A stretch of DNA of 64,000 bases from Methanobacteriota archaeon (GTDB taxonomy: Archaea; Halobacteriota; Bog-38; Methanoflorentales; Methanoflorentaceae): the NCBI GenBank assembly GCA_963719035.1, contig CAVRAO010000002.1, forward strand, positions 64,001 through 128,000. Direction: 5' to 3'. Positions 1 through 64,000 of this stretch are shown here, piece after piece. Numbering within the stretch: the first letter of the stretch is position 1; each line of letters opens with the position of its first letter. The notes under the pieces were generated by a model that searched no databases, was not told the DNA's origin, and was given only the letters and a program-made list of their open reading frames with translations. Made by a program: the position numbers and the translations under genes.

Positions 1-489
1 GCGGGCAAACACTCCATCGATTATTTGAACGCGTTTGTGGAAAGACACTTCCCCTATGCACAGCCAGTTGAACTGCATCTAGGTGGTGTTCCGGTCAGCA
101 AACCAGCTCGTAAGACGGTGGATGATGGGCTAATGCTCGTCGGTGATGCGGCCCGCCATGTAGACCCTATTACAGGGGGAGGCATCATCAACGCGTTGGA
201 GGGTGGCAGGCTGGCTGGCGAGGTTGCAGTCCAAGCGGTTCAAGCGCAAGACCCTTCATTGAAGGTGCTAAAGCACTATGAAGCAGGTTGGCGCGCTTCT
301 TTCGGAAAAAAGCTCGAACGAAATTACAAAATCAAGGACATCTTTGTAAATCTTTCCGACGCTGAGCTAAACAAGCTCATTCGTTCGATTGAAGGCCTTC
401 CACTCGAAGAAATGAGCGTTGCTGGAATTGTTAAACGCTTGATTTCCAGCAATCCGCGACTGTTGGTGGGCCTGCGTCATCTGTTTTGA
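1..489 (+). CDS. Geranylgeranyl reductase family (DGGGPL reductase), 5'-truncated by window edge
   Basis: LVGDAARHVDPITGGGI motif and typical C-terminal helical region. Confidence 0.85.
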   Translation, partial: AGKHSIDYLNAFVERHFPYAQPVELHLGGVPVSKPARKTVDDGLMLVGDAARHVDPITGGGIINALEGGRLAGEVAVQAVQAQDPSLKVLKHYEAGWRASFGKKLERNYKIKDIFVNLSDAELNKLIRSIEGLPLEEMSVAGIVKRLISSNPRLLVGLRHLF

Positions 490-504
490 GAGGACTGACG
501 CGAC

Positions 505-1155
505 ATGAAGCTTGCCGGAGTGGATGAAGCTGGAAAAGGTGCTGTCTTGGGTTCACTCTTCGTTGCAGGGGTTTCCATCGACTCATCGGCGCTGAAGTAT
601 TTGGAGAGGATGGGGCTAAAGGATTCAAAAGTGCTAAGTCCTAAGCGCCGCGAATTTCTGTCGAAGCGCATAAAAAAAGTATGCGCTGTGCAGCTCCAAG
701 AGATTACAGCGCAGCAAATAGATGAACTGAGGGCAATCCTCACTATGAATGACATCTTGGTTAGGGGGCATGCTCAAAGTCTGCGTCGTTTAAAGCCAGA
801 TGTAGCATTTGTGGACGCTGCTGATGTTGATGCATCGCGATTCTCTCGGCGCGTGATGGAAGAGAGTGGGGTAGATGACGTAATCGCTGAGCACAAAGCA
901 GACTCAAATCACGCGATAGTGTCAGCTGCGTCAATTATTGCGAAAGTCAGTAGAGATGCCAGCATACAAACTCTCGAATCTTCACTTGGCGTTGACATCG
1001 GTAGTGGTTATCCATCAGATGCGAGGACAATTACTTTTTTGAAAAAGTGGTTGGACGAACGAGGCGACTTCCCACCGGGCACGAGACGTTCGTGGAAAAC
1101 GGCGCAAGATTTGCTTGCTGCCACGCTCAAAAAGGGTCAAAGCGACACTGAATAA
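505..1155 (+). CDS. rnhB: Ribonuclease HII
   Basis: GVDEAGKG, DSK, SAASIIAKV, GSGYPSD motifs. Confidence 0.95.
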   Translation: MKLAGVDEAGKGAVLGSLFVAGVSIDSSALKYLERMGLKDSKVLSPKRREFLSKRIKKVCAVQLQEITAQQIDELRAILTMNDILVRGHAQSLRRLKPDVAFVDAADVDASRFSRRVMEESGVDDVIAEHKADSNHAIVSAASIIAKVSRDASIQTLESSLGVDIGSGYPSDARTITFLKKWLDERGDFPPGTRRSWKTAQDLLAATLKKGQSDTE

Positions 1156-1192
1156 GACTGGCAAGCGACCCAACTCCTGGCATGCGGGCTTG

Positions 1193-1993
1193 TTATCTTA
1201 GCTTCATCGGGACTTTTTCAAAAAAACTCTGTTCGCCGAGCACGAAAAGCGACTGTTCTTGGTCCTTATAGAAACGGATCTCATCATTTTTGTGAACGGT
1301 TTCACTATGTTGTCCATCGACGACGATTGCTGCATCCTTCTCTCTCATTTTGATGACTATCGTGCTCTTGTCATTTACGACCCACGGACGAACTGAAAGC
1401 TTATGTGGCGCGAGGGGAACGATGAGGAATGCATTTACATGCGGATCTACGATCGGACCTCCAGCGCTCATTGCGTACGCGGTTGAACCAGTTGGCGTCG
1501 CCACGATCACGCCATCTGCCCGCAATACGTCTACCTCGTGATCGTCTACCTGCACACTGTACTCAATAATTTTTGCCGGTCGAGAGGTGACGATCACTGC
1601 CTCGTTTGTCGCGGATGGTAAGCGCCTGTCATTCACTGAAATCGCTAAACGTGAATGTGTCGAGACACGGAAACCATCCAGCAGGCTCTCTACGACGCTG
1701 AGAGCCCTTTCGGGATTGACATCAGCCAAGAAGCCGACCTTGCCGACGTTTATCCCGACTATTGGAATCGGATTTGGAAGGTTTTGAAGAACGCGCAGAA
1801 TCGTACCGTCTCCCCCTACGGTCACGATAACGTCGGCGTCTAAGGCTTCAAGAGGCACCCCTTTTTGGCCTAACGCGTGCGCGGTTTCATCGTCATATAC
1901 AGTCTGCGCACGCCCTTTTAAGAAGCGGCCTATTTCAGCAGCTAAGTCTGTTGCTTCTTTGTTATCACATCTTGAGATGATTCCTATCTGCAT
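1193..1993 (-). CDS. nadK: NAD kinase
   Basis: GGDGT, NE, DG-x-IVATPTGSTAYAMSAGG motifs. Confidence 0.95.
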   Translation of the reverse strand: MQIGIISRCDNKEATDLAAEIGRFLKGRAQTVYDDETAHALGQKGVPLEALDADVIVTVGGDGTILRVLQNLPNPIPIVGINVGKVGFLADVNPERALSVVESLLDGFRVSTHSRLAISVNDRRLPSATNEAVIVTSRPAKIIEYSVQVDDHEVDVLRADGVIVATPTGSTAYAMSAGGPIVDPHVNAFLIVPLAPHKLSVRPWVVNDKSTIVIKMREKDAAIVVDGQHSETVHKNDEIRFYKDQEQSLFVLGEQSFFEKVPMKLR

Positions 1994-2099
1994 CTGTATT
2001 ACCAGACTTCGTTAGTTTTTTGAATGGAGCGCTGCCGGACGCTAGACGCTTAAATCTAATGTGTATATATTTATATTAAATGCTCGTTTATTACCCCGC

Positions 2100-2483
2100 A
2101 TGAAGGAGCAAACGGAAATAAGAACGCTTAAACAGGGTCGTTATATAATAATTGATGATGAACCTTCTACCATAGTCAATCTAGAAAAATCAAAGCCGGG
2201 CAAGCACGGATCAGCCAAGGCGCGCATAGACGCTATTGGCGTTTTCGATGGACAAAAGAGGTCGATTGTGTCACCCGTGAGTGCTAAGGTTTATGTGCCT
2301 ATTGTAGAAAGAAAAGGAGCGCAAATTCTCTCTGTTTTAGGGAACGTCGCGCAGCTCATGGATTTGAACGATTACTCAACTTTTGAGATCGAGATCCCTC
2401 AAGAACATATGGGCAAGCTCGAAGCGGGCAACGACGTTACGTACTTAGAATCGATGGGTAAGCGCAAATTGGATATCAAATAG
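2100..2483 (+). CDS. eif5a: Translation factor aIF-5A
   Basis: KPGKHGSAK hypusination motif; start moved to ATG 2100. Confidence 0.97.
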   Translation: MKEQTEIRTLKQGRYIIIDDEPSTIVNLEKSKPGKHGSAKARIDAIGVFDGQKRSIVSPVSAKVYVPIVERKGAQILSVLGNVAQLMDLNDYSTFEIEIPQEHMGKLEAGNDVTYLESMGKRKLDIK

Positions 2484-2511
2484 TAAGTCCAACTTGACCT
2501 GTTGTTTCCGC

Positions 2512-3381
2512 ATGATGTTTGCTGATTCAGGCTCCGATTACGCAAGTAGTAAGTACGTAATTCACGGCATCTTATTTGACGGTACCTCATCGTTTAGAAC
2601 GGGATCTAGATGGGCGCCTGAAGCGATTCGAAAAGCTTCTTACAACTATGAGCCATATGACTTTGACTGCGATCGCGATCTTTCAGAGCCGCTGGTGCAC
2701 GACATGGGCGATTCGGAGTATGGCAATTTAAACGAAATGGTTGTAGATCTCGAAAAAACAACTTCTCGCTTAGTTGAAGACGAAAAAGTGCCAATAACGT
2801 TAGGTGGCGAGCATTCAGTTACTTTTCCCTGTATTAAGGCCTTAGCGAGAGAAATAGAGCTCGTGGCCGTCATTTTTGACGCGCATTTGGATTTTAAGGC
2901 GGAGTATCTTGGTAATGAATTTGGTCACGCGAGCGTTGCGCGGAATATCTCGCATCTTGGAGTACCGCTGATTCAAGTCGGAATCCGAAGTGGAGCTCGC
3001 GATGAGTATAAGCACGCGTTAGGTACGAGCGCTATTTATACGATGGAACAGGTTAGGCGCGATGGAATCAAAGAGATCTTGAGAGATATTGAATCTTCAA
3101 TTGGGGGAAAGCTTATCTATCTCTCGATTGACATGGACGCTATAGATCCTGCTTTTGCACCTGGCGTGGGAAATCCGGAGCCCTACGGGTTGACGCCATT
3201 GGAACTGCGAACATCAATTAGGAGGTTGGCACCTTATGTGTCCGGCTTCGATTTAGTCGAAATCACACCTGACTATGACATGGGAATGTCAGCTATGGTC
3301 GGCGCGAAACTCGTTCGCGATTTCTTGTTTGCTCATTCAAGCGTTGTGACTAAAGCGACGATTAAGGAGATTGTTCAGTGA
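2512..3381 (+). CDS. speB: Agmatinase (ureohydrolase)
   Basis: GGEHS, DAHLD, SIDMDAIDP motifs. Confidence 0.9.
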   Translation: MMFADSGSDYASSKYVIHGILFDGTSSFRTGSRWAPEAIRKASYNYEPYDFDCDRDLSEPLVHDMGDSEYGNLNEMVVDLEKTTSRLVEDEKVPITLGGEHSVTFPCIKALAREIELVAVIFDAHLDFKAEYLGNEFGHASVARNISHLGVPLIQVGIRSGARDEYKHALGTSAIYTMEQVRRDGIKEILRDIESSIGGKLIYLSIDMDAIDPAFAPGVGNPEPYGLTPLELRTSIRRLAPYVSGFDLVEITPDYDMGMSAMVGAKLVRDFLFAHSSVVTKATIKEIVQ

Positions 3382-4292
3382 ACCCGGTTAAACACGCTAA
3401 GGTCCGAAAAGATATCACGGTCGCTGCGCTCATCCAGCAGTACGAAAACTGTGCTTTTGGAGCTGGACGCTTAGCAAAAGCCGTCAAGATTTACAAAGAA
3501 ATGCAAGCTGAAGACGTTACGAGCTTTTTTGGTCTTGCCGGCGCTATGGTCCCTGCTGGAATGCGGCAGGTCGTTGTTGACATGATAAAGCGCCGTGATA
3601 TTGACGTGCTAGTAACGACTGGAGCTAATTTGGTACATGATATGATCGAAGCGTTCGGCGGTGAGCATTGTCAAGGCCAATGCAGCGTAAACGATATCGA
3701 GCTAAAGAACTCCAAAATTGATAGAATTTACGACGTCTATCTGGCTGACGAACATTTCACGACGTTTGAAAACAGGTTTGATGCGATAGTTACCGATATT
3801 CTTGATTCAAGCTCACGAAAACAGTTTACTATTAAGGAGTTCTTGCAGGAGATTGGGTCTCGCATTATGGACAAAAACTCCATTTTGCGAGCCGCTGTAG
3901 ACAACGAGGTCCCTGTTTTTTGTCCTGCGATTGCTGATTCTTCTATTGGACTCCAGAGCTGGATGTTCGGGTATAAACGTGATCTTCACGTTGATACATT
4001 CAAGGATATTCGACAAATCATGGACATCTGCTACAAAGCAAGACGATCTGGAGCGCTTTTTATAGGCGGGGGCGTCCCAAAGAATTTTATCATGCAATCC
4101 ATGCTTCTTATCCCGAAAGGGCTTGACTTTGCCATCCAACTAACCATGGACACCCCTGAGACGGGGGGCCTGTCCGGCGCAACTTTGGACGAAGCGAAAT
4201 CGTGGGGGAAAGTTGGGGAACACGCAGAGACTGTGACAGTGTATTCAGACGCGACTATCACGCTTCCAATCCTAGTTGCTTCTTCGTTATAA
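3378..4292 (+). CDS. dys: Deoxyhypusine synthase
   Basis: GGGVPKNF and LSGATLDEAKSWGK motifs. Confidence 0.95.
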   Translation: MNPVKHAKVRKDITVAALIQQYENCAFGAGRLAKAVKIYKEMQAEDVTSFFGLAGAMVPAGMRQVVVDMIKRRDIDVLVTTGANLVHDMIEAFGGEHCQGQCSVNDIELKNSKIDRIYDVYLADEHFTTFENRFDAIVTDILDSSSRKQFTIKEFLQEIGSRIMDKNSILRAAVDNEVPVFCPAIADSSIGLQSWMFGYKRDLHVDTFKDIRQIMDICYKARRSGALFIGGGVPKNFIMQSMLLIPKGLDFAIQLTMDTPETGGLSGATLDEAKSWGKVGEHAETVTVYSDATITLPILVASSL

Positions 4293-4318
4293 ACAGCAAG
4301 CTTGTGACTCTACAAGCG

Positions 4319-4981
4319 TTAAAAGCGCCTACCTGATACGCGATCTAGGTCAAAGCTCGCTGTTTTCGCAATGGCCATCACCGCAAAGGTCCCAGCCTGA
4401 ACTGGATCGGTGACCACCAGGTCCGCCACGTCTGGCACGGAGCCTGCCATATTAAGAGCTATAACCTTAAAGCCCTCATTTTGCAGCTTCGTGACCTCGT
4501 GAGCGATTTTTCCCCCCATGAGAGAACCTGCCAGCACCAAAATACTTGCTCGATGTGTTCTGGACACCGCATTTACCGCTTTCGCAATGTTATTTTCGTC
4601 TACCATAGGCAAAGTGTCTATGCTAATCCGCTCTCCTCTAATATTGTGCCTATCAGCTTCTGTAATTGCTCCGAGTGCTACTTGCGCTACCTGAGCGCCC
4701 CCACCTATTATGATAATCCTAGAGCCCCAAATCTTTTCGAATGGTTGGTGAAACGAAACGCTCTCAACGTCAGTAATAGCTTTGAGCTTTTCTGCTAATT
4801 TTCGCCCACTAGGCACATTCTCAATTTCCATGTAGATTGAAGCTAAGCCTTTATGCTTGCCTTTCGAAAGAATAAACTGCTGTGTGTATTTTATATTTCC
4901 CTCAAAATGCGCAACTACAGCTGCAACATCTCTTAGAACGCCAGGTTTGTCTTGGCATATCACATTTATCGCGGTTAACAT
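4319..4981 (-). CDS. ACT-domain protein (DUF5612-like)
   Basis: N-terminal ACT (DKPGVLRDV); conserved GGGAQVAQVALGA..EADRHNIRGERISIDT domain. Confidence 0.8.
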   Translation of the reverse strand: MLTAINVICQDKPGVLRDVAAVVAHFEGNIKYTQQFILSKGKHKGLASIYMEIENVPSGRKLAEKLKAITDVESVSFHQPFEKIWGSRIIIIGGGAQVAQVALGAITEADRHNIRGERISIDTLPMVDENNIAKAVNAVSRTHRASILVLAGSLMGGKIAHEVTKLQNEGFKVIALNMAGSVPDVADLVVTDPVQAGTFAVMAIAKTASFDLDRVSGRRF

Positions 4982-5003
4982 TTCTATCTCTCTTTAGCTC
5001 CGA

Positions 5004-6026
5004 TTAGCGGCTAGTAGCCCGATGCGGGTTATATATTATTCCTTCTTCTGTAATTATGGCTGTAACTAACTCCTTAGGAGTCACATCAAATGCTGGGTTT
5101 TCAACATGTGCCGAGCGAGGGGCGATTTGTTTTCCACGGCAAAACCTTAATTCATTAGCGTCGCGCTCCTCAATTTTGACAACTGAACTTTCGTGATCAA
5201 AGGTTGCTAAAGGAGCAGCAACATAGAAAGGTACATCGTGAGTTTTGGCGCAAATCGCTAGCATATACGTTCCTACTTTGTTGTAGACTGAAGTTTGAGT
5301 AATCCTATCCGCCCCCACTATCACGTTGTCTATTTTTCCCTGTTTCATTATCGAAGCAGCCATGTTGTCAGCAATTAATGTTGTGGGGATATTGTCCTCT
5401 AACAATTCAAAGACTGTGAGGCGGCTTCCTTGATTGAGCGGTCTAGTTTCGCACGCATATACGGCGATCCGCTTCCCCTCTTGTATTGCAGAGCGCACGA
5501 TCCCTAACGCCGTTCCCCAACCGACCGTAGCAAGCCTTCCCGCGTTGCAGTACGTCATTACGACGTCACCGTCTTTGAGCAACGATGCACCGATATTACC
5601 TAAGGCCTTGTTTGCTATCACGTCTTCTTCGGCTACGCGGAGCGCCTCATTGAGCGCTACTTCTCGGACTTCGTCAACCGTGATACAGGGCTCAATAGCT
5701 TTTAGAACGCGATCAACCCCGAAAAACAGATTGATGGCAGTCGGTCGTGTTTCTATGATTGACTTTGCTGCCAGGCGCAAATGCGCTTTTAACTTGACAA
5801 TGTTGCGGTTTTTATTCGATTGTGCGGCAAGAGCAACGCCATAAGCACCGGCTGCCCCTAGAGCGGGCGCTCCGCGCACTTTCAATGTTTTTATCGCGTT
5901 GATGAGCTGATTTAATGTCGTTATTCTCACGAGTTGATACGTGACAGGAAGTTTAGTCTGATCGACTAATACAATGGCGTCGGAGTCCCAGAAAATCGTC
6001 AGTTTTTCATCAAACTGCTGGTCCAT
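5004..6026 (-). CDS. mtnA: Methylthioribose-1-phosphate isomerase (eIF-2B alpha-like family)
   Basis: VRGAPA, RPTAINL, CNAG.LAT, ETRP..QG, NKVGTY motifs. Confidence 0.9.
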   Translation of the reverse strand: MDQQFDEKLTIFWDSDAIVLVDQTKLPVTYQLVRITTLNQLINAIKTLKVRGAPALGAAGAYGVALAAQSNKNRNIVKLKAHLRLAAKSIIETRPTAINLFFGVDRVLKAIEPCITVDEVREVALNEALRVAEEDVIANKALGNIGASLLKDGDVVMTYCNAGRLATVGWGTALGIVRSAIQEGKRIAVYACETRPLNQGSRLTVFELLEDNIPTTLIADNMAASIMKQGKIDNVIVGADRITQTSVYNKVGTYMLAICAKTHDVPFYVAAPLATFDHESSVVKIEERDANELRFCRGKQIAPRSAHVENPAFDVTPKELVTAIITEEGIIYNPHRATSR

Positions 6027-6266
6027 ATACTCAACTGGAAATTGAAGTTTAGAAGCTTAACGGTAGAAGTCAGTAAAAGCAAATTGGGCTTAGTTACTCG
6101 AGCATGTGTCTCCCTTCGCACTAACTCCCACTGATGAAGTCTTTAACCGCAATCTAGGTTCTCACAATAGTTCGTTTTAAGAGGCGTATTTCCTTTTTTT
6201 TGGACAGTATATTACCCTATAGCAACCATTAAGTAAAAGGCATCATAATTGTCTCAAGAATCGCAA

Positions 6267-6785
6267 ATGCTTACAGATGATCTTATCCGGGCAACGTTTT
6301 CATCAGATGAGGAGCTAAAGAGCACTCTTTTGCACTCAATTAAAGAACTTGGATTTTCGGTGACTAAGTTTGCTGAGATATCCGGGGTCTCTTCAAGCAC
6401 ACTTTACAAAATCATTTCAGGGGAACGCGAACCAAACCTTAAGACACTTAGAGAGATCCTTAAAGCGATTCGACGGCTGGAAGGAGCCTCCAAGAAAGGG
6501 GACCTCATTGCTGTCGTAGCAGCAAGGCCTGTGCTGGACAAGATAACAGAAAGGTCAATGGTGATAGAGGGAAAAGAGATCCTGATTCGAGAGTATCCTG
6601 CAACCTCTATTGAAGAAGCTCTGATTGCAGCCATCCATGCTGAACGAGATGGGGCGCTCGCGCTTGTTTGCGCTCCGATCGTCAGCCCAACCGTCGAGAA
6701 GATCTTGCGCATCCCGGTCGCGTCGATTATGCCGCAAAACAGTCTCGTTGAAGCGATCAAACTTGCAGCACGCAAAATTAGTTGA
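6267..6785 (+). CDS. XRE-family HTH transcriptional regulator
   Basis: SGVSSSTLYKIISGEREPN HTH plus conserved VCAPI C-terminal domain. Confidence 0.8.
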   Translation: MLTDDLIRATFSSDEELKSTLLHSIKELGFSVTKFAEISGVSSSTLYKIISGEREPNLKTLREILKAIRRLEGASKKGDLIAVVAARPVLDKITERSMVIEGKEILIREYPATSIEEALIAAIHAERDGALALVCAPIVSPTVEKILRIPVASIMPQNSLVEAIKLAARKIS

Positions 6786-7011
6786 CAAAGAACGTGCGAA
6801 ATATAGCGCTGACCATGTGTTTCCGGGAACTAACATAGAAAAGGTGACCGTATGTCCGAGTAGAACCGGTCTGCATCTCTCTCAATTCTAGGGTGTCATC
6901 AAACAATTGAAAGCAGCGACAAGAAATCTTATTTTGACTCATTGCGTATTTTCTTGCAGGAGTTTTAACTATCAGAAAAGAAACGGATAACTACCGCACG
7001 TCTGATCTGAC

Positions 7012-8397
<1,386 letters not shown>

Positions 8398-8486
8398 ATT
8401 GATGCACGATACTCTTATAGTTTGTTGAGCGAGTTTTTCATCTCCTATAATCTGGGCGTACGCTTTGAATTTCTCAAAAAATATAT

Positions 8487-9542
8487 TTACAACTGTTTAA
8501 TGACCGTTTCTACTTCTTGTCTATAGGCATCTTGATTGAACCCGGCAATGCACGTTAAGGCCATAGCTCCGCCAGCCCCTACACCTTCTTTGACTTCTCC
8601 TTCTTCATATTTCTGCAGTGCGCTAATCGAGCTTTTTGAGAAATCTGGGTAAGCGCTGAATGCATCGATTTCCAACGCTTCAATCAACTCAATCAACCGC
8701 GCTGACGTGTCGTCAAAGACATATTTTGTCGTTGCTAAAACGAGATCGTCGCTAAGGTTGAGCTCCTTTAGGACAGCAGCAATAGTGCCCATTTGGGTTC
8801 CGCCGGCTAAAACAACATCTTTCCCGCTATTTAGGAAGCCTTCGGTCAGCCCAACAACACAAGGCATCATGGGGTCACCAAATAGCTTGATTGCCCGCAT
8901 TGGATCGGCCTGTAAGCTTCCTGGACTGATTGATGCTCCTTGCATAGCTGTTCTGACGACTTTTTCCTTTAAGGCCGTAGGATTTGCGGCAAAGCTGCTG
9001 CTAACGTTTGCGCTGTAGCCGAGTGCTCTTAGCACACACAATGCAGTGGTCGTTCCTCCAGGAATCGTCTCTCCTATCACTGCCAAATCGCATTCGCAAC
9101 ATCCTGCAAGCTTGCGGGAAGCGTCGCGGATTGTGCTGGCGTCAGGAACGCCAGGTCGAAAACGGATGTCATAGCCGTGTTTTGCACGAAGGTCATAGTA
9201 GGGCACGCCTGGGATGATCTGCAAACCTGAATTAATCAAGAGATGTGCGGATTGCGAAAGATTTAGGCCCGCACGCGTAAGAACGGCCGGAGTAGCAGCA
9301 CCAGAGGGCGCATCAGACATAACCCCGATCGTCTTTAACTTTCCGTAGGAGACGATTTCTGCGTCGGCGGCAGGCGTATGTTGAACGTACTTCTGGATGC
9401 TTCCTGCCCCTGAAATGCCAGTTACGGTCGCGATCTCCGAGTTGGAAAGAACTAGCAAAAAAAGTGGACGCTCTGTGCTGCCAAATCTCTTTCTGATATT
9501 TGATGATTCGCCTGAATAGTTTCGGCAGTTCGTTACCCACAT
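8487..9542 (-). CDS. cobT: Archaeal CobT, nicotinate mononucleotide-dependent phosphoribosyltransferase
   Basis: GETIPGGTTTA, LAGGTQM, VKEGVGAGG motifs. Confidence 0.88.
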   Translation of the reverse strand: MWVTNCRNYSGESSNIRKRFGSTERPLFLLVLSNSEIATVTGISGAGSIQKYVQHTPAADAEIVSYGKLKTIGVMSDAPSGAATPAVLTRAGLNLSQSAHLLINSGLQIIPGVPYYDLRAKHGYDIRFRPGVPDASTIRDASRKLAGCCECDLAVIGETIPGGTTTALCVLRALGYSANVSSSFAANPTALKEKVVRTAMQGASISPGSLQADPMRAIKLFGDPMMPCVVGLTEGFLNSGKDVVLAGGTQMGTIAAVLKELNLSDDLVLATTKYVFDDTSARLIELIEALEIDAFSAYPDFSKSSISALQKYEEGEVKEGVGAGGAMALTCIAGFNQDAYRQEVETVIKQL

Positions 9543-9544
9543 GA

Positions 9545-10861
9545 CTAGCGACGCACTTCGCGGTTTGTTGCATCCGCACCTGTTGCGCTCTTTTGTTCGA
9601 GCCGAGGGAGCGTATAAGCGCCAAATGGCATCACTATGATTCGCGCGTTTGGCCCGTGCTTTTTGAGCGTTGCTTGAAGGGCTTCTTCTAAATTTCGAGA
9701 GCAGAGTAAGAATGCTCGCTCGACAATTTCCTTTTGAAGCTCTGAGACAAGGTAGATGTCTGCTTTTTGAGTGAGTTTCGCTAAAATTCCGGCTTTGTGT
9801 CCGCCAATTTCGAAAGCATAGTCGAGCCGATCAACAAGCTCCTGCTTGTCTTGTGCTTCGTGAATCCAACGCTCAAATACCTTTTCTCCTAGTCCTTCTG
9901 GACATTCAGCTGCTAAAACGATGGCGCCTCCGTCTTTGAGCGCGTGTTTCGCATTATCGAGCGCTTTTTGTGCTTGAAAGAGGTTAATATCCTTCGGTGA
10001 GCCTCCTGCTGATGCCAGAACAACGTCTGCGAGCTCTGGTATTGGTACTATATACATAGAATCGACGACTTTTACCCCTTCGCGGTGCGCTCGAATCGGA
10101 TCACCTGCGACAGCTTTAACGATTTGTTTTTGTGCGTTAAGCACGACGTTCACGATAAAATCGCATCCAATTAGTTGGCCTGCGTCTTCGAGATCCTCTC
10201 TCACGGGGCTGTCCAGCCTTCCTGCTTCAGCGTTTGGCTGAAGCATCAGTTTATGATTCGATTCAATCGTCTCGCGCGCACAAACGCCCGGTAGCAATGA
10301 CTTATATCCACCGCTGTATCCAGCAAAATAATGGAGCTCAACCGTGCCGAGGCAAACTCGCACGTTAGAGCTGAGGACTACTTTGTTTGCATAAACTCGT
10401 GTCCCTCTTGGCGTTGTGCCGACAAAAACGCAGTTATTGCCGTCGTGGTTGATGCACCGGTAGCGATCAAAAACATCATCACCCACGAGTTCTTTCATCT
10501 CTGACTTTGAAAGAGGCCGGTGAATTCCGAGAGCAAACAATATCGTTATCTGGCTGTCAGGAATCTCTGCTTTCCGCAATTCGTTAAGAACGTGCGGCAG
10601 CAGCTTTTTGGTTGGGGTCGGTCTGGTTACGTCGCTCGCTATGATGACTACGCGCAAATCCTTTTTTGAGCCTTTCCGTTCTGACGCGATTTCGTAGAGC
10701 GTGGGAGTTCCAATTGGATCATTCAAAGCGCCAGCGATTTCGCTTTCCTCATCCAATACTTCGATTTCGAGTGGTTCTATAACCTGAATTAGGTTATTCG
10801 TGTCGAGAGTAACTGAGGTTTTACCCTTTCCATAATTGAGAGTGACTTGCGATTTCCCCAT
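9545..10861 (-). CDS. larA: LarA-family nickel-pincer 2-hydroxy-acid racemase/epimerase
   Basis: SDVTRP, ALGIHR, HYFAGYSGGYK, SNH motifs carry the LarA catalytic and cofactor residues. Confidence 0.88.
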   Translation of the reverse strand: MGKSQVTLNYGKGKTSVTLDTNNLIQVIEPLEIEVLDEESEIAGALNDPIGTPTLYEIASERKGSKKDLRVVIIASDVTRPTPTKKLLPHVLNELRKAEIPDSQITILFALGIHRPLSKSEMKELVGDDVFDRYRCINHDGNNCVFVGTTPRGTRVYANKVVLSSNVRVCLGTVELHYFAGYSGGYKSLLPGVCARETIESNHKLMLQPNAEAGRLDSPVREDLEDAGQLIGCDFIVNVVLNAQKQIVKAVAGDPIRAHREGVKVVDSMYIVPIPELADVVLASAGGSPKDINLFQAQKALDNAKHALKDGGAIVLAAECPEGLGEKVFERWIHEAQDKQELVDRLDYAFEIGGHKAGILAKLTQKADIYLVSELQKEIVERAFLLCSRNLEEALQATLKKHGPNARIIVMPFGAYTLPRLEQKSATGADATNREVRR

Positions 10862-11014
10862 CAAGGACTCTTTCGTCTTTTTTAGTATATCAATATTCAA
10901 TAGGTACGAAGCGGACCGGTGAATGGTGCGGAACTAGGTTCATATAGAATTGTTACTATAATAAGAATCTGGGATACGTTAGAGTCCATTAAAAACGAGT
11001 GGAGGGGCCTAAAG

Positions 11015-12289
11015 TTGTATAGATCATATGCTGAGATGCCAAAAATCGAGCTCCCAGGCGATATAGACGTTAAGATTAGCGACAGCACATTAAGAGACGG
11101 GGCACAAATGCCCGGAATCGTGCTTAAGAAAGCGCAAAAGCTTAGGATATTTGAATTATTGCACGATATGGGTATAGAAAAGCTGGAGTGCTTCCTCTTC
11201 AACGAGCGTGATCGCGTGTTAGCCCGCGAAATGCTTGGCTGTGGTTATGAACTCCCTGAGGTTACCGGGTGGGCGCGCGCTAACACGGAAGACATCGACA
11301 TGAGCATCAGTATGGAAGGCATAAATGAGGTGGGCATCCTCATGTCTATATCGGATACGCATATTTTCGACAAACTTGGCTTCGTAGATCGAGAACAGGC
11401 GCGCGACAAGTATACTGAAGCCCTTCAATATGCAGTGGATCATGGGCTGAAGGTTCGATGCCATCTTGAAGATATTACGCGAGCAGATATCCCCAACTTC
11501 GTTATCCCCTTGGTGAAGGATTTACTAAGCATTGCCCCTGATGCGATTTTCAGAATCTGTGATACTCTGAATTATGGCTTGCCGTTCGAAGAGACCCCAT
11601 TGCCGTACAGTATACCCAAGATCGTGCGTAACTTTAAAGAGATTGGTGCGGCGAATCTCGAAATGCACGTTCACGATGATTTTGGGCTCGGCGTGGCTAA
11701 CACTTTAGCAGGATACTGGCACGGAGCGAATTGGTCAAGCTTGACCTTCATGGGTGTAGGAGAGCGGGCAGGAAATACCGAGCTTGAAAAGATTTTAACC
11801 TTCCTTTTCTGCCGAGTCAAAGGGTTTGAAAGGTATAACCCCCGACCAGTAACAGAGCTTACACGCTATTTAGAACATGAGCTTGCTTTTAGACTACCAA
11901 GGAACAAGGCCATCGTCGGTGAAAATATTTTCGCTCACGAGAGTGGCATACATACCGACGGCGTCTTGAAGAACCCTTTTACGTACGAGCCATTTCCTCC
12001 TGAGGTTGTAGGTGCAAAACGAGTTCTGCTTATTGGAGACTCGTCTGGGAGGGAAGTGGTCCGCCACAAGATGCAGGAAGTGTTGAACGAGCTTTTGGGC
12101 GTTGAAGTAAGCTTAAGGAAAAACGACCGCCGGATCAAGATGATCTGCAACGACATACATAAGCTCTACGACGAAGAGGCCCGCAATTCAAGCGTTTCAG
12201 ATGATGAGTTGAAGGAATACGCCATCAAGTACTTCCTGACTAGCGAGGAAGTGTTCCCACCCTGGATTGTTCACACGCGTTATGAATAA
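11015..12289 (+). CDS. DRE-TIM acetyl-CoA condensing enzyme, Re-citrate-synthase-like
   Basis: DSTLRDG, HVHDD, GERAGN; RCHLEDITRAD and SDTHIFDKL resemble clostridial Re-citrate synthase; TTG start 9 nt after GGAGG. Confidence 0.75.
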   Translation: MYRSYAEMPKIELPGDIDVKISDSTLRDGAQMPGIVLKKAQKLRIFELLHDMGIEKLECFLFNERDRVLAREMLGCGYELPEVTGWARANTEDIDMSISMEGINEVGILMSISDTHIFDKLGFVDREQARDKYTEALQYAVDHGLKVRCHLEDITRADIPNFVIPLVKDLLSIAPDAIFRICDTLNYGLPFEETPLPYSIPKIVRNFKEIGAANLEMHVHDDFGLGVANTLAGYWHGANWSSLTFMGVGERAGNTELEKILTFLFCRVKGFERYNPRPVTELTRYLEHELAFRLPRNKAIVGENIFAHESGIHTDGVLKNPFTYEPFPPEVVGAKRVLLIGDSSGREVVRHKMQEVLNELLGVEVSLRKNDRRIKMICNDIHKLYDEEARNSSVSDDELKEYAIKYFLTSEEVFPPWIVHTRYE

Positions 12290-12296
12290 TTAGCTC

Positions 12297-12596
12297 GTGG
12301 AGGCAGGAATTACGAAGGAATGTCGCTTTCGCCGGCGCGATAACATCTCGCTCGGCGGTGGAAACCTCGAGTACCATTCGTGTTCCCTTGCCGGCGAGGG
12401 CATTATGATTCACCAAGCACAGTGCGATGAGTGCGGGATTGAGCAGCTATTGCGGAGTTTTGACTGTCGTCACATGCGACCACAGAAGCGGTTCACAAGC
12501 GGAGGAGAGTCGAAGGAGTGTGTGAGCTGCGCCGTGAAGGGTAGCGTATTAGATAAAAGGCGCAGCACATGCGTAGCGTGTCCAGAGAAAGAGTAG
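12297..12596 (+). CDS. Small Cys-rich protein with two Cys4 repeats
   Basis: 99 aa, starts 7 nt after synthase stop; two C-x19/20-C-x13-C-x2-C modules. Confidence 0.65.
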   Translation: MEAGITKECRFRRRDNISLGGGNLEYHSCSLAGEGIMIHQAQCDECGIEQLLRSFDCRHMRPQKRFTSGGESKECVSCAVKGSVLDKRRSTCVACPEKE

Positions 12597-12614
12597 CTAC
12601 GTTTCTGCCTACAA

Positions 12615-13643
12615 TTATCTCCTTTTCACGTAGCTTTCGACCTTGTCGATAATGCAGTCAACAACTTGGCTTGTACGAAGGCCACCTCCAAGGTCGTACG
12701 TTGTCTTGCCTTCGGCAATTACCTCTTGTAGGGCTTCGAAGATCATAGTTGACTCTTGCGAGCTGCCTAAATAATCGAGCATCCAAGCTCCAGCGAGCAC
12801 AGAGGCAGTGGGATTTACTTTATCAAGGTTCCGGTACTTTGGAGCAGATCCGTGAGCGGGTTCAAACATCGCATAGTTGTCGCCAAAATTAGCCGAATAG
12901 ATCATGCCAATACTGCCTACTAACGCCGCGCATTCTTCGCTAATAATGTCCATAAAGAGGTTGGTCGAAAGCAATATCGACTTGTTGAATATTTGTGGGT
13001 TTTTCACAAGTTGTTGTGCCACGTTGTCTACGTGATATTCCCACAGGTCGATACTCGGATAGTCACTCTTTGTCTCTCGAACAGCTTGGAGAAAAGCGCC
13101 GTCCGTCTGTTTCAGTATGTTACTTTTGTGGATCGCGACAACGGTTTTCCAATTTCGCTTTTTTGTCTCTTTAAAAGCAAATTTGGCGATTTTTCGGCTC
13201 GCCGATTTCGTGATTTTTCGCAGAGCGACAAACATATCGGCTGAGAGTTGTACTTCACTGCCTGCGTACATACCTTCAGTCGCTTCACGCACACATACAA
13301 AGTCTACGTCACCAAGAGGACGGGGTGTGTTGGTAAACGTCTTTATTGGACGAACGTTTGCGTAGAGATCCATCTCTTGTCTAATAGTGACCGCTACACT
13401 GCGCGGGGAGCCCGGCCCTCCCGGAGTTGTAGTCGGCCCTTTGAAACAGGCTTGAGTTGAATTAATCACGTCTCGAGTCTCATCGGGAATCAATGAGTCC
13501 CCTGCGTGAGATTCGTACCAGTCGCTTCCGGCTTGACATAGGATCATGTTTACTGGCGCTCCTGTAGCAGTCATGACACGCATCGTTGCCTTGACTAACT
13601 CAGGTCCGACCCCATCTCCCAGAATTACAGCTACATCTTGCAT
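12615..13643 (-). CDS. Isocitrate/isopropylmalate dehydrogenase family, probably isocitrate dehydrogenase
   Basis: GDGVGPE, KGPTTTP..RSVAVTIRQ, EPAHGSAP motifs. Confidence 0.85.
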   Translation of the reverse strand: MQDVAVILGDGVGPELVKATMRVMTATGAPVNMILCQAGSDWYESHAGDSLIPDETRDVINSTQACFKGPTTTPGGPGSPRSVAVTIRQEMDLYANVRPIKTFTNTPRPLGDVDFVCVREATEGMYAGSEVQLSADMFVALRKITKSASRKIAKFAFKETKKRNWKTVVAIHKSNILKQTDGAFLQAVRETKSDYPSIDLWEYHVDNVAQQLVKNPQIFNKSILLSTNLFMDIISEECAALVGSIGMIYSANFGDNYAMFEPAHGSAPKYRNLDKVNPTASVLAGAWMLDYLGSSQESTMIFEALQEVIAEGKTTYDLGGGLRTSQVVDCIIDKVESYVKRR

Positions 13644-13687
13644 TAACCTCACCCAATGGCGTTGTCGTTAAAAGGTCGTCGAGCTGA

Positions 13688-14200
13688 TCAGTCCGTATAT
13701 CCCCCACAGGCGTCTAAGTAGGGCATTAGTCCACCTTTCTCGAGCAATTCTTGCATAAACGTTGGAATTGGCTTGAAACGGAGTTCTATTTGTCGATACT
13801 CGTTGCGAATTACTCCCGCATCAAAATTCACTTCTAGGTCTTCTCCCGGGGCCACCTCTTTCGAGATGCCCGCACATTCTATAAGAGGAAGACCTATGTT
13901 GAAGCTATTTCGGTAGAATATCCGTGCAAAGGACTCTGCGATGATGCACGAGATACCACAAGCTTTGAGAACCTGTGGCGCCTGTTCTCTTGACGAACCG
14001 CACCCAAAGTTTGCCGCTGCAACGAGAATAGGATTTCTTAAACCTTGGCAATCCTCATAAAAGTGCGAATCGATTGATTCAAAAGTATGTTTAGCAAGCT
14101 TGTTCAAATCGAGCTCATCATACTTGTACTTCCCTGAAATAATTTCATCCGTGTTGGTATCGCTAGGGAATACTCTGACAACCTCTCCTTTAATGTTCAT
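13688..14200 (-). CDS. LeuD/HacB-type dehydratase small subunit
   Basis: [28 protein letters not shown] motifs. Confidence 0.9.
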
Positions 14201-14223
14201 AGCTCTATCCTTTCTTATGTGTT

Positions 14224-15465
14224 CTAGCCATCGCGATTTCGTGGATCTGTGATACTTCCCTCGATGGCGCTTGCTGCTGCCGTTGATGGACTCGAAAGGT
14301 AAATAAATGACTTGTCGTTGCCCATCCTGCCCTTAAAGTTCCTATTTTGAGTAGAGAGGGCGACTTCATCGTCTCCTAAAGCAACTGTCCTCCCGATGCA
14401 AAAACCACACCCTGGCGGGCCAATAGAGGCACCTGCCTTTAGGAATGTCTCTATGATGCCTTCTTTTAGTGCCTCGAGAAGGACTCCGCGGCTTGCTGGA
14501 TACACCACTAGTCGAGCTCTGCTTCGATGGCCTTTCAAAATGCGTGCCGCGTCTCGAAGATCTTCAATTCGCCCGTTCGTGCACGAACCAATGCATACTT
14601 GATCAAGCTCTGTGCCTTCAAGCTCTGTTACTGGCACGACGTTATCGACCCTATGAGGTTTAGCAATCATAGGAACGACGGTATCGGCGCTTATGTGAAC
14701 CTGTTTGGCATACACAGCGCCCTCATCAGGGTACAACGGTTTGAAATCATTACTTCGGCCGTAGCGCGTCAAATACGCTTTTACTTTTTCATCTGCAGCG
14801 CAGAGACCGACTTTAGCACCGGCTTCGATGGACATGTTAGAGAGTGTAGCGCGCGATTCGACACTCATCGCCTCAACCGTTTCGCCGCAGAATTCGAGCG
14901 CTTTGTATGTAGCCCCATCTGCCGTTATTCGCGACACAAGCTCTAAGAAGACGTCTTTTGAGTGAACGTTTTGAGGGAGTTCTCCGGAGACTTCCACCTT
15001 AACAGTCTCTGGGACCTTTAACCACGTTTTTCCGTATGCCATAACAGCGGCCACGTCGGTCGACCCCATACCGGTGGCAAAAGCACCAAGTGCTCCATGG
15101 GTGCACGTGTGGCTATCGCCCCCAACTATTACTTGGTAGGGCGATGCATACCTCTCGAGAACAATTTGATGACAGATCCCGTCTCCGTTTTCATAGAAAT
15201 CCATGCCGTAACGGCGGGCAAACTGTCGCATAAAAGCTTGAACGTTTGACACTTTTTCAGAAGGTGAGGGTGAAGCATGATCACAGAAAGCAACCACCTT
15301 CTTCGGATGCTTGACTATATGGTCGCCAAGTTGCTGAATCGCGAGTGGCAGCGTGCCGTCATGAGCGAAAACTAAATCGACCGGCACGGCTACTATCTCC
15401 CCACTTTCAGCATCCACCCCACTTCGGTTTGATAGTATTCTCTCAGAAATCGTTTTCAATGGCAC
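14224..15465 (-). CDS. LeuC/HacA-type [4Fe-4S] dehydratase large subunit
   Basis: [29 protein letters not shown] motifs. Confidence 0.92.
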
Positions 15466-15590
15466 TCCCTCAGAAAATTAACCCTAAGTATTGCTTAATA
15501 CGAACTTTATAGCTTAAAATCATCGCGTAGCGACTATTATTCTTAATATAAATACGCTTAGTTAGCGTTTATCTCTTCCGGTGAGCGCCT

Positions 15591-16284
15591 CTAACGATTG
15601 CCTCCACTCACACGCGCCGGCCGCTTGGCTCGCCTCGATCGTAATACGTACACGAGAATAACGACTGCTAAGACGAGAAATACCGCAACCACAATGTTGT
15701 AGTAGGAAGCAGCAATGTCGTGCCAGTTAGCACCTAGATAGAACCCCGCAAAAGCCAATGCAGCGTTCCACGGCAATGAGCCTAAAAAAGTGTAAGTAGA
15801 GAACTTCTTTAGATCCATTCTACAGATTCCCGCGGGGATAGACGAGTAAGCCCGTACGCCGGGAATCATTCTGCTTAAAAAAAACGAAAATCTCTCCATA
15901 TTTTTCAAACCATTCATTTGCGAGGTGCAGTTCACGTTCAGTAATTCCCACATACTTCCCGTAGCGTTCAAAAAAATAATTACCGCCAAAAAAAGCAATG
16001 AAATACGTAATGAGCGAGCCAACGAGACACGCGAAAGTACCAACAATAACCACTATCCAAAAGTCAAAGCGCCCTAAATAGGCTAGATAGCCCGCGTAGG
16101 GCAATATTATCTCGCTCGGCAGCGGAATACCAATGCTCTCTATAACCATTCCTATGAAAATGCCAGCATACCCGTATGTGTCGATTACACCGAGGATAAA
16201 AGTTGAAACCTCTAGTAGCCAATTGTACAGCTGATCGAGGAAGGATTGCGCAATTAATGATTGTATTAGGTGCAGGTTATACAT
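15591..16284 (-). CDS. DedA family membrane protein, frameshift in homopolymer near 15880
   Basis: ESIGIPLPSE in 5' ORF; SRMIPGVR in 3' ORF; break lies in a poly-T run on the coding strand. Confidence 0.85.
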
Positions 16285-16584
16285 GTGTTCTCGAGTACTG
16301 GTGCTTTTGAAAGCTCATAGCCAAAAAACTCTCTGACTTGCTTTCTTTTTTTGCAACATAAAAAAAAACGTGAATTGGGGCAAAAATTGAGCCCAACTTA
16401 ATTTGGTCCGCTTTGATGAATGACTAAGTTTGTTTCACCTGCGCAACGCTCGAGGAGTAAAAGAGCTTTTCGATTTCATCTCATTCTCCTCAGCTACTGT
16501 GATAGACGATAGAGAGCAAGAAACGTGCGATGAAGCTATGCAAGAGCCCCTCCATGTAGAGAATTTGTGAATTGGGGCAAATTA

Positions 16585-17862
16585 TCACAAACTGTGTGAT
16601 CGTTTGAGGAAGTAAAGCGCAATAGGGATGCCGAGAACTACCCCAAGAATTCGCGATATCGTCGTCGAATATGCAGCCCCTAAGGCACCTAAAGTTGGGA
16701 TCAAGATCCAATTCAAACCAATATTTGCCCCAGCCATATAAGTCGCGTTTAGCACGTGTACCTTTTGATTGTCAGTTGCATCCAACAGCAGAGACGTTGG
16801 GATAGTCAGCAGATTGATGGCAAATCCTATTATAAGAACGTTGATAAAAACGATAGAATCTGCGAAGTTGGGACCGAAGGCGAAAATCATTACCTGGCCC
16901 CCGAACGCATACGTTATTCCAACTGCGACGAGCCCGGCTACGGCAAAGTAGCCAAGGTATTTGAAATATTCTTTTTTGGAAATCTTTCTCTCATGCACTG
17001 CTTTACAGATTATTGGAAAAAATGCACTTGTCAATGCAACGACGGCCATATCACCAATACCTATATAACTTACTGCAGGCGTGTAAAGTCCGACCTGCGT
17101 CATGGTCGACAACAGTGAGATCAGGATGGTATCTACGTGCTGCCATATCATCCCAAGCATTCCTGCAAGTCCGAACCACATAGCGGGTATTAGTATTGCA
17201 CGGTCGAATATTGGCCTGAAGTTCAGCTTATAGTCGTCAATTCGCCGGCTGAGTATGAAATTCAGCATCAAGCTGGCAAAGGCAGCGATAATGATCGCAA
17301 GTATGACACCAGGCACGCCAAGTCCTGCAATCAGAAAGACGAACGCCAACGTGGCAAAAGTGATTCGCTCGGCAATCTGAATGATCGAGATATACTTCAT
17401 GTCCTGGTAAATGCAGAATACCGCGCTGAACAAGCTGCCTATGCCGCCCATTACGAGCGTGACCGACATTAAGACGATCAGCACTTTGACCTCGAGTGAA
17501 TACGGCGTGAGGAGAGCGAATACGATTACGACAAACATCGTCGCAAGGGACATGAGAAGCTTAAGGCCCATCGAGCTAAAAATGAGCTTATGGGTATCTT
17601 CGGGCTTTTTGGCCCCTTCACGAATTATGACCGTGTTGATTCCGAAATCAGTAAAAATGCCGAACAAAGAGACGAACGAGATCACCGTGATATAGGATCC
17701 AAAGTCTGAGATCGGGAGTGTGCGAGCGATGTAGATGGTGATAACAAACGAGATTACGGCCGAGATCGCATTTCCACTAAACAAAAACCCCGTGTTCGTA
17801 AGACCACGTGCAAGTGATCCAAGTTTTTGCTTGCTCTTACCTTCGCACTTGGTTTGTGTCAT
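16585..17862 (-). CDS. Polysaccharide flippase (Wzx/MOP family), copy A
   Basis: Many TM helices; ARTL..SDFG and DFGINT motifs; glycosylation gene context. Confidence 0.88.
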   Translation of the reverse strand: MTQTKCEGKSKQKLGSLARGLTNTGFLFSGNAISAVISFVITIYIARTLPISDFGSYITVISFVSLFGIFTDFGINTVIIREGAKKPEDTHKLIFSSMGLKLLMSLATMFVVIVFALLTPYSLEVKVLIVLMSVTLVMGGIGSLFSAVFCIYQDMKYISIIQIAERITFATLAFVFLIAGLGVPGVILAIIIAAFASLMLNFILSRRIDDYKLNFRPIFDRAILIPAMWFGLAGMLGMIWQHVDTILISLLSTMTQVGLYTPAVSYIGIGDMAVVALTSAFFPIICKAVHERKISKKEYFKYLGYFAVAGLVAVGITYAFGGQVMIFAFGPNFADSIVFINVLIIGFAINLLTIPTSLLLDATDNQKVHVLNATYMAGANIGLNWILIPTLGALGAAYSTTISRILGVVLGIPIALYFLKRSHSL

Positions 17863-17934
17863 CTTATCGGTGCTCACGTCCTTTAGCCGTATTGACAAAA
17901 AGTAGCAAAAATAGTCAAGCTCGGCCGGCTTATG

Positions 17935-18066
17935 TCAACTAACGTCTGCAATGCTCCCATAAATCCCCTCAAGTCGGTCGACAACAGCACTCCACGTGAA
18001 CTCATTGATGACTTTAGCCCTACCTCGGACACTTCTTTCACGTTCTAGTTCTTCATTGTCGAGAAT
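17935..18066 (-). pseudogene. Duplicated 3' fragment of the GT4 gene at 19752-20963
   Basis: Encodes ILDNEELERERSVRGRAKVINEFTWSAVVDRLEGIYGSI, same as that gene's C-terminus. Confidence 0.85.
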
Positions 18067-18396
18067 TTGTGTCACGTAGAGGTCACTCACGTTTCCTCGA
18101 GCACTTATATCCTTGAATGCTCCTCTCAAAAAACCTCTTTGTCTTTGCTTTCTTTTTTAACTATACGAATGAACGCTAAATTTAGCTCAAGAGGGATCCC
18201 CAGTTTGAGTTGGCCTGCGTTTGTCTAAGGATGACTAATCGTTTTTACGTGCGCAACGCTAGAGGAGAAAAAGAGCTTTTCGATTTCATTTCGTTCTTCT
18301 CTGTTACCTGTGGTAGACGATAGAGAGCAAGAAACGCGCAATACAAAAAAGCAAGAGATGCCTTTGAACAGAGTTTGCTTATACGGAGTAAAAATG

Positions 18397-19680
18397 TCAC
18401 AAACGGTGCGCCCGCTTGAGGAAGTAAAGCGCAATAGGGATGCCGAGAACTGCCCCTAGACTTTGCGATATCGTCGTCGCATACGCAGCCCCCAAGGCAC
18501 CTATAGTTGGGATCAGGATCCAATTCAAACCAATATTTACCCCTGTGAGATAGGTCGCGTTTAGCACGTGCACTTTTTGAAGGTTAGTTGCATCCAACAG
18601 CAGAGAGGTTGGGATGGTGACCAAATTCACAGCAAATCCTATGATAAGGATGTTGATGAAAACGATAGAATCTGCGAAGTTGGGACCGAAGAAAAAAACC
18701 ATCACCTGGCCCCCGAACGCATACGTTATTCCAACTGCGACGAGCCCGGCTACGGCAAAGTAGCCAAAGTACTTAGACAACTCTTTTCTGGAAATCTTTC
18801 TCTCATGCGCTGCTTTTGAGATTATGGGAAAAAATGCCCCTGTCAGTGCAATGACTGCCATATCGCCTATGCCGACATAGTTTACTGCAGGTGTGTAAAG
18901 TCCGACCTGTGTCATGGCGGAATTCGACAAAAGTGAGATCATGATGGTGTCTATTCGTTGCCATATGAACCCAAGCATTCCTGCAAGTCCGAACCACATA
19001 GCCGGTATTAGTATTGCACGGTCGAATATTGGCCTGAAGTTCAGCTTATAGTCGTCAATTCGCCGGCTGAGTATGAAATTCAGCATCAAGCTGGCAAAGG
19101 CAGCGATAATGATCGCAAGTATGACACCAGGCACGCCAAGTCCTGCAATCAGAAAGACGAACGCCAACGTGGCAAAAGTGATTCGCTCGGCAATCTGAAT
19201 GATCGAGATATACTTCATGTCCTGGTAAATGTTGAATACCGCGCTGAACATGCTCCCGACGCCGCCCATTACGAGCGTGACCGACATTAAGACGATCAGC
19301 ACTTTGACCTCGAGTGAATACGGCGTGAGGAGAGCGAATACGATTACGACAAACATCGTCGCAAGGGACATGAGAAGCTTAAGGCCCATCGAGCTAAAAA
19401 TGAGCTTATGGGTATCTTCGGGCTTTTTGGCCCCTTCACGAATTATGACCGTGTTGATTCCGAAATCAGTAAAAATGCCGAACAAAGAGACGAACGAGAT
19501 CACCGTGATATAGGATCCAAAGTCTGAGATCGGGAGTGTGCGAGCGATGTAGATGGTGATAACAAACGAGATTACGGCCGAGATCGCATTTCCACTAAAC
19601 AAAAGTCCTGTATTTTTGATACCACGTGCTAGTGATTCACGTCTTAGCTTGCCTCTATTCTCTCCATTGGTTTGTGTCAT
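18397..19680 (-). CDS. Polysaccharide flippase (Wzx/MOP family), copy B
   Basis: Close paralog of copy A. Confidence 0.88.
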   Translation of the reverse strand: MTQTNGENRGKLRRESLARGIKNTGLLFSGNAISAVISFVITIYIARTLPISDFGSYITVISFVSLFGIFTDFGINTVIIREGAKKPEDTHKLIFSSMGLKLLMSLATMFVVIVFALLTPYSLEVKVLIVLMSVTLVMGGVGSMFSAVFNIYQDMKYISIIQIAERITFATLAFVFLIAGLGVPGVILAIIIAAFASLMLNFILSRRIDDYKLNFRPIFDRAILIPAMWFGLAGMLGFIWQRIDTIMISLLSNSAMTQVGLYTPAVNYVGIGDMAVIALTGAFFPIISKAAHERKISRKELSKYFGYFAVAGLVAVGITYAFGGQVMVFFFGPNFADSIVFINILIIGFAVNLVTIPTSLLLDATNLQKVHVLNATYLTGVNIGLNWILIPTIGALGAAYATTISQSLGAVLGIPIALYFLKRAHRL

Positions 19681-19751
19681 CTTATCGGTGCTCACGTCCT
19701 TTGGCGGATTGAAAAAAGTAAGCAAAGATAGGCAGGCGCGGCCGGCTTATG

Positions 19752-20963
19752 TCAACTAACGTCTACAATGCTCCCATAAATCCCCTCAAGTCGGTCGACA
19801 ACAGCACTCCACGTGAACTCATTGATGACTTTAGCCCTACCTCGGACACTTCTTTCACGTTCTAGTTCTTCATTGTCGAGAATATCGACGATATTTCCAG
19901 CAAGAGCTCGGATATCTCCGTACTTAAATATTCTGCCGATATCGCCGACGACGTTAGGAATCCCTCCGACGTCTGAAGCTACGATCGGGGTTCCACAAGC
20001 CATAGCTTCGAGCAGAACAATGCCAAAAGCCTCCCACTCACTTGGCAGTACGAAAACGTTAGCAGCAGCATATCCTGACTTAAAGAGCTCAAAACTCTCT
20101 ATGTGGCCCGTGAACACGAAATAGTCGTCTAGATTACTCGCCCATATCTTCTTTTTAAGCCTTTTCAGGACCCCCCAGTCTTCGCCAACGATGACGAATT
20201 TTGTGTTCGGGTGCTTATCGACGACCTCATAAGAAGCATCGATGAGATGTTCCAGTCCCTTGTTGTCTGCTAGTCTTCCAGTATAAAGGACTATCTTTTC
20301 GTCGTTACCTATCCTATATCTACTTCTGAAAGGCTTGCCGTCAGGAATCGGGGTCCAGTCTTCTATATCTAGTCCATTTGGAACGGTCACGCACTTTCCT
20401 AAAGGTGCGAATCTTTCAATGAATTGCCTTTCACTATCTGTTACAGCTAGTATTGCGTCTACTATTTTGTAAACTCGCCGGGAAATAAAAAGATCGTCGA
20501 CACCCATTAGAAATCGTGAGACCGCTGATTCCCGATTAGAAGGTGGGTGAAAGTGGGGTGTAACAACGAGTGGCATTTGGTATTGCCCGTTTCGACGTCC
20601 TCGCTTTAGTTTTGCAGCTGCGCAAGCGAAAATTTGGTAGTACCTGTGCGAATGGGCGTGGACTACATCAGCGTCGGTCTCGAAAATTCTTTTGATCAAG
20701 CCTGGGATTGTCGGGTAAGACGCATACGGGGCGGGGTATCTTTTCACGGGCAGGCGCACTACTCTTACGCCGTTAACGTAACTGTCTGGAGCGTAGTTCT
20801 GAAAGCATTGCCAGGGCACTTGTGTTTTGAGATTTGTCGTATAGACAGTTACGTCGTGACCACGTTGCACTAACCGTTCTGAAATCTTTTGAATATGTGT
20901 TTCCACGCCGCCTGGAGCGAGATATCTGATGCACACTTGCGCTATTTTCAACTTTGTCACCAA
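19752..20963 (-). CDS. Glycosyltransferase family 4
   Basis: GGVE N-terminal motif; EAFGIVLLEAMACG. Confidence 0.92.
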   Translation of the reverse strand: MVTKLKIAQVCIRYLAPGGVETHIQKISERLVQRGHDVTVYTTNLKTQVPWQCFQNYAPDSYVNGVRVVRLPVKRYPAPYASYPTIPGLIKRIFETDADVVHAHSHRYYQIFACAAAKLKRGRRNGQYQMPLVVTPHFHPPSNRESAVSRFLMGVDDLFISRRVYKIVDAILAVTDSERQFIERFAPLGKCVTVPNGLDIEDWTPIPDGKPFRSRYRIGNDEKIVLYTGRLADNKGLEHLIDASYEVVDKHPNTKFVIVGEDWGVLKRLKKKIWASNLDDYFVFTGHIESFELFKSGYAAANVFVLPSEWEAFGIVLLEAMACGTPIVASDVGGIPNVVGDIGRIFKYGDIRALAGNIVDILDNEELERERSVRGRAKVINEFTWSAVVDRLEGIYGSIVDVS

Positions 20964-21229
20964 ATCTTCACTACTACTACGGTTAAGCGATTTTTGTGCT
21001 GACAGTCACTACGCTGCGCTGTATTTATTAGTAATATGACAGACAGATTATTGCTTACAACGCGTTTATCATAATTATCTAGGCAAAGTGGCGCAAACCC
21101 CCGGCAGTACGACCGTAATAAACACAAATTTCTTGCAAAAGGTGCACATATCAGTAACTAATTGCAGCACTGCAAACCCCAATATCGAGAAGCGCTTATG
21201 GTTCGAGATTGTAACGATATTATTGGCTT

Positions 21230-22393
21230 ATGAAACTAACTGTTATAGCACCGTTTCCCAAACTCAAAGATGGGATACCGAGAGTTGCTGAGGAACTGCT
21301 TAAAAGAATAGCAAGTTCAAATCAAATAGACTCTGTTTCGGTAGTAGCTCGCCGAGGCATGGATTTTATCAGTCCATCTCTTTTAGCGAATCAAAAAATT
21401 TCGCTTTTTACTATCGCACGTTTCCTGACGCCTCAGACTATGGTGAGACTTATCAAGCTATACAAGGAAAGTGATGTGGTCCTATTTCTAGCTCCGCCTT
21501 GGGATGTGCTCGATCCGTTAGAGGCCCTGTATTTTTTTCTTCTTCTCATTAAATACGGTTTTTTGCCGCGGTCAAAATGGATTCAAGTGGTACACGATTT
21601 TATCCCATATATTTTTGTAGAGGACGGAACCCAAGGCAGGCGGACGATCAAACTCCTTAACACCTTTCAAAAGCACTTCAGCAATGTCCCAGAACGTTAC
21701 ATAGCGGTCTCGCAATCGACGAAGAAGGACGCGATACGTTTCTGGGGTTTACAAGCGGACCGAGTAGCAGTGATTTACAACGGCCCTTTCGTCGTTCCAA
21801 AAACTCCCAGAGAAGATTTTGGAAGCAAGAAGATCTTGATCGTGTCAGATATCTCTCCGCGCAAAAACCATATCCGGCTGATACAAGCGTTTGAACGGGC
21901 CCAAGAACTATCTCAAAGCCGTTTGGAGTTGGTCGTAGCTGGCCAAACGAGAACGGCAATTCCTGAACTTGACTATATGCTCCGAGACGTTGCTAAGCGG
22001 CGCGAAAATGTCAAAATCACGATGATGGGCTATGTGCCCGACTCTGAGTTGCTGTCACTATTCGCCGAAGCTGATGTCTTTGTTTTCCCCTCGCTCTACG
22101 AAGGGTTTGGTCTCCCTGTGCTCGAAGCAATGGCGTGCGGGTGTCCCGTAATAACCTCGAACGTCTCCTCATTGCCCGAAGTGGTTGGAGATGCGGCCCT
22201 ACTCGTTGATCCCTACAACGTTGAAGCGCTCGCGCAGGCGATGCTCACCGTACTCGAGGACGATGAATTAAAAAAAGAGATGAGCAAAAAAGGCATTGCC
22301 CAAGCGCAGAAGTTTTCGTGGGATAAAGCCGGTGCGGAATTTTTAGCGCTTTGCACAGATGTGGCTAATAAAGAAGGTATAACCACAACTTGA
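21230..22393 (+). CDS. Glycosyltransferase family 4
   Basis: PRKN; [19 protein letters not shown]. Confidence 0.92.
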
Positions 22394-22480
22394 AAGGACG
22401 GGCATTCTGCGCTTCACACCCGCTCGTACAAAGAACGACTAAAGATTCGGAGCTGCAGCAGGTTAAAAAAGGTGAATTTT

Positions 22481-23575
22481 TTAGATTTCGACGCCACAAG
22501 CTTTGAAAGCGTCAGTTAGAACAGAAACAATGCGCTCGCCTGCGTCGCCATTACCGAATGGATTGTTCCACTTTTGTGGGGCGTTTAGCATAGCTTTTGC
22601 CCCATTAAATATCTGATCGGACTGGGTTCCGACGAGCAAGTTTGAGTGCACGGCTATAGTCTCAGGTCTTTCCGTGTTATCTCTCACAGTAATACATGGC
22701 ACCCCTAGAATGCACGCCTCTTCTTGCACACCGCCTGAATCGGTGATAACAAGCTCGGCATTTGCTTCGAGAAGGAGGAATTCGAGAAATCCAATTGGAG
22801 AAATCGGTGTAATGCCATCTAAAGCAAGATTGAACTCTGCAATACGCTTCTTCGTATGAGGATGCATTGGGAATATTATAGGCACGCCAAACTCATAATG
22901 TAGCTTTGTTAGTCCCTTCAAGATGCCGTGCAAGCGCGCTTTGTTGTCAACATTCTCTCTTCGATGCGCCGTTATCAGAAAATAGTTGCTTTTTTCAATG
23001 CTGAGCTCACTAAGAACGCTCTCTCTTTTTTGTGCGAGTTGCAGGTTTTGGTAAAGAGCATCAACGATTGTGTTGCCTGTTATGGAAATCTTGTTTTCAG
23101 GGATTCCTTCGGCTAAAAGATTTTTCTTTGCTTTTGCAGTTGGAGCAAACAAGAAATCTGAGATATGGTCAGTGAGGATGCGGTTAATTTCTTCCGGCAT
23201 GAACCTATCAAAGCTTCTCAAACCGGCTTCTACATGTCCTACCTCGACGTGTAGCTTCGTTGCAGCAAATGCACCTGCAAAAACAGAGTTTGTATCCCCT
23301 TCTACGAGCACTACGTCCGGCTGTTCTTTCATCAAGACATCTTCTACGCCAACGAGTATCTTTCCAATTTGTTCAGCGTCTGTGCCTGATCCCACCCCAA
23401 GCGAGTAGTCTGGATCACTAAGATTGAGCTCTTCAAAAAACACCTTATCCATTTCGTACGAATAGTGCTGCCCCGTATGGATAATTAAGTCCCTTATTCC
23501 CTGCTTTTTGCATTCCCGGATTATAGGGGCCATCTTTATGATCTCAGGCCTGGTTCCAACTATAAATGTGAACAT
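22481..23575 (-). CDS. wecB: UDP-N-acetylglucosamine 2-epimerase (non-hydrolysing)
   Basis: GTRPEIIK, HVEAGLRS, TDSGGVQEEA motifs. Confidence 0.95.
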   Translation of the reverse strand: MFTFIVGTRPEIIKMAPIIRECKKQGIRDLIIHTGQHYSYEMDKVFFEELNLSDPDYSLGVGSGTDAEQIGKILVGVEDVLMKEQPDVVLVEGDTNSVFAGAFAATKLHVEVGHVEAGLRSFDRFMPEEINRILTDHISDFLFAPTAKAKKNLLAEGIPENKISITGNTIVDALYQNLQLAQKRESVLSELSIEKSNYFLITAHRRENVDNKARLHGILKGLTKLHYEFGVPIIFPMHPHTKKRIAEFNLALDGITPISPIGFLEFLLLEANAELVITDSGGVQEEACILGVPCITVRDNTERPETIAVHSNLLVGTQSDQIFNGAKAMLNAPQKWNNPFGNGDAGERIVSVLTDAFKACGVEI

Positions 23576-23588
23576 AATGCTATCCTCT

Positions 23589-24611
23589 TCAAATGCAGAC
23601 AACGTTGATTCCTGGGTACCTTTTGCGAATTTCTTCGGCCATATCTATGAAATAGCGCTCTGCATTAGGGAATGAGTCCAATAGGATAAGATGGGCCTCG
23701 GAATCATAAATGTTGAACTCCTCAAACTCACCGTGATACAGCTCTATAACAGTGTGATCTGTGGTGGCGATGCAGTACAAATAAGGAGCCTTGCTACGTG
23801 CTCGTTTTTTTACTGAGGCTCGGCGCAACATCCTAATCCCAAGTATCTCTTTATTCGCTTGCAAGTTGAGATAGGCGTTCTCAACAGCCGGCAGCCATGC
23901 GTCGTTCAAAATAACTTTTTGGGCGCCCATCAGCACACTCATAAGGCCGAGAGTTCCAGGTCCAGCGAGTGCATCAAGCACAACTCGCCCTGCTACAGGA
24001 AGTGTTCCGAGCTTTGCCATTTTTGCCATGTTGTCGTGCTCAATATGAATCTTCGACTGACTTTTGTGCACTAGTATCTGACCGTACGCAGAGGTTACTA
24101 AATCGGCCCGCATATCGCAGCCAGCTGACACGCGACAGGTGTAAGGAGCAGCATCGCGATCCGTTAGACCAATAACCCGCTTCGTATCCCCATAGATAAC
24201 CCCTTTGACTTCGGACACATGTTTAAGAATGAGATCGCTTGCATCAGCGATAATTTGCTGCTTGGTTAACAGAAGAAGGTTCTGGTATCCTATGTGGGGC
24301 GGCGCGTAGGTGGGGACACCTGGACACAATAGTGGTGTGCCCACTTGTCGAAGGGTCAGTGCCGGTCGGCTCTCTTGTCCGCCCGATAGTGAGAGTATAT
24401 GCGCCATGACCGCATCTAGCGGCCTTCTGCCGCAGTTTGTACACCTCAGATCGTCAAAACTTGTGTTGGGCGGGTCAATTTGTGCCCTCTTGTCTAGAAC
24501 TAAGTCATTGCATGATGCGCATTTAGCGTATAACGTGGGTGCTGCTTTAATCGCATACTCTGCAGGGTTTACGCATGACCGACTGCCACAACTAGGACAA
24601 CGCAGTCTCAT
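23589..24611 (-). CDS. Hypothetical protein: Cys-rich N-terminus plus SAM-dependent methyltransferase-like domain
   Basis: Several CxxC pairs; VLDALAGPGTLG motif I. Confidence 0.65.
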   Translation of the reverse strand: MRLRCPSCGSRSCVNPAEYAIKAAPTLYAKCASCNDLVLDKRAQIDPPNTSFDDLRCTNCGRRPLDAVMAHILSLSGGQESRPALTLRQVGTPLLCPGVPTYAPPHIGYQNLLLLTKQQIIADASDLILKHVSEVKGVIYGDTKRVIGLTDRDAAPYTCRVSAGCDMRADLVTSAYGQILVHKSQSKIHIEHDNMAKMAKLGTLPVAGRVVLDALAGPGTLGLMSVLMGAQKVILNDAWLPAVENAYLNLQANKEILGIRMLRRASVKKRARSKAPYLYCIATTDHTVIELYHGEFEEFNIYDSEAHLILLDSFPNAERYFIDMAEEIRKRYPGINVVCI

Positions 24612-24850
24612 TGTTCATTTATAGATCTTTTCGATATATAATGCTGAAGCTAACAGCCCGCATTAGAGCGCTCAATATGCATCTCGACATTCGAGCCGGC
24701 CAAAATCAGGGCTTAATGATAGCTAATAACTGTATAACTCTCTTAGAAATAACTCCCTGAAGCTCTAACGGTATTTGTCGAAGCGCGCTTTCGTTATCTC
24801 GCCAAACATTGTATTAGCGAAGCGTACGGCCTACGGTGCTCTGAAAAAAG

Positions 24851-24922
24851 TGGACCGGTCGGGAATTGAACCCGAGGCCTCTACCATGCCAAGGTAGCGA
24901 TCTACCCCTGATCTACCGGCCC
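24851..24922 (-). tRNA. tRNA-Ala(GGC)
   Basis: Cloverleaf; anticodon arm CTACC-TTGGCAT-GGTAG. Confidence 0.95.
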
Positions 24923-25102
24923 GTTGATGTTCTTTTTTGTCTACGGTAGGCAAATTAAATAGAGGCAACAGCTCTTTAGACTAAAGACATATAAGTATTG
25001 CTTCGAACGTAAGTCGCGTCGTGCTTCTCGCTGGGCTTAGAATCAGCAGACAAGAATTGTTATATATCTCGCTCGCCTATAGGGATTGCGTTGTCAAGGA
25101 AG

Positions 25103-25209
25103 GGGCCCGTAGCTTAGCCAGGTTTGATTCCGTCTATGTCAATTCAGGGCGGAGAATATGCGCACGGCTGATAACCGTGAGGCCAGGCGTTCAAATCGCC
25201 TCGGGCCCA
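25103..25209 (+). tRNA. tRNA-Ile(GAT) with about 32-nt intron in the D-arm (about 25128-25159)
   Basis: Acceptor GGGCCCG/CGGGCCC; anticodon arm CACGG-CTGATAA-CCGTG; T arm AGGCG-TTCAAAT-CGCCT; D-arm interrupted by a hairpin. Confidence 0.88.
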
Positions 25210-25682
25210 TCATTTTCAGTGAACGACGATTCTAGCTTGTAAGCTAAGCCTTCACAAACTGCAACGACGCGTTGATCGTCGGTCCGCACAACAATCTTGT
25301 AGAGGGCGGTGGTCTTACCTGAGCTCTCTTCACTAGCTTCTGCAATGAGCTTTGTGCCAATTGTGACTGGTCTTCGGTACGTTATATGGAAAGAAAGAGC
25401 GACCGCTGTCTGGTTGAAAGAATTGCAGGCTGCCGCAAATGCCACGTCTGCTAGGGAAAAAATGAAGCCCCCGTGCGCGACTTCGTTAAAATTTAGCATA
25501 TGCTCGGCAACTGTTACCACAGCTTGTGCGTATCCTCTTTCGATCTTAGCAATTCGAGCCCCCAAGAAGCTCGCGTAGCTGTCGCTTTTTAGCTTTGCTA
25601 GGACGCGAGCAAGTTCATTGTTCGTAGCTTCTGGCGTGAGACCCATCAGAATCAACCCCATATATGACTTTTTTGCCGCCAC
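25191..25682 (-). CDS. PaaI-like hotdog-fold thioesterase
   Basis: N...HGGFIFSLAD motif. Confidence 0.9.
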   Translation of the reverse strand: MAAKKSYMGLILMGLTPEATNNELARVLAKLKSDSYASFLGARIAKIERGYAQAVVTVAEHMLNFNEVAHGGFIFSLADVAFAAACNSFNQTAVALSFHITYRRPVTIGTKLIAEASEESSGKTTALYKIVVRTDDQRVVAVCEGLAYKLESSFTENDGPEAI

Positions 25683-25794
25683 AACACTTTACGCAGCGCA
25701 GCAACAACTTTTTCGTTAACGTGTGAAACTCGCAAGACTTAAGGTCATATGCTAGCTTAGTTAAAAGATTTTAATTGGACTCTCTGTATAAGCC

Positions 25795-26166
25795 TTAGCT
25801 CGGCATGATTGTCGTAAACGCTTCGTCGATCTTCGCTGCCATTATAAAATCGTTTTCAGATAAACCACCTATATTGTGGGTAGTAAGGCAGATCTTCACA
25901 TAGTTGTACGAGACGAAGATGTCTGGATGGTGTCCCTCCCCCTCTGCCAGTTCTGCCACTTTGTTAATAAAGCGCATTGATTCAACGAAGTCCTTGAATC
26001 TAAAACTTCGCACGATTTTCTTTAACTCGTCGTCCGGCTTCCATTTAGGCACCATTGGCAATAGACCCTGAATTGTCTCAAGATCAAAAGGCTGTGTACC
26101 AACCTCACATGAAACGCAGTGTTTTTCTTTAAGGCTAGAAACGTCGTTTGAGTCAGCGTTGCTCAT
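25795..26166 (-). CDS. Pterin-4-alpha-carbinolamine dehydratase
   Basis: AEGEGHHPDI, TTH..GGLSENDF motifs. Confidence 0.92.
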   Translation of the reverse strand: MSNADSNDVSSLKEKHCVSCEVGTQPFDLETIQGLLPMVPKWKPDDELKKIVRSFRFKDFVESMRFINKVAELAEGEGHHPDIFVSYNYVKICLTTHNIGGLSENDFIMAAKIDEAFTTIMPS

Positions 26167-26347
26167 TGTTAAAACCCATTAGTTGTATGCGTCGTAGATT
26201 TTAAGTCTGTTGGAGTGAGCAGCGGAGCTTCTGAATACCGCAAAGAATCTGACTTAGCGATCTAACGTTTATGCTAACGGCTAAGAAAGATAGATTAACT
26301 CGTCTCAATCCTAGCACGAGCCTCGCTCAACGTCGCACGATTTGATA

Positions 26348-26432
26348 TGCGGGGGGTGCGATTCGAACGCACGAACTCCTACGAGAATAGGCCCTGAACC
26401 TATCGCCTTTGACCTGGCTTGGCAACCCCCGC
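26348..26432 (-). tRNA. tRNA-Leu(CAG)
   Basis: Anticodon arm ATAGG-TTCAGGG-CCTAT; long variable arm. Confidence 0.95.
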
Positions 26433-26497
26433 GCTTTTCGCGGCCGAATATATGATCTATTGCGTGATATTTACGTATTTCTACCGGTTACCTAAGG

Positions 26498-27163
26498 CTA
26501 ACGGATAACGTACGAGTCAATATGTAAAAGGTCGGCAACATAATCTCGCCATCGTTTTTTTGACCCTTTGAAATGCCCGAACTGAACAACCAGGACAAGC
26601 CCAGCTATGAGCGCAATCTTTCTGAATAATGGCATGGAAGTCCATACCACATCTTTGTATGCGTTGAGGTAGAGTAACGCATTTGTCTCTCCCGGGAGCT
26701 TGAACTGCCCATTCTCAGCAAAGGCAACCTGCGTTGTCTCGTATTGCTCAGTAAAGTTGGTACGCTGTTTGCCGCTGTAATCGACCCAGAAATGTATCGG
26801 AGACACCTTGACTGTGTGTGGAATCTGCTTCGCTTCAAGCAAGCTTGCAAGCAAGACGGCTTTTGACTTACAGTCTCCTTGCTGTGCTTTGAGAACGTCG
26901 CTGGGCGTAGGAAGGTACCAAACGACGCCATAGGTCTGAAAATCGTAAGCATAATGAATGTGATTGTCAACGTATTGCTCGATTGCCGTCGCATTTGCAG
27001 GGAGCGAATCTGCCACGAGCCGCACATCATCTGTTGGTCGTGTCGGCATCTCGAACAAGCGGTAGACGTCTAGCGGTAATAGTCCAGGGTTGGGGTAAAG
27101 CATAAACAAAATCCAAAGTATAGCGATTACTTTTTTGTGATTTACAAGTTGACTCACTTTCAT
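26498..27163 (-). CDS. Membrane-anchored transglutaminase-like cysteine protease domain protein
   Basis: GDC..KA.LLASLL and HFWV motifs; N- and C-terminal hydrophobic segments. Confidence 0.75.
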   Translation of the reverse strand: MKVSQLVNHKKVIAILWILFMLYPNPGLLPLDVYRLFEMPTRPTDDVRLVADSLPANATAIEQYVDNHIHYAYDFQTYGVVWYLPTPSDVLKAQQGDCKSKAVLLASLLEAKQIPHTVKVSPIHFWVDYSGKQRTNFTEQYETTQVAFAENGQFKLPGETNALLYLNAYKDVVWTSMPLFRKIALIAGLVLVVQFGHFKGSKKRWRDYVADLLHIDSYVIR

Positions 27164-27282
27164 GTTTTGGCTGGAAAATACGGCTTAATGCATAATATTC
27201 AGCTGGACACTACTACTTTATGTAAGATGTACAATTTATTCAAAACGATATTCGCTGATCAGTGATCTTAGGCAAAGATACC

Positions 27283-27813
27283 ATGGAAATCATCGTTTTG
27301 AGAATAGGTCATAGAATCGACCGCGATCGACGCGTTACAACGCATGTCGGTCTATGCTCGAGAGCGTTGGGGGCGCAAGGAATGCTTCTTGCTGCGTCTG
27401 ATCAGTCTGTTGTCTCTACGATCCGTGATGTCGTGCAACGCTGGGGCGGGAACTTTTGGATTCGCGACCAAGTAAACTGGAAACATGAGATATCGAAATG
27501 GAAACACGACCGGGGGAGTGTTGTACACCTAACGATGTACGGACAGAATCTGCCAAATGTCATCGATCAACTTGATACCGATAGACTTATGGTCGTTGTA
27601 GGAGCGGAAAAGGTGCCTCCAGATCTGTTCAGGCTTGCGGATTATAACATTGCGATTACAAACCAGCCACACTCGGAAATTGCGGCGTTGAGCATCTTCC
27701 TCGATCGTGTGCAGAACGGCCAAGAGCTCGCGGCAGATTTTTCGGGCAGAATGAGGATAGTCGGTAACATCAACGAGAAGGTAGGTGTTAAGCGTTCTGA
27801 GCCGATCGAATAG
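27283..27813 (+). CDS. trm56: tRNA (cytidine(56)-2'-O)-methyltransferase aTrm56
   Basis: RIGHR..RD.RVTTHV, HLTMYG, VGAEKVP, QPHSE motifs. Confidence 0.93.
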
Positions 27814-28945
27814 CCCTTTCAGTCCTAGTGACGAATCGCTTCGAGTTTTGGTCGTCGGTTACAACACGAGGCACATCGTCTGCTCCGCAAAACGAGCAGG
27901 GTTTTACGTAGAGTCTGTTAGCCATTATGAAGACAGTGACTTGATTAAATGCGGGGACGTCACACGTTTCATCAGAGATGAATTTCCTGAAGTAATCACA
28001 GACGCTGATTATAGAAGTTTAAAAGCGCTTGTGATGGGCAGCTCTTATGATCACGCGATATTAGGCACTGGATTTGAAACGCTTGATATTCCACGGGTAG
28101 CGGGGAACCCTCCGTCTCTTTCGAGTTTTGTTAATGACAAAGACCGTCTAAGGGACAAGCTTGAAACTTTAGACTATCCCGTCCCCCAGCATTTTGATCT
28201 GGAAGACAACCTGTCGTTTCCTATCATTCTGAAACCTAAACGGGGAGCAGGCGGATTTAGGAACGTTCTTGTTAGAGATATAAAACACTTGCAGAGGAGT
28301 ATTGAGCAGTATCACGAGAACGGTTGGGATGATTTTTTTCTCCAGGAATTTATCCATGGTATTGATGTAAGCGCGTCGGTTTTATCGACCGGAAAGCAAG
28401 CGCTCACAATCGCTATTAACGAACAGCTCATTGGCCTTAAGAACTTAGGACCAATGCAACGATTCAGCTTTTGTGGCAGTGTGACTCCGTTCAGAACAAG
28501 CTTTGCGAGGGAAATCGAAGAAATCTCAAACTCTATTGCGACAGATCTCGGTCTAGTCGGGACGAATGGCATCGATTTTATCATTGGCGCCAACGGTCCA
28601 GTCATAATCGAGGTCAACCCGCGGTTTCAAGCAACGCTCGATACGATAGAAGGGTCACTGGGCATCAATCTCGTGGAGGCGCATATTAAGAGCTGTCAGG
28701 GTGAACTGGTTCCCCGCGCGAGATATAGCAGATTTGCATGCCGCACGGTCTATTTCGCAGAGCACGATTTTTACGTGAAGAAGACCTGCGAAGACCAGAA
28801 TTATATGGACATCCCTCGAAAAGGGACCTTCATAGAACGTGCTAAACCAGTCATATCAGCGATCGGGTATGGTAAGTCGAGAGATTGTGCATTCAATAAT
28901 GCGTCGCATTACATAGAAACCTCAAAAGGATATGTCGGGGGCTGA
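27785..28945 (+). CDS. ATP-grasp family protein (COG2232-like)
   Basis: [21 protein letters not shown] motifs. Confidence 0.85.
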
Positions 28946-29017
28946 GCGCAGCAACTCGGCGCTTCCCGATGAGCAACGTGTCAGTAGTTATAAGACACTT
29001 TGAAACCAAAAAATAGT

Positions 29018-29515
29018 ATGATGGTTACAGATGTCGCAATTCGGGGCTATTTGAAGAATCTCGTCGGGGACGACGGCTTAGAAATGATAGAACGTGCTTC
29101 CATAAATGAGCTGACCGACGAGAAAATCGCAGCAGAGACAGATGCGAACCTCAACACGGTGAGGCGTACTCTATATATACTGTATGAAAATCGCTTAGCT
29201 AACTACCGACGTGAAAGGGACAAGGACAGCGGGTGGCTCACCTATCTCTGGAAAGTGGACCTAAGCGATGTTGAGCGTAATGTGGAAGAAGAAGCGCAAA
29301 AGCTTATTCGAAGGCTTGAAACCCGGTTGGATTTTGAAGGGCAAAACGTTTGCTATGCGTGCGGAAACGGCTGTGCTCGTTTTCCATTTGAGAATGCAAG
29401 CGATTATGGCTTCGTCTGCCCTGTGTGCCAGGGCGGGCTTGACTATCAGGACAGTTCAATTTTGGTCGAAGCCATGAGACAAAAACTGGAAGAACTAAGA
29501 ATTGCCTTCGAATAA
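29018..29515 (+). CDS. tfe: Transcription factor E (alpha)
   Basis: wHTH with RERDKDSGWLTYLW, plus C..C...C..C zinc ribbon. Confidence 0.95.
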   Translation: MMVTDVAIRGYLKNLVGDDGLEMIERASINELTDEKIAAETDANLNTVRRTLYILYENRLANYRRERDKDSGWLTYLWKVDLSDVERNVEEEAQKLIRRLETRLDFEGQNVCYACGNGCARFPFENASDYGFVCPVCQGGLDYQDSSILVEAMRQKLEELRIAFE

Positions 29516-30050
29516 CCTCCCATCAGACCAAGAAGCGTTACAGCTTCTCGCGAATAGTGGCTGCAGCGACAAACTCATCAAACACGTGAAAGCTGTCTCT
29601 CAATACGCAGTGGAAGTAGCGAAACTGAGAGGAGACGCCGACATCGCGCTCGTCCGAATAGGTGGACTTTTACACGATATTGGGAGGTGTAAAACGAACA
29701 GCATCAAACACGGTGTTGCTGGTGGACAGCTTCTTCGCAGCTATGGAGTAGATGAACGTATCGCCCAAATAGCAGAGAAACACGTTGGAGCGGGGATAAC
29801 CGCGGAAGAAGCCACAAGGTTGTGTTTCCCGCCAGGAGATTACATGCCGCAAACGGTCGAACAGAAGATCGTAGCGGCTGTCGATAATCTAATTGAAGGT
29901 ACACGAAGAATAAGCGTAGAGAAAGCCGAAGCAGATTTCTGTGCTAAGGTCGAGCTACAAGCGGCACTTCGAGTAAGAAGCCTTCACGACGAAGTTTTTA
30001 GCAGTAACGATCGGTTTTCGAACCGACGCGTGGAAAGTAACGGTCAATGA
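29502..30050 (+). CDS. HDIG-domain metal-dependent phosphohydrolase
   Basis: LLHDIG, HVGAG motifs; conserved position after tfe. Confidence 0.88.
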   Translation: MPSNNLPSDQEALQLLANSGCSDKLIKHVKAVSQYAVEVAKLRGDADIALVRIGGLLHDIGRCKTNSIKHGVAGGQLLRSYGVDERIAQIAEKHVGAGITAEEATRLCFPPGDYMPQTVEQKIVAAVDNLIEGTRRISVEKAEADFCAKVELQAALRVRSLHDEVFSSNDRFSNRRVESNGQ

Positions 30051-30793
30051 GAACGCTTCACCTTATGCAACTCGTCTGCGGACAAGCAAACAAGGTGGGC
30101 CCGTCCTTTGGGGCGATGTTGCATAATGACCTTGGTGGACTACATGTTGTTTTTTCTCTTGAGCTCTCGAAATGGATCTCTATAACGGTATCTGGCCCCG
30201 ATGAGGAGCTTGCTGCAGACCTGCTCACGAGGAAATATGGTACGTTGCACAACGTTCGACGGGGTGAAATTGTCCGCGCTTGGCTTTCGGCGATCAATGA
30301 TACAGACCTTGCCCTCGATGCTGGCGGGAAACGTGTTTTGGTGCACCAAAGCAAGCTCAAACAGTTGGGGCGGGGCACTGCTCTACAAGTTGCATCGAGA
30401 TTCGGTTTAATTCGATGTTTGCCACTTGAGGTGAGACTCGTCGAAGAAAATGATGCAGAGCTAACGAAAAACCAGATCGACACACTTTGGCGGTGGAAAA
30501 AAGGTACTGACCGGATAAACGTGAACAATGCGACTCGCGCACAGATTCATACAGTGCTTAAACGTAGCGGTCACGCTCGAGATGTCTACGCAATCGAGAG
30601 GCTTGGGATCTTGGAGCATTCTATAGTGTGTAAACACGGAACAGACGCCCCAGGTCTTGTCCCCATAATAGGTCCTTTCTTAGAATCGGAGCTGGGCTGC
30701 ATTAGGGGAGACATCACTTCGGGTAGCTCATCCTTTTTTCGAGGGTCGCCCTGTCAGCTTTCGTTTAAAAAATTGAAACGCCCTTTACGCTAG
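30047..30793 (+). CDS. DUF2110-like conserved archaeal protein
   Basis: GHARD..IERLG.LEH..VCK..TDAPG motif; tfe neighbourhood. Confidence 0.75.
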   Translation: MRTLHLMQLVCGQANKVGPSFGAMLHNDLGGLHVVFSLELSKWISITVSGPDEELAADLLTRKYGTLHNVRRGEIVRAWLSAINDTDLALDAGGKRVLVHQSKLKQLGRGTALQVASRFGLIRCLPLEVRLVEENDAELTKNQIDTLWRWKKGTDRINVNNATRAQIHTVLKRSGHARDVYAIERLGILEHSIVCKHGTDAPGLVPIIGPFLESELGCIRGDITSGSSSFFRGSPCQLSFKKLKRPLR

Positions 30794-31268
30794 CAAGACG
30801 TAACACCTTATCAATAAGCGCGCTAGGAATGCGCGTATCGCAGATTATCGTTAGTTTTGGGTCTTCAATGAAGTAAGAGTCGTCAGTCACAGCTTGCCTC
30901 ACGCTCATGCCGTGTTCTGCTATAGTCTGTGTAACTTCCTCTATAATGCCGATTTGTGAAGCGTCTCGAGGCGTAATGATTATGACGCCAAGTCCTAAAA
31001 CGGGTGCGACGTCGCGGAGAAAAACGAACGTCTTTATGTTTGAAAAAAAGTTCTTGAGCATTTCGTCGCTCAGAATTGTAGCAGTCGTCTCATCGACTGC
31101 ACGTCGATCTACTTTAGCCTCTCGTGCAATCTCTGTGTCAGGGATTCGAATGGAACCTGAGATAACCGATCCAGCGCTATTAACTTGAAATCCGTGCTCA
31201 AGCAAAACCTCTGCGACACGCTCTTGAGCTGGAAATTTGGAAAACCGGGCGAGAACTTCACTCCACAT
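30765..31268 (-). CDS. ACT-domain regulator of amino-acid metabolism (COG2150-like)
   Basis: IA...VDRRAV N-terminal HTH-like region plus C-terminal ACT. Confidence 0.8.
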   Translation of the reverse strand: MWSEVLARFSKFPAQERVAEVLLEHGFQVNSAGSVISGSIRIPDTEIAREAKVDRRAVDETTATILSDEMLKNFFSNIKTFVFLRDVAPVLGLGVIIITPRDASQIGIIEEVTQTIAEHGMSVRQAVTDDSYFIEDPKLTIICDTRIPSALIDKVLRLASVKGVSIF

Positions 31269-31339
31269 GCTTGTCGGTTTTGTAAAGGTTTTTAGTGTGT
31301 ATATTCATGAATGTTACATACAAGAAGTTTGTGCACACC

Positions 31340-32029
31340 ATGCGACTGGATTTATATCTCGTTCGGGAAAAGCTTGTCGCATCTCGTTCTCGAGCACAAA
31401 GGGCGATCAAGAGCGGGTTTGTCGCAGTTGACGGTAGAACGATACTAAAACCTTCGTTTGATGTAACGGGCGTTAATATCGTAATTGTCGCCGCCTCTGT
31501 AGATAAGCCAGCTGGTTATTGGAAGTTGAAAGGGATCCAAGAGGCCTTTGAATTGATCAAAATTGGGGACGTCGTTCTAGACATCGGCTCAAGTGCAGGG
31601 GGATTTTTGCGGTACGCGGCGGAGTTTGCTGAAAGGGTTTATGCAATCGAGTTCAGTTCTTCATCCAAGCAGCTTCTTGACGTCGTTGTCGAGCACTATT
31701 ACGACAAGGTGCATTTAATTTACGCTGACGCATTTTCTTTTGATTTTATGAGTTTCGGGGTCGACTTCGACGTTATTTTGAATGATGTTACTGCGGCACC
31801 AAAAGACTCATTAGAACTCCTTTTAAAGTCTTCTGCGGCGCTTAAGGCCGGCGGGCGCGTTTTGCAGGTTCTTAAGGGCAAACCTAAAGACAGACCTGTT
31901 GATGATTTTCTGAAACGATTTGAGGAGTCTGGCTTCAAAACGTTAAAAGTAATTACTGGTCAAAAAGAAGAGCTTTACGTTATTGCTGAGAAGGGGGCGA
32001 ACGAAACAAACGCCGAGGAAGGGATTTGA
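31340..32029 (+). CDS. S4-domain FtsJ/TlyA-like RNA methyltransferase
   Basis: MRLD.YL..SRSRA S4 domain; VLDIGSSAGGF. Confidence 0.85.
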   Translation: MRLDLYLVREKLVASRSRAQRAIKSGFVAVDGRTILKPSFDVTGVNIVIVAASVDKPAGYWKLKGIQEAFELIKIGDVVLDIGSSAGGFLRYAAEFAERVYAIEFSSSSKQLLDVVVEHYYDKVHLIYADAFSFDFMSFGVDFDVILNDVTAAPKDSLELLLKSSAALKAGGRVLQVLKGKPKDRPVDDFLKRFEESGFKTLKVITGQKEELYVIAEKGANETNAEEGI

Positions 32030-32111
32030 ACCCCTGCGAGGCAAAAGCCTCACCAGCTGTCTGATTGCGAGACCTCCAGGCTGGCGCCGTAGTCCACTTG
32101 GCTACCTCGGC
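32011..32111 (-). tRNA. tRNA-Ser(GGA) with 15-nt intron at 37/38
   Basis: CCAGC-CTGGAG[GTCTCGCAATCAGAC]A-GCTGG; long variable arm. Confidence 0.9.
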
Positions 32112-32119
32112 ACATTAGA

Positions 32120-32192
32120 TGCGCTAGCCGGGATTCGAACCCGGGTTTGAGGCTTGGCAAGCCTCAGTGATAACCAACTACACTACCAGCGC
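32120..32192 (-). tRNA. tRNA-Gly(GCC)
   Basis: Anticodon arm GAGGC-TTGCCAA-GCCTC. Confidence 0.95.
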
Positions 32193-32452
32193 AAAAATCG
32201 AGCATGCGATAATGCAAGCGTATCTATATAAAAGTTCACACGCAACGGCAGAGATTTTGCGGCAGTTTGGCGAAGGAGAGCTCGCTGTCGCCTGCTTATC
32301 TAACTAGATGAGGTCACTTGTAACCTTCAAGCTTAACTTCAACTTGTATGCAAAGCCGGAGTGAAAGGACTTCGTTGATCGGTTAGCGCCGCTGTTGCCA
32401 GAACAACAGAAGAAGTGAGAGTCACTTTTCTATGTCGACTACTTGTTGAAAA

Positions 32453-32526
32453 TGCCCCAGCCCGGATTTGAACCGGGGACAACCAGATCTTCAGTCTGGC
32501 GCTCTCCCAGGCTGAGCTACTGGAGC
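32453..32526 (-). tRNA. tRNA-Phe(GAA)
   Basis: Anticodon arm CCAGA-CTGAAGA-TCTGG. Confidence 0.95.
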
Positions 32527-32541
32527 GTCTTGTCGTATGAG

Positions 32542-32615
32542 TCCCGCCTCCCCGATTTGAACGGGGGACAAATCGGTCTACAGCCGACCACTCTGCCAGA
32601 CTGAGTTAAGGCGGG
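32542..32615 (-). tRNA. tRNA-Tyr(GTA)
   Basis: Anticodon arm GTCGG-CTGTAGA-CCGAT; C1-G72 pair. Confidence 0.95.
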
Positions 32616-32782
32616 TAACGACAGTATTACTGCCGTTATTACTTATTCTTTACTGTGTTCAGCTGACGACCTTAAAATTGCTATATCTTTCTATTTTCAG
32701 GTAGTTTGATGAGCCATTTTTGTGATTAAAGAATATGCTGGAATTTTTATCGTTCGATCATATAAAAAAGTGATAACGGAAG

Positions 32783-32893
32783 TTTAATAAGGTAATAGGG
32801 TGAATCGAAGTCAGACAAGTAACTGACGTGCGTCTGACAAATGGCAGCTTTTTGTGGTCTCTTAGGCAGACAGAAGTCAGCTTTCCGTCTGAC
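32783..32893 (+). promoter_or_regulatory. Putative cdrS-ftsZ promoter (TATA-like TTTAATAA) followed by an 11-bp-periodic GTCWGAC-like array
   Basis: Heptamers start at 32810, 32821, 32832, 32843, 32865, 32876, 32887. Confidence 0.6.
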
Positions 32894-32917
32894 GCGCCAT
32901 ACTTCCAGATAATTGCC

Positions 32918-33094
32918 ATGGAGCGAATTACCCTAAGATTGCCCAAACAACAGCTTGAACTAATAGATTTGCTAGTGACAGCGGGAGAATTTCCCTCAAA
33001 GAGCGAAGCTATACGAGCAGCGGTTCGGGACTTAGTTGATACCCATTACGAGAAGATTCTGAGTAGAAAAGAACGAAGTTCAGTCTTGATTTAG
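32918..33094 (+). CDS. cdrS: Ribbon-helix-helix cell-division regulator CdrS
   Basis: MERITLRLP...[17 protein letters not shown]; directly upstream of ftsZ. Confidence 0.85.
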
Positions 33095-33111
33095 AAGAGG
33101 TGACGGTGTAT

Positions 33112-34260
33112 ATGCAAAGTATTGTAGAAGAGGCTTTGCGGCGATGCGAGATGGAAAAGCAACGACCCCAGATGCCCCAAGGTGACAAAGAAGAGGAATT
33201 TGGAGCGCCTCGAATACTCATTGTTGGCTGCGGAGGAGCTGGCAACAACACAATCAACCGACTCTATAATATCGGAGTCGAAGGAGCAGAAACAATTGCG
33301 CTCAACACTGACAAGCAACATCTCGACATGATCGAGTCGGACGTGAAGGTCTTAGTTGGCCTATCGATAACCAACGGTTTAGGCGCGGGAGGTGATCCAG
33401 AGGTCGGACGATGTGCGACCGAGTTAGGTCGCCGAACGTTAGAAACGCTCCTCAAAGACGCCGATCTCGTGTTTATAACGGCAGGGATGGGCGGTGGTAC
33501 AGGCACTGGCGCGGCCCCTATTGTCGCACAGATCGCAAACGCTCAAGGTGCTATTGTCGTAGCAATGGTTTCAACCCCATTCAACGTCGAAAGAGCGCGG
33601 TTGATCAAGGCCGAAGAAGGGCTTGAACTCTTGCGGAAAGATGCCGATACGGTGATTGTTCTTGATAATAATCGTCTTCTTGATTACGTGCCTAACTTGC
33701 CGATTGACCAGGCATTTTCAGTGATGGATCAGATTATCGCCGAGACCGTAAAGGGGATCTCTGAAACAATCACACAACCTTCTCTGATAAATCTTGACTA
33801 CGCGGACGTCCGAACAATAATGAACAGCGGTGGCGTTGCTGCTATGCTTGTCGGTGAGTCGGGAAGCAAAGATAAGGCACGAGACGTAGTCCGTGAAGCA
33901 TTTAACCACCCGTTACTTGAAGTCGACTTCCGCGGTGCAAAAGGAGCGTTGATCCATATCACGGGCGGGCCTGATTTAACGCTAAAGGAGGCCGAGGAGA
34001 TCTCTAAGGCCCTCACCTCGCAGTTAGATCCTAACGCAAACGTAATTTGGGGCGCGCGTATTCTGGAGGGTTATGAGGGGCGTGTGCGAGTAATGTCTAT
34101 TGTGACTGGGGTACAATCTGCTCAAGTCTTAGGGCCGACCAATGGTGAGCTTTTCAAGTTTCAAAGCGCGAAACACAGTGCAGGTAGCGTTAAGAAGGGA
34201 ACAAGCATCAGAGATTATAATCGTGAGCTTGAATACAGCGAAATTGACAATATCTTTTAG
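33112..34260 (+). CDS. ftsZ: Cell division protein FtsZ (FtsZ2 type by context)
   Basis: [25 protein letters not shown] motifs. Confidence 0.97.
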
Positions 34261-34301
34261 GCGAACGTAATTCGAGAGCGGTCAACTTTAAAAAATCTCT
34301 T

Positions 34302-35195
34302 TCAGTTGGCCGTGTCTAGATTCGTCGACCGTAACTTCTCAAGGACTTCGCAGCTTTGGCAGAACGTCCGCACTGCGGGTTCGTTGCATCTTGCACATTG
34401 ACCGAGCTTAAAAGGCACGCGTGTCGTCAACTGTAAAATCCTTTCAAGACCTCTTACGAGCGCGTATTTAGTTCCTGGGTGCTTAAGCTCGTGATCGTTT
34501 AACATATCGCGAACTTCGGCTCTAAAAACTCCAGCCGAAAACCTGCACTCATCGAGATTAATTGGAATACCCTTAAGAATAGCATAGAGCGCCACCTCTT
34601 TTTCAGGGACGTATTTGAGCGGTTTTACGCGCCGAACGAGTCCTTCTTTGGCTGGATGGTCAAGCCTGAGTAGCCGATCGATATCTCCTCTTAGGTAGTT
34701 CATTTGTACGGTTTGTGCTTCATCATCAAGATTGTGCCCCGTGGCTAGCGTGGAAGCGCCGACCGCCTTCGCTAGACGGTTGAGAAGTGATCGCCGGAGG
34801 ATGCCACAAACCGTACATGGGCGTTCGTTCACTCCATCGATTCTGACGCCAAAATACTGCTCGAACGATGTCACCTCCCATCCAACGCCGAGCTCTGCAA
34901 CAAGCGTTGCTGCTGATTCGAGTGCTCTCTCGCGATATCCAGTGATGCCCTCATCGATGCTAATTGCTATAATGTCAATGCCACGGCGTGAAAGAAGATC
35001 ATTCAATACGCTCAACGTGACGGCGCTATCCTTTCCGCCGCTCAGTGCAATTGCAAGCGTTCCTTCAATCTTCTCCTTTCGCACCTCTCTCTTGATCTTC
35101 TTTTCTACATCGGCGAAAAAGTGTGACTTACATAAGTGAAGTCCAGAATATCTCTGAAAAAGAATAGCGCTCGCGCTACATTTATCGCACTTCAT
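34302..35195 (-). CDS. tRNA 2-thiolation protein (NcsA/TtuA family)
   Basis: N- and C-terminal Zn fingers; SGGKDS PP-loop; CTVC; TGHNLDDEAQT. Confidence 0.88.
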   Translation of the reverse strand: MKCDKCSASAILFQRYSGLHLCKSHFFADVEKKIKREVRKEKIEGTLAIALSGGKDSAVTLSVLNDLLSRRGIDIIAISIDEGITGYRERALESAATLVAELGVGWEVTSFEQYFGVRIDGVNERPCTVCGILRRSLLNRLAKAVGASTLATGHNLDDEAQTVQMNYLRGDIDRLLRLDHPAKEGLVRRVKPLKYVPEKEVALYAILKGIPINLDECRFSAGVFRAEVRDMLNDHELKHPGTKYALVRGLERILQLTTRVPFKLGQCARCNEPAVRTFCQSCEVLEKLRSTNLDTAN

Positions 35196-35273
35196 TTCCA
35201 ACTTAATCTCTGGACAAATACTAATAAAGTGTTCTGTCACGCGTGACGCAAAACTCAAAGTGGGAGGGCTGCT

Positions 35274-36173
35274 ATGGTACTGCAGGATATTGCGCGCGAA
35301 TTTAGGAATCTGGAACGGTATGATTTTAGGGTATTGCACGGGGTCGAGAGCGCTATGCGTTTTTTTGACTGGGTTCCGGTTGACAATCTGCCCTACTATG
35401 CCCGACTGCCTCCCGAAGAGGTGGGGTACCGAATAGGACGACTTTCAAAATATAAGCTCGTTCAGCGGAAAACGGCCCACTATGTCGGCTATAAACTGAC
35501 CTTTGCAGGGTACGATGCCCTTGGCATTTATACACTCGTTCAGCGCAATGTAATAGAATCCTTCGGATCGAAAGTGGGTGTTGGAAAGGAGTCTGATATT
35601 TATGACGCAGAGCGAGAAAATGGTCAGATCGTTATTGTGAAATTCCACAGAGAGGGCACGACGTTTCGACGTGTAAAACGATCGCGGGGGTATTTTGGTA
35701 AGACTGAACGATGCTCATGGATGCTCACTTCAAGCCTCGCAGCTCAAAGTGAATTTGAGGCTTTAACTAGCCTCTACGATAGTGTCGTTGTTCCGAAGCC
35801 CATTGCCCACAATCGACATGTTGTCGTTATGAGCCTCCTTAACGGACGTGAATTGGGCAACACTACCCTTGAGAATCCAGCCACCGTGCTTCAAAATATT
35901 ATAGTGCAGATCAAATCTGCTTTTGGCTGCGGTGTCGTCCACGCCGATTTAAGTGAGTACAACGTGATTGTGTGTACCACCGAAAAAGTTGCGCTAATTG
36001 ATTGGCCGCAATGGGTACCGGCGTCGCATCCAAATGCAGATGAGCTGCTGTGTAGAGATATAGGCAATATATTGTCTTATTTTGCCAGAAAATATCAAAT
36101 AAAGAAACGAACAGATGATGTTGTTGCATACGTAAAACAGCGCGATGAGGGCGCTGCCAACCACCTCGAATGA
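35274..36173 (+). CDS. rio2: Rio2-type serine/threonine kinase
   Basis: N-terminal wHTH; GVGKESD, HADLSEYN, IDWPQW motifs. Confidence 0.9.
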   Translation: MVLQDIAREFRNLERYDFRVLHGVESAMRFFDWVPVDNLPYYARLPPEEVGYRIGRLSKYKLVQRKTAHYVGYKLTFAGYDALGIYTLVQRNVIESFGSKVGVGKESDIYDAERENGQIVIVKFHREGTTFRRVKRSRGYFGKTERCSWMLTSSLAAQSEFEALTSLYDSVVVPKPIAHNRHVVVMSLLNGRELGNTTLENPATVLQNIIVQIKSAFGCGVVHADLSEYNVIVCTTEKVALIDWPQWVPASHPNADELLCRDIGNILSYFARKYQIKKRTDDVVAYVKQRDEGAANHLE

Positions 36174-36213
36174 TAGGTAAGGTTTTATTTGGACGCGTTG
36201 GAGGTGCGGCACA

Positions 36214-37521
36214 ATTTCAAAAACTCGGCAGAACAGTGGACCTCAGGCCGCGGCGAAAAGGACGTACACGATCGTTGGTATAGACCCAGGGACAACCACT
36301 GCGTTTGCTGTTTTGGATTTGAAAGGCCAGGTCATTAGTATTGCGAGCTCACGATCCTGGGGCTTTCCTGAACTCGTTGGGTTGCTCATCGAGTTAGGGC
36401 ATCCAATCATCATCGCTACGGACAAAAATCCCACACCTGGAACTGTTGATCGAATAAAACGTGCATTCAACGCCATTTTGCATACGCCCGTTTCATCGCT
36501 TTCAGTCGAACAGAAGCTGCGAGATACGAAGCCTTATTCATATGCGAACGAACACGAAAGAGATGCACTCGCTGCGGCAATCGACGCGGTTAGAAGCGTA
36601 AAAAATAAGCTCGAAAGCGTTGAGAAAAAAGCGCCACCCGAGGTCGTGCTCGATGAGCTCCAGATGCTCGTTTTGCGGGGACATACGGTCGATTCTGCCA
36701 TCAATCTGCTTAAAAAGCCCCTAGCTAAGGTAGATAGTAAAGTAGATGGCAAGCAAGAGGGGATCCCTGCCTCTGAGAAAGATCTGCTTGGTCCTGATAT
36801 CCATTATCTCAAAGCGCTGATAAAACGGCAAGACGAGCAAATCAATCGGCTTCTGAGCTATGTCGTTGATTTGAAGCGATCCTTACTGTTAAGCCAAGAG
36901 AAAGTACTCAAACTGCAGAACAAGATTGATATCGTCCGGTCCGAAAATGCGAAGAACGTCAAGTTAAATAAGGAAATCAGTTTCCGGCAGAAGGAAATTG
37001 ACCGTCTTGCAGCGGAACTTGCGCATAGCAAGAGGGTCAATAAGGGCCTACAAAAACGCGCGCAGAAGCTCAAGCAGATCAGAGCAGCTGAGCTCAACAA
37101 GGCGCTTAAGGCCATTAAAATTGTCAAGTTTTTTAATCGAGAAGCGATTCAGGCGGCTGATGAACAGGTAGGGCTTGCAGAAAGCATCATCTTGTTGGAA
37201 GATGCAAGCGGCGGGGGCATAGCGGCTGCAGAGCTGTTGGTCAGCAAAGGAATACGTGCTATCGTTTCGAAAAACGAGATGTCTGATGCAGCCCGGAAAA
37301 TCTTGTTTAGCGCAAACGTTCCGATTTTCTCAACGCGAGAGGTCCCGATACACCGATCTGGCAACCTAATAACGATCGACAAGAATACTCTCGAGTTTAT
37401 GATCGAAAAAGGTCATACGGAAATAGCCAACGCAAAACAACTGGAACGACTTGACCGGCTCGAAACGCTCGTTGAAGTGTACAAGCACGATCGAATGAAA
37501 AACAGTCAGGACAACGACTGA
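36214..37521 (+). CDS. DUF460-domain protein (RNase H-like fold plus coiled coil); start uncertain
   Basis: IVGIDPGTTTA lies in frame upstream of the ORF-track start; HERDALAAA motif. Confidence 0.75.
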   Translation: MSKTRQNSGPQAAAKRTYTIVGIDPGTTTAFAVLDLKGQVISIASSRSWGFPELVGLLIELGHPIIIATDKNPTPGTVDRIKRAFNAILHTPVSSLSVEQKLRDTKPYSYANEHERDALAAAIDAVRSVKNKLESVEKKAPPEVVLDELQMLVLRGHTVDSAINLLKKPLAKVDSKVDGKQEGIPASEKDLLGPDIHYLKALIKRQDEQINRLLSYVVDLKRSLLLSQEKVLKLQNKIDIVRSENAKNVKLNKEISFRQKEIDRLAAELAHSKRVNKGLQKRAQKLKQIRAAELNKALKAIKIVKFFNREAIQAADEQVGLAESIILLEDASGGGIAAAELLVSKGIRAIVSKNEMSDAARKILFSANVPIFSTREVPIHRSGNLITIDKNTLEFMIEKGHTEIANAKQLERLDRLETLVEVYKHDRMKNSQDND

Positions 37522-37557
37522 CACCGTTTTGATATCGTTGTGTGCTGCATACGGTGA

Positions 37558-38115
37558 CTATTGACTGAGTTTCGCGCGCGAACTGACCCGGATGTTTTCA
37601 TAGATGCTCTCGCCGTGAGAGTCTATTGCTACCAACAGTGGGCCGAAGTTTCGCACCTGAAGCTTCCAAACCGCTTCCGTAAAGCCGAGCTCGGCGTAAT
37701 AAACGTCTAAGACCTTTTCGATTCTTTCTTTGGCCAGTATCCCGCAGCCTCCTGGGAAAGCAAGATAGAAGCATCGATCAACGAGGGAGCGGACGACTTC
37801 TGACGACATGCCTCCTTTGCCGATTATTGCAGTTACGCCCTTCTTCACAATTGTGGGCGTCTGTTTGTTCATTCGTGCACTCGTCGTCGGCCCAGCGGCT
37901 ATGATGCGATAAGCGTGCCCCTCTTTTACGATAAGAGGGCCACTATGGTAGATGCATGCATTACGCAAACTGAAGGGCCGCTGGGGATCAGAAAGCATCT
38001 TAGCGTGTGCCTTGTCCCTCGCCGTGAAGATTACGCCGCTGATATAGACTACGTCTCCCACATTAAAAGGGCGTACATCGTCGAGACGTATCGGGGTTTT
38101 TAGTACAGACGACAT
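37558..38115 (-). CDS. Class I fumarate hydratase / tartrate dehydratase beta subunit
   Basis: TARDKAH, GPTTSARM, IGKGG motifs. Confidence 0.88.
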   Translation of the reverse strand: MSSVLKTPIRLDDVRPFNVGDVVYISGVIFTARDKAHAKMLSDPQRPFSLRNACIYHSGPLIVKEGHAYRIIAAGPTTSARMNKQTPTIVKKGVTAIIGKGGMSSEVVRSLVDRCFYLAFPGGCGILAKERIEKVLDVYYAELGFTEAVWKLQVRNFGPLLVAIDSHGESIYENIRVSSRAKLSQ

Positions 38116-38145
38116 AGCATGACGATTCCCCACAAACTGCTTGTA

Positions 38146-38964
38146 TTACAACTTCATCCGGAAACCAGCTTTTCGGTCTGCCCAGCACTGGATAGCCACT
38201 GCGACAGGGAGCATCGCTGTATGACAGGGGGCCTTTTCGACAAAAACGCGCAACGCCGTGGTGCGGCCTCCGAGGCCCATTGGTCCGATGCCGAGATTGT
38301 TGATTTGCTCCAACATTTGTGCTTCAAATGCGTTTTCTTTTTCGTCTAGGGATCGAAAAAGGGTCTTCCTAGCCAACCGCGCAGAACCGTCAAATGTGCT
38401 GCCGATGCCAAGTCCAACGATAATTGGCGGACATGGCTTACCTCCGCTTTCACACACCGTGTTGAGGACGAACGAATTAACATCTTGCGTCGGTTCGAGC
38501 ATTGCTAAGGCGCTTACGTTTTCTGAACCAGCTCCTTTGACGAGCACTGTCACTGACAGTTCGTCCCCATCGCAGATATTATATAAGGTGTCGAAGAGCG
38601 GTTCGTCAGAGCTGACTCTTGTTATCGGATCAACTGCGTGTTCCCTTAAGGGAATTAAATTGGTCGCTCGCTGAATGGCTATCGCGAGCGCCTCTTTGAG
38701 GTTGAAATCGATGCTTGTCTCTCGTCCTATCTCCAAAGAGAAGATTGGAATGCCCGTATCCTGACACATAGGAAGGCCTGCTGCAGCTGCAAGCTTGATA
38801 TTTTCAAGAATTGCGCACAGCAGTTCTTTTGCCCGCTCACTCGTCTCAGCCGTGGCCGCTCTGGCGAGGGCTTCCCTCACATCGCTAGGCAGCTGTGTCT
38901 CGGCTTCTCGAAGTGCGTCTATTGCATGACTTATGAACGTCTCTCTTGCTGACGTACGCTTCAT
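38146..38964 (-). CDS. Class I fumarate hydratase / tartrate dehydratase alpha subunit
   Basis: PMCQDTG, KGAGSEN, PCPP, GIGPMGLGG, QCWA motifs. Confidence 0.9.
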   Translation of the reverse strand: MKRTSARETFISHAIDALREAETQLPSDVREALARAATAETSERAKELLCAILENIKLAAAAGLPMCQDTGIPIFSLEIGRETSIDFNLKEALAIAIQRATNLIPLREHAVDPITRVSSDEPLFDTLYNICDGDELSVTVLVKGAGSENVSALAMLEPTQDVNSFVLNTVCESGGKPCPPIIVGLGIGSTFDGSARLARKTLFRSLDEKENAFEAQMLEQINNLGIGPMGLGGRTTALRVFVEKAPCHTAMLPVAVAIQCWADRKAGFRMKL

Positions 38965-39497
38965 TCGAGATAGTCCATTTGGGAACGTTTGAGTTCTTGT
39001 CTTCTTCTTTCAAGGAAGCTGTAAACAGAAGCGTGTGGGGCTCCCTCTGTAAGCATCTCTATCGCCTTCCTCACGGTCTGAATCTGATCGACGTACCCAA
39101 TGGTGCTCACTGTTTTGCCGTAGATTGACACATTCGCGCCAGTCAGATTTTCGAGCGCCTCTCGAGTCCTACCATCCTTTCCGATCACACGCCCCATAAT
39201 ACGTTTGAGTTCTTTAGGCGTATCGGCAACCTTAGAGACGTCTATAATGTCGAGGGTTATTTGTTCATCCTCGAAAATCCTGAACGCCTTTTCAGGGCTA
39301 AAACCGCGAGCAATGGCTTGAATGACATCTGTTGCGCTCAAGATACTGAGCGAATCGCTTTCGATCGAAACAGTCCCTTCGACGCTATCGATATCAAGCA
39401 CCACTTCACCCTTTTCTTCAATCTCAGCTTTCGTGCTCCCGTGCGTGCCAATGATGACTCCTATACGGTCCTTGGGAATCTTGAGATATTCTTTCAT
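38961..39497 (-). CDS. KH-domain rRNA-processing protein (Dim2/Pno1)
   Basis: Two KH GxxG loops; AIARGFSPEKA. Confidence 0.9.
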   Translation of the reverse strand: MKEYLKIPKDRIGVIIGTHGSTKAEIEEKGEVVLDIDSVEGTVSIESDSLSILSATDVIQAIARGFSPEKAFRIFEDEQITLDIIDVSKVADTPKELKRIMGRVIGKDGRTREALENLTGANVSIYGKTVSTIGYVDQIQTVRKAIEMLTEGAPHASVYSFLERRRQELKRSQMDYLE

Positions 39498-40282
39498 CCT
39501 GTGATCTCTCTTAAAAGCCCGTTCTCTGAAGCCGTTAATCCATGTTCGTTAAAGAACTTGATCACGTTGCTGACGTCCCGGCGTAAAAACTCCTGCGCAC
39601 GAGGGTGCTCTAAAAGCACGGACTGTCCCATATCGATAAATACAGGGTTGCATTGTTCATCGACTAGAATATTGTATTCGCTTAGGTCAGCATGTACTAA
39701 GCGAGCGTCGCTGTAGAGTCTCTTCATAAATTCGATCGTCGTTTGGAAAAATTGTTCGATGTTCGCTACGTTGTTTATCGCCTGCTTCAGAAGCGGAAAG
39801 GCAATCCCATCTTTTCCCATAAATTCCATGACGAGGACATTATCTCTATACTTCACCGGTTCAGGGACGCAAACGCGCGCGTTTAACGCACGCGTCAAGT
39901 TACGAAACTCTTTTTTTGTCCACGCAAAAACTACGTCCTTTTTGGTTTTTTTGACGTGCGCGAATCTATGATCTCCTAAAATATAATCTTGCATAGCCTT
40001 AAAGTCGCTCGTTTTGATTCGATATACTTTAATCGCAAGCTCTCGTTTATCGGGTCCCAAGGCGTGGAAAACGTTTGCCTCTTTGCCAGTCGATATAACC
40101 CCTCCGAGCGCTTGGATCAGCCCGCTGCTTGCGAGGCGATAAAGAACTTTGAGGGTAAGCTCGTCAAATACCTCCTCCCGGACCTTGAAATCGTCTGCCT
40201 CCTTGTTTCGGACGCGGAGTTTGTCAATGTCTCGGTCGATACGCTCTATTTTTTTGTCAATCAGGTCAAACACGTCAGTCAT
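39494..40282 (-). CDS. rio1: Rio1 serine kinase
   Basis: STGKEANV, HADLSEYN, IDMGQSV motifs. Confidence 0.93.
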   Translation of the reverse strand: MTDVFDLIDKKIERIDRDIDKLRVRNKEADDFKVREEVFDELTLKVLYRLASSGLIQALGGVISTGKEANVFHALGPDKRELAIKVYRIKTSDFKAMQDYILGDHRFAHVKKTKKDVVFAWTKKEFRNLTRALNARVCVPEPVKYRDNVLVMEFMGKDGIAFPLLKQAINNVANIEQFFQTTIEFMKRLYSDARLVHADLSEYNILVDEQCNPVFIDMGQSVLLEHPRAQEFLRRDVSNVIKFFNEHGLTASENGLLREITG

Positions 40283-40326
40283 TCACCATTTTATAGACTA
40301 GGGCAGCTCGGCACTTCTTGTGGTTA

Positions 40327-40618
40327 CTACAAGTACCCATTCTTCTTTAGCCATTCAACTTGCGTACCTTGGTACCTCCATAAGATGTCCGCTTTGTTGT
40401 CTTGAAAAGCCCAAGGTACTATAACAAGGACATCTCCTATCCGCAGCCAAACTCGCTTTTTCATTTTGCCCCGAATCCTTCCCATGAGTTTTGCCATCCA
40501 CGGACCGGACTTTCACTCTATTAGCGCCAAGCACGTGTTCAACTATCCCGAAGACCTCAACTAGTTCCTCTCGGGGTAGCCTCACCTTTGCTTGAGGTTC
40601 TTCTCCCAGAAAAAACAC
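40327..40618 (-). CDS. eif1a: Translation initiation factor aIF-1A, frameshift near 40487
   Basis: VRLP...LGANRV, then second frame gives MGRIRGKMKKRVWLRIGD...WRYQGTQVEWLKKNGYL*. Confidence 0.9.
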
Positions 40619-40666
40619 CTCATTTGTACAATCGCAGTAGTACTCTTCTTGTCTCCGGAAACGGGC

Positions 40667-41621
40667 TTAGCCGTTACACAACACGTCGCGAATAGGGCCA
40701 ACGATTCGCTCAGCTATACAGTGCTGCGCCATTTTTAAGATCCAATGGATGAAGTTTGCCAGCAGCATAGTCCATTTCGAGTTTGGAGAACTCTTCGTAC
40801 TCGATCTGACCGCCAAATCGTTTCGGTCGCTCAAGGCTCACTTGTTTGAATTGAGGGAAGATAAAATATCGGTACAATTGGAGTATAGGGTTGCCTTCGG
40901 TGGTTCGTGCCGGGCAATACGCGGAGTCAATCTTCTTTTTTATAGATTCAGATGAGTCTTCGACAGCAATCAGGTTGTCTTTAGACGAGGACATTTTGTT
41001 TGCGTCGAGGCCGAGTAGAATTGGCATGTGTATGCAAACGGGAGATTGAAATCCCATCGAATGCAGCCCTTCGCGTGCTAACATGTGTATCTTTCGCTGG
41101 TCTATGCCACCGACTGCGATGTCTATCTTCAAGTACCCGATATCCGCCGTTTGCATAAGCGGATAGATCATTTGTGACACAACTGGGTCATCTGCGTTTC
41201 TTGACACCTCATCCATGCTGCGCCGAGCTCGGTTTAGAGTAGTGTGCCTCGCTAGTCTTAGAATTAGTTTAGTGTAGTCAGGTTCGAGCTGATAGTCACT
41301 CCCCAGCACGAACCTTGTCTCTTTAGCAAGACCTAAAGCGGTAAAGCACTTCTCGTAGTGGTGCGCCCATTTACCGATTTGGTCCATTGTCCCCTTTTCG
41401 TTCAGATATGCGTGAAGGTCTGCTAGCAGTACTATGACGTCGACGCCACTCGATTGTAGATCTATAAGCTTGTAAGCCGTAAGGAGGTGCCCAAGATGGA
41501 GTTGTCCACTAGGTTCGTAACCCGCATAAGCGGTAATTTGCGTCTCACTGTCAAGCAGGGCAGCTAGCTCATTTTCGGTTACGGCCTCTTCCACATTGTT
41601 CATGACTTGTTCGAACTTCAC
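40667..41621 (-). CDS. tyrS: Tyrosine--tRNA ligase, probable indel near C-terminus (about 40718)
   Basis: GYEPSG.LHLGH, YPLMQ, GGIDQRKIH, KMSSS, LHPLDLK motifs. Confidence 0.93.
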
Positions 41622-41910
41622 GCAGATCACGCTTCTCAATTTAAGGGCTCAAAAACGCCTGCTAAATGTGACGGCCACTAGCCGCGCAGTACGCCTCATG
41701 ACTCGTCTAATATTTATCTAGCTCGGTGCCGTTTGATTTGTATGAGCCAGAAATCCAATCGCAGCGCAATAACGGGCGATAAATCAATGCTCCTTGAAGT
41801 TTCTTATTATTTCGACTAATAGTGAAATTGTTGTAAGACAGCAAGGACCGCAACACCGCTACCGTTCAATCGCCTCGGTGAAAGGGGCAATTTGCAGTTA
41901 AAAATCGTAG

Positions 41911-41988
41911 TGGTGGGCCTGACCGGATTTGAACCGGTGACCGCCCGGTTATGAGCCGGGCGCTCTGACCTGGCTAAGCTACAGGCCC
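41911..41988 (-). tRNA. tRNA with CAT anticodon, probably tRNA-Ile2 (agmatidine type), CCA encoded
   Basis: Anticodon arm CCCGG-CTCATAA-CCGGG; acceptor and D-arm resemble tRNA-Ile(GAT). Confidence 0.85.
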
Positions 41989-41994
41989 CTCAGA

Positions 41995-42067
41995 CGCCGC
42001 CAACAGGGCTCGAACCTGTGACATCGTGGTTAACAGCCACGCACTCTACCAACTGAGTTATGGCGGC
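41995..42067 (-). tRNA. tRNA-Asn(GTT)
   Basis: Anticodon arm CGTGG-CTGTTAA-CCACG. Confidence 0.95.
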
Positions 42068-42159
42068 TTCACATCACTCTAGTGTGTTTAGTTTACTTAA
42101 ACTTTGAGGTCATAGCACCGTTTACGCGACGAGTAACGCTCGTTGCGGGCCTCTTTACC

Positions 42160-42463
42160 TCAGTCTTTTTGAATCTTGATGTTGGTTTTGACTTCGCTAA
42201 GTTTTTTCAGAAACTGATCTAAAATTTGCTCGTAGCTCTGAACAAACTCGGAAATCCTTGAGCTGGTAATTGCGCCGTAAGGTGATGGCTTGATCAGGCC
42301 TTCCTGTTCCAGTATTCGGAGTGAGTAGCGTAACTTTGTACTTGGAATGCCCGGTCATTTCTGACAACTTCGAAATCCCTATGGGTTCGCCAACAACGAC
42401 TGCGTTTAAAACTTCGAGGTGCCTTTCAAGCATTTCTATCTCGTTTTCCAGTCGATCTAACAT
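42160..42463 (-). CDS. Conserved small wHTH protein, +1 indel near 42331
   Basis: LERHLEVL...EPIGI.KLS; removing one base gives KVRYSLRILEQEGLIKPSPYGA. Confidence 0.7.
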
Positions 42464-42508
42464 TACTACCACACGTTTAAATAAATTGATTCTAATCATT
42501 CATATATT

Positions 42509-43786
42509 ATGAACGTGAGGATCTTGCAGTCCACGATTAACGGCAAGTTAGAGGCCCCTCCGTCCAAAAGCTACACGCACCGCGCCATAGTCATGGCCAG
42601 CTTGTCGAAGACCTCACGGGTCATTAAGCCTCTTATCTCTGAAGACACGTGCGCGACGGTGAAAGCGTGCGAGGCGATTGGTGCTAACATAAATCCTGTA
42701 GGTGATGTGTTTTTTGTCGATGGGGTGCAAGGAAAGCCCATAACGCCGGATAACGTTATCGACTGCCAGAACTCAGGGACGACGTTGAGATTCATGTTAG
42801 GGGTCTGTTCCTTGATTGATGGCACGACGGTTTTGACGGGTGACGCATCGTTAAGGGGCCGACCGAGCTCTCAACTCATCGACGCCCTTAATGAGCTCGG
42901 GGCAAATGTTACAGCGACGAAGGAAAACGGGATGGCGCCCGTGATCGTGCACGGCGTGCTTTCAGGGGGGAGATCAGCGCTTACGAATCCGATGAGCTCG
43001 CAGTTTTTGTCTACGCTTCTGATCGCTTGTCCTCTCTGTCAAGCTGACACGACCCTAAATGTACGCAATCTAAAGTCGCGGCCGTACGTCGATATGACGC
43101 TCGAACTACTGAACCAAGCACAGATCAACGTAAGCACCGACTACTACGAGTTTATGGTGCCATGTTGTCAGAACTATGCGGACACCGATTTTCTCATTCC
43201 CGGCGATTTTTCGTCCGCAGCATTCCATCTCAGTGCGGCTGCCATTACGAACTCACGGGTAAGTATACACAATCTCTTAGAATCGAAACAAGGGGATAAG
43301 CGAATTGTGTCTATCCTCAAAGAGATGGGGGCAAACATCTCGTGGGAACGTGATGTAGTTACTATTGACGGCGCTGAGCTTCGTGGCGTTACCATAGATG
43401 CGAGTGACATCCCAGATCTTGTTCCGATACTCGCGGTTCTAGGCGCTTACGCAGAAGGGACTACTGACATTTTCAACGTCGCAAATTTGCGCTACAAAGA
43501 AACAGATAGACTACTCGCTATTATTACTGAGCTCCGCAAGATGCAGGTGGACATCAAGCAAGCGGATGATATCCTAAGAATCAAGGGCGGGACGCCCAAA
43601 GGAGCTTCTTTAAGCGGATACGGGGACCATCGCATTGTTATGTCTCTCGCTGTTGCGGCGTTAGCGGCGGAAGGACAAACTCAGATTGACACCGCGGAAT
43701 CGGTTAAGGTATCTTATCCGGACTTTTTTGATGATATTTTTGCGCTAGGAGCTAATCTCGAGCCGATTAGCGCTGAATCCGTCTGA
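42509..43786 (+). CDS. aroA: 3-phosphoshikimate 1-carboxyvinyltransferase
   Basis: PPSKSYTHR, NSGTTLR, SSQF, KETDR, DHRI motifs. Confidence 0.96.
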   Translation: MNVRILQSTINGKLEAPPSKSYTHRAIVMASLSKTSRVIKPLISEDTCATVKACEAIGANINPVGDVFFVDGVQGKPITPDNVIDCQNSGTTLRFMLGVCSLIDGTTVLTGDASLRGRPSSQLIDALNELGANVTATKENGMAPVIVHGVLSGGRSALTNPMSSQFLSTLLIACPLCQADTTLNVRNLKSRPYVDMTLELLNQAQINVSTDYYEFMVPCCQNYADTDFLIPGDFSSAAFHLSAAAITNSRVSIHNLLESKQGDKRIVSILKEMGANISWERDVVTIDGAELRGVTIDASDIPDLVPILAVLGAYAEGTTDIFNVANLRYKETDRLLAIITELRKMQVDIKQADDILRIKGGTPKGASLSGYGDHRIVMSLAVAALAAEGQTQIDTAESVKVSYPDFFDDIFALGANLEPISAESV

Positions 43787-43810
43787 AGCTTATTGAGGGG
43801 GCTATCGTTT

Positions 43811-44899
43811 ATGAACACCTGGGGACGTATGTTTAGGGTAACCACTTGGGGTGAAAGTCATGGTCCTGCTACGGGGGTGGTCATCGACGGCTGCCCGGCA
43901 GGGTTGCCCTTAACTCACGAAGTTATCCAAAAGGAACTAGATCGCCGACGTCCGGGTCAAAGTACTGTGACCACGCAGCGATCTGAAAGTGATACGGCGC
44001 AGATATTTTCAGGCATTTTCGAAGACAAGACGCTTGGCACGCCGATCTCCGTTATGATACAAAACGAAGACGTCGACTCGCGTGCATATGATGAACTGCG
44101 TAACGTGCCGCGCCCAGGACACGCCGACTACACCTTTCACGCCAAGTATGGATGGCGAGATCACCGTGGCGGTGGGAGGGCGTCAGCACGTGAGACGGCG
44201 GCGCGTGTTGCTGCAGGAGCTGTGGCGAAGCAGTTACTCGCGCATCACGATATCCGAGTGCTTGGGCACGTGGTCGAAATTTACGGGATACAATCGAAGT
44301 TCGTTTTTGAGAGTCCGGAAGATTTGATGCTAGCCGAGAGGAGCATCGTGCGATGCTGCGACGCAGCTGCTTCTGATGAGATGGTCGCGTGTGTTGAACG
44401 TATGAAAAAGGCGGGCGACAGTGTCGGCGGAATTGCAGAAATCGTCGCCTTCAACGTTCCGACGGGAGTCGGTGAGCCTGTTTTTGGTAAATTAGACGCA
44501 GAACTGGCCAGGGCACTAATGAGTATTGGTGCCGTAAAGGCGGTTGAGATCGGTGCTGGCTCCAGCTCAGCACGACTTAAAGGAACAGAAATGAACGATC
44601 CGTTCACTGTAAAGGGCGGGCGGATTCTAACTAAAACGAACAAGGCTGGCGGAATTCTTGGCGGTATCTCTACAGGAGCTCCAATCATCTGTAGAATTAC
44701 GGTTAAACCGACGCCCTCAGTTGGAGGGCAGCAAACCTCAGTTGATTTAGAAACGTTACAGGAAGTCGATCTGTCTATTTCAGGCAGACACGATCCTTGC
44801 ATTTTGCCGAGAATAGTGCCAGTCGCCGAGGCTATGGTTGCGCTCGTGCTTGCCGACTTAATGATACAGGGTGGCTTTATCAATCCGGCGCGTGTCTGA
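43811..44899 (+). CDS. aroC: Chorismate synthase
   Basis: [27 protein letters not shown] motifs. Confidence 0.97.
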
Positions 44900-45009
44900 A
44901 CGTTGCGCACTCAAGGTGCCCTCTACCGGGGGTTTCGTATTCAGGTTTTGGATCGCTTCACAAAACATAGCCAAGCGCCAAACTCGTTTTCTTGATCTCC
45001 AACAACTAT

Positions 45010-45046
45010 TTATCACGCTCTGTGATAAGAAGTGTGAACTCACACT
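45010..45046. promoter_or_regulatory. Two adjacent perfect inverted repeats upstream of cbiP (candidate operators)
   Basis: TTATCAC-N5-GTGATAA and AGTGTGA-N2-TCACACT. Confidence 0.4.
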
Positions 45047-45099
45047 CGCACATGCTGTGAAACGGAAATTGCAAGAAGCAGCGTTAGGTATCCTTGAAT

Positions 45100-46602
45100 A
45101 TGGCACGGTTTTTAATGATTAGTGGGACCGCTTCTCACGTTGGCAAGAGCGTTTTAACTGCTGCGCTGTGCAGGTTGTTGGTGAATAGCGGGTTCAAAGT
45201 GGCGCCTTTTAAGTCACAAAACATGAGCTTGAATTCGTGGGTGACGCAGCGCGGCGATGAGATTGGAATCGCCCAGGCAGTACAAGCGTGGGCTGCCAAA
45301 ATTGAGCCATCCGCTGACATGAATCCGATTTTGTTGAAGCCCAAGGGTGACTCGATATCACAAGTCATCTTACATGGAAAACCCTTAGGAGACCGGAGAG
45401 TTGGCGAGTACTACGATTCAGTCAATGTCATCTTTAAGCATGTTTGTTATTCGCTTGAAGCGCTTGCTCGTTCATACGAGATTGTTATAATCGAAGGTGC
45501 TGGCAGTCCCGCAGAGATCAACCTCTACGATCGGGATATAGCAAACATGCGAGTTGCTCAAAGTGTCGACGCTCCCGTGATCCTCATAGGCGATATCGAG
45601 CGAGGTGGTGTCTTTGCGAGCCTTTATGGGACTGTTCAATTGCTCCCCGTGGACGATCGGCGTCGGATTAAAGGCTTCATAATAAACAAATTCAGAGGTG
45701 ACGAAAAACTGCTTGAGTCGGGAGTGACGCAGCTCGAGACGCTCACAGGCATCCCCGTTCTCGGCATAATTCCTTATGTGAACGTACGGCTGCCTTCTGA
45801 AGATTCCGTTTCGCTTGGGGACAAGTTGCCCCCCTCAAACAGCGTTCTAGACATTGCAGTAATCAGGCTTCCACATATCTCGAATTTCACTGACTTTGAA
45901 CCCCTTCAGAACTTCGCCCGAATCCGGTATGTTTCGCTAGACGGCGATCTCGGTTCACCAGACGCGGTGATTATTCCTGGCACGAAAAACACCATCGACG
46001 ATTTGGCCGCAATGCGCCGGTCGGGGATGGATAAGCAGATCCTAGCGAATGCAGGTACGATTCCGATTATTGGCATCTGCGGTGGTTTTCAGATGCTCGG
46101 TGAATCGATAATTGATGAGGGCTTTGAGGGCACGCAAAACGAAAGGAAAGCAGCAGAAGGGTTACAACTGCTGCACGCCCATACCGTTTTTAACTCGCGT
46201 AGCAAAGAGACGAGACAGGTGGAAAAACACGTTACAGGATGCGGGCCACTGCTCGACAGCTTGAGAGGAAAAACAGTACGTGGATATGAAATTCATATGG
46301 GGGCTACTACATCTAATGTCACGATATTTGGAGACGATGGGGCGCAGGATGATACCGGTCTTGTCTTGGGCACCTACTTGCACGGATTGTTCCACAACGA
46401 CAACTTTCGCTCCATTTTGTTGGAGTACCTAAACTCAAGACATTCGCAGCTGGGGAAAGGAATGTACCGCAACACCCTCTTGCGAACTGATCAGGAGCGC
46501 ACTCTTCACTCAGATAACGCTGGAGATCTCTATGATGAGTTGGCTCGCGTAATGCAGCAACACGTAGATATGGAAGTGTTGTACTCAATCATTGGATTAT
46601 GA
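45100..46602 (+). CDS. cbiP: Cobyric acid synthase
   Basis: GTASHVGKS, FKSQNMS, EGAGSPAE, GICGGFQMLG, GTYLHG motifs. Confidence 0.95.
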   Translation: MARFLMISGTASHVGKSVLTAALCRLLVNSGFKVAPFKSQNMSLNSWVTQRGDEIGIAQAVQAWAAKIEPSADMNPILLKPKGDSISQVILHGKPLGDRRVGEYYDSVNVIFKHVCYSLEALARSYEIVIIEGAGSPAEINLYDRDIANMRVAQSVDAPVILIGDIERGGVFASLYGTVQLLPVDDRRRIKGFIINKFRGDEKLLESGVTQLETLTGIPVLGIIPYVNVRLPSEDSVSLGDKLPPSNSVLDIAVIRLPHISNFTDFEPLQNFARIRYVSLDGDLGSPDAVIIPGTKNTIDDLAAMRRSGMDKQILANAGTIPIIGICGGFQMLGESIIDEGFEGTQNERKAAEGLQLLHAHTVFNSRSKETRQVEKHVTGCGPLLDSLRGKTVRGYEIHMGATTSNVTIFGDDGAQDDTGLVLGTYLHGLFHNDNFRSILLEYLNSRHSQLGKGMYRNTLLRTDQERTLHSDNAGDLYDELARVMQQHVDMEVLYSIIGL

Positions 46603-46605
46603 GAA

Positions 46606-47568
46606 ATGCCTTCTTGGCTCCTCCTCCAGATCTATATTCTTTCCCTTGCGTTGATATTTGACGCTTTTGTCGGCGAACCTCCTGCTCAGGTTCACCCTGT
46701 CGTTTGGATGGGGCGAATCATCGCGGCACTGGAGACGCGACTGTACAAGGGAGATAAGCGCGCTCAAAGACTCAAGGGCACGGCTGCAGCAACAATCGTG
46801 ATTGCAGGCTTTACTGTGCCTGTCGCGCTTTTTCAATTGCTCGGCTATCGCGTAGCAAGCGTGAACGAACTATTAGTGCCACTCTATGTTGTGCTGAGTG
46901 CTTACTTGCTCAAGTCATCCTTCACCGTATTCACGCTGCAGAAAGAAGCCCTTCGCGTGACTGATCTAGCCTACACAGAAATAGAGGCGGCTCGGTTCCA
47001 GTTGCGAGCACTCGTTAGCAGGGACAGGGCGGGGCTCAATCGTGAGTGCATCCTTTCGAGCGTATGTGAATCGGTAGCGGAGAACACCGTCGACAGTGTT
47101 GTTTCTCCTCTTTTGTTCTTTGCCGTTTTTGGCGTCGCCGGTGCCATATTTTATCGTGCTGTGAACACGCTCGATTCGATGCTAGGCTATAGAGATCACC
47201 GAGAACATGTAGGACTATTTTCAGCTAGATTGGACGATATTCTCAACTACCTGCCGACGCGCCTTGCAATCGTCCCTATGATGCTAGGGTTCTTCGTGAT
47301 GTCAGGAAAAGCGGCATGTGTTAAAGCGTGGACTGTTTTAAAACGGGATCGACGTAAGAAGCGAGCAGTCAACTCTGGCATCCCTGTCGCCTTGTTCGCG
47401 GGAGGTTTGGGCGTGACGCTAATAAAGCCTTTAAGCTATGAAATAGGCGAAGGAAAAGGCGACATCACACGAACAACCGTTACTCGCGCGTTAGACGTCA
47501 TGCTCTTCACGTCGATGTTTGCGGTCGCACTCACGGTCGTTTTGTTGGTCGGACGAACGGTGACGTAG
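46606..47568 (+). CDS. cbiB: Adenosylcobinamide-phosphate synthase
   Basis: HPVVWMG, ESVAEN..D, NTLDSM.GY, RLDD motifs. Confidence 0.93.
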   Translation: MPSWLLLQIYILSLALIFDAFVGEPPAQVHPVVWMGRIIAALETRLYKGDKRAQRLKGTAAATIVIAGFTVPVALFQLLGYRVASVNELLVPLYVVLSAYLLKSSFTVFTLQKEALRVTDLAYTEIEAARFQLRALVSRDRAGLNRECILSSVCESVAENTVDSVVSPLLFFAVFGVAGAIFYRAVNTLDSMLGYRDHREHVGLFSARLDDILNYLPTRLAIVPMMLGFFVMSGKAACVKAWTVLKRDRRKKRAVNSGIPVALFAGGLGVTLIKPLSYEIGEGKGDITRTTVTRALDVMLFTSMFAVALTVVLLVGRTVT

Positions 47569-47642
47569 CGGCCCACGATTGAAGATACGTGGCGCAATAA
47601 CGCAAACAAGTTAAACTAGAAACGCAAAGTTGTATCCCATAC

Positions 47643-48137
47643 ATGCTTCAAGGGGTTGAGATGAGACCGCTCACCAAACGCGCAGATGAGCGAGGATTCT
47701 TCACAGAATTAGTTAGAAAAGACTGGATAGCTAATGATTCACTCCAGCAATGCAATTTCTCAATCACTTATCCCGGCGTCGTTAGGGCGTGGCATCGACA
47801 CACTCGGGGACAGACTGACCTCTTCGTCGTTCTGAGCGGTGCCGTCAAGCTTTGTGCATTTGACGATGAGACGGCAGAACTCAATGAGATTATTCTTACA
47901 AGCGACGTCTTACAGTTAGCTCGTATTCCCGGACAATATTGGCACGGGTTTAAAACCCTCGGTGAACAACGTGCCTTTCTTGTGTATTTCGTTAACAGGC
48001 TCTACGACTACGTGGCACCTGACGAAGAGCGACGCCCTTGGGACGATCCAACCGTACGTCCCGCACTCATAAATGGAAGTGCACAGGATCAGCGTTGTGG
48101 TAAGTCGTGGGACTGGATGGATACTCGCTTCAAATAG
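47643..48137 (+). CDS. dTDP-4-dehydrorhamnose 3,5-epimerase family (cupin)
   Basis: DERGFFTE, VVRAWH, HGF motifs. Confidence 0.85.
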   Translation: MLQGVEMRPLTKRADERGFFTELVRKDWIANDSLQQCNFSITYPGVVRAWHRHTRGQTDLFVVLSGAVKLCAFDDETAELNEIILTSDVLQLARIPGQYWHGFKTLGEQRAFLVYFVNRLYDYVAPDEERRPWDDPTVRPALINGSAQDQRCGKSWDWMDTRFK

Positions 48138-48206
48138 CAAAAAGGAGCACAATGACGCTCGCTTGTCAAACTCGAAATATGCGATTAAAAAAGTTAGGAG
48201 GCGCAA

Positions 48207-48413
48207 ATGACTGAATTACCCATAGCTCCCGTTGATAGAATTCTTCGAAAGGCGGGCGCGGAACGCGTGAGCCAAGAGGCAGCTGAAGCACTTGCCAATG
48301 TCATGGAAAACTACGTGATCGATCTCACTGAACGAGCTTTGATATTGGCACAGCACGCGGGAAGGAAGACGATTCGCGTCGATGACGTCCGCTTAGCCGC
48401 ATCGCGAAGTTAA
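48207..48413 (+). CDS. Archaeal histone (HMf type)
   Basis: ELPIAPVDRI...GAERVS...HAGRKTI. Confidence 0.96.
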   Translation: MTELPIAPVDRILRKAGAERVSQEAAEALANVMENYVIDLTERALILAQHAGRKTIRVDDVRLAASRS

Positions 48414-48414
48414 G

Positions 48415-48702
48415 ATGGATCTTGCAGAAATACAAAAGCAAATCGAAGTCAGGTATGGCACGATTGATAAGGCCTCTGGCTCACTCTTTCTTCTATCGGT
48501 CCTCTTAGAGGAATGCGGAGAGCTTGCCACTGCTGTTCGACACAAAGAAGCGACAGCCAAGGATGAGGTTGTAGACGTAATCTTTTGCGCGCTTTCGATC
48601 GCAAATTTGCTTGCGGCGGATGTCGATCACTTGCTACAAGAAAAGTACCTGCAAAAGCGGCTCGACGAAGTAACGAAAACTTGGACCGACATTCCGAAAT
48701 AA
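48415..48702 (+). CDS. MazG-like nucleotide pyrophosphohydrolase
   Basis: EECGELA...DEVVD motif. Confidence 0.8.
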   Translation: MDLAEIQKQIEVRYGTIDKASGSLFLLSVLLEECGELATAVRHKEATAKDEVVDVIFCALSIANLLAADVDHLLQEKYLQKRLDEVTKTWTDIPK

Positions 48703-48795
48703 TGACGCATCGCGCAGAAGCCTACGTTAGTTCGCTAAAACATATTAGTCCGGCAGAAAAAGCAACTTAGGCGAAGCAAATGCGTAGGGTTTTAG

Positions 48796-49998
48796 CTACT
48801 TGCGCTCAGGACACAAAACCCTTCGATATGACTTTTCGGGAAAGATTCGTTGCCAAACGAGGCTTTTTGCTGCTGCCGCGGTTAGTTCATTGAGCGGCAG
48901 TTGTGTTTCCAATGCTTTCATTTCGAAAAGATCTGCATTAGTAGTCGGGTGTCGGTGCGCAGCCCTGCAGACTGTGGAGTGACCAGCCGTCGACAAATGG
49001 TAAGTTCCGATATGTCGCGCTTTCTTTATGCTTTCTGTCTTATCAAGACCTACCAACGGACGGTACACAGGAACATCAGAAGCTTCGTCGATGGCCAAGA
49101 GGTTTTTGGTCGTTTGGCTTGCGACTTGGCCAATGCTCTCACCAGTTACGATACCATGCGCGTGCTCTTCTTTAGCGATCGATGCTGCGATCCTATACAT
49201 CATTCTCTTACAAAGCACGCAGCTTGTTCGTGGGGCTAAACTCTTAAACTGATTTAAATTAGCTCCATGGTGAACTATTCCGAGATTTAAAGGACGTCCC
49301 GCCCACACTGCGAGTGCTTTGACAACAGCCAGTGCCCGCTCGCGTTCGGCGTTGCCTGTGTAGGGCTCACAGTCGAAAAACAGTGGGATGATGGTGCAAC
49401 CGCGCTTCATCATAAGCCACGCTGCCACCGGCGAATCTATCCCTCCAGAAAGGAGGACTATCACTTTTCCTTGAGTTCCTAGTGGAAGACCTCCAACTCC
49501 GTCGATGAACTCTGTGTAGATGTAAGCGCGTTCCGCCCTCACTTCGATGAACAGTTCGACATCAGGTTTTGTCAACCGCACCGGCGCGGTTGTTGCTTGT
49601 TCGATTACCCCCCCGACAACAACACCAATATCTTTGCTTGAGTAGTCATGCGTTCCTGTTCGACGTGCTCGAATTGCAAATGATTTGCCCTGAGTAAGCA
49701 GCGGCGATATTATTTGTAAAGCAGCGTCTTTCATCGCGTCCAGTGTCGCTGTGCTCGTTTGGACAGGGCTTACTGAGACCACTCCAAAAACACGTGCTAT
49801 GGTCAGAGCTGCCGCTACGTCTTGCGTTTGAACGAAAATACGGCCAAAATCTCTGACAACAGCATCAAACGGGATTTCGCAAAAGCTGAGCGCTTTTTCT
49901 ATATTTTTAACAAGCGCGCTTTCATACCGACTTCTAACTCTATCGCTTTTGATCCCAATTTCACCATATCGGACTAAGATAGAATCGATTTTCTGCAT
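48796..49998 (-). CDS. thiI: tRNA 4-thiouridine synthase ThiI
   Basis: RYGEI..K, THUMP domain, SGGIDSPVA, CxxC, GES.GQVASQT. Confidence 0.93.
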   Translation of the reverse strand: MQKIDSILVRYGEIGIKSDRVRSRYESALVKNIEKALSFCEIPFDAVVRDFGRIFVQTQDVAAALTIARVFGVVSVSPVQTSTATLDAMKDAALQIISPLLTQGKSFAIRARRTGTHDYSSKDIGVVVGGVIEQATTAPVRLTKPDVELFIEVRAERAYIYTEFIDGVGGLPLGTQGKVIVLLSGGIDSPVAAWLMMKRGCTIIPLFFDCEPYTGNAERERALAVVKALAVWAGRPLNLGIVHHGANLNQFKSLAPRTSCVLCKRMMYRIAASIAKEEHAHGIVTGESIGQVASQTTKNLLAIDEASDVPVYRPLVGLDKTESIKKARHIGTYHLSTAGHSTVCRAAHRHPTTNADLFEMKALETQLPLNELTAAAAKSLVWQRIFPEKSYRRVLCPERK

Positions 49999-50385
49999 CG
50001 CTTTGTTTACTATCTCTCAGTCATTCAAATCAGGTATCGTGTTAAGAGTTATCACATCTGTTTACGAGTTACTGCGCAGTGAAATAGTTCGTTGTGATAA
50101 TAGTGGCCCAGTCACATCTATAGTCAGCTATTTTAAATGATAAGCATAGGGCATTCAGATATTGAGGAATATTAACGTCTTGCGACTACATTTATCTACA
50201 ACTGAAACAAGGAGACTCAGTGAACGGAATGCTGCTTGTGATTTTTTTTAAAATGAGCCTAGCCTTGGTGTAGGAGTAATACCGCTTTAAGTTTTTTTTT
50301 GGGCTCCGTTCGAAGCCAATTGTTACTAAGTCGTTGTCCAAGTGAACGTGTAAAGCATTTATATGTGTTTAACATAGTATGCGTG

Positions 50386-50481
50386 GCCGCCGTGGCTAAG
50401 CTCGGCATAGCGGCTGATTCGTATTTGAGCGCTGCTCAAAGAATTATCAGCAGATCGAGGGTTCAAATCCCTCCGGCGGCT
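50386..50481 (+). tRNA. tRNA-Thr(CGT) with 22-nt intron at 37/38 (50424-50445)
   Basis: GCTGA-TTCGTA[TTTGAGCGCTGCTCAAAGAATT]A-TCAGC; TATA-like TTTATA about 25 nt upstream. Confidence 0.9.
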
Positions 50482-50614
50482 TATTCAAAGTACTCATTAC
50501 CTTAAGACGCGTGCAATGCCGCGTCAATGTCTATGAAAGCATGAAGCAAAGAATCAATATAATGCGTGTGAAAATACATAAAGTTTATCATCCATAAAGG
50601 CAATCCGCAAAACG

Positions 50615-50755
50615 ATGGCAGACGAGGGGAAGCGTCAGAGTATGAAGGAGGACATAATCGAGCAAATTGAGAAACTCGATGTGTTACGTGAGAAAGGCTT
50701 TATCACTAGCGATGCCTACGAAAAGCGAAAAACCGAGTTACTCGAACTTCTCTGA
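50615..50755 (+). CDS. Stand-alone SHOCT-domain microprotein (46 aa), not in ORF track
   Basis: EQIEKLDVLREKGFITSDAYEKRKTELL fits the SHOCT pattern L..L..L...G.IT..E(F/Y)...K..LL. Confidence 0.75.
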   Translation: MADEGKRQSMKEDIIEQIEKLDVLREKGFITSDAYEKRKTELLELL

Positions 50756-50777
50756 AGGTGCGTATCGACCCCTTTTT

Positions 50778-52098
50778 TCACTTGAGCCCTTGTTTCCTCA
50801 AGAACTTTTGCATATCTTTTTGCGAGCGAACGCCTTTCAACGTTCGTTGCATCACCTTATGGTATTTCAGGAGCTCGCGTACGTTATCAGAAGGGACGCC
50901 CGAGCCGCGAGCGATCCGCTTGATGCGTGAACTGCGAATTATGCGTGGATGTTCGAGCTCTTCGTCAGTCATTGAATCCATGACAACTCTGAAACGCTCT
51001 AGGCTCTCTTTAGTCGATTGAAGCGCAGCATCGGGGATATCGACGCCGAGCGACCCAAGCGGGAGCATTTGGACGATTTTGGCAAGAGGCCCCATCTTGC
51101 CTATCGCTTCCATCTGTTTGTACATATCTTTCAGCGTAAAATCGCCTTTAAGCATCGCTTCTGCTTCTTCCATCTCGATGGGTGGCTCTTCTTCGATCAT
51201 TTCAACCAAAGTCTTGATATCTCCCATGCCAAGCAGCCGCGATATGAATCGGTCCGGTTCGAACTTTTCGAAGTCGTCAACCGTTTCACCAGTCCCGATA
51301 AACGCTATGCCAGTCCCAACCTCAGCAACTGCTGAAAGGGCACCACCCCCTTTCGCGGTCCCGTCGAGCTTTGTCACTATAACTCCCGTTAAGCCAATCG
51401 CTTCGTTGAATGCTCGCGCTTGCTCGCTCGCTTGCTGACCAATGCCAGAATCGAGCACTAGGAGGCGCTCGTCAGCGTTCGCTATCTCGTTGATGGCCTT
51501 CATTTCGAGAACGAGATCTGATTCGAGCGCATGCCGCCCTGCTGTATCGACGAGAATAACATCATAGCGCTTGAGCTCAGCGATGCCGTGGGCTGTTATT
51601 TCGACTGCGTTCTTGTTCTCTAATTCACCGTAAAAAGGTACGCCGATCCTCGCACACAGCTGCGAGAGCTGGTCAAAAGCTCCGGGGCGGAAGGTGTCAG
51701 CGCAGATAACAGCAACTTTCAAGCCCTTTTTTTGAAAAAATCGGGCGAGCTTAACCGTAGTCGTCGTCTTGCCGCTACCCTGAAGTCCGACTAGGATTAC
51801 GGGCATGATGGGTGAGCCGAACTGATATTGGTTCACCAAGGAGCGCAACAAGCTCTTGGTAAACTATGTTTATGACGTGTTGACGAGGATTCAGTTTCCC
51901 TGAGAGCTCTTCTTTCAACGCCCGTTCCTTAATTCGTTTCGACAGCTGCTGTACGAGAGCGACATTCACGTCAGCGCTAAGGAGCGCTCTTTGAATGTCC
52001 CTCACGACTTCATTGAGCGTTTTTTCGTCGATGCGGTTAGCTCGAGCTAGTTTTTTGAGCGTATCGCGGAGCGAGCTGCTTAGACCCTCCATTACCAT
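50778..52098 (-). CDS. srp54: Signal recognition particle protein SRP54, frameshift near 51810
   Basis: ALLSADVN N-domain; [19 protein letters not shown]; M-domain. Confidence 0.95.
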
Positions 52099-53219
52099 TT
52101 AAGCATCCGCCTCGTCAAATAATCTGGTCATAAGCCACTGGGGGTCAAACTTGATGATATCTTCGTAGTTCTGTCCCACACCCAAAAAGAGAATTGGCTT
52201 GTTCGTTGCGTGTGCTATTGAGATAGCGGTGCCTCCTTTTGAATCGGCATCAACCTTGGTGAGAATCGATCCGTCGATTGCCATTGTTGTGTTGAACTGA
52301 AGAGCGCGCTCAACTGCGTCGTTTCCCGCGAGGGCTTCGTCGACAAAAACCACTAAATCGGCGTCTATGACCCTCTCAATTTTTTTAAGTTGGTTCATCA
52401 GGTTGACGTTAGTGTGGATTCTCCCGGCAGTATCTGCCAGGACGACGTCCTTGTGTTTCGCTCGTGCATATTGTACCGCATCGTAGATTACCGCTGCAGG
52501 GTCAGCTCCTTGTTTGTGTTTAACGAGTTTTACCCCTAAGTTCTCGGCGTGGCGCGCAATTTGCTCAAGAGCACCGGCTCGGTACGTGTCACCTGCAGCA
52601 AGTACGACGCTATAACCTTGATTTTTAAGGCGGTAAGCCACTTTTGCAATCGTTGTGGTTTTACCCGTTCCATTTATCCCGGTAAAAACGATGGTGACGG
52701 GTTTCGGAGTGTTTTTGATGATTTCATCGAAATCAAGGCCATTGACATCGAGGACTTTTAAAATTCCATCGCGGAGCGCTTGTTCGACGAGAGCCCCTAC
52801 GTCTTGGCGCCATTTTCTCTTAGTGCCAACAAGCTCTTTCTTTACGGTCTCAACGATTTCTTCAGAGACCGATACGGCAACGTCGCTTTCAAGGAGTGCA
52901 ATCTCAAGGTCCCAAAGGGCCTCTTCAAGGTCCTTACCTTTAATTTTTCGTTCAAAAAGGGACTTGTCGCTCGCGGATTTCTGCCGTTGCTCGGTTCAAC
53001 GCGCTGTTGAGGTTGCTCGACAGATTTAGAAGCAAGTCCTACTATCTCAGCGTTAACGATCTGTGGTGTCGTCGGTTCACACGATATCTCTTCTGTCGCC
53101 TTACCAGATGGGGTTTCTTCACTCTCTGCGGCTTCGATAGCCTCGTTGTTCAGCTCGCTTTCCGTGGCGCTAACGCTCTCTTTAAATATATTGAGCTTTT
53201 TTCTTAAGCTCTCAAACAT
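52099..53219 (-). CDS. ftsY: SRP receptor FtsY, frameshift near 52990
   Basis: Acidic N-terminus; LLESDVA, GINGTGKTTT, DTAGR, TKVD are contiguous in the 3' frame. Confidence 0.93.
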
Positions 53220-53645
53220 TTAAGGTTCCGCCTGTAACTGCGATTGAACTGCTTGCAACTGCGATTGTAGTGAGTAGATTTGGGAACCGATCTGGTTTAG
53301 CCTAGCGGCGAATTGTCCTTGCATCTCAGTCAGTTTTTTCTTCCGCTCAGTGAGATATGACACGGCATCAGCAACGTCTACTTCAGCGGAGACGTTTGCT
53401 CCAAGCCCTATTATAACTCTGTCTGTTTGAGGAATGGTGCCATAGACGAATGAGTTCGCTCCAATTGTTATGAGTGTCTCTTTGCCTACATCAGGTTTCG
53501 AAAGTGCTTCAACGGTGGCAACTGCATTATCTATCTCGCTTATGGTGAAACTGACGAGCTCCATCTGTTGTTCATAGGCACGGGCTTCTGCCTCAGATTG
53601 TTGCAGTTGGCCGAGCAACACGCGTATTTCTTGTTCGCTTGCCAT
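53220..53645 (-). CDS. pfdA: Prefoldin subunit alpha
   Basis: Coiled coils flanking beta hairpins; conserved position between LX and ftsY. Confidence 0.9.
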   Translation of the reverse strand: MASEQEIRVLLGQLQQSEAEARAYEQQMELVSFTISEIDNAVATVEALSKPDVGKETLITIGANSFVYGTIPQTDRVIIGLGANVSAEVDVADAVSYLTERKKKLTEMQGQFAARLNQIGSQIYSLQSQLQAVQSQLQAEP

Positions 53646-53649
53646 GATA

Positions 53650-53838
53650 TCACGCGTCTTCCATTAAAATAGATTCAATGCGAATTAGGTTCCGCTTCAA
53701 GCCGTGTTCGCTGCCAATGAGGGAGTAGAGCTTTTCGGCGGCATTTTTCTCGTTATTGCTCGAGACTCTTTTTGTAAAACGTTCCCACGAACGCCCTGCT
53801 TTAAAGGAACCCGTTATTTGAAAGTTTTTTGTTTCCAT
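53650..53838 (-). CDS. rpl18a: 50S ribosomal protein L18Ae/LX
   Basis: YSLIGSEHGLKRNLI.I motif; operon position. Confidence 0.9.
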   Translation of the reverse strand: METKNFQITGSFKAGRSWERFTKRVSSNNEKNAAEKLYSLIGSEHGLKRNLIRIESILMEDA

Positions 53839-54001
53839 GTCTTACCATCCACAATGAAATGCAACGAACGCCTTTTAACGTCGATTATGATTTTAACGTG
53901 CTCGTGTTGAGCGCCTGTCGATCATTGGAATACTCGCGGGTTATTAGTTAAATAGCTATCCAAACCCCGTCGCCTAGTGAATGCTAGGCTCTTTCTGAGG
54001 G

Positions 54002-54670
54002 CTAAAAAAACCCTAGGGAGTCTTCTATCCGCCCGAGCTCGATTCCTGTGCTCTCCCTACCGACAACGTAGCCTTTCGTGTTAGCAAGAAGCGCAGAACC
54101 TACGAGTGGGGACCCGTAGTTCACTGTGCCGATGTTGACGGGTACACCAAATGTTTCGTCTAGTTTAGAAAGCTCAGCCTCTGTCGCCTTTGGGTGCGCC
54201 AAAACCCCTTTGTTGGTGGCGCACGCGGCCATCCCAATTGTTTTTAAGCCGGCTACCGTACCACGTTGCACGTCTACACACAATGTCTCGGAAATGACTC
54301 GCTCAGCTCGAGCGATCAAGCCGGGGTGTATCAGTGCTACGGTGTCGTTTGCGAGAATGACGTTTCCTGCCGCATTGATCCTCCCCGGAAGTTTTCGCAC
54401 CTTCATACCTTCAGCAAGCTTTTTAAGTTGTGAAAGTTCGTGTCTTAGCGCATTGCCGGAAACGACAAATCCGTTCGAGTTACCAGCTACGAGCGAACCG
54501 ACAATCGAACTTGAGCCGACGAGAATTGGGACAGTGGTCACTTCGAGTTCCTGTGAGAAGTTCAGCAGCGCTTCTTCAGTCGTCGGTGGCGCCGCGAGCA
54601 AGAAATCTTCAGTGCAGGTAGCAAAGACTCCGAGCACGGCACTACCGCCTATCGTAATGCGCTTGACCAA
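54002..54670 (-). CDS. eif6: Translation initiation factor 6
   Basis: GNVILAND, GTVNYGS, TGIELGRIE motifs. Confidence 0.93.
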   Translation of the reverse strand: MVKRITIGGSAVLGVFATCTEDFLLAAPPTTEEALLNFSQELEVTTVPILVGSSSIVGSLVAGNSNGFVVSGNALRHELSQLKKLAEGMKVRKLPGRINAAGNVILANDTVALIHPGLIARAERVISETLCVDVQRGTVAGLKTIGMAACATNKGVLAHPKATEAELSKLDETFGVPVNIGTVNYGSPLVGSALLANTKGYVVGRESTGIELGRIEDSLGFF

Positions 54671-54712
54671 GTTGTCGCCTCGAGACCTAGGTTTTTTGCT
54701 CGGTACTCTTAT

Positions 54713-54994
54713 TCACGATTCGGTCGCGAGTTCGGCCTCGACGACACCGTCATCGAATTTCATTGCTCTGACAGTAATCTTGTTTGGCGGATGGCTCGAG
54801 CCTCTCTCCCAGACCTTCTCATTTATGGATCGATCAAGTTTGACTTTGTCTTGCTCTGCGCTTAAATGATGGGCGAGATACTTGCGAATTTCTGACATCG
54901 CCTTCTTGCTGCGTCTCCATCGTGGCGTGTGTTTTACCGCTCTTAGTGGTATGGTGTACACACGCTCCTCCTCAATTTTCGTGTCCTTTGCCAT
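54713..54994 (-). CDS. rpl31e: 50S ribosomal protein L31e
   Basis: ERVYTIPL, INEKVWERG...PP motifs. Confidence 0.95.
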   Translation of the reverse strand: MAKDTKIEEERVYTIPLRAVKHTPRWRRSKKAMSEIRKYLAHHLSAEQDKVKLDRSINEKVWERGSSHPPNKITVRAMKFDDGVVEAELATES

Positions 54995-55000
54995 GTACGA

Positions 55001-55153
55001 TCACACCTTAAGGCGACCTCGTCTCCAGTGCCTTCTCTTCGGATGGGTATTTACAGTGCGGTTTGTTCGCACTATCACCCACGCGGGCACACGCCTGTTT
55101 TGCTTTGTCGCTTTCGCGAGCCGTTTCTTTTTTCCCAGTGTTACTTTGCTCAT
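55001..55153 (-). CDS. rpl39e: 50S ribosomal protein L39e (not in ORF track)
   Basis: [30 protein letters not shown]...[14 protein letters not shown]. Confidence 0.95.
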
Positions 55154-55248
55154 TGCAGTCCCTCTGTGGATGAAGTCGCCGGGTTGCTCGGCGGTTTAAA
55201 TACCCTTACGATCAGAGTAGCCTATTGCTATTCATCGTTAATAATTGT

Positions 55249-55851
55249 TTACGCGCTTGCCGCTCGGAAATTTGTGATTTTTCGTCCTGTGACCTTCGAT
55301 TGAAGATGCCGTTTTGGAAAAACGCGGTTTACGGTTTCGTAGCCGAACGAACTCCCCATAAGTTGACGTAGTTCGACTTCATAGTCAAACGAGATACACT
55401 CGCCATAGATGACCTCGAGTAACTCTGTGGCTAGCCTGTCAATCGTCCGTCGTCCGTAGCCAAGAAGCGGACGGATATAGTCGACGTGCATACGATCCTC
55501 AAAACTTCGCGCTTCCTGTAAGGTCAATAGCGGCGCCTTGTCGTCGCGGCGCGTGCCATCTGCCACAAAGCGGTAACATTCTGCTGCACGCTCAAGCGCT
55601 GTTTTATGCACCTGATTGAGGCCCCTGTTGGGATATCCATCTTTGATCATTGTAGTTATAGAAGTCATTGCGAGCTCTTTTTCTAAGCTAATCATTACGT
55701 GGCGGAAACCGAGTATCTGCGCCAACGTGGCTGCATCGTTCGGCATGACTCCGAAGGACACTGTAACCAGTTCAATTTGTGCAAAAGGGCTCAGAAGAAG
55801 GGCTGCTAGCGCGCTATCTTTGCCCCCGCTAAATAAAACGCCAGCTTTCAT
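55249..55851 (-). CDS. PP-loop ATPase family conserved protein
   Basis: LFSGGKDS, DGTRRDD, DYEVELR motifs. Confidence 0.8.
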   Translation of the reverse strand: MKAGVLFSGGKDSALAALLLSPFAQIELVTVSFGVMPNDAATLAQILGFRHVMISLEKELAMTSITTMIKDGYPNRGLNQVHKTALERAAECYRFVADGTRRDDKAPLLTLQEARSFEDRMHVDYIRPLLGYGRRTIDRLATELLEVIYGECISFDYEVELRQLMGSSFGYETVNRVFPKRHLQSKVTGRKITNFRAASA

Positions 55852-56177
55852 CTGCGCGTTATGTGTATGTTCTGTTTCTTGGGGGCGAGTTTTTTTAGTA
55901 GTTGCTTAAGCTGTTCGTCGTTTATCTGTCCAGTGAGTCTTCCGCTTTGATATAGCGCGAGAAGTTGTGATTCAACGGAGTCCGCAAAGTCGGGTCGAGT
56001 TAATCTGACGCTATTGAGTCGTTCGCGCGCTTCGGGTGTTAGCACCTGTCGTAGGAGCGCGCTTTTTAGGGCCTGGGCTTGTTCGATCTCCTCGGTGGAT
56101 GGCCCTTGCATTCCACTCTGCTGCGCCTGGAGTTGTTCGAGGCGCCGCTTCCGTATTTGTTCCAGGTCATCGTCCAT
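55848..56177 (-). CDS. PDCD5-like DNA-binding protein
   Basis: LTPEARERL..VRLTRP motif. Confidence 0.9.
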   Translation of the reverse strand: MDDDLEQIRKRRLEQLQAQQSGMQGPSTEEIEQAQALKSALLRQVLTPEARERLNSVRLTRPDFADSVESQLLALYQSGRLTGQINDEQLKQLLKKLAPKKQNIHITRR

Positions 56178-56196
56178 AATTCACTCTCTGCGTCAG

Positions 56197-56616
56197 CTAT
56201 GCGCTTTTTGACAGCTCATATGCGCCGTTGTCCAAGAGCGACCTGCCCTCTGGCGAGATCTCCCGGCCTTTCGGTGTCGTTCTCACAAACCCTGCGTTTT
56301 CGAGCTGCTGTATTGCTTTACGAATTATGGAACCGCTGCCCTTAACGAAACGTTCGGGTCTTGACGAGTTGTCAGTCTTACCTCCATAGACGGAGCGCAA
56401 GCGCTGGGTTCCGACGGGACCATCAATGGCGATCCGCCTCAGAAGTGCGGCGCAGCGGACATACCACCAGTCATCGTTTTGCGGCGGGTGCTCCTTATGC
56501 ACTCCTGTCTTTACCCACGCTGCCCATTCAGGAGGCGCAAATCGTTCATCATCCTTCAGCTTCATGGCGGTCAATTCGATAAGCTTGGTTGCGGAAACAT
56601 CGTACAGTGTGGTCAT
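56197..56616 (-). CDS. rps19e: 30S ribosomal protein S19e
   Basis: [24 protein letters not shown] motifs. Confidence 0.97.
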
Positions 56617-56677
56617 TTAATCTCCCAATTTGGACTTCTTGCTGGAATCAAGCGTGTTTAAGTCTTTTTTACTTATA

Positions 56678-56992
56678 TCATTTTCTCTGATGCGTAACGC
56701 TGTTTTTTGGCGGCTTTTTGATGCGGTATGGCGAACGATACACAGCAGTTGCGCCTTTCAAATCGACCAACTGCGCATCCGATGCCTGACCGAGTTCATA
56801 CGCGACCTTATCACGACTTGATTCGAGCAAAGCGCTCTTGAGAATTCTCACTTTGACCATTTTTCGCAACTTGAGTTGCTCCTGCAGCTCAAGCACGATA
56901 GCCGCGTTCGCGCCATTCTTACCGACCCAGAGCGTCGGGACGAGTTCCGCAGCAAGCGCCTTAAGTTTTTGAGTCTCGGTTCTTCTCGCCAT
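56678..56992 (-). CDS. YhbY/CRM-domain RNA-binding protein
   Basis: PTLWVGKNG, MVKVRIL motifs. Confidence 0.88.
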   Translation of the reverse strand: MARRTETQKLKALAAELVPTLWVGKNGANAAIVLELQEQLKLRKMVKVRILKSALLESSRDKVAYELGQASDAQLVDLKGATAVYRSPYRIKKPPKNSVTHQRK

Positions 56993-57010
56993 ATTGTTGT
57001 GAACGTTAAT

Positions 57011-57310
57011 TCAATAGCGTCTTACATCGTCACATCTTAAGCACGTTATGACTGTTCGCTTGTCTTTAATACGCACACGCGCATTCGTGCCGTATACGAA
57101 ATATGCCCCGCAGCTTCTGCAAAAACGCATTTTGTAAGTCTTTCCCAAAGGAACCCTATATTTTGTTGCCAACTTCTGCACTAGCTCAACGTAGCGATCA
57201 CTTCTTTGCGCGTGAGTGGGAAACTCTACGAAGGCCGCGTCAAAGAGTCGGTCTATGCGTTGTAAAACGATGCCTTTAACAAATTCCTTTTTCTTCCGTC
57301 GTTGGGACAT
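57011..57310 (-). CDS. rnp4: RNase P protein component 4 (Rpp21)
   Basis: RI..LF, RYV, FCRSC...TCLRC..RRY motifs. Confidence 0.9.
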   Translation of the reverse strand: MSQRRKKKEFVKGIVLQRIDRLFDAAFVEFPTHAQRSDRYVELVQKLATKYRVPLGKTYKMRFCRSCGAYFVYGTNARVRIKDKRTVITCLRCDDVRRY

Positions 57311-57369
57311 TTTCCACGCGCGTTGTGCAAAGCATTAATATACGTTCTGTTAAAGTAGTTTTGCGTCGC

Positions 57370-57453
57370 GCACCGATGGTCTAGTGGCTATGACTTGGGC
57401 CTTCCAACCCGTGAAGAAAGCCCACAACCCGGGTTCGAATCCCGGTCGGTGCA
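57370..57453 (+). tRNA. tRNA-Gly(TCC) with 12-nt intron at 37/38 (57407-57418)
   Basis: TGGGC-CTTCCA[ACCCGTGAAGAA]A-GCCCA. Confidence 0.9.
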
Positions 57454-57481
57454 TTGCTTCAAGCGTCCTGGGCCACGCGCT

Positions 57482-57751
57482 TCAGAGCATTCTGGTAGCG
57501 GCAACCACTTGAACGCTTTCTACTTTGTCAATTTTCGATAAAGAGGCTTCTACAGCTTCAGTTCCGCCCTCTTTGTCTTCAATGATAACCGTGAGCATCA
57601 ACGCCTTGAGCCCAAACGCAATGAGTTGCACCTCACAGCTGTATATCCGCCCGTATGGCGCGACCTGAGATGTAATTCGATTGCTTAGGCCTTTCAGATC
57701 AACGTCAGGGCTGTTTGGCATTATCTTCAGCTGTACTGCTACTTCCCCCAT
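57482..57751 (-). CDS. ef1b: Elongation factor 1-beta
   Basis: KIMP.SPDVDL, IAFGLKAL motifs. Confidence 0.93.
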   Translation of the reverse strand: MGEVAVQLKIMPNSPDVDLKGLSNRITSQVAPYGRIYSCEVQLIAFGLKALMLTVIIEDKEGGTEAVEASLSKIDKVESVQVVAATRML

Positions 57752-57907
57752 CTAAGGGCCTCCGAAACCACACGCGCATCGATACGGATTGCTCAGCTTC
57801 TTGCATTTCTTACATCGCGTGATGGTCTCTCCGCACGAGGGGCACGGGTAGGATATGCCGCTGTCCTTGGCCATCCGTGCACCGCACGATATACACGTCT
57901 TCTCCAT
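57752..57907 (-). CDS. Zn-ribbon RNA-binding protein (DUF1610-like)
   Basis: CISC...CPSCG..I.RC..C...Y.C.CGF.GP; directly upstream of ef1b. Confidence 0.88.
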   Translation of the reverse strand: MEKTCISCGARMAKDSGISYPCPSCGETITRCKKCKKLSNPYRCACGFGGP

Positions 57908-57996
57908 ATTTTCATCTTCTCCGTCGCATTTCAATTGGTAAGTGAGAATCACCCGAATTTGCTGTTTCTACTCTATAGAGCGATGACCTTTATATA

Positions 57997-58617
57997 CTAT
58001 TTTCGTCCGATAATCTTCGTGCCTATAGTATCACGTCCTTGGATTGCGTCACGGACGCGCTGAAAATGCTGACCGTTCACAATCGTACAATCCAAGTCGT
58101 GCATGTCCAACAGGCGTGGAAGGAATGCATCGACGCACGTTTCCTCCCTGAGTTCGGGCGCTTCGATACGTGACACTACCTGGTTATTTATGACAATTCC
58201 ATCGACGTCTGTTGCTATGACGAGATTAGCATTGAGCTGGTGCGCTACCCAGCCGGCGATAGAGTCGGAGGTAGCCATCCAGGAGTGGGGAACTGGGTCT
58301 TTTTCATAAAGTATCTTGAACGGCAAAAGGATGCTTACTCCTTTTTTTAGCGTGCTAATATCCTCTATCATCGCCAGTTCGGGAGTTGTCAGATAGAAGC
58401 CGTATTGGTTCATCGCGAGAACGGCCATCCAATGGGCGGCGGTCTCATCGAGATGAGCTGTATACCGTCGGACGGTATCTGCAAATGGCCCTCCGCCAGG
58501 TACCACGAGCACGTCTACTTGGGCTTCAATTAGATAGTTAATCAGATCTTTGGAGACTGATATCAGACTGCCTCCAATCTTAAGAACTGTGTGCATCATC
58601 TGGCTCTCTATCATCAT
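57997..58617 (-). CDS. Amino-acid-kinase family protein (MfnE-like)
   Basis: KIGGS, VPGGGPFAD, AHWMA, SW..TSDSIA, TDVDG motifs. Confidence 0.8.
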   Translation of the reverse strand: MMIESQMMHTVLKIGGSLISVSKDLINYLIEAQVDVLVVPGGGPFADTVRRYTAHLDETAAHWMAVLAMNQYGFYLTTPELAMIEDISTLKKGVSILLPFKILYEKDPVPHSWMATSDSIAGWVAHQLNANLVIATDVDGIVINNQVVSRIEAPELREETCVDAFLPRLLDMHDLDCTIVNGQHFQRVRDAIQGRDTIGTKIIGRK

Positions 58618-59245
58618 ACTTCTATGTCAAGCTTCTAGGAAATATTGCTTTTTTATGAATGGGCAGTTTTGTCCAGCGATTACGACGACCAAAGCGTGTT
58701 CAGAATTTCTTACAAGCGCCCCTTAATACATTTCGCGACTGTCCGGCAATCGGCAAGCCTCTAGGCGTCGGCTTTTGTATGTCTTTAATGCTTCAGCTTA
58801 TTTCTAAGAATCGGATGTATCTGCGGATGCGCCTCTGCGGAAAAAGTTGTTGCTTATGCTTTGTTGCTGGGGGCTTCCGAAAGTAGCTCACTACAATGTG
58901 AGCAAAAACGATACGGCGTGTCACTGACTAGTTAAAGCGCTAGCGTTCGACGACCGCGCGGCCTATGTCGCAAGGTTTGATTGCGTTAGGCGTGGGATAT
59001 ACATCTTCCGTGTTAATCATGGTTACTAGACTCGGACACTAGTGCTGCACTTACCAACCGCCCTATTTGTGAAATTGAGCGTATCATCACGCTGTGTATA
59101 TGTTTAAGGGGCTGTCGATCAACCTTCGTTGCGTCGTGACTAGTTCGATTTCACTTGCTGTTTTGAAACATCGCCTGATTGACGGCGTGAGTTAAGCGTT
59201 CTGCGCACACTCGACAGTCAGGATTCGTTACGCTAGGGCACCCGA

Positions 59246-59286
59246 CATGAACCCCATAAAAGCACACGCTGTTTTCTGGGGTCATG
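59246..59286. terminator. Long imperfect hairpin just downstream of the 45-aa ORF
   Basis: CATGAACCCCA...TGGGGTCATG arms. Confidence 0.45.
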
Positions 59287-59290
59287 GTAA

Positions 59291-59428
59291 TTATGTGACA
59301 TGCTCCTCGTGCTGGTAGCGATTAATATGCAACTGTGCTACCGTAGCATCAATTTGGATCATTGCGAGCAGCGTTTGTTCAATTAAAACAATGTCGCGTT
59401 CGAGTCTTGTTAGTTTCTCGTTTGCCAT
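59291..59428 (-). CDS. Hypothetical 45-aa microprotein
   Basis: GGAGGTGA Shine-Dalgarno 5 nt before ATG; amphipathic helical pattern. Confidence 0.55.
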   Translation of the reverse strand: MANEKLTRLERDIVLIEQTLLAMIQIDATVAQLHINRYQHEEHVT

Positions 59429-59628
59429 CTCGGTCACCTCCGAATTAGACTGCGCAAAAAAGTCACTTAAGACCGCGTGAGACACTACTTGTGTGCGAAA
59501 GTGTGACAACATTTTCGTGCCACGTAGTTAGCGTCCTAGAGCCGTGCAGCCGACAATCTATTGCTACCATAGCGAGTGCGAGATGAGAACTTACTTATAG
59601 GCGATATTTCCAGATGCATCTGAGATAG

Positions 59629-60507
59629 ATGCAAATGAGCCAGAAAGCGCGAGCGTACCTCACCCTTATGCGGCTGCCTTATATGCTCGTGCTCAGCTTT
59701 TTGTGCGTTCTCTTTATCGTTACTTTCCAAAAAGGGTTATACAACCCCGCGCTGATCGGTTTAGCCATTATCACCGTCGCGTTCACAAGTGCAGGAGGCG
59801 CGGCTATAAACGATTATTGCGACCGCGATTCAGACGCGCTTACGCATCCAGAAAGACCCCTCTCTGCAAATCACATATCTCCAGCACGCGCTGTGCAGTT
59901 TTCTGCGCTGACTTTTCTCGTAGCGCTTGGCGTCTCGCTGTTAATTAACCCCGTCGCTTTTGGCATTGTTGGACTAAATGTCGTGCTTTTCATTCTCTAT
60001 GCGCGTGTCATCAAGCGACTTTCCGGGTTCGTGAGCAACTTGGTTATGGGGTACCTGGGAGCAACGATTCCCATTTTTTCAGGAGCTGTTGTTTTTCAGA
60101 CAATCAACGCGGCGTCGCTATCGTTCGTTGGTTTGATTGCCGGAGGCGCGATTGGTTTGAATGTTCTCAAAGACATTTTGACTTTGGAGGGGGATCTTAA
60201 GGTGGGGTACCCTACCCTTGCGGCAAAACGGGGGATACGCGTTGCAGCGATCGTCGGCGCACTTTTTCTCCTTCTTTCTGCAATAACGTCGCCGTTGCCG
60301 TTTTTTGTGGGGGTTGTCAGCGTCGCCTACTTGGCCCCTATCGCCGTTTGGGGGGGCGTCGCTGTCGTTGTGTCGCTGACCCTCCTGAAAACATCAAACA
60401 CCGAAAAGATAGTAGAGCGGCTCGGGATATTCACGACATACTGGCCGCATGTTGTAGGGGTCGCCTGCGTTGCTTACGCCATTTTTTTTGCCGTTTTGGG
60501 GGTTTAA
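59629..60507 (+). CDS. UbiA-family prenyltransferase (DGGGP-synthase-like)
   Basis: NDYCDRDSD...PERP; second motif KDILTLEGD; multiple TM helices. Confidence 0.88.
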   Translation: MQMSQKARAYLTLMRLPYMLVLSFLCVLFIVTFQKGLYNPALIGLAIITVAFTSAGGAAINDYCDRDSDALTHPERPLSANHISPARAVQFSALTFLVALGVSLLINPVAFGIVGLNVVLFILYARVIKRLSGFVSNLVMGYLGATIPIFSGAVVFQTINAASLSFVGLIAGGAIGLNVLKDILTLEGDLKVGYPTLAAKRGIRVAAIVGALFLLLSAITSPLPFFVGVVSVAYLAPIAVWGGVAVVVSLTLLKTSNTEKIVERLGIFTTYWPHVVGVACVAYAIFFAVLGV

Positions 60508-60578
60508 TTATATTAAAAGAGGCATCTAACCACGTAGGACCGGTTGCACAAAACCACACCGTTAAACACGATGATAAT

Positions 60579-61469
60579 TTGGAGCTTTATCTCAAACAGA
60601 TTACGAACATTTTTGATATATCGCGCATCATCGATGCGCCGTTAGACAAGGAGCAAATCATCAACTACTATTTAGCGAACAAACTTTCTTATCGATTAGG
60701 CCTCAACTGGGAAGGATTTTTGCATTGCGGGATTAGCTACGACGGAAAACACAAAAGCGGGGATTTCAGAGAACAAGCACGAATTATTGAGAAATATATC
60801 AAAAACAAGGGCGCCAAACAGGTATTAGAGCTTGCATATGGATTAGGTCCGAATTGTGCATTCCTCGCGAACCGCAACCCCCATGTGTTATTCGACGCAG
60901 TTGATATATCTAACAAGCCTTTACGGCGTTTTAAAAAGATACCAAATTTGAACTTTTATTTTGGCGATTACCACGATTTAAGCCAATTTGAAGATAATTC
61001 GTACGATGTTGTGTTCGTTATTGAGGCGTTTTGTTACTCAATGCAGAAATTAGAGGTCCTGCGCGAGGTCAAGAAAAAATTAAAAGAGAACGGTATTTTC
61101 ATTGTTTTTGATGCATACAAAAGAAATCGTGCGAACTTGCTGAGTCCGTCAGAGAAAACGATGTGGGATTTAGTTGTCAGAGGCAGTGCGCTTAACACGT
61201 TCGAACACGTTGACGACGTCGAGAGCGATATGGAAAAGGAATACTCAATCGTTCTATCGAAGGATCTTACGCAGTGTGTCCTACCCTCTCTAGAGGGACA
61301 AGAAGCCAAAGTGCGCTACTATTTTAATCATCCTGCGGTCGCCAAAGCCATCAACAAAGTCGTCCCGTTTGACGTTGTGAAACATCTTCCAATGGTATTA
61401 TTGATACCGACAAGCGTGCGAAGGCAGATTGGGTGCTATTACTTGCACGTGTTGCAAAAAAATCACTAA
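60579..61469 (+). CDS. Class I SAM-dependent methyltransferase; start uncertain
   Basis: VLELAYGLG, AVDIS, GDYHDL, YDVVF.IE, LKENG motifs. Confidence 0.85.
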   Translation: MELYLKQITNIFDISRIIDAPLDKEQIINYYLANKLSYRLGLNWEGFLHCGISYDGKHKSGDFREQARIIEKYIKNKGAKQVLELAYGLGPNCAFLANRNPHVLFDAVDISNKPLRRFKKIPNLNFYFGDYHDLSQFEDNSYDVVFVIEAFCYSMQKLEVLREVKKKLKENGIFIVFDAYKRNRANLLSPSEKTMWDLVVRGSALNTFEHVDDVESDMEKEYSIVLSKDLTQCVLPSLEGQEAKVRYYFNHPAVAKAINKVVPFDVVKHLPMVLLIPTSVRRQIGCYYLHVLQKNH

Positions 61470-61487
61470 GCAGCTAGCCCCGTGTCG

Positions 61488-61519
61488 GCGCCCATCGAAG
61501 AACGGGCGCGTGTTTTTTT
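61488..61519 (+). terminator. Hairpin plus T-tract terminator
   Basis: GCGCCC-N10-GGGCGC followed by a T7 run, 18 nt after the methyltransferase stop. Confidence 0.55.
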
Positions 61520-61825
61520 ATTCGATCTTGCGCTTTCCAAACGTGTGCGGGTTATATTTACCGTTGTCGCAACTCGCCAGAGCAGAAGTTCAAGATTCGC
61601 TCGTTCCATTGGAATAAGATGTTAAACGAAGCAAAGGTGCACCCCCGCAAGAACTTCCACGCGACTGCAATCGCTGCTGCAAGGAGAGCGTTTGTAGGCC
61701 TCGGCAGAGCAGCAGACGCAAAATAAACGCGACAGAGACTTCAAATTGTTGCGTTAAGCTTGAACAGCTCGAGCGCGTTTATACCTTGCAATCCAAAATA
61801 AGAACTTGCTATATCAATGTGGGGA

Positions 61826-62662
61826 TCAAGCCCGCGGTGGGCCTTGCTTCAGCAATTCTTGGATTCGCTCTTCAGCCGGAACACCTTGCTCCCACAATAT
61901 TTCGAAAGTTGAGATAAGATAATCAGCGAATACAGGATCATCAGTGTAGAGCATGCTGAGCGGTTCATCGAGTTTTATGTGATTAATATCAATATTGATC
62001 GCACTGATGCACGTCTTTTTGTCAAAGACCCCAAAATACGCCCCACGGTAGTTTTCAATGTGACGCACGTCGGCGCCGATATCCAAGTGATAACGAATTA
62101 TGTCGACGATGCGATACGTCACGTCGGCAATACCTCGACACCGTCCTCCGCGCTCGATGAACTCTCTTTCAGCCTCAAGGATGCCAAATACTTGGCTCAT
62201 CTCAACTCCTTCACGATTTGATAGCCATAAGAACTCTTCTTCCGCGGAGACGAAGACGGGTAAGGCTGTGCTAATTACTTCTTTAAGGCTTTTCAGCATC
62301 TTGAACGTTGAAACTTCCTCTGAAGGTCGAAAGCGCTGCTCCTGTGCTAGGTCATGAAGCTCTCGCTTTCGTATCTCCATCTCGCGGAGCTCGCTCTCGT
62401 GTTTCTTCACTGCGGCGTCGAGTGCGGCATCAAGTTCTACCGCGGCGTAAATTGTTGGTGAATCGAGCGATGGGCGTACCATACCCTTTTCAATCAAGCT
62501 TGTAAGAGTGCGGTGCACGTCTTCTCGATATGTTTTCAAGGATTTCGCAAGCGGCGATGGGGTCTTTGGTCCATACTTAAGCAGGTGGAGATAGGCCTGC
62601 GCCTCCTTCTCGCTGAGCCCGAACCCTATGAGGCGCGTAACAAAGTCTGCCTCTTTGTCCAT
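61826..62662 (-). CDS. TrmB-family transcriptional regulator
   Basis: FGLSEKEA..YL.LL..G...wHTH, coiled coil, C-terminal sensor domain. Confidence 0.85.
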   Translation of the reverse strand: MDKEADFVTRLIGFGLSEKEAQAYLHLLKYGPKTPSPLAKSLKTYREDVHRTLTSLIEKGMVRPSLDSPTIYAAVELDAALDAAVKKHESELREMEIRKRELHDLAQEQRFRPSEEVSTFKMLKSLKEVISTALPVFVSAEEEFLWLSNREGVEMSQVFGILEAEREFIERGGRCRGIADVTYRIVDIIRYHLDIGADVRHIENYRGAYFGVFDKKTCISAINIDINHIKLDEPLSMLYTDDPVFADYLISTFEILWEQGVPAEERIQELLKQGPPRA

Positions 62663-62771
62663 CAGACCAAAAGTGTAAGAGGGGGTAAATAAGCGTTGTG
62701 TGTAGCTTTCTAACTGTTCGTATACTGCACTCGCAACTCTTATATTAAGCCCTTTCACCACCAACTTTCAG

Positions 62772-63605
62772 TTAAGCCTCTGGCGGTCCCTCTTTCAGCA
62801 GCTGCTGAATCCGTTCCTCCGGGTCGATCGCTTGGTTCCACAACATCTCAAAGGTGGAAGTGAGGTATTGGGCATACGTCGGGTCATCGGTCCAGAGTCC
62901 GGAGACAGGCGCGTTGAGTGATATACGCTTGATTTCTGCATTGATCGCGCTTATAGAGATTTTTTTGTCAAATATGACGAACATGATCCCGTGCTGATCT
63001 ATATGGCGCACTTCTTCACCAATGGATATCATTTCTCGCACCGGCTCAATGACTTGATACGAAATGTCGATGATGGCCCGCACCTTTCCCCCGCGCTTGA
63101 TAAATTCAGATGCAGCTTCGTTAACTCCAAAGAGGGAGGCGAAAACAGTTAGGATCGCAGGAGCGGCTATCAGCCATTCCTCTTGCAACGCGTCAAGTAA
63201 GGGCATAGAGACGGCGATGAGCTCTTTCATACTCTTTATGATCTTGAACGTGCTCACTTGATCGGAGGGCTGGAATCGTTGTTTTTGCGAAAGCTCTTGT
63301 AACTCCTGCTTTCGTGCCTCCATCTCACGCAATTCGCTCTCTTGCTTATTGAGCGCTGCTCCAAGCGCTGTGTCGAGGTCTACAGCTGTGTAGATTGTCG
63401 GTGCCTCTAGCGAAGGACGCACCATACCCTTATCGATGAGACCTGTGAGCGTCCGATGCACGTCTTCACGATATGTCTTCAGCGATTTGGCGAGAGGAGA
63501 GGGGGTTTTAGGGCCGTACTTGAGCAGATGAAGATAAGTTCGTGCCTCTTTCTCGCTGAGCCCGAAGCCAATGAGGCGGGTGACAAAATCGAATTCGTCG
63601 TCCAT
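62772..63605 (-). CDS. TrmB-family transcriptional regulator (paralog)
   Basis: N-terminal ~70 aa nearly identical to the neighbouring gene. Confidence 0.85.
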   Translation of the reverse strand: MDDEFDFVTRLIGFGLSEKEARTYLHLLKYGPKTPSPLAKSLKTYREDVHRTLTGLIDKGMVRPSLEAPTIYTAVDLDTALGAALNKQESELREMEARKQELQELSQKQRFQPSDQVSTFKIIKSMKELIAVSMPLLDALQEEWLIAAPAILTVFASLFGVNEAASEFIKRGGKVRAIIDISYQVIEPVREMISIGEEVRHIDQHGIMFVIFDKKISISAINAEIKRISLNAPVSGLWTDDPTYAQYLTSTFEMLWNQAIDPEERIQQLLKEGPPEA

Positions 63606-63633
63606 GGTCGCACCACTTGTCCCGTAAACGTTT

Positions 63634-64000
63634 CTATAGCTCTAGCAATATCTTTTTCGCGTCAAGTGCTCCATTCCATTCAAAATCAAAGGTTGACATC
63701 AGATAATCGGTGTATGATTGGTTATCGGTCCAAAACGCTCTTAACGCATCATCGAGCGAAAGCCCCTCCAAGTCCAGATAGATCGAACTGATACTTTCTT
63801 TCCTATCCCCGACTACCATAAACGCGCCTTGGTAACGATCAACGTGGCGGATTTCCTCACCGATGTCCACGAGCCGTTGTATGACTTTACTGTAAACGCC
63901 TGTTATTTTCGTGATACCCCTGACCCGTCCGCCGTTTTCTATCAACGTCTGGCATTTATTCGTTAAACCGAATTGTTCGGAGAAGATTAACATTTCCGGT
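63634..64000 (-). CDS. Third TrmB-like paralog, 5' part beyond window
   Basis: GGRVRGIT...IGEEIRH...WTD...YLMSTF..W aligns with the neighbours' C-termini; frame stays open to the window edge. Confidence 0.75.
   Translation of the reverse strand, partial: PEMLIFSEQFGLTNKCQTLIENGGRVRGITKITGVYSKVIQRLVDIGEEIRHVDRYQGAFMVVGDRKESISSIYLDLEGLSLDDALRAFWTDNQSYTDYLMSTFDFEWNGALDAKKILLEL

Follow-up and report, generated by a model that had tools for sequence, protein, structure and literature searches.

The closest described counterparts of the locus analysed here are the Re-citrate synthases of C. kluyveri and Syntrophus aciditrophicus (EC 2.3.3.3, K05942), in which a LeuA-superfamily catalytic domain is found without the LeuA regulatory domain, and, for its hydro-lyase, the two-subunit enzymes of M. 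jannaschii, whose methanogen homoaconitase HacAB and isopropylmalate isomerase LeuCD were reportedly described by Drevland et al. A picture of two clades has been drawn for Re-citrate synthases (PMC12016533). Additionally, there are Firmicutes operons (of the Thermoanaerobacter, C. difficile or Heliomicrobium type) with the same three predicted steps as those proposed below; for instance, synthase, aconitase and isocitrate dehydrogenase (IDH) are consecutive in Thermovenabulum (L041) and Thermovorax (L044). Among archaea, 2-oxoglutarate is described in PMC3017947 as being formed in Methanosarcinaceae via citrate synthase together with aconitase and isocitrate dehydrogenase (Icd), and M. paludicola, according to Sakai et al. 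2011 (PMC3146512), requires L-glutamate and lacks a route to 2-oxoglutarate.

The locus lies in the window, i.e., the whole stretch of 64,000 nucleotides that was analysed, and its features are collected in Table 1. The four genes around which a sequence-only reading had built its proposal are present as ORFs at the positions it gave, and the synthase is indeed convergent with the string formed by the dehydrogenase, LeuD and LeuC genes. The choice of the synthase start is uncertain (GTG 10919, TTG 11015 or ATG 11036), its relatives being 417-429 aa long. The full arrangement is retained in 18 loci of the same class (those with contigs that reach far enough), all four genes are grouped in one locus of another family (L110), and the adjacency of synthase and Icd genes is conserved in at least three families. 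A LarAH6-type malate racemase gene (528, above the model cut-off of 500) is found on the other strand, divergent, 114 bases upstream of the synthase.

Table 1. Features of the locus, in positions of the window
Feature	Position	Strand	Pfam
Synthase, putatively forming citrate: DRE-TIM enzyme of the LeuA superfamily that condenses acyl-CoA and 2-oxoacid	10919/11015-12289	+	
Conserved Cys-rich ORF, 99 aa	12297-12596	+	
Predicted Icd, a short dehydrogenase of the beta-decarboxylating kind	12615-13652	-	Iso_dh
Small subunit (LeuD/HacB type) of an aconitase-family hydro-lyase with two subunits, predicted to be an aconitase	13688-14200	-	Aconitase_C
Large subunit (LeuC/HacA type) of the same predicted aconitase	14224-15465	-	Aconitase

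Judged by gene content, paralogue sets, missing alternative routes, phylogeny, linkage and phyletic pattern, the best reading, to which we give a probability of about 0.6, is that the locus encodes an oxidative arm of the TCA cycle leading from oxaloacetate and acetyl-CoA through citrate and isocitrate to 2-oxoglutarate, with a LeuCD-type aconitase. The LeuA-superfamily synthase would condense acetyl-CoA and oxaloacetate to citrate, the LeuC/LeuD-type Fe-S hydro-lyase would convert citrate via cis-aconitate to isocitrate, and the short dehydrogenase would oxidatively decarboxylate isocitrate to 2-oxoglutarate, this last step being proposed because the sole candidate for an Icd in Methanosarcinaceae is its orthologue. 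The same pathway had been put forward from the sequence, and it is the best-supported one after checks of paralogues, absences, orthology and displacement; by contrast, the assignment of its first enzyme to the Re-synthases is not supported by the trees, and M. paludicola provides counter-evidence (see below).

In the synthase, Pfam detects an HMGL-like domain (51-294) and HCS_D2 (332-389) only. No LeuA_dimer regulatory domain was found by this search, in agreement with what had been noticed, and the synthase resembles the K05942 enzymes in this respect as well as in being linked to aconitase-family and Iso_dh genes, an association found in organisms without Si-citrate synthase. It stays under every NCBIfam cut-off, the top model being LEU1_arch (247 vs 485), and the expectation that automated annotation would miss its function is half true, as IMG/JGI has given the name 'citrate (Re)-synthase' to a protein 96% identical to it. 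Three of the motifs that had been recognised (EVTGWARA, SDTHIFDKL and RCHLEDITRAD) are present in the translation, while the fourth, CDT..YG...LP.S.P, does not occur literally: the actual sequence at this place is CDTLNYGLPFEETPLPYSIP, with seven residues instead of three between YG and LP. On clustering at 50%, the synthase family forms a single cluster, and the next score falls from 571 to 281 bits.

Membership of the synthase in the Re-citrate synthase family had been proposed, but the protein branches as the sister of the K05942-like clade, outside it. In trees where that clade is anchored by JGI names and a statement on Kuenenia (PMC8027424), and not by characterised sequences, the synthase groups with it from outside (SH-like 99 in FastTree with 153 rows; SH-aLRT 99 in IQ-TREE with 59 rows), at 33-42% identity, and 'citrate (Re)-synthase' is the JGI name in 14 of the 120 matches listed from this clade. 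Both share RCH[LF]EDxTRAD, TGWxRA and an insertion ending in LPxSxP. By contrast, the canonical HESGIH is kept in the synthase and missing from the K05942-like clade, which shows TxAGIH and FRDGQQ where the archaeal clade of the window shows HESGIH and RDG[ASC]QMPG; the window's own departure at the active site is RDGAQ in place of RDGEQ. To our knowledge, this archaeal clade has no characterised member, and since it is sister to the C. kluyveri-type clade, Re-face chemistry may be guessed for it. The Firmicutes operons differ as follows: their synthases are placed in a nifV-like region of the tree, remote from the clade of the window, against which they score 177-188 bits, the aconitase encoded there is fused (645-694 aa) and has another loop, and the IDH retains S-x-N and DIISD.

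The genome holds three LeuC, three LeuD, three Iso_dh and four synthase genes. LeuC, LeuD and dehydrogenase genes form three sets, namely a leucine set on C6, with a terminal LeuB over its equivalog cut-off (407 > 393), a coenzyme-B-like cluster on C8, in the order synthase, large subunit, small subunit (with a YLRT loop) and AksF-like dehydrogenase, and the extra set of the window. The sequence-only reading had called for a check of whether separate leu and aks sets exist or the window holds the only leuCDB genes of the genome; two further sets are present. It had also asked about a lack of gltA and acnA, and gltA and acnA/B are lacking from the assembly, which is 91% complete, every missing route being an absence from this assembly: no Citrate_synt match was obtained, AcnA/B was not found, and the Aconitase-family genes are the three of LeuC type only. 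For the reductive route, the same assembly yielded neither a SucC above cut-off nor a full-length fumarate-reductase flavoprotein. A doubtful supply of oxaloacetate in this genome speaks against the reading, as no PEP carboxylase of either type, malic enzyme or GTP-PEPCK was found in it, a divergent ATP-PEPCK-like gene being the only one present of the candidates looked for; PycB was not found in any of six genomes of the class.

The hydro-lyase pair shares with M. jannaschii HacAB and LeuCD its two-subunit architecture, its Pfam domains and the GCGSSRE motif. Its large subunit passes PRK00402 (538.6 > 385) and IPMI_arch (530.7 > 410), and its small subunit passes the subfamily model LEUD_arch (147.9 > 108.95) and misses all equivalog cut-offs. 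The LeuCD and HacAB equivalog cut-offs are reached neither by the large subunit (HacA_Meth, 455.6 < 550; LEU2, 408 < 611) nor by the small one (leud, 152 < 246; HacB models, 131-144 < 230), and the large subunit also stays under the cut-offs of known aconitase families (PRK07229, 386.5 < 612; acon_putative, 334.6 < 719). On fused-aconitase models, the large subunit scores 62-77 bits more than its two paralogues. In the tree, window-type LeuC differs from the M. jannaschii enzymes as a third clade (SH-aLRT 100) with a long stem, which is not near the bacterial fused aconitases. The small-subunit loop, GKYKYDEL, is invariant in three families and has an insertion of one residue relative to GKYLRTT (aks-type) and GKYLVLN (leu-type) in the paralogues, i.e., YKYDEL with an extra residue versus the YLRT-like and YLVL-like loops of these two paralogues; Jeyakanthan et al. 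are said to have described, in 2010, a role of this loop in specificity. A predicted aconitase function of the pair is proposed because of a displacement pattern, and not because of family membership. Among six genomes with the synthase that were compared, three (G000, G055 and G033) have window-type LeuCD without a further extra aconitase, an AcnA-like ORF of 920-937 aa replaces it in two (G184 and G363), and a fused 661-aa aconitase form takes its place in the sixth (G139).

Regarding the dehydrogenase, the motifs KGPTTT...RSVAVTIRQ and STNLFMDIISE are present in the translation as quoted. Among solved structures, the short NAD-IDHs 6lky, 6m3s and 6ltf match it best, with 235-242 bits over a full-length alignment, compared with 222 bits for homoisocitrate dehydrogenase and at most 180 bits for IPMDH. 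The AksF model is not reached (AksF2_Meth, 298 < 540). Two Methanosarcina-like genomes (G184 and G375) have exactly three Iso_dh genes, of which one is AksF-like, another LeuB-like and the third of the window type, and the latter adjoins the synthase. The dehydrogenase is 64-68% identical to Methanosarcina-like and Methanocella-like copies, including the only third Iso_dh of the Methanosarcina-like genomes, and by this comparison it is the orthologue of their sole Icd candidate; together with the short homodimeric NAD-IDHs, the annotated Icd of Methanosarcinaceae (Mmah_0582) and of Methanocella (MCP_0437) count among its closest known counterparts. By contrast, curated IDH models are not reached (PRK08997, 294 < 510; PRK09222, 283 < 509), and three positions, the meaning of which we take to be that in E. 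coli IDH (where S-x-N is presumably the substrate motif), depart from the IDH pattern: S-x-N is S-V-A, DIISD is DIISE and NLYGD is NLFMD. The same holds for the archaeal clade to which it belongs (S-V-A/S, DIISE and NLFMD), and we know of no characterised member of this clade.

The phyletic pattern was surveyed in 401 genomes of the phylum, each at least 90% complete. A synthase orthologue without Si-citrate synthase or SucC was observed in 27 of them, from eight families (f1, f6, f7, f9, f11, f13, f15 and f27), and neither kind of synthase in 89, from six families, with SucC in 88 of these 89. The idea that each genome must have one route leaks, as 21 of the 23 genomes of family f10 and both of f17 have none of the three markers (synthase orthologue, Si-citrate synthase and SucC) beyond weak Citrate_synt matches.

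This pattern suits a route to 2-oxoglutarate and goes against the most serious rival, which we consider unlikely, that the locus is a third module of 2-oxoacid chain elongation with another substrate (homocitrate-like, citramalate-like or an unknown hydroxy-tricarboxylate). It is true that the four proteins belong to the LeuA, LeuCD and LeuB superfamilies and miss all equivalog cut-offs, including those of aconitase and IDH, and that neither characterised specificity is matched by the loop of the small subunit or by the pocket residues of the dehydrogenase. However, the genome already contains two LeuA/CimA-type synthases, an aks-like cluster and a leu set, the dehydrogenase corresponds to the sole Icd candidate of Methanosarcina-like genomes, and a true aconitase type is present wherever window-type LeuCD is missing in the six genomes compared. 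Moreover, the synthase is present in four genomes in which McrA is missing (G033, G043, G053 and G004), and G033 has all four genes. A coenzyme B role (AksA, HacAB, AksF) was rejected in view of these McrA-less genomes, the missed equivalog cut-offs and the separate aks-like cluster on C8. Two observations favour chain elongation and are the chief counter-evidence to an oxidative branch. In the Methanosarcinaceae-like family f2, 55 of 64 genomes have an ordinary citrate synthase together with the window-type synthase, which would consequently be redundant there. In the second case, all four genes are carried by a genome (G055) with a synthase ORF identical to P0114, which NCBI/UniRef names as a protein of M. 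paludicola SANAE; given the reported glutamate requirement of this organism, the module must be insufficient there or do something else, and the requirement speaks against the pathway being active, at least in M. paludicola.

It is less probable still that the dehydrogenase and LeuCD act as Icd and aconitase on citrate from elsewhere, the synthase having a separate role beside icd. Such a division would fit the ordinary citrate synthase of Methanosarcina-like genomes, which is located elsewhere and is described in PMC3017947, alongside aconitase, as the enzyme of the pathway; the same source, however, mentions an in-frame amber codon in the M. mahii citrate synthase gene, and nine of the 64 f2 genomes have no Citrate_synt match. 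The lack of a characterised member in the synthase clade leaves room for a separate role, against which stands its retained adjacency to Icd. In addition, no further citrate-forming enzyme was found in the genome of the window or in 26 more genomes from eight families. Finally, maleate or D-malate can be substrates of LeuCD- and LeuB-type enzymes, and the racemase gene stands beside the synthase wherever a locus of the class extends that far, in a lineage missing the usual oxaloacetate-forming enzymes. Even so, a malate-linked module working through this nickel-pincer enzyme on D-malate or a related hydroxy-dicarboxylate instead of citrate is very improbable: every comparative argument for an Icd and an aconitase opposes it, and no locus outside the class (L023-L028, L032, L033, L036 and L105-L110) has the racemase close to the synthase, so that the linkage can be simple inheritance.

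The oxidative-branch reading leads to a wider and more tentative proposal, which we would hold at slightly less than even odds: a third, archaeal-only clade of LeuA-superfamily citrate synthases may be the working, and often the sole, citrate synthase for much of the phylum, combined in some lineages with a LeuCD/HacAB-derived aconitase that the YKYDEL loop would re-target to citrate. If so, the archaeal clade would cover all 64 Methanosarcinaceae-like genomes sampled, Methanocella-like and Bog-38-like genomes and several non-methanogenic lineages, the 'missing TCA cycle' of Methanocella would be an annotation gap, and the stereochemistry assumed for 13C-labelled glutamate in these archaea would need rechecking.

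The Cys-rich ORF, absent from the sequence-only reading, is a possible member of the module. It lies eight bases 3' of the synthase, between this gene and the dehydrogenase, and had no match in a Pfam search; just 17 close homologues came up, each either without a name or called 'hypothetical'. Of the 18 related loci tested, all of the same class, 15 keep its frame open, at 43-78% identity, and eight Cys positions are conserved, two CxxC motifs among them.

The four open reading frames from which the sequence-only reading had proposed a route to 2-oxoglutarate are indeed present in the ORF listing, a synthase on the forward strand converging with a dehydrogenase, a LeuD-like small subunit and a LeuC-like large subunit on the reverse strand. 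We give odds of roughly six in ten to the interpretation that this module is an oxidative arm of the TCA cycle ending at 2-oxoglutarate. In such a branch, citrate would be formed by a synthase from an archaeal clade sister to the Re-citrate synthases, the aconitase step would be performed by a separate (window-type) clade of the LeuCD family, and 2-oxoglutarate would be produced by an archaeal short isocitrate dehydrogenase (Icd). Among the sequence features that had been put forward, the synthase's lack of a LeuA regulatory domain was borne out by the Pfam scan, where LeuA_dimer is absent, and the quoted motifs were found in the translations, except for a single pattern whose spacer is longer than had been written. 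In NCBIfam, all four proteins belong to the LeuA, LeuCD-HacAB and LeuB-AksF-IDH superfamilies, and none of them reaches an equivalog cut-off: the best equivalog score of the synthase is 247 (cut-off 485), the dehydrogenase scores 298 with AksF2 (cut-off 540) and 294 with IDH (cut-off 510), and both hydro-lyase subunits pass only broad archaeal subfamily models. Contigs from RNA libraries (four runs, two studies) that are 95-99% alike span parts of all four genes; as they come from relatives, and the libraries possibly contain DNA, they give a weak hint that the module is expressed.

Coordinates of the module, its neighbours and other genes discussed in the text (window positions unless a contig or locus is named)
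Feature	Position	Strand	Remarks
Synthase	10919/11015-12289	+	HMGL-like and HCS_D2 (Pfam)
Dehydrogenase	12615-13652	-	Iso_dh (Pfam)
LeuD-like small subunit	13688-14200	-	Aconitase_C (Pfam)
LeuC-like large subunit	14224-15465	-	Aconitase (Pfam)
LarA homologue, nickel-pincer	9545-10900	-	'malate racemase, LarAH6 family', 528 > 500
CobT-like gene	8487-9542	-	NF003372, 368 > 306
Cys-rich ORF, 99 aa	12297-12596	+	8 bases past synthase stop; 8 conserved Cys, two CxxC
Frame-split genes, window	7485-8054 + 8125-8397; 15591-16046 + 15820-16284	-	
Frame-split genes, other loci	L114 1253-2675; L115 671-2168		
Tandem Polysacc_synt (Wzx-like flippase) genes	16585-17898, 18397-19725	-	very similar, ~500 bases apart
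Divergent ATP-type PEPCK-like protein, 591 aa	contig C12, 316419-318194 (L111 1420-3195)		PF01293, 59 bits

The possibility, raised earlier, that these would be the only leuCDB genes of the genome does not hold. A phmmer scan of the six-frame ORFs turned up four synthases, along with three copies each of the large subunit, the small subunit and the dehydrogenase; other sets exist on contigs C6 and C8 and there are further synthases, which makes the window set an extra one. Separate leu and aks-like sets, for which a check had been suggested, can be recognised: the C6 string (large subunit, small subunit, dehydrogenase) ends in a protein above the LeuB equivalog cut-off (407 > 393), and on C8 a synthase adjoins a large-small-dehydrogenase string with a YLRT-like loop in its small subunit and an AksF-like dehydrogenase. 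Two more LeuA/CimA-type synthases, on C6 and C2, are each broken by a frame change in the assembly. The module was rejected as a second coenzyme B set, the aks-like cluster lying separately on C8 and the synthase also occurring in four genomes in which McrA was not found (G033, G043, G053 and G004), which therefore sets the module apart from coenzyme B synthesis.

The same genome (2.19 Mb in 13 contigs, completeness score 91%) was searched for alternative routes, with positive controls that were detected in named reference genomes. As regards the missing ALTERNATIVES, no Citrate_synt match was found, and the Aconitase family is represented solely by the three genes of LeuC type, in line with the suspected lack of gltA and acnA. 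Likewise, a succinyl-CoA synthetase beta subunit above cut-off was not found, and the fumarate reductase flavoprotein family gave nothing but short matches to its N-terminal FAD fold. At a completeness of 91%, it is likely that the alternative routes are absent.

The proteins close to the synthase, at 60-96% identity, come from archaea, with source names including Methanocellales, Methanoperedens and Altiarchaeales. The closest of them (96%) bears the JGI name 'citrate (Re)-synthase' and most others carry generic names, which shows that a pipeline had already made the Re-synthase call on one close relative, via an IMG automatic KO name; K05942 is the KEGG Re-citrate synthase, according to PMC11964587. 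A search of 1.84 billion cluster representatives places the family in one cluster (62% identity, 571 bits); scores then fall to 281 bits, and many of the representatives that come next lack an NCBIfam match at 1e-60. In a FastTree tree of 153 sequences, the window family (nine rows, seven lineages) is sister to a clade of 29 rows, which are next-best cluster representatives, with an SH-like support of 99, and IQ-TREE repeats this grouping on 59 sequences (SH-aLRT 99). A search with P0147, a member of the sister clade, retrieved Bacteroidales and Planctomycetota proteins, and 'citrate (Re)-synthase' is the JGI name of 14 of 120 among the matches listed. Additionally, PMC8027424 reports 55% identity between a Kuenenia homologue and the C. 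kluyveri enzyme. Because of these JGI names and the identity of the Kuenenia homologue, we take the sister clade to be that of the C. kluyveri-type Re-citrate synthases (K05942-like), the trees themselves having been built without characterised sequences. Both groups have RCH[LF]EDxTRAD, TGWxRA and an insertion with an LPxSxP end, whereas RDG[ASC]QMPG is found in the window family alone, where the canonical HESGIH is retained.

PMC12016533 puts the identity between a second bacterial type of Re-citrate synthase and the first at only about 28%. We take the operons of Thermovenabulum and Thermovorax, each encoding a synthase, a fused aconitase and an IDH in this order, to represent this second type on the basis of their layout and taxonomy; in both trees, their synthases fall in a nifV-like region, distant from the window synthase. 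No chain named Re-citrate synthase was present among ten PDB matches at E <= 1e-10, an Atlas search with the homologue P0114 produced generic HMGL-like clusters only, and the cluster members of ten synthase neighbours had no useful names. In the open full-text literature (without subscription papers and supplements), the titles and passages retrieved describe no such enzyme in a methanogen, and Methanoflorens was not found in connection with citrate; a Methanothermobacter paper only describes the coenzyme B enzymes as (R)-citrate synthase homologues.

The best solved relatives of the dehydrogenase are short NAD-type IDHs (6lky, 242 bits; 6m3s, 236; 6ltf, 235), compared with 222 bits for the Thermus homoisocitrate dehydrogenase and at most 180 for isopropylmalate dehydrogenases. 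Two Methanosarcina-like genomes, G184 and G375, each carry three Iso_dh genes and no more: an AksF-like, a LeuB-like and a window-like one, the last being 64% identical to the window dehydrogenase and adjoining the synthase orthologue. The Methanohalophilus genome paper (PMC3017947) has Methanosarcinaceae making 2-oxoglutarate via citrate synthase, aconitase and Icd. Since the other two Iso_dh proteins of G184 and G375 are AksF-like and LeuB-like, the window-type dehydrogenase would be, by elimination, the Icd of Methanosarcinaceae. The archaeal clade differs from IDHs in having S-V-A/S instead of S-x-N, DIISE instead of DIISD and NLFMD instead of NLYGD, changes that appear compatible with the predicted IDH function.

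With respect to the LeuCD pair, the window-type large subunits form a clade of their own in an IQ-TREE tree of 19 large subunits (SH-aLRT 100, stem 0.77; seven rows from the class of the source archaeon, Methanocella-like genomes and family f6), separate from the aks-cluster and leu clades. An origin of the window-type LeuC from a bacterial fused aconitase was discarded, as it is favoured by NCBIfam scores but not supported by the tree. The window-type small subunit has an invariant loop (GKYKYDEL) with one extra residue, as opposed to GKYLRTT in the aks-type and GKYLVLN in the leu-type paralogues; in the M. jannaschii enzymes, substrate specificity is set by this loop. Six synthase-bearing genomes were compared for their aconitases. 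In the source genome, in G033 and in the Methanocella-like G055, the window-type pair is the sole extra member of the aconitase family. The pair is missing from G184 and G363, which have an AcnA-like ORF of 920-937 aa, and from G139, which has a fused aconitase-like ORF of 661 aa. On these gene contents, an extra aconitase-family enzyme that varies beside a constant synthase would look like non-orthologous displacement of aconitase.

Searches for the synthase orthologue, Citrate_synt and SucC covered the same 401 genomes from the phylum, each with a completeness of 90% or more. For the synthase, the distribution of best E-values is bimodal (<= 1e-150 for orthologues and >= 1e-58 for the rest, with a few contig-end fragments between 1e-98 and 1e-130), and the orthologue threshold was chosen after this gap was seen. 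The figures are given as plain counts because related genomes are not independent. The orthologue occurs without a Citrate_synt match or SucC in 27 of the 401 genomes, from eight families (f1, four plus the source genome; f6, one; f7, two; f9, ten; f11, three; f13, four; f15, one; f27, one). Another 89 genomes (f3, f12, f14, f22, f23 and f24) have neither the orthologue nor Citrate_synt, and SucC is present in 88 of them, which fits a reductive route. Both synthases are found in 55 of the 64 genomes of the Methanosarcinaceae-like family f2, as well as in f32, f36 and G363. In 21 of 23 f10 and both f17 genomes (90-99% complete), the three markers are absent, weak matches to Citrate_synt (about 1e-21 to 1e-24) aside, and these organisms may have another route to 2-oxoglutarate or be auxotrophs.

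Within the class of the source archaeon, the synthase is present in 22 of 24 genomes, the two without it being 83% and 60% complete. The order cobT-like gene, larA, opposite-strand synthase and converging dehydrogenase-small-large genes is found in 18 of the 20 loci of this class (L007-L022, L029-L031, L035 and L037); in the remaining two, the contig ends before the dehydrogenase (L020) or before the large subunit (L007). Coming from one lineage, this conservation may be plain inheritance. The four genes are also together in G033 (L110), a 1.07-Mb single-contig genome from another family, and the synthase lies 3-9 kb from Icd in Methanocella-like genomes. In two Methanosarcina-like genomes (G184, L105; G375, L106), the synthase is right beside icd, and the ordinary citrate synthase gene is located elsewhere.

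Three arguments can be raised against the 2-oxoglutarate reading, the strongest being the glutamate need of M. paludicola. Its genome paper (PMC3146512) reports that only Icd (MCP_0437) and fumarase were found, concludes that, with neither branch found, 2-oxoglutarate cannot be made, and states that the need for yeast extract in growth is satisfied by L-glutamate. G055, whose synthase ORF is identical to P0114 (named M. paludicola SANAE by NCBI and UniRef), has the synthase, a window-type dehydrogenase 9 kb off and a window-type LeuCD elsewhere, and all four module genes are also present in the complete genome of Methanocella sp. MCL-LM. Because a M. paludicola-like genome has these genes despite the reported need, either the pathway is too weak or not expressed under the conditions of that culture, or the module has another function. 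Second, most f2 genomes also have an ordinary citrate synthase, with which the module's synthase would be redundant. Against this argument, Citrate_synt matches are absent in 9 of the 64, and the ordinary citrate synthase gene of M. mahii has an in-frame amber codon, according to PMC3017947. Third, the source of oxaloacetate in the class is unclear: the pyruvate carboxylase B subunit (PycB) was not found in any of six genomes of the class, and in the source genome no PEP carboxylase of either type, malic enzyme, Ldh_2-type malate dehydrogenase or GTP-PEPCK was found. The only candidate found in it for forming oxaloacetate is the 591-aa PEPCK-like protein, which scores 145 with NF006821 (cut-off 369).

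Glutamate synthesis requires 2-oxoglutarate, and methanogens are the textbook example of 'incomplete' citric acid cycles, either oxidative or reductive. The peat lineage of the window is in the same position as Methanocella, with neither known branch found. If the oxidative reading is true, the module would supply the missing 2-oxoglutarate branch for at least eight families, would point to Methanosarcinaceae having another citrate synthase next to icd and would add a new substrate specificity, with a clear sequence signature, to the LeuCD/HacAB family. Metabolic models of abundant peat methanogens, otherwise scored as glutamate auxotrophs, would also be corrected. As a Re-type synthase with aconitase and IDH is already known in anaerobic bacteria, this would be an extension and not a new principle.

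Some neighbouring genes deserve mention. The LarA/CobT-like pair is found just upstream of the synthase, on the opposite strand, in every locus of the class that reaches that far, and near the synthase in no locus outside the class; in a lineage that lacks the usual enzymes for forming oxaloacetate, a malate racemase is unexpected. In 15 of 18 related loci, the 99-aa ORF stays open and is conserved, and the three loci that gave no match all lie outside the class. It is often called from an internal Met, as 63 aa; it has no Pfam family, and its close homologues, only 17, are all unnamed or 'hypothetical'. The frame-split genes are ordinary ones, for two LeuA/CimA-type synthases, an aspartate/ornithine carbamoyltransferase and a VTT/DedA-domain membrane protein, and their interruption looks like the result of indel errors in the assembly, not of genuine decay; in that case, gene numbers for this genome should be treated with caution. 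Finally, the tandem Polysacc_synt genes look like a recent duplication.
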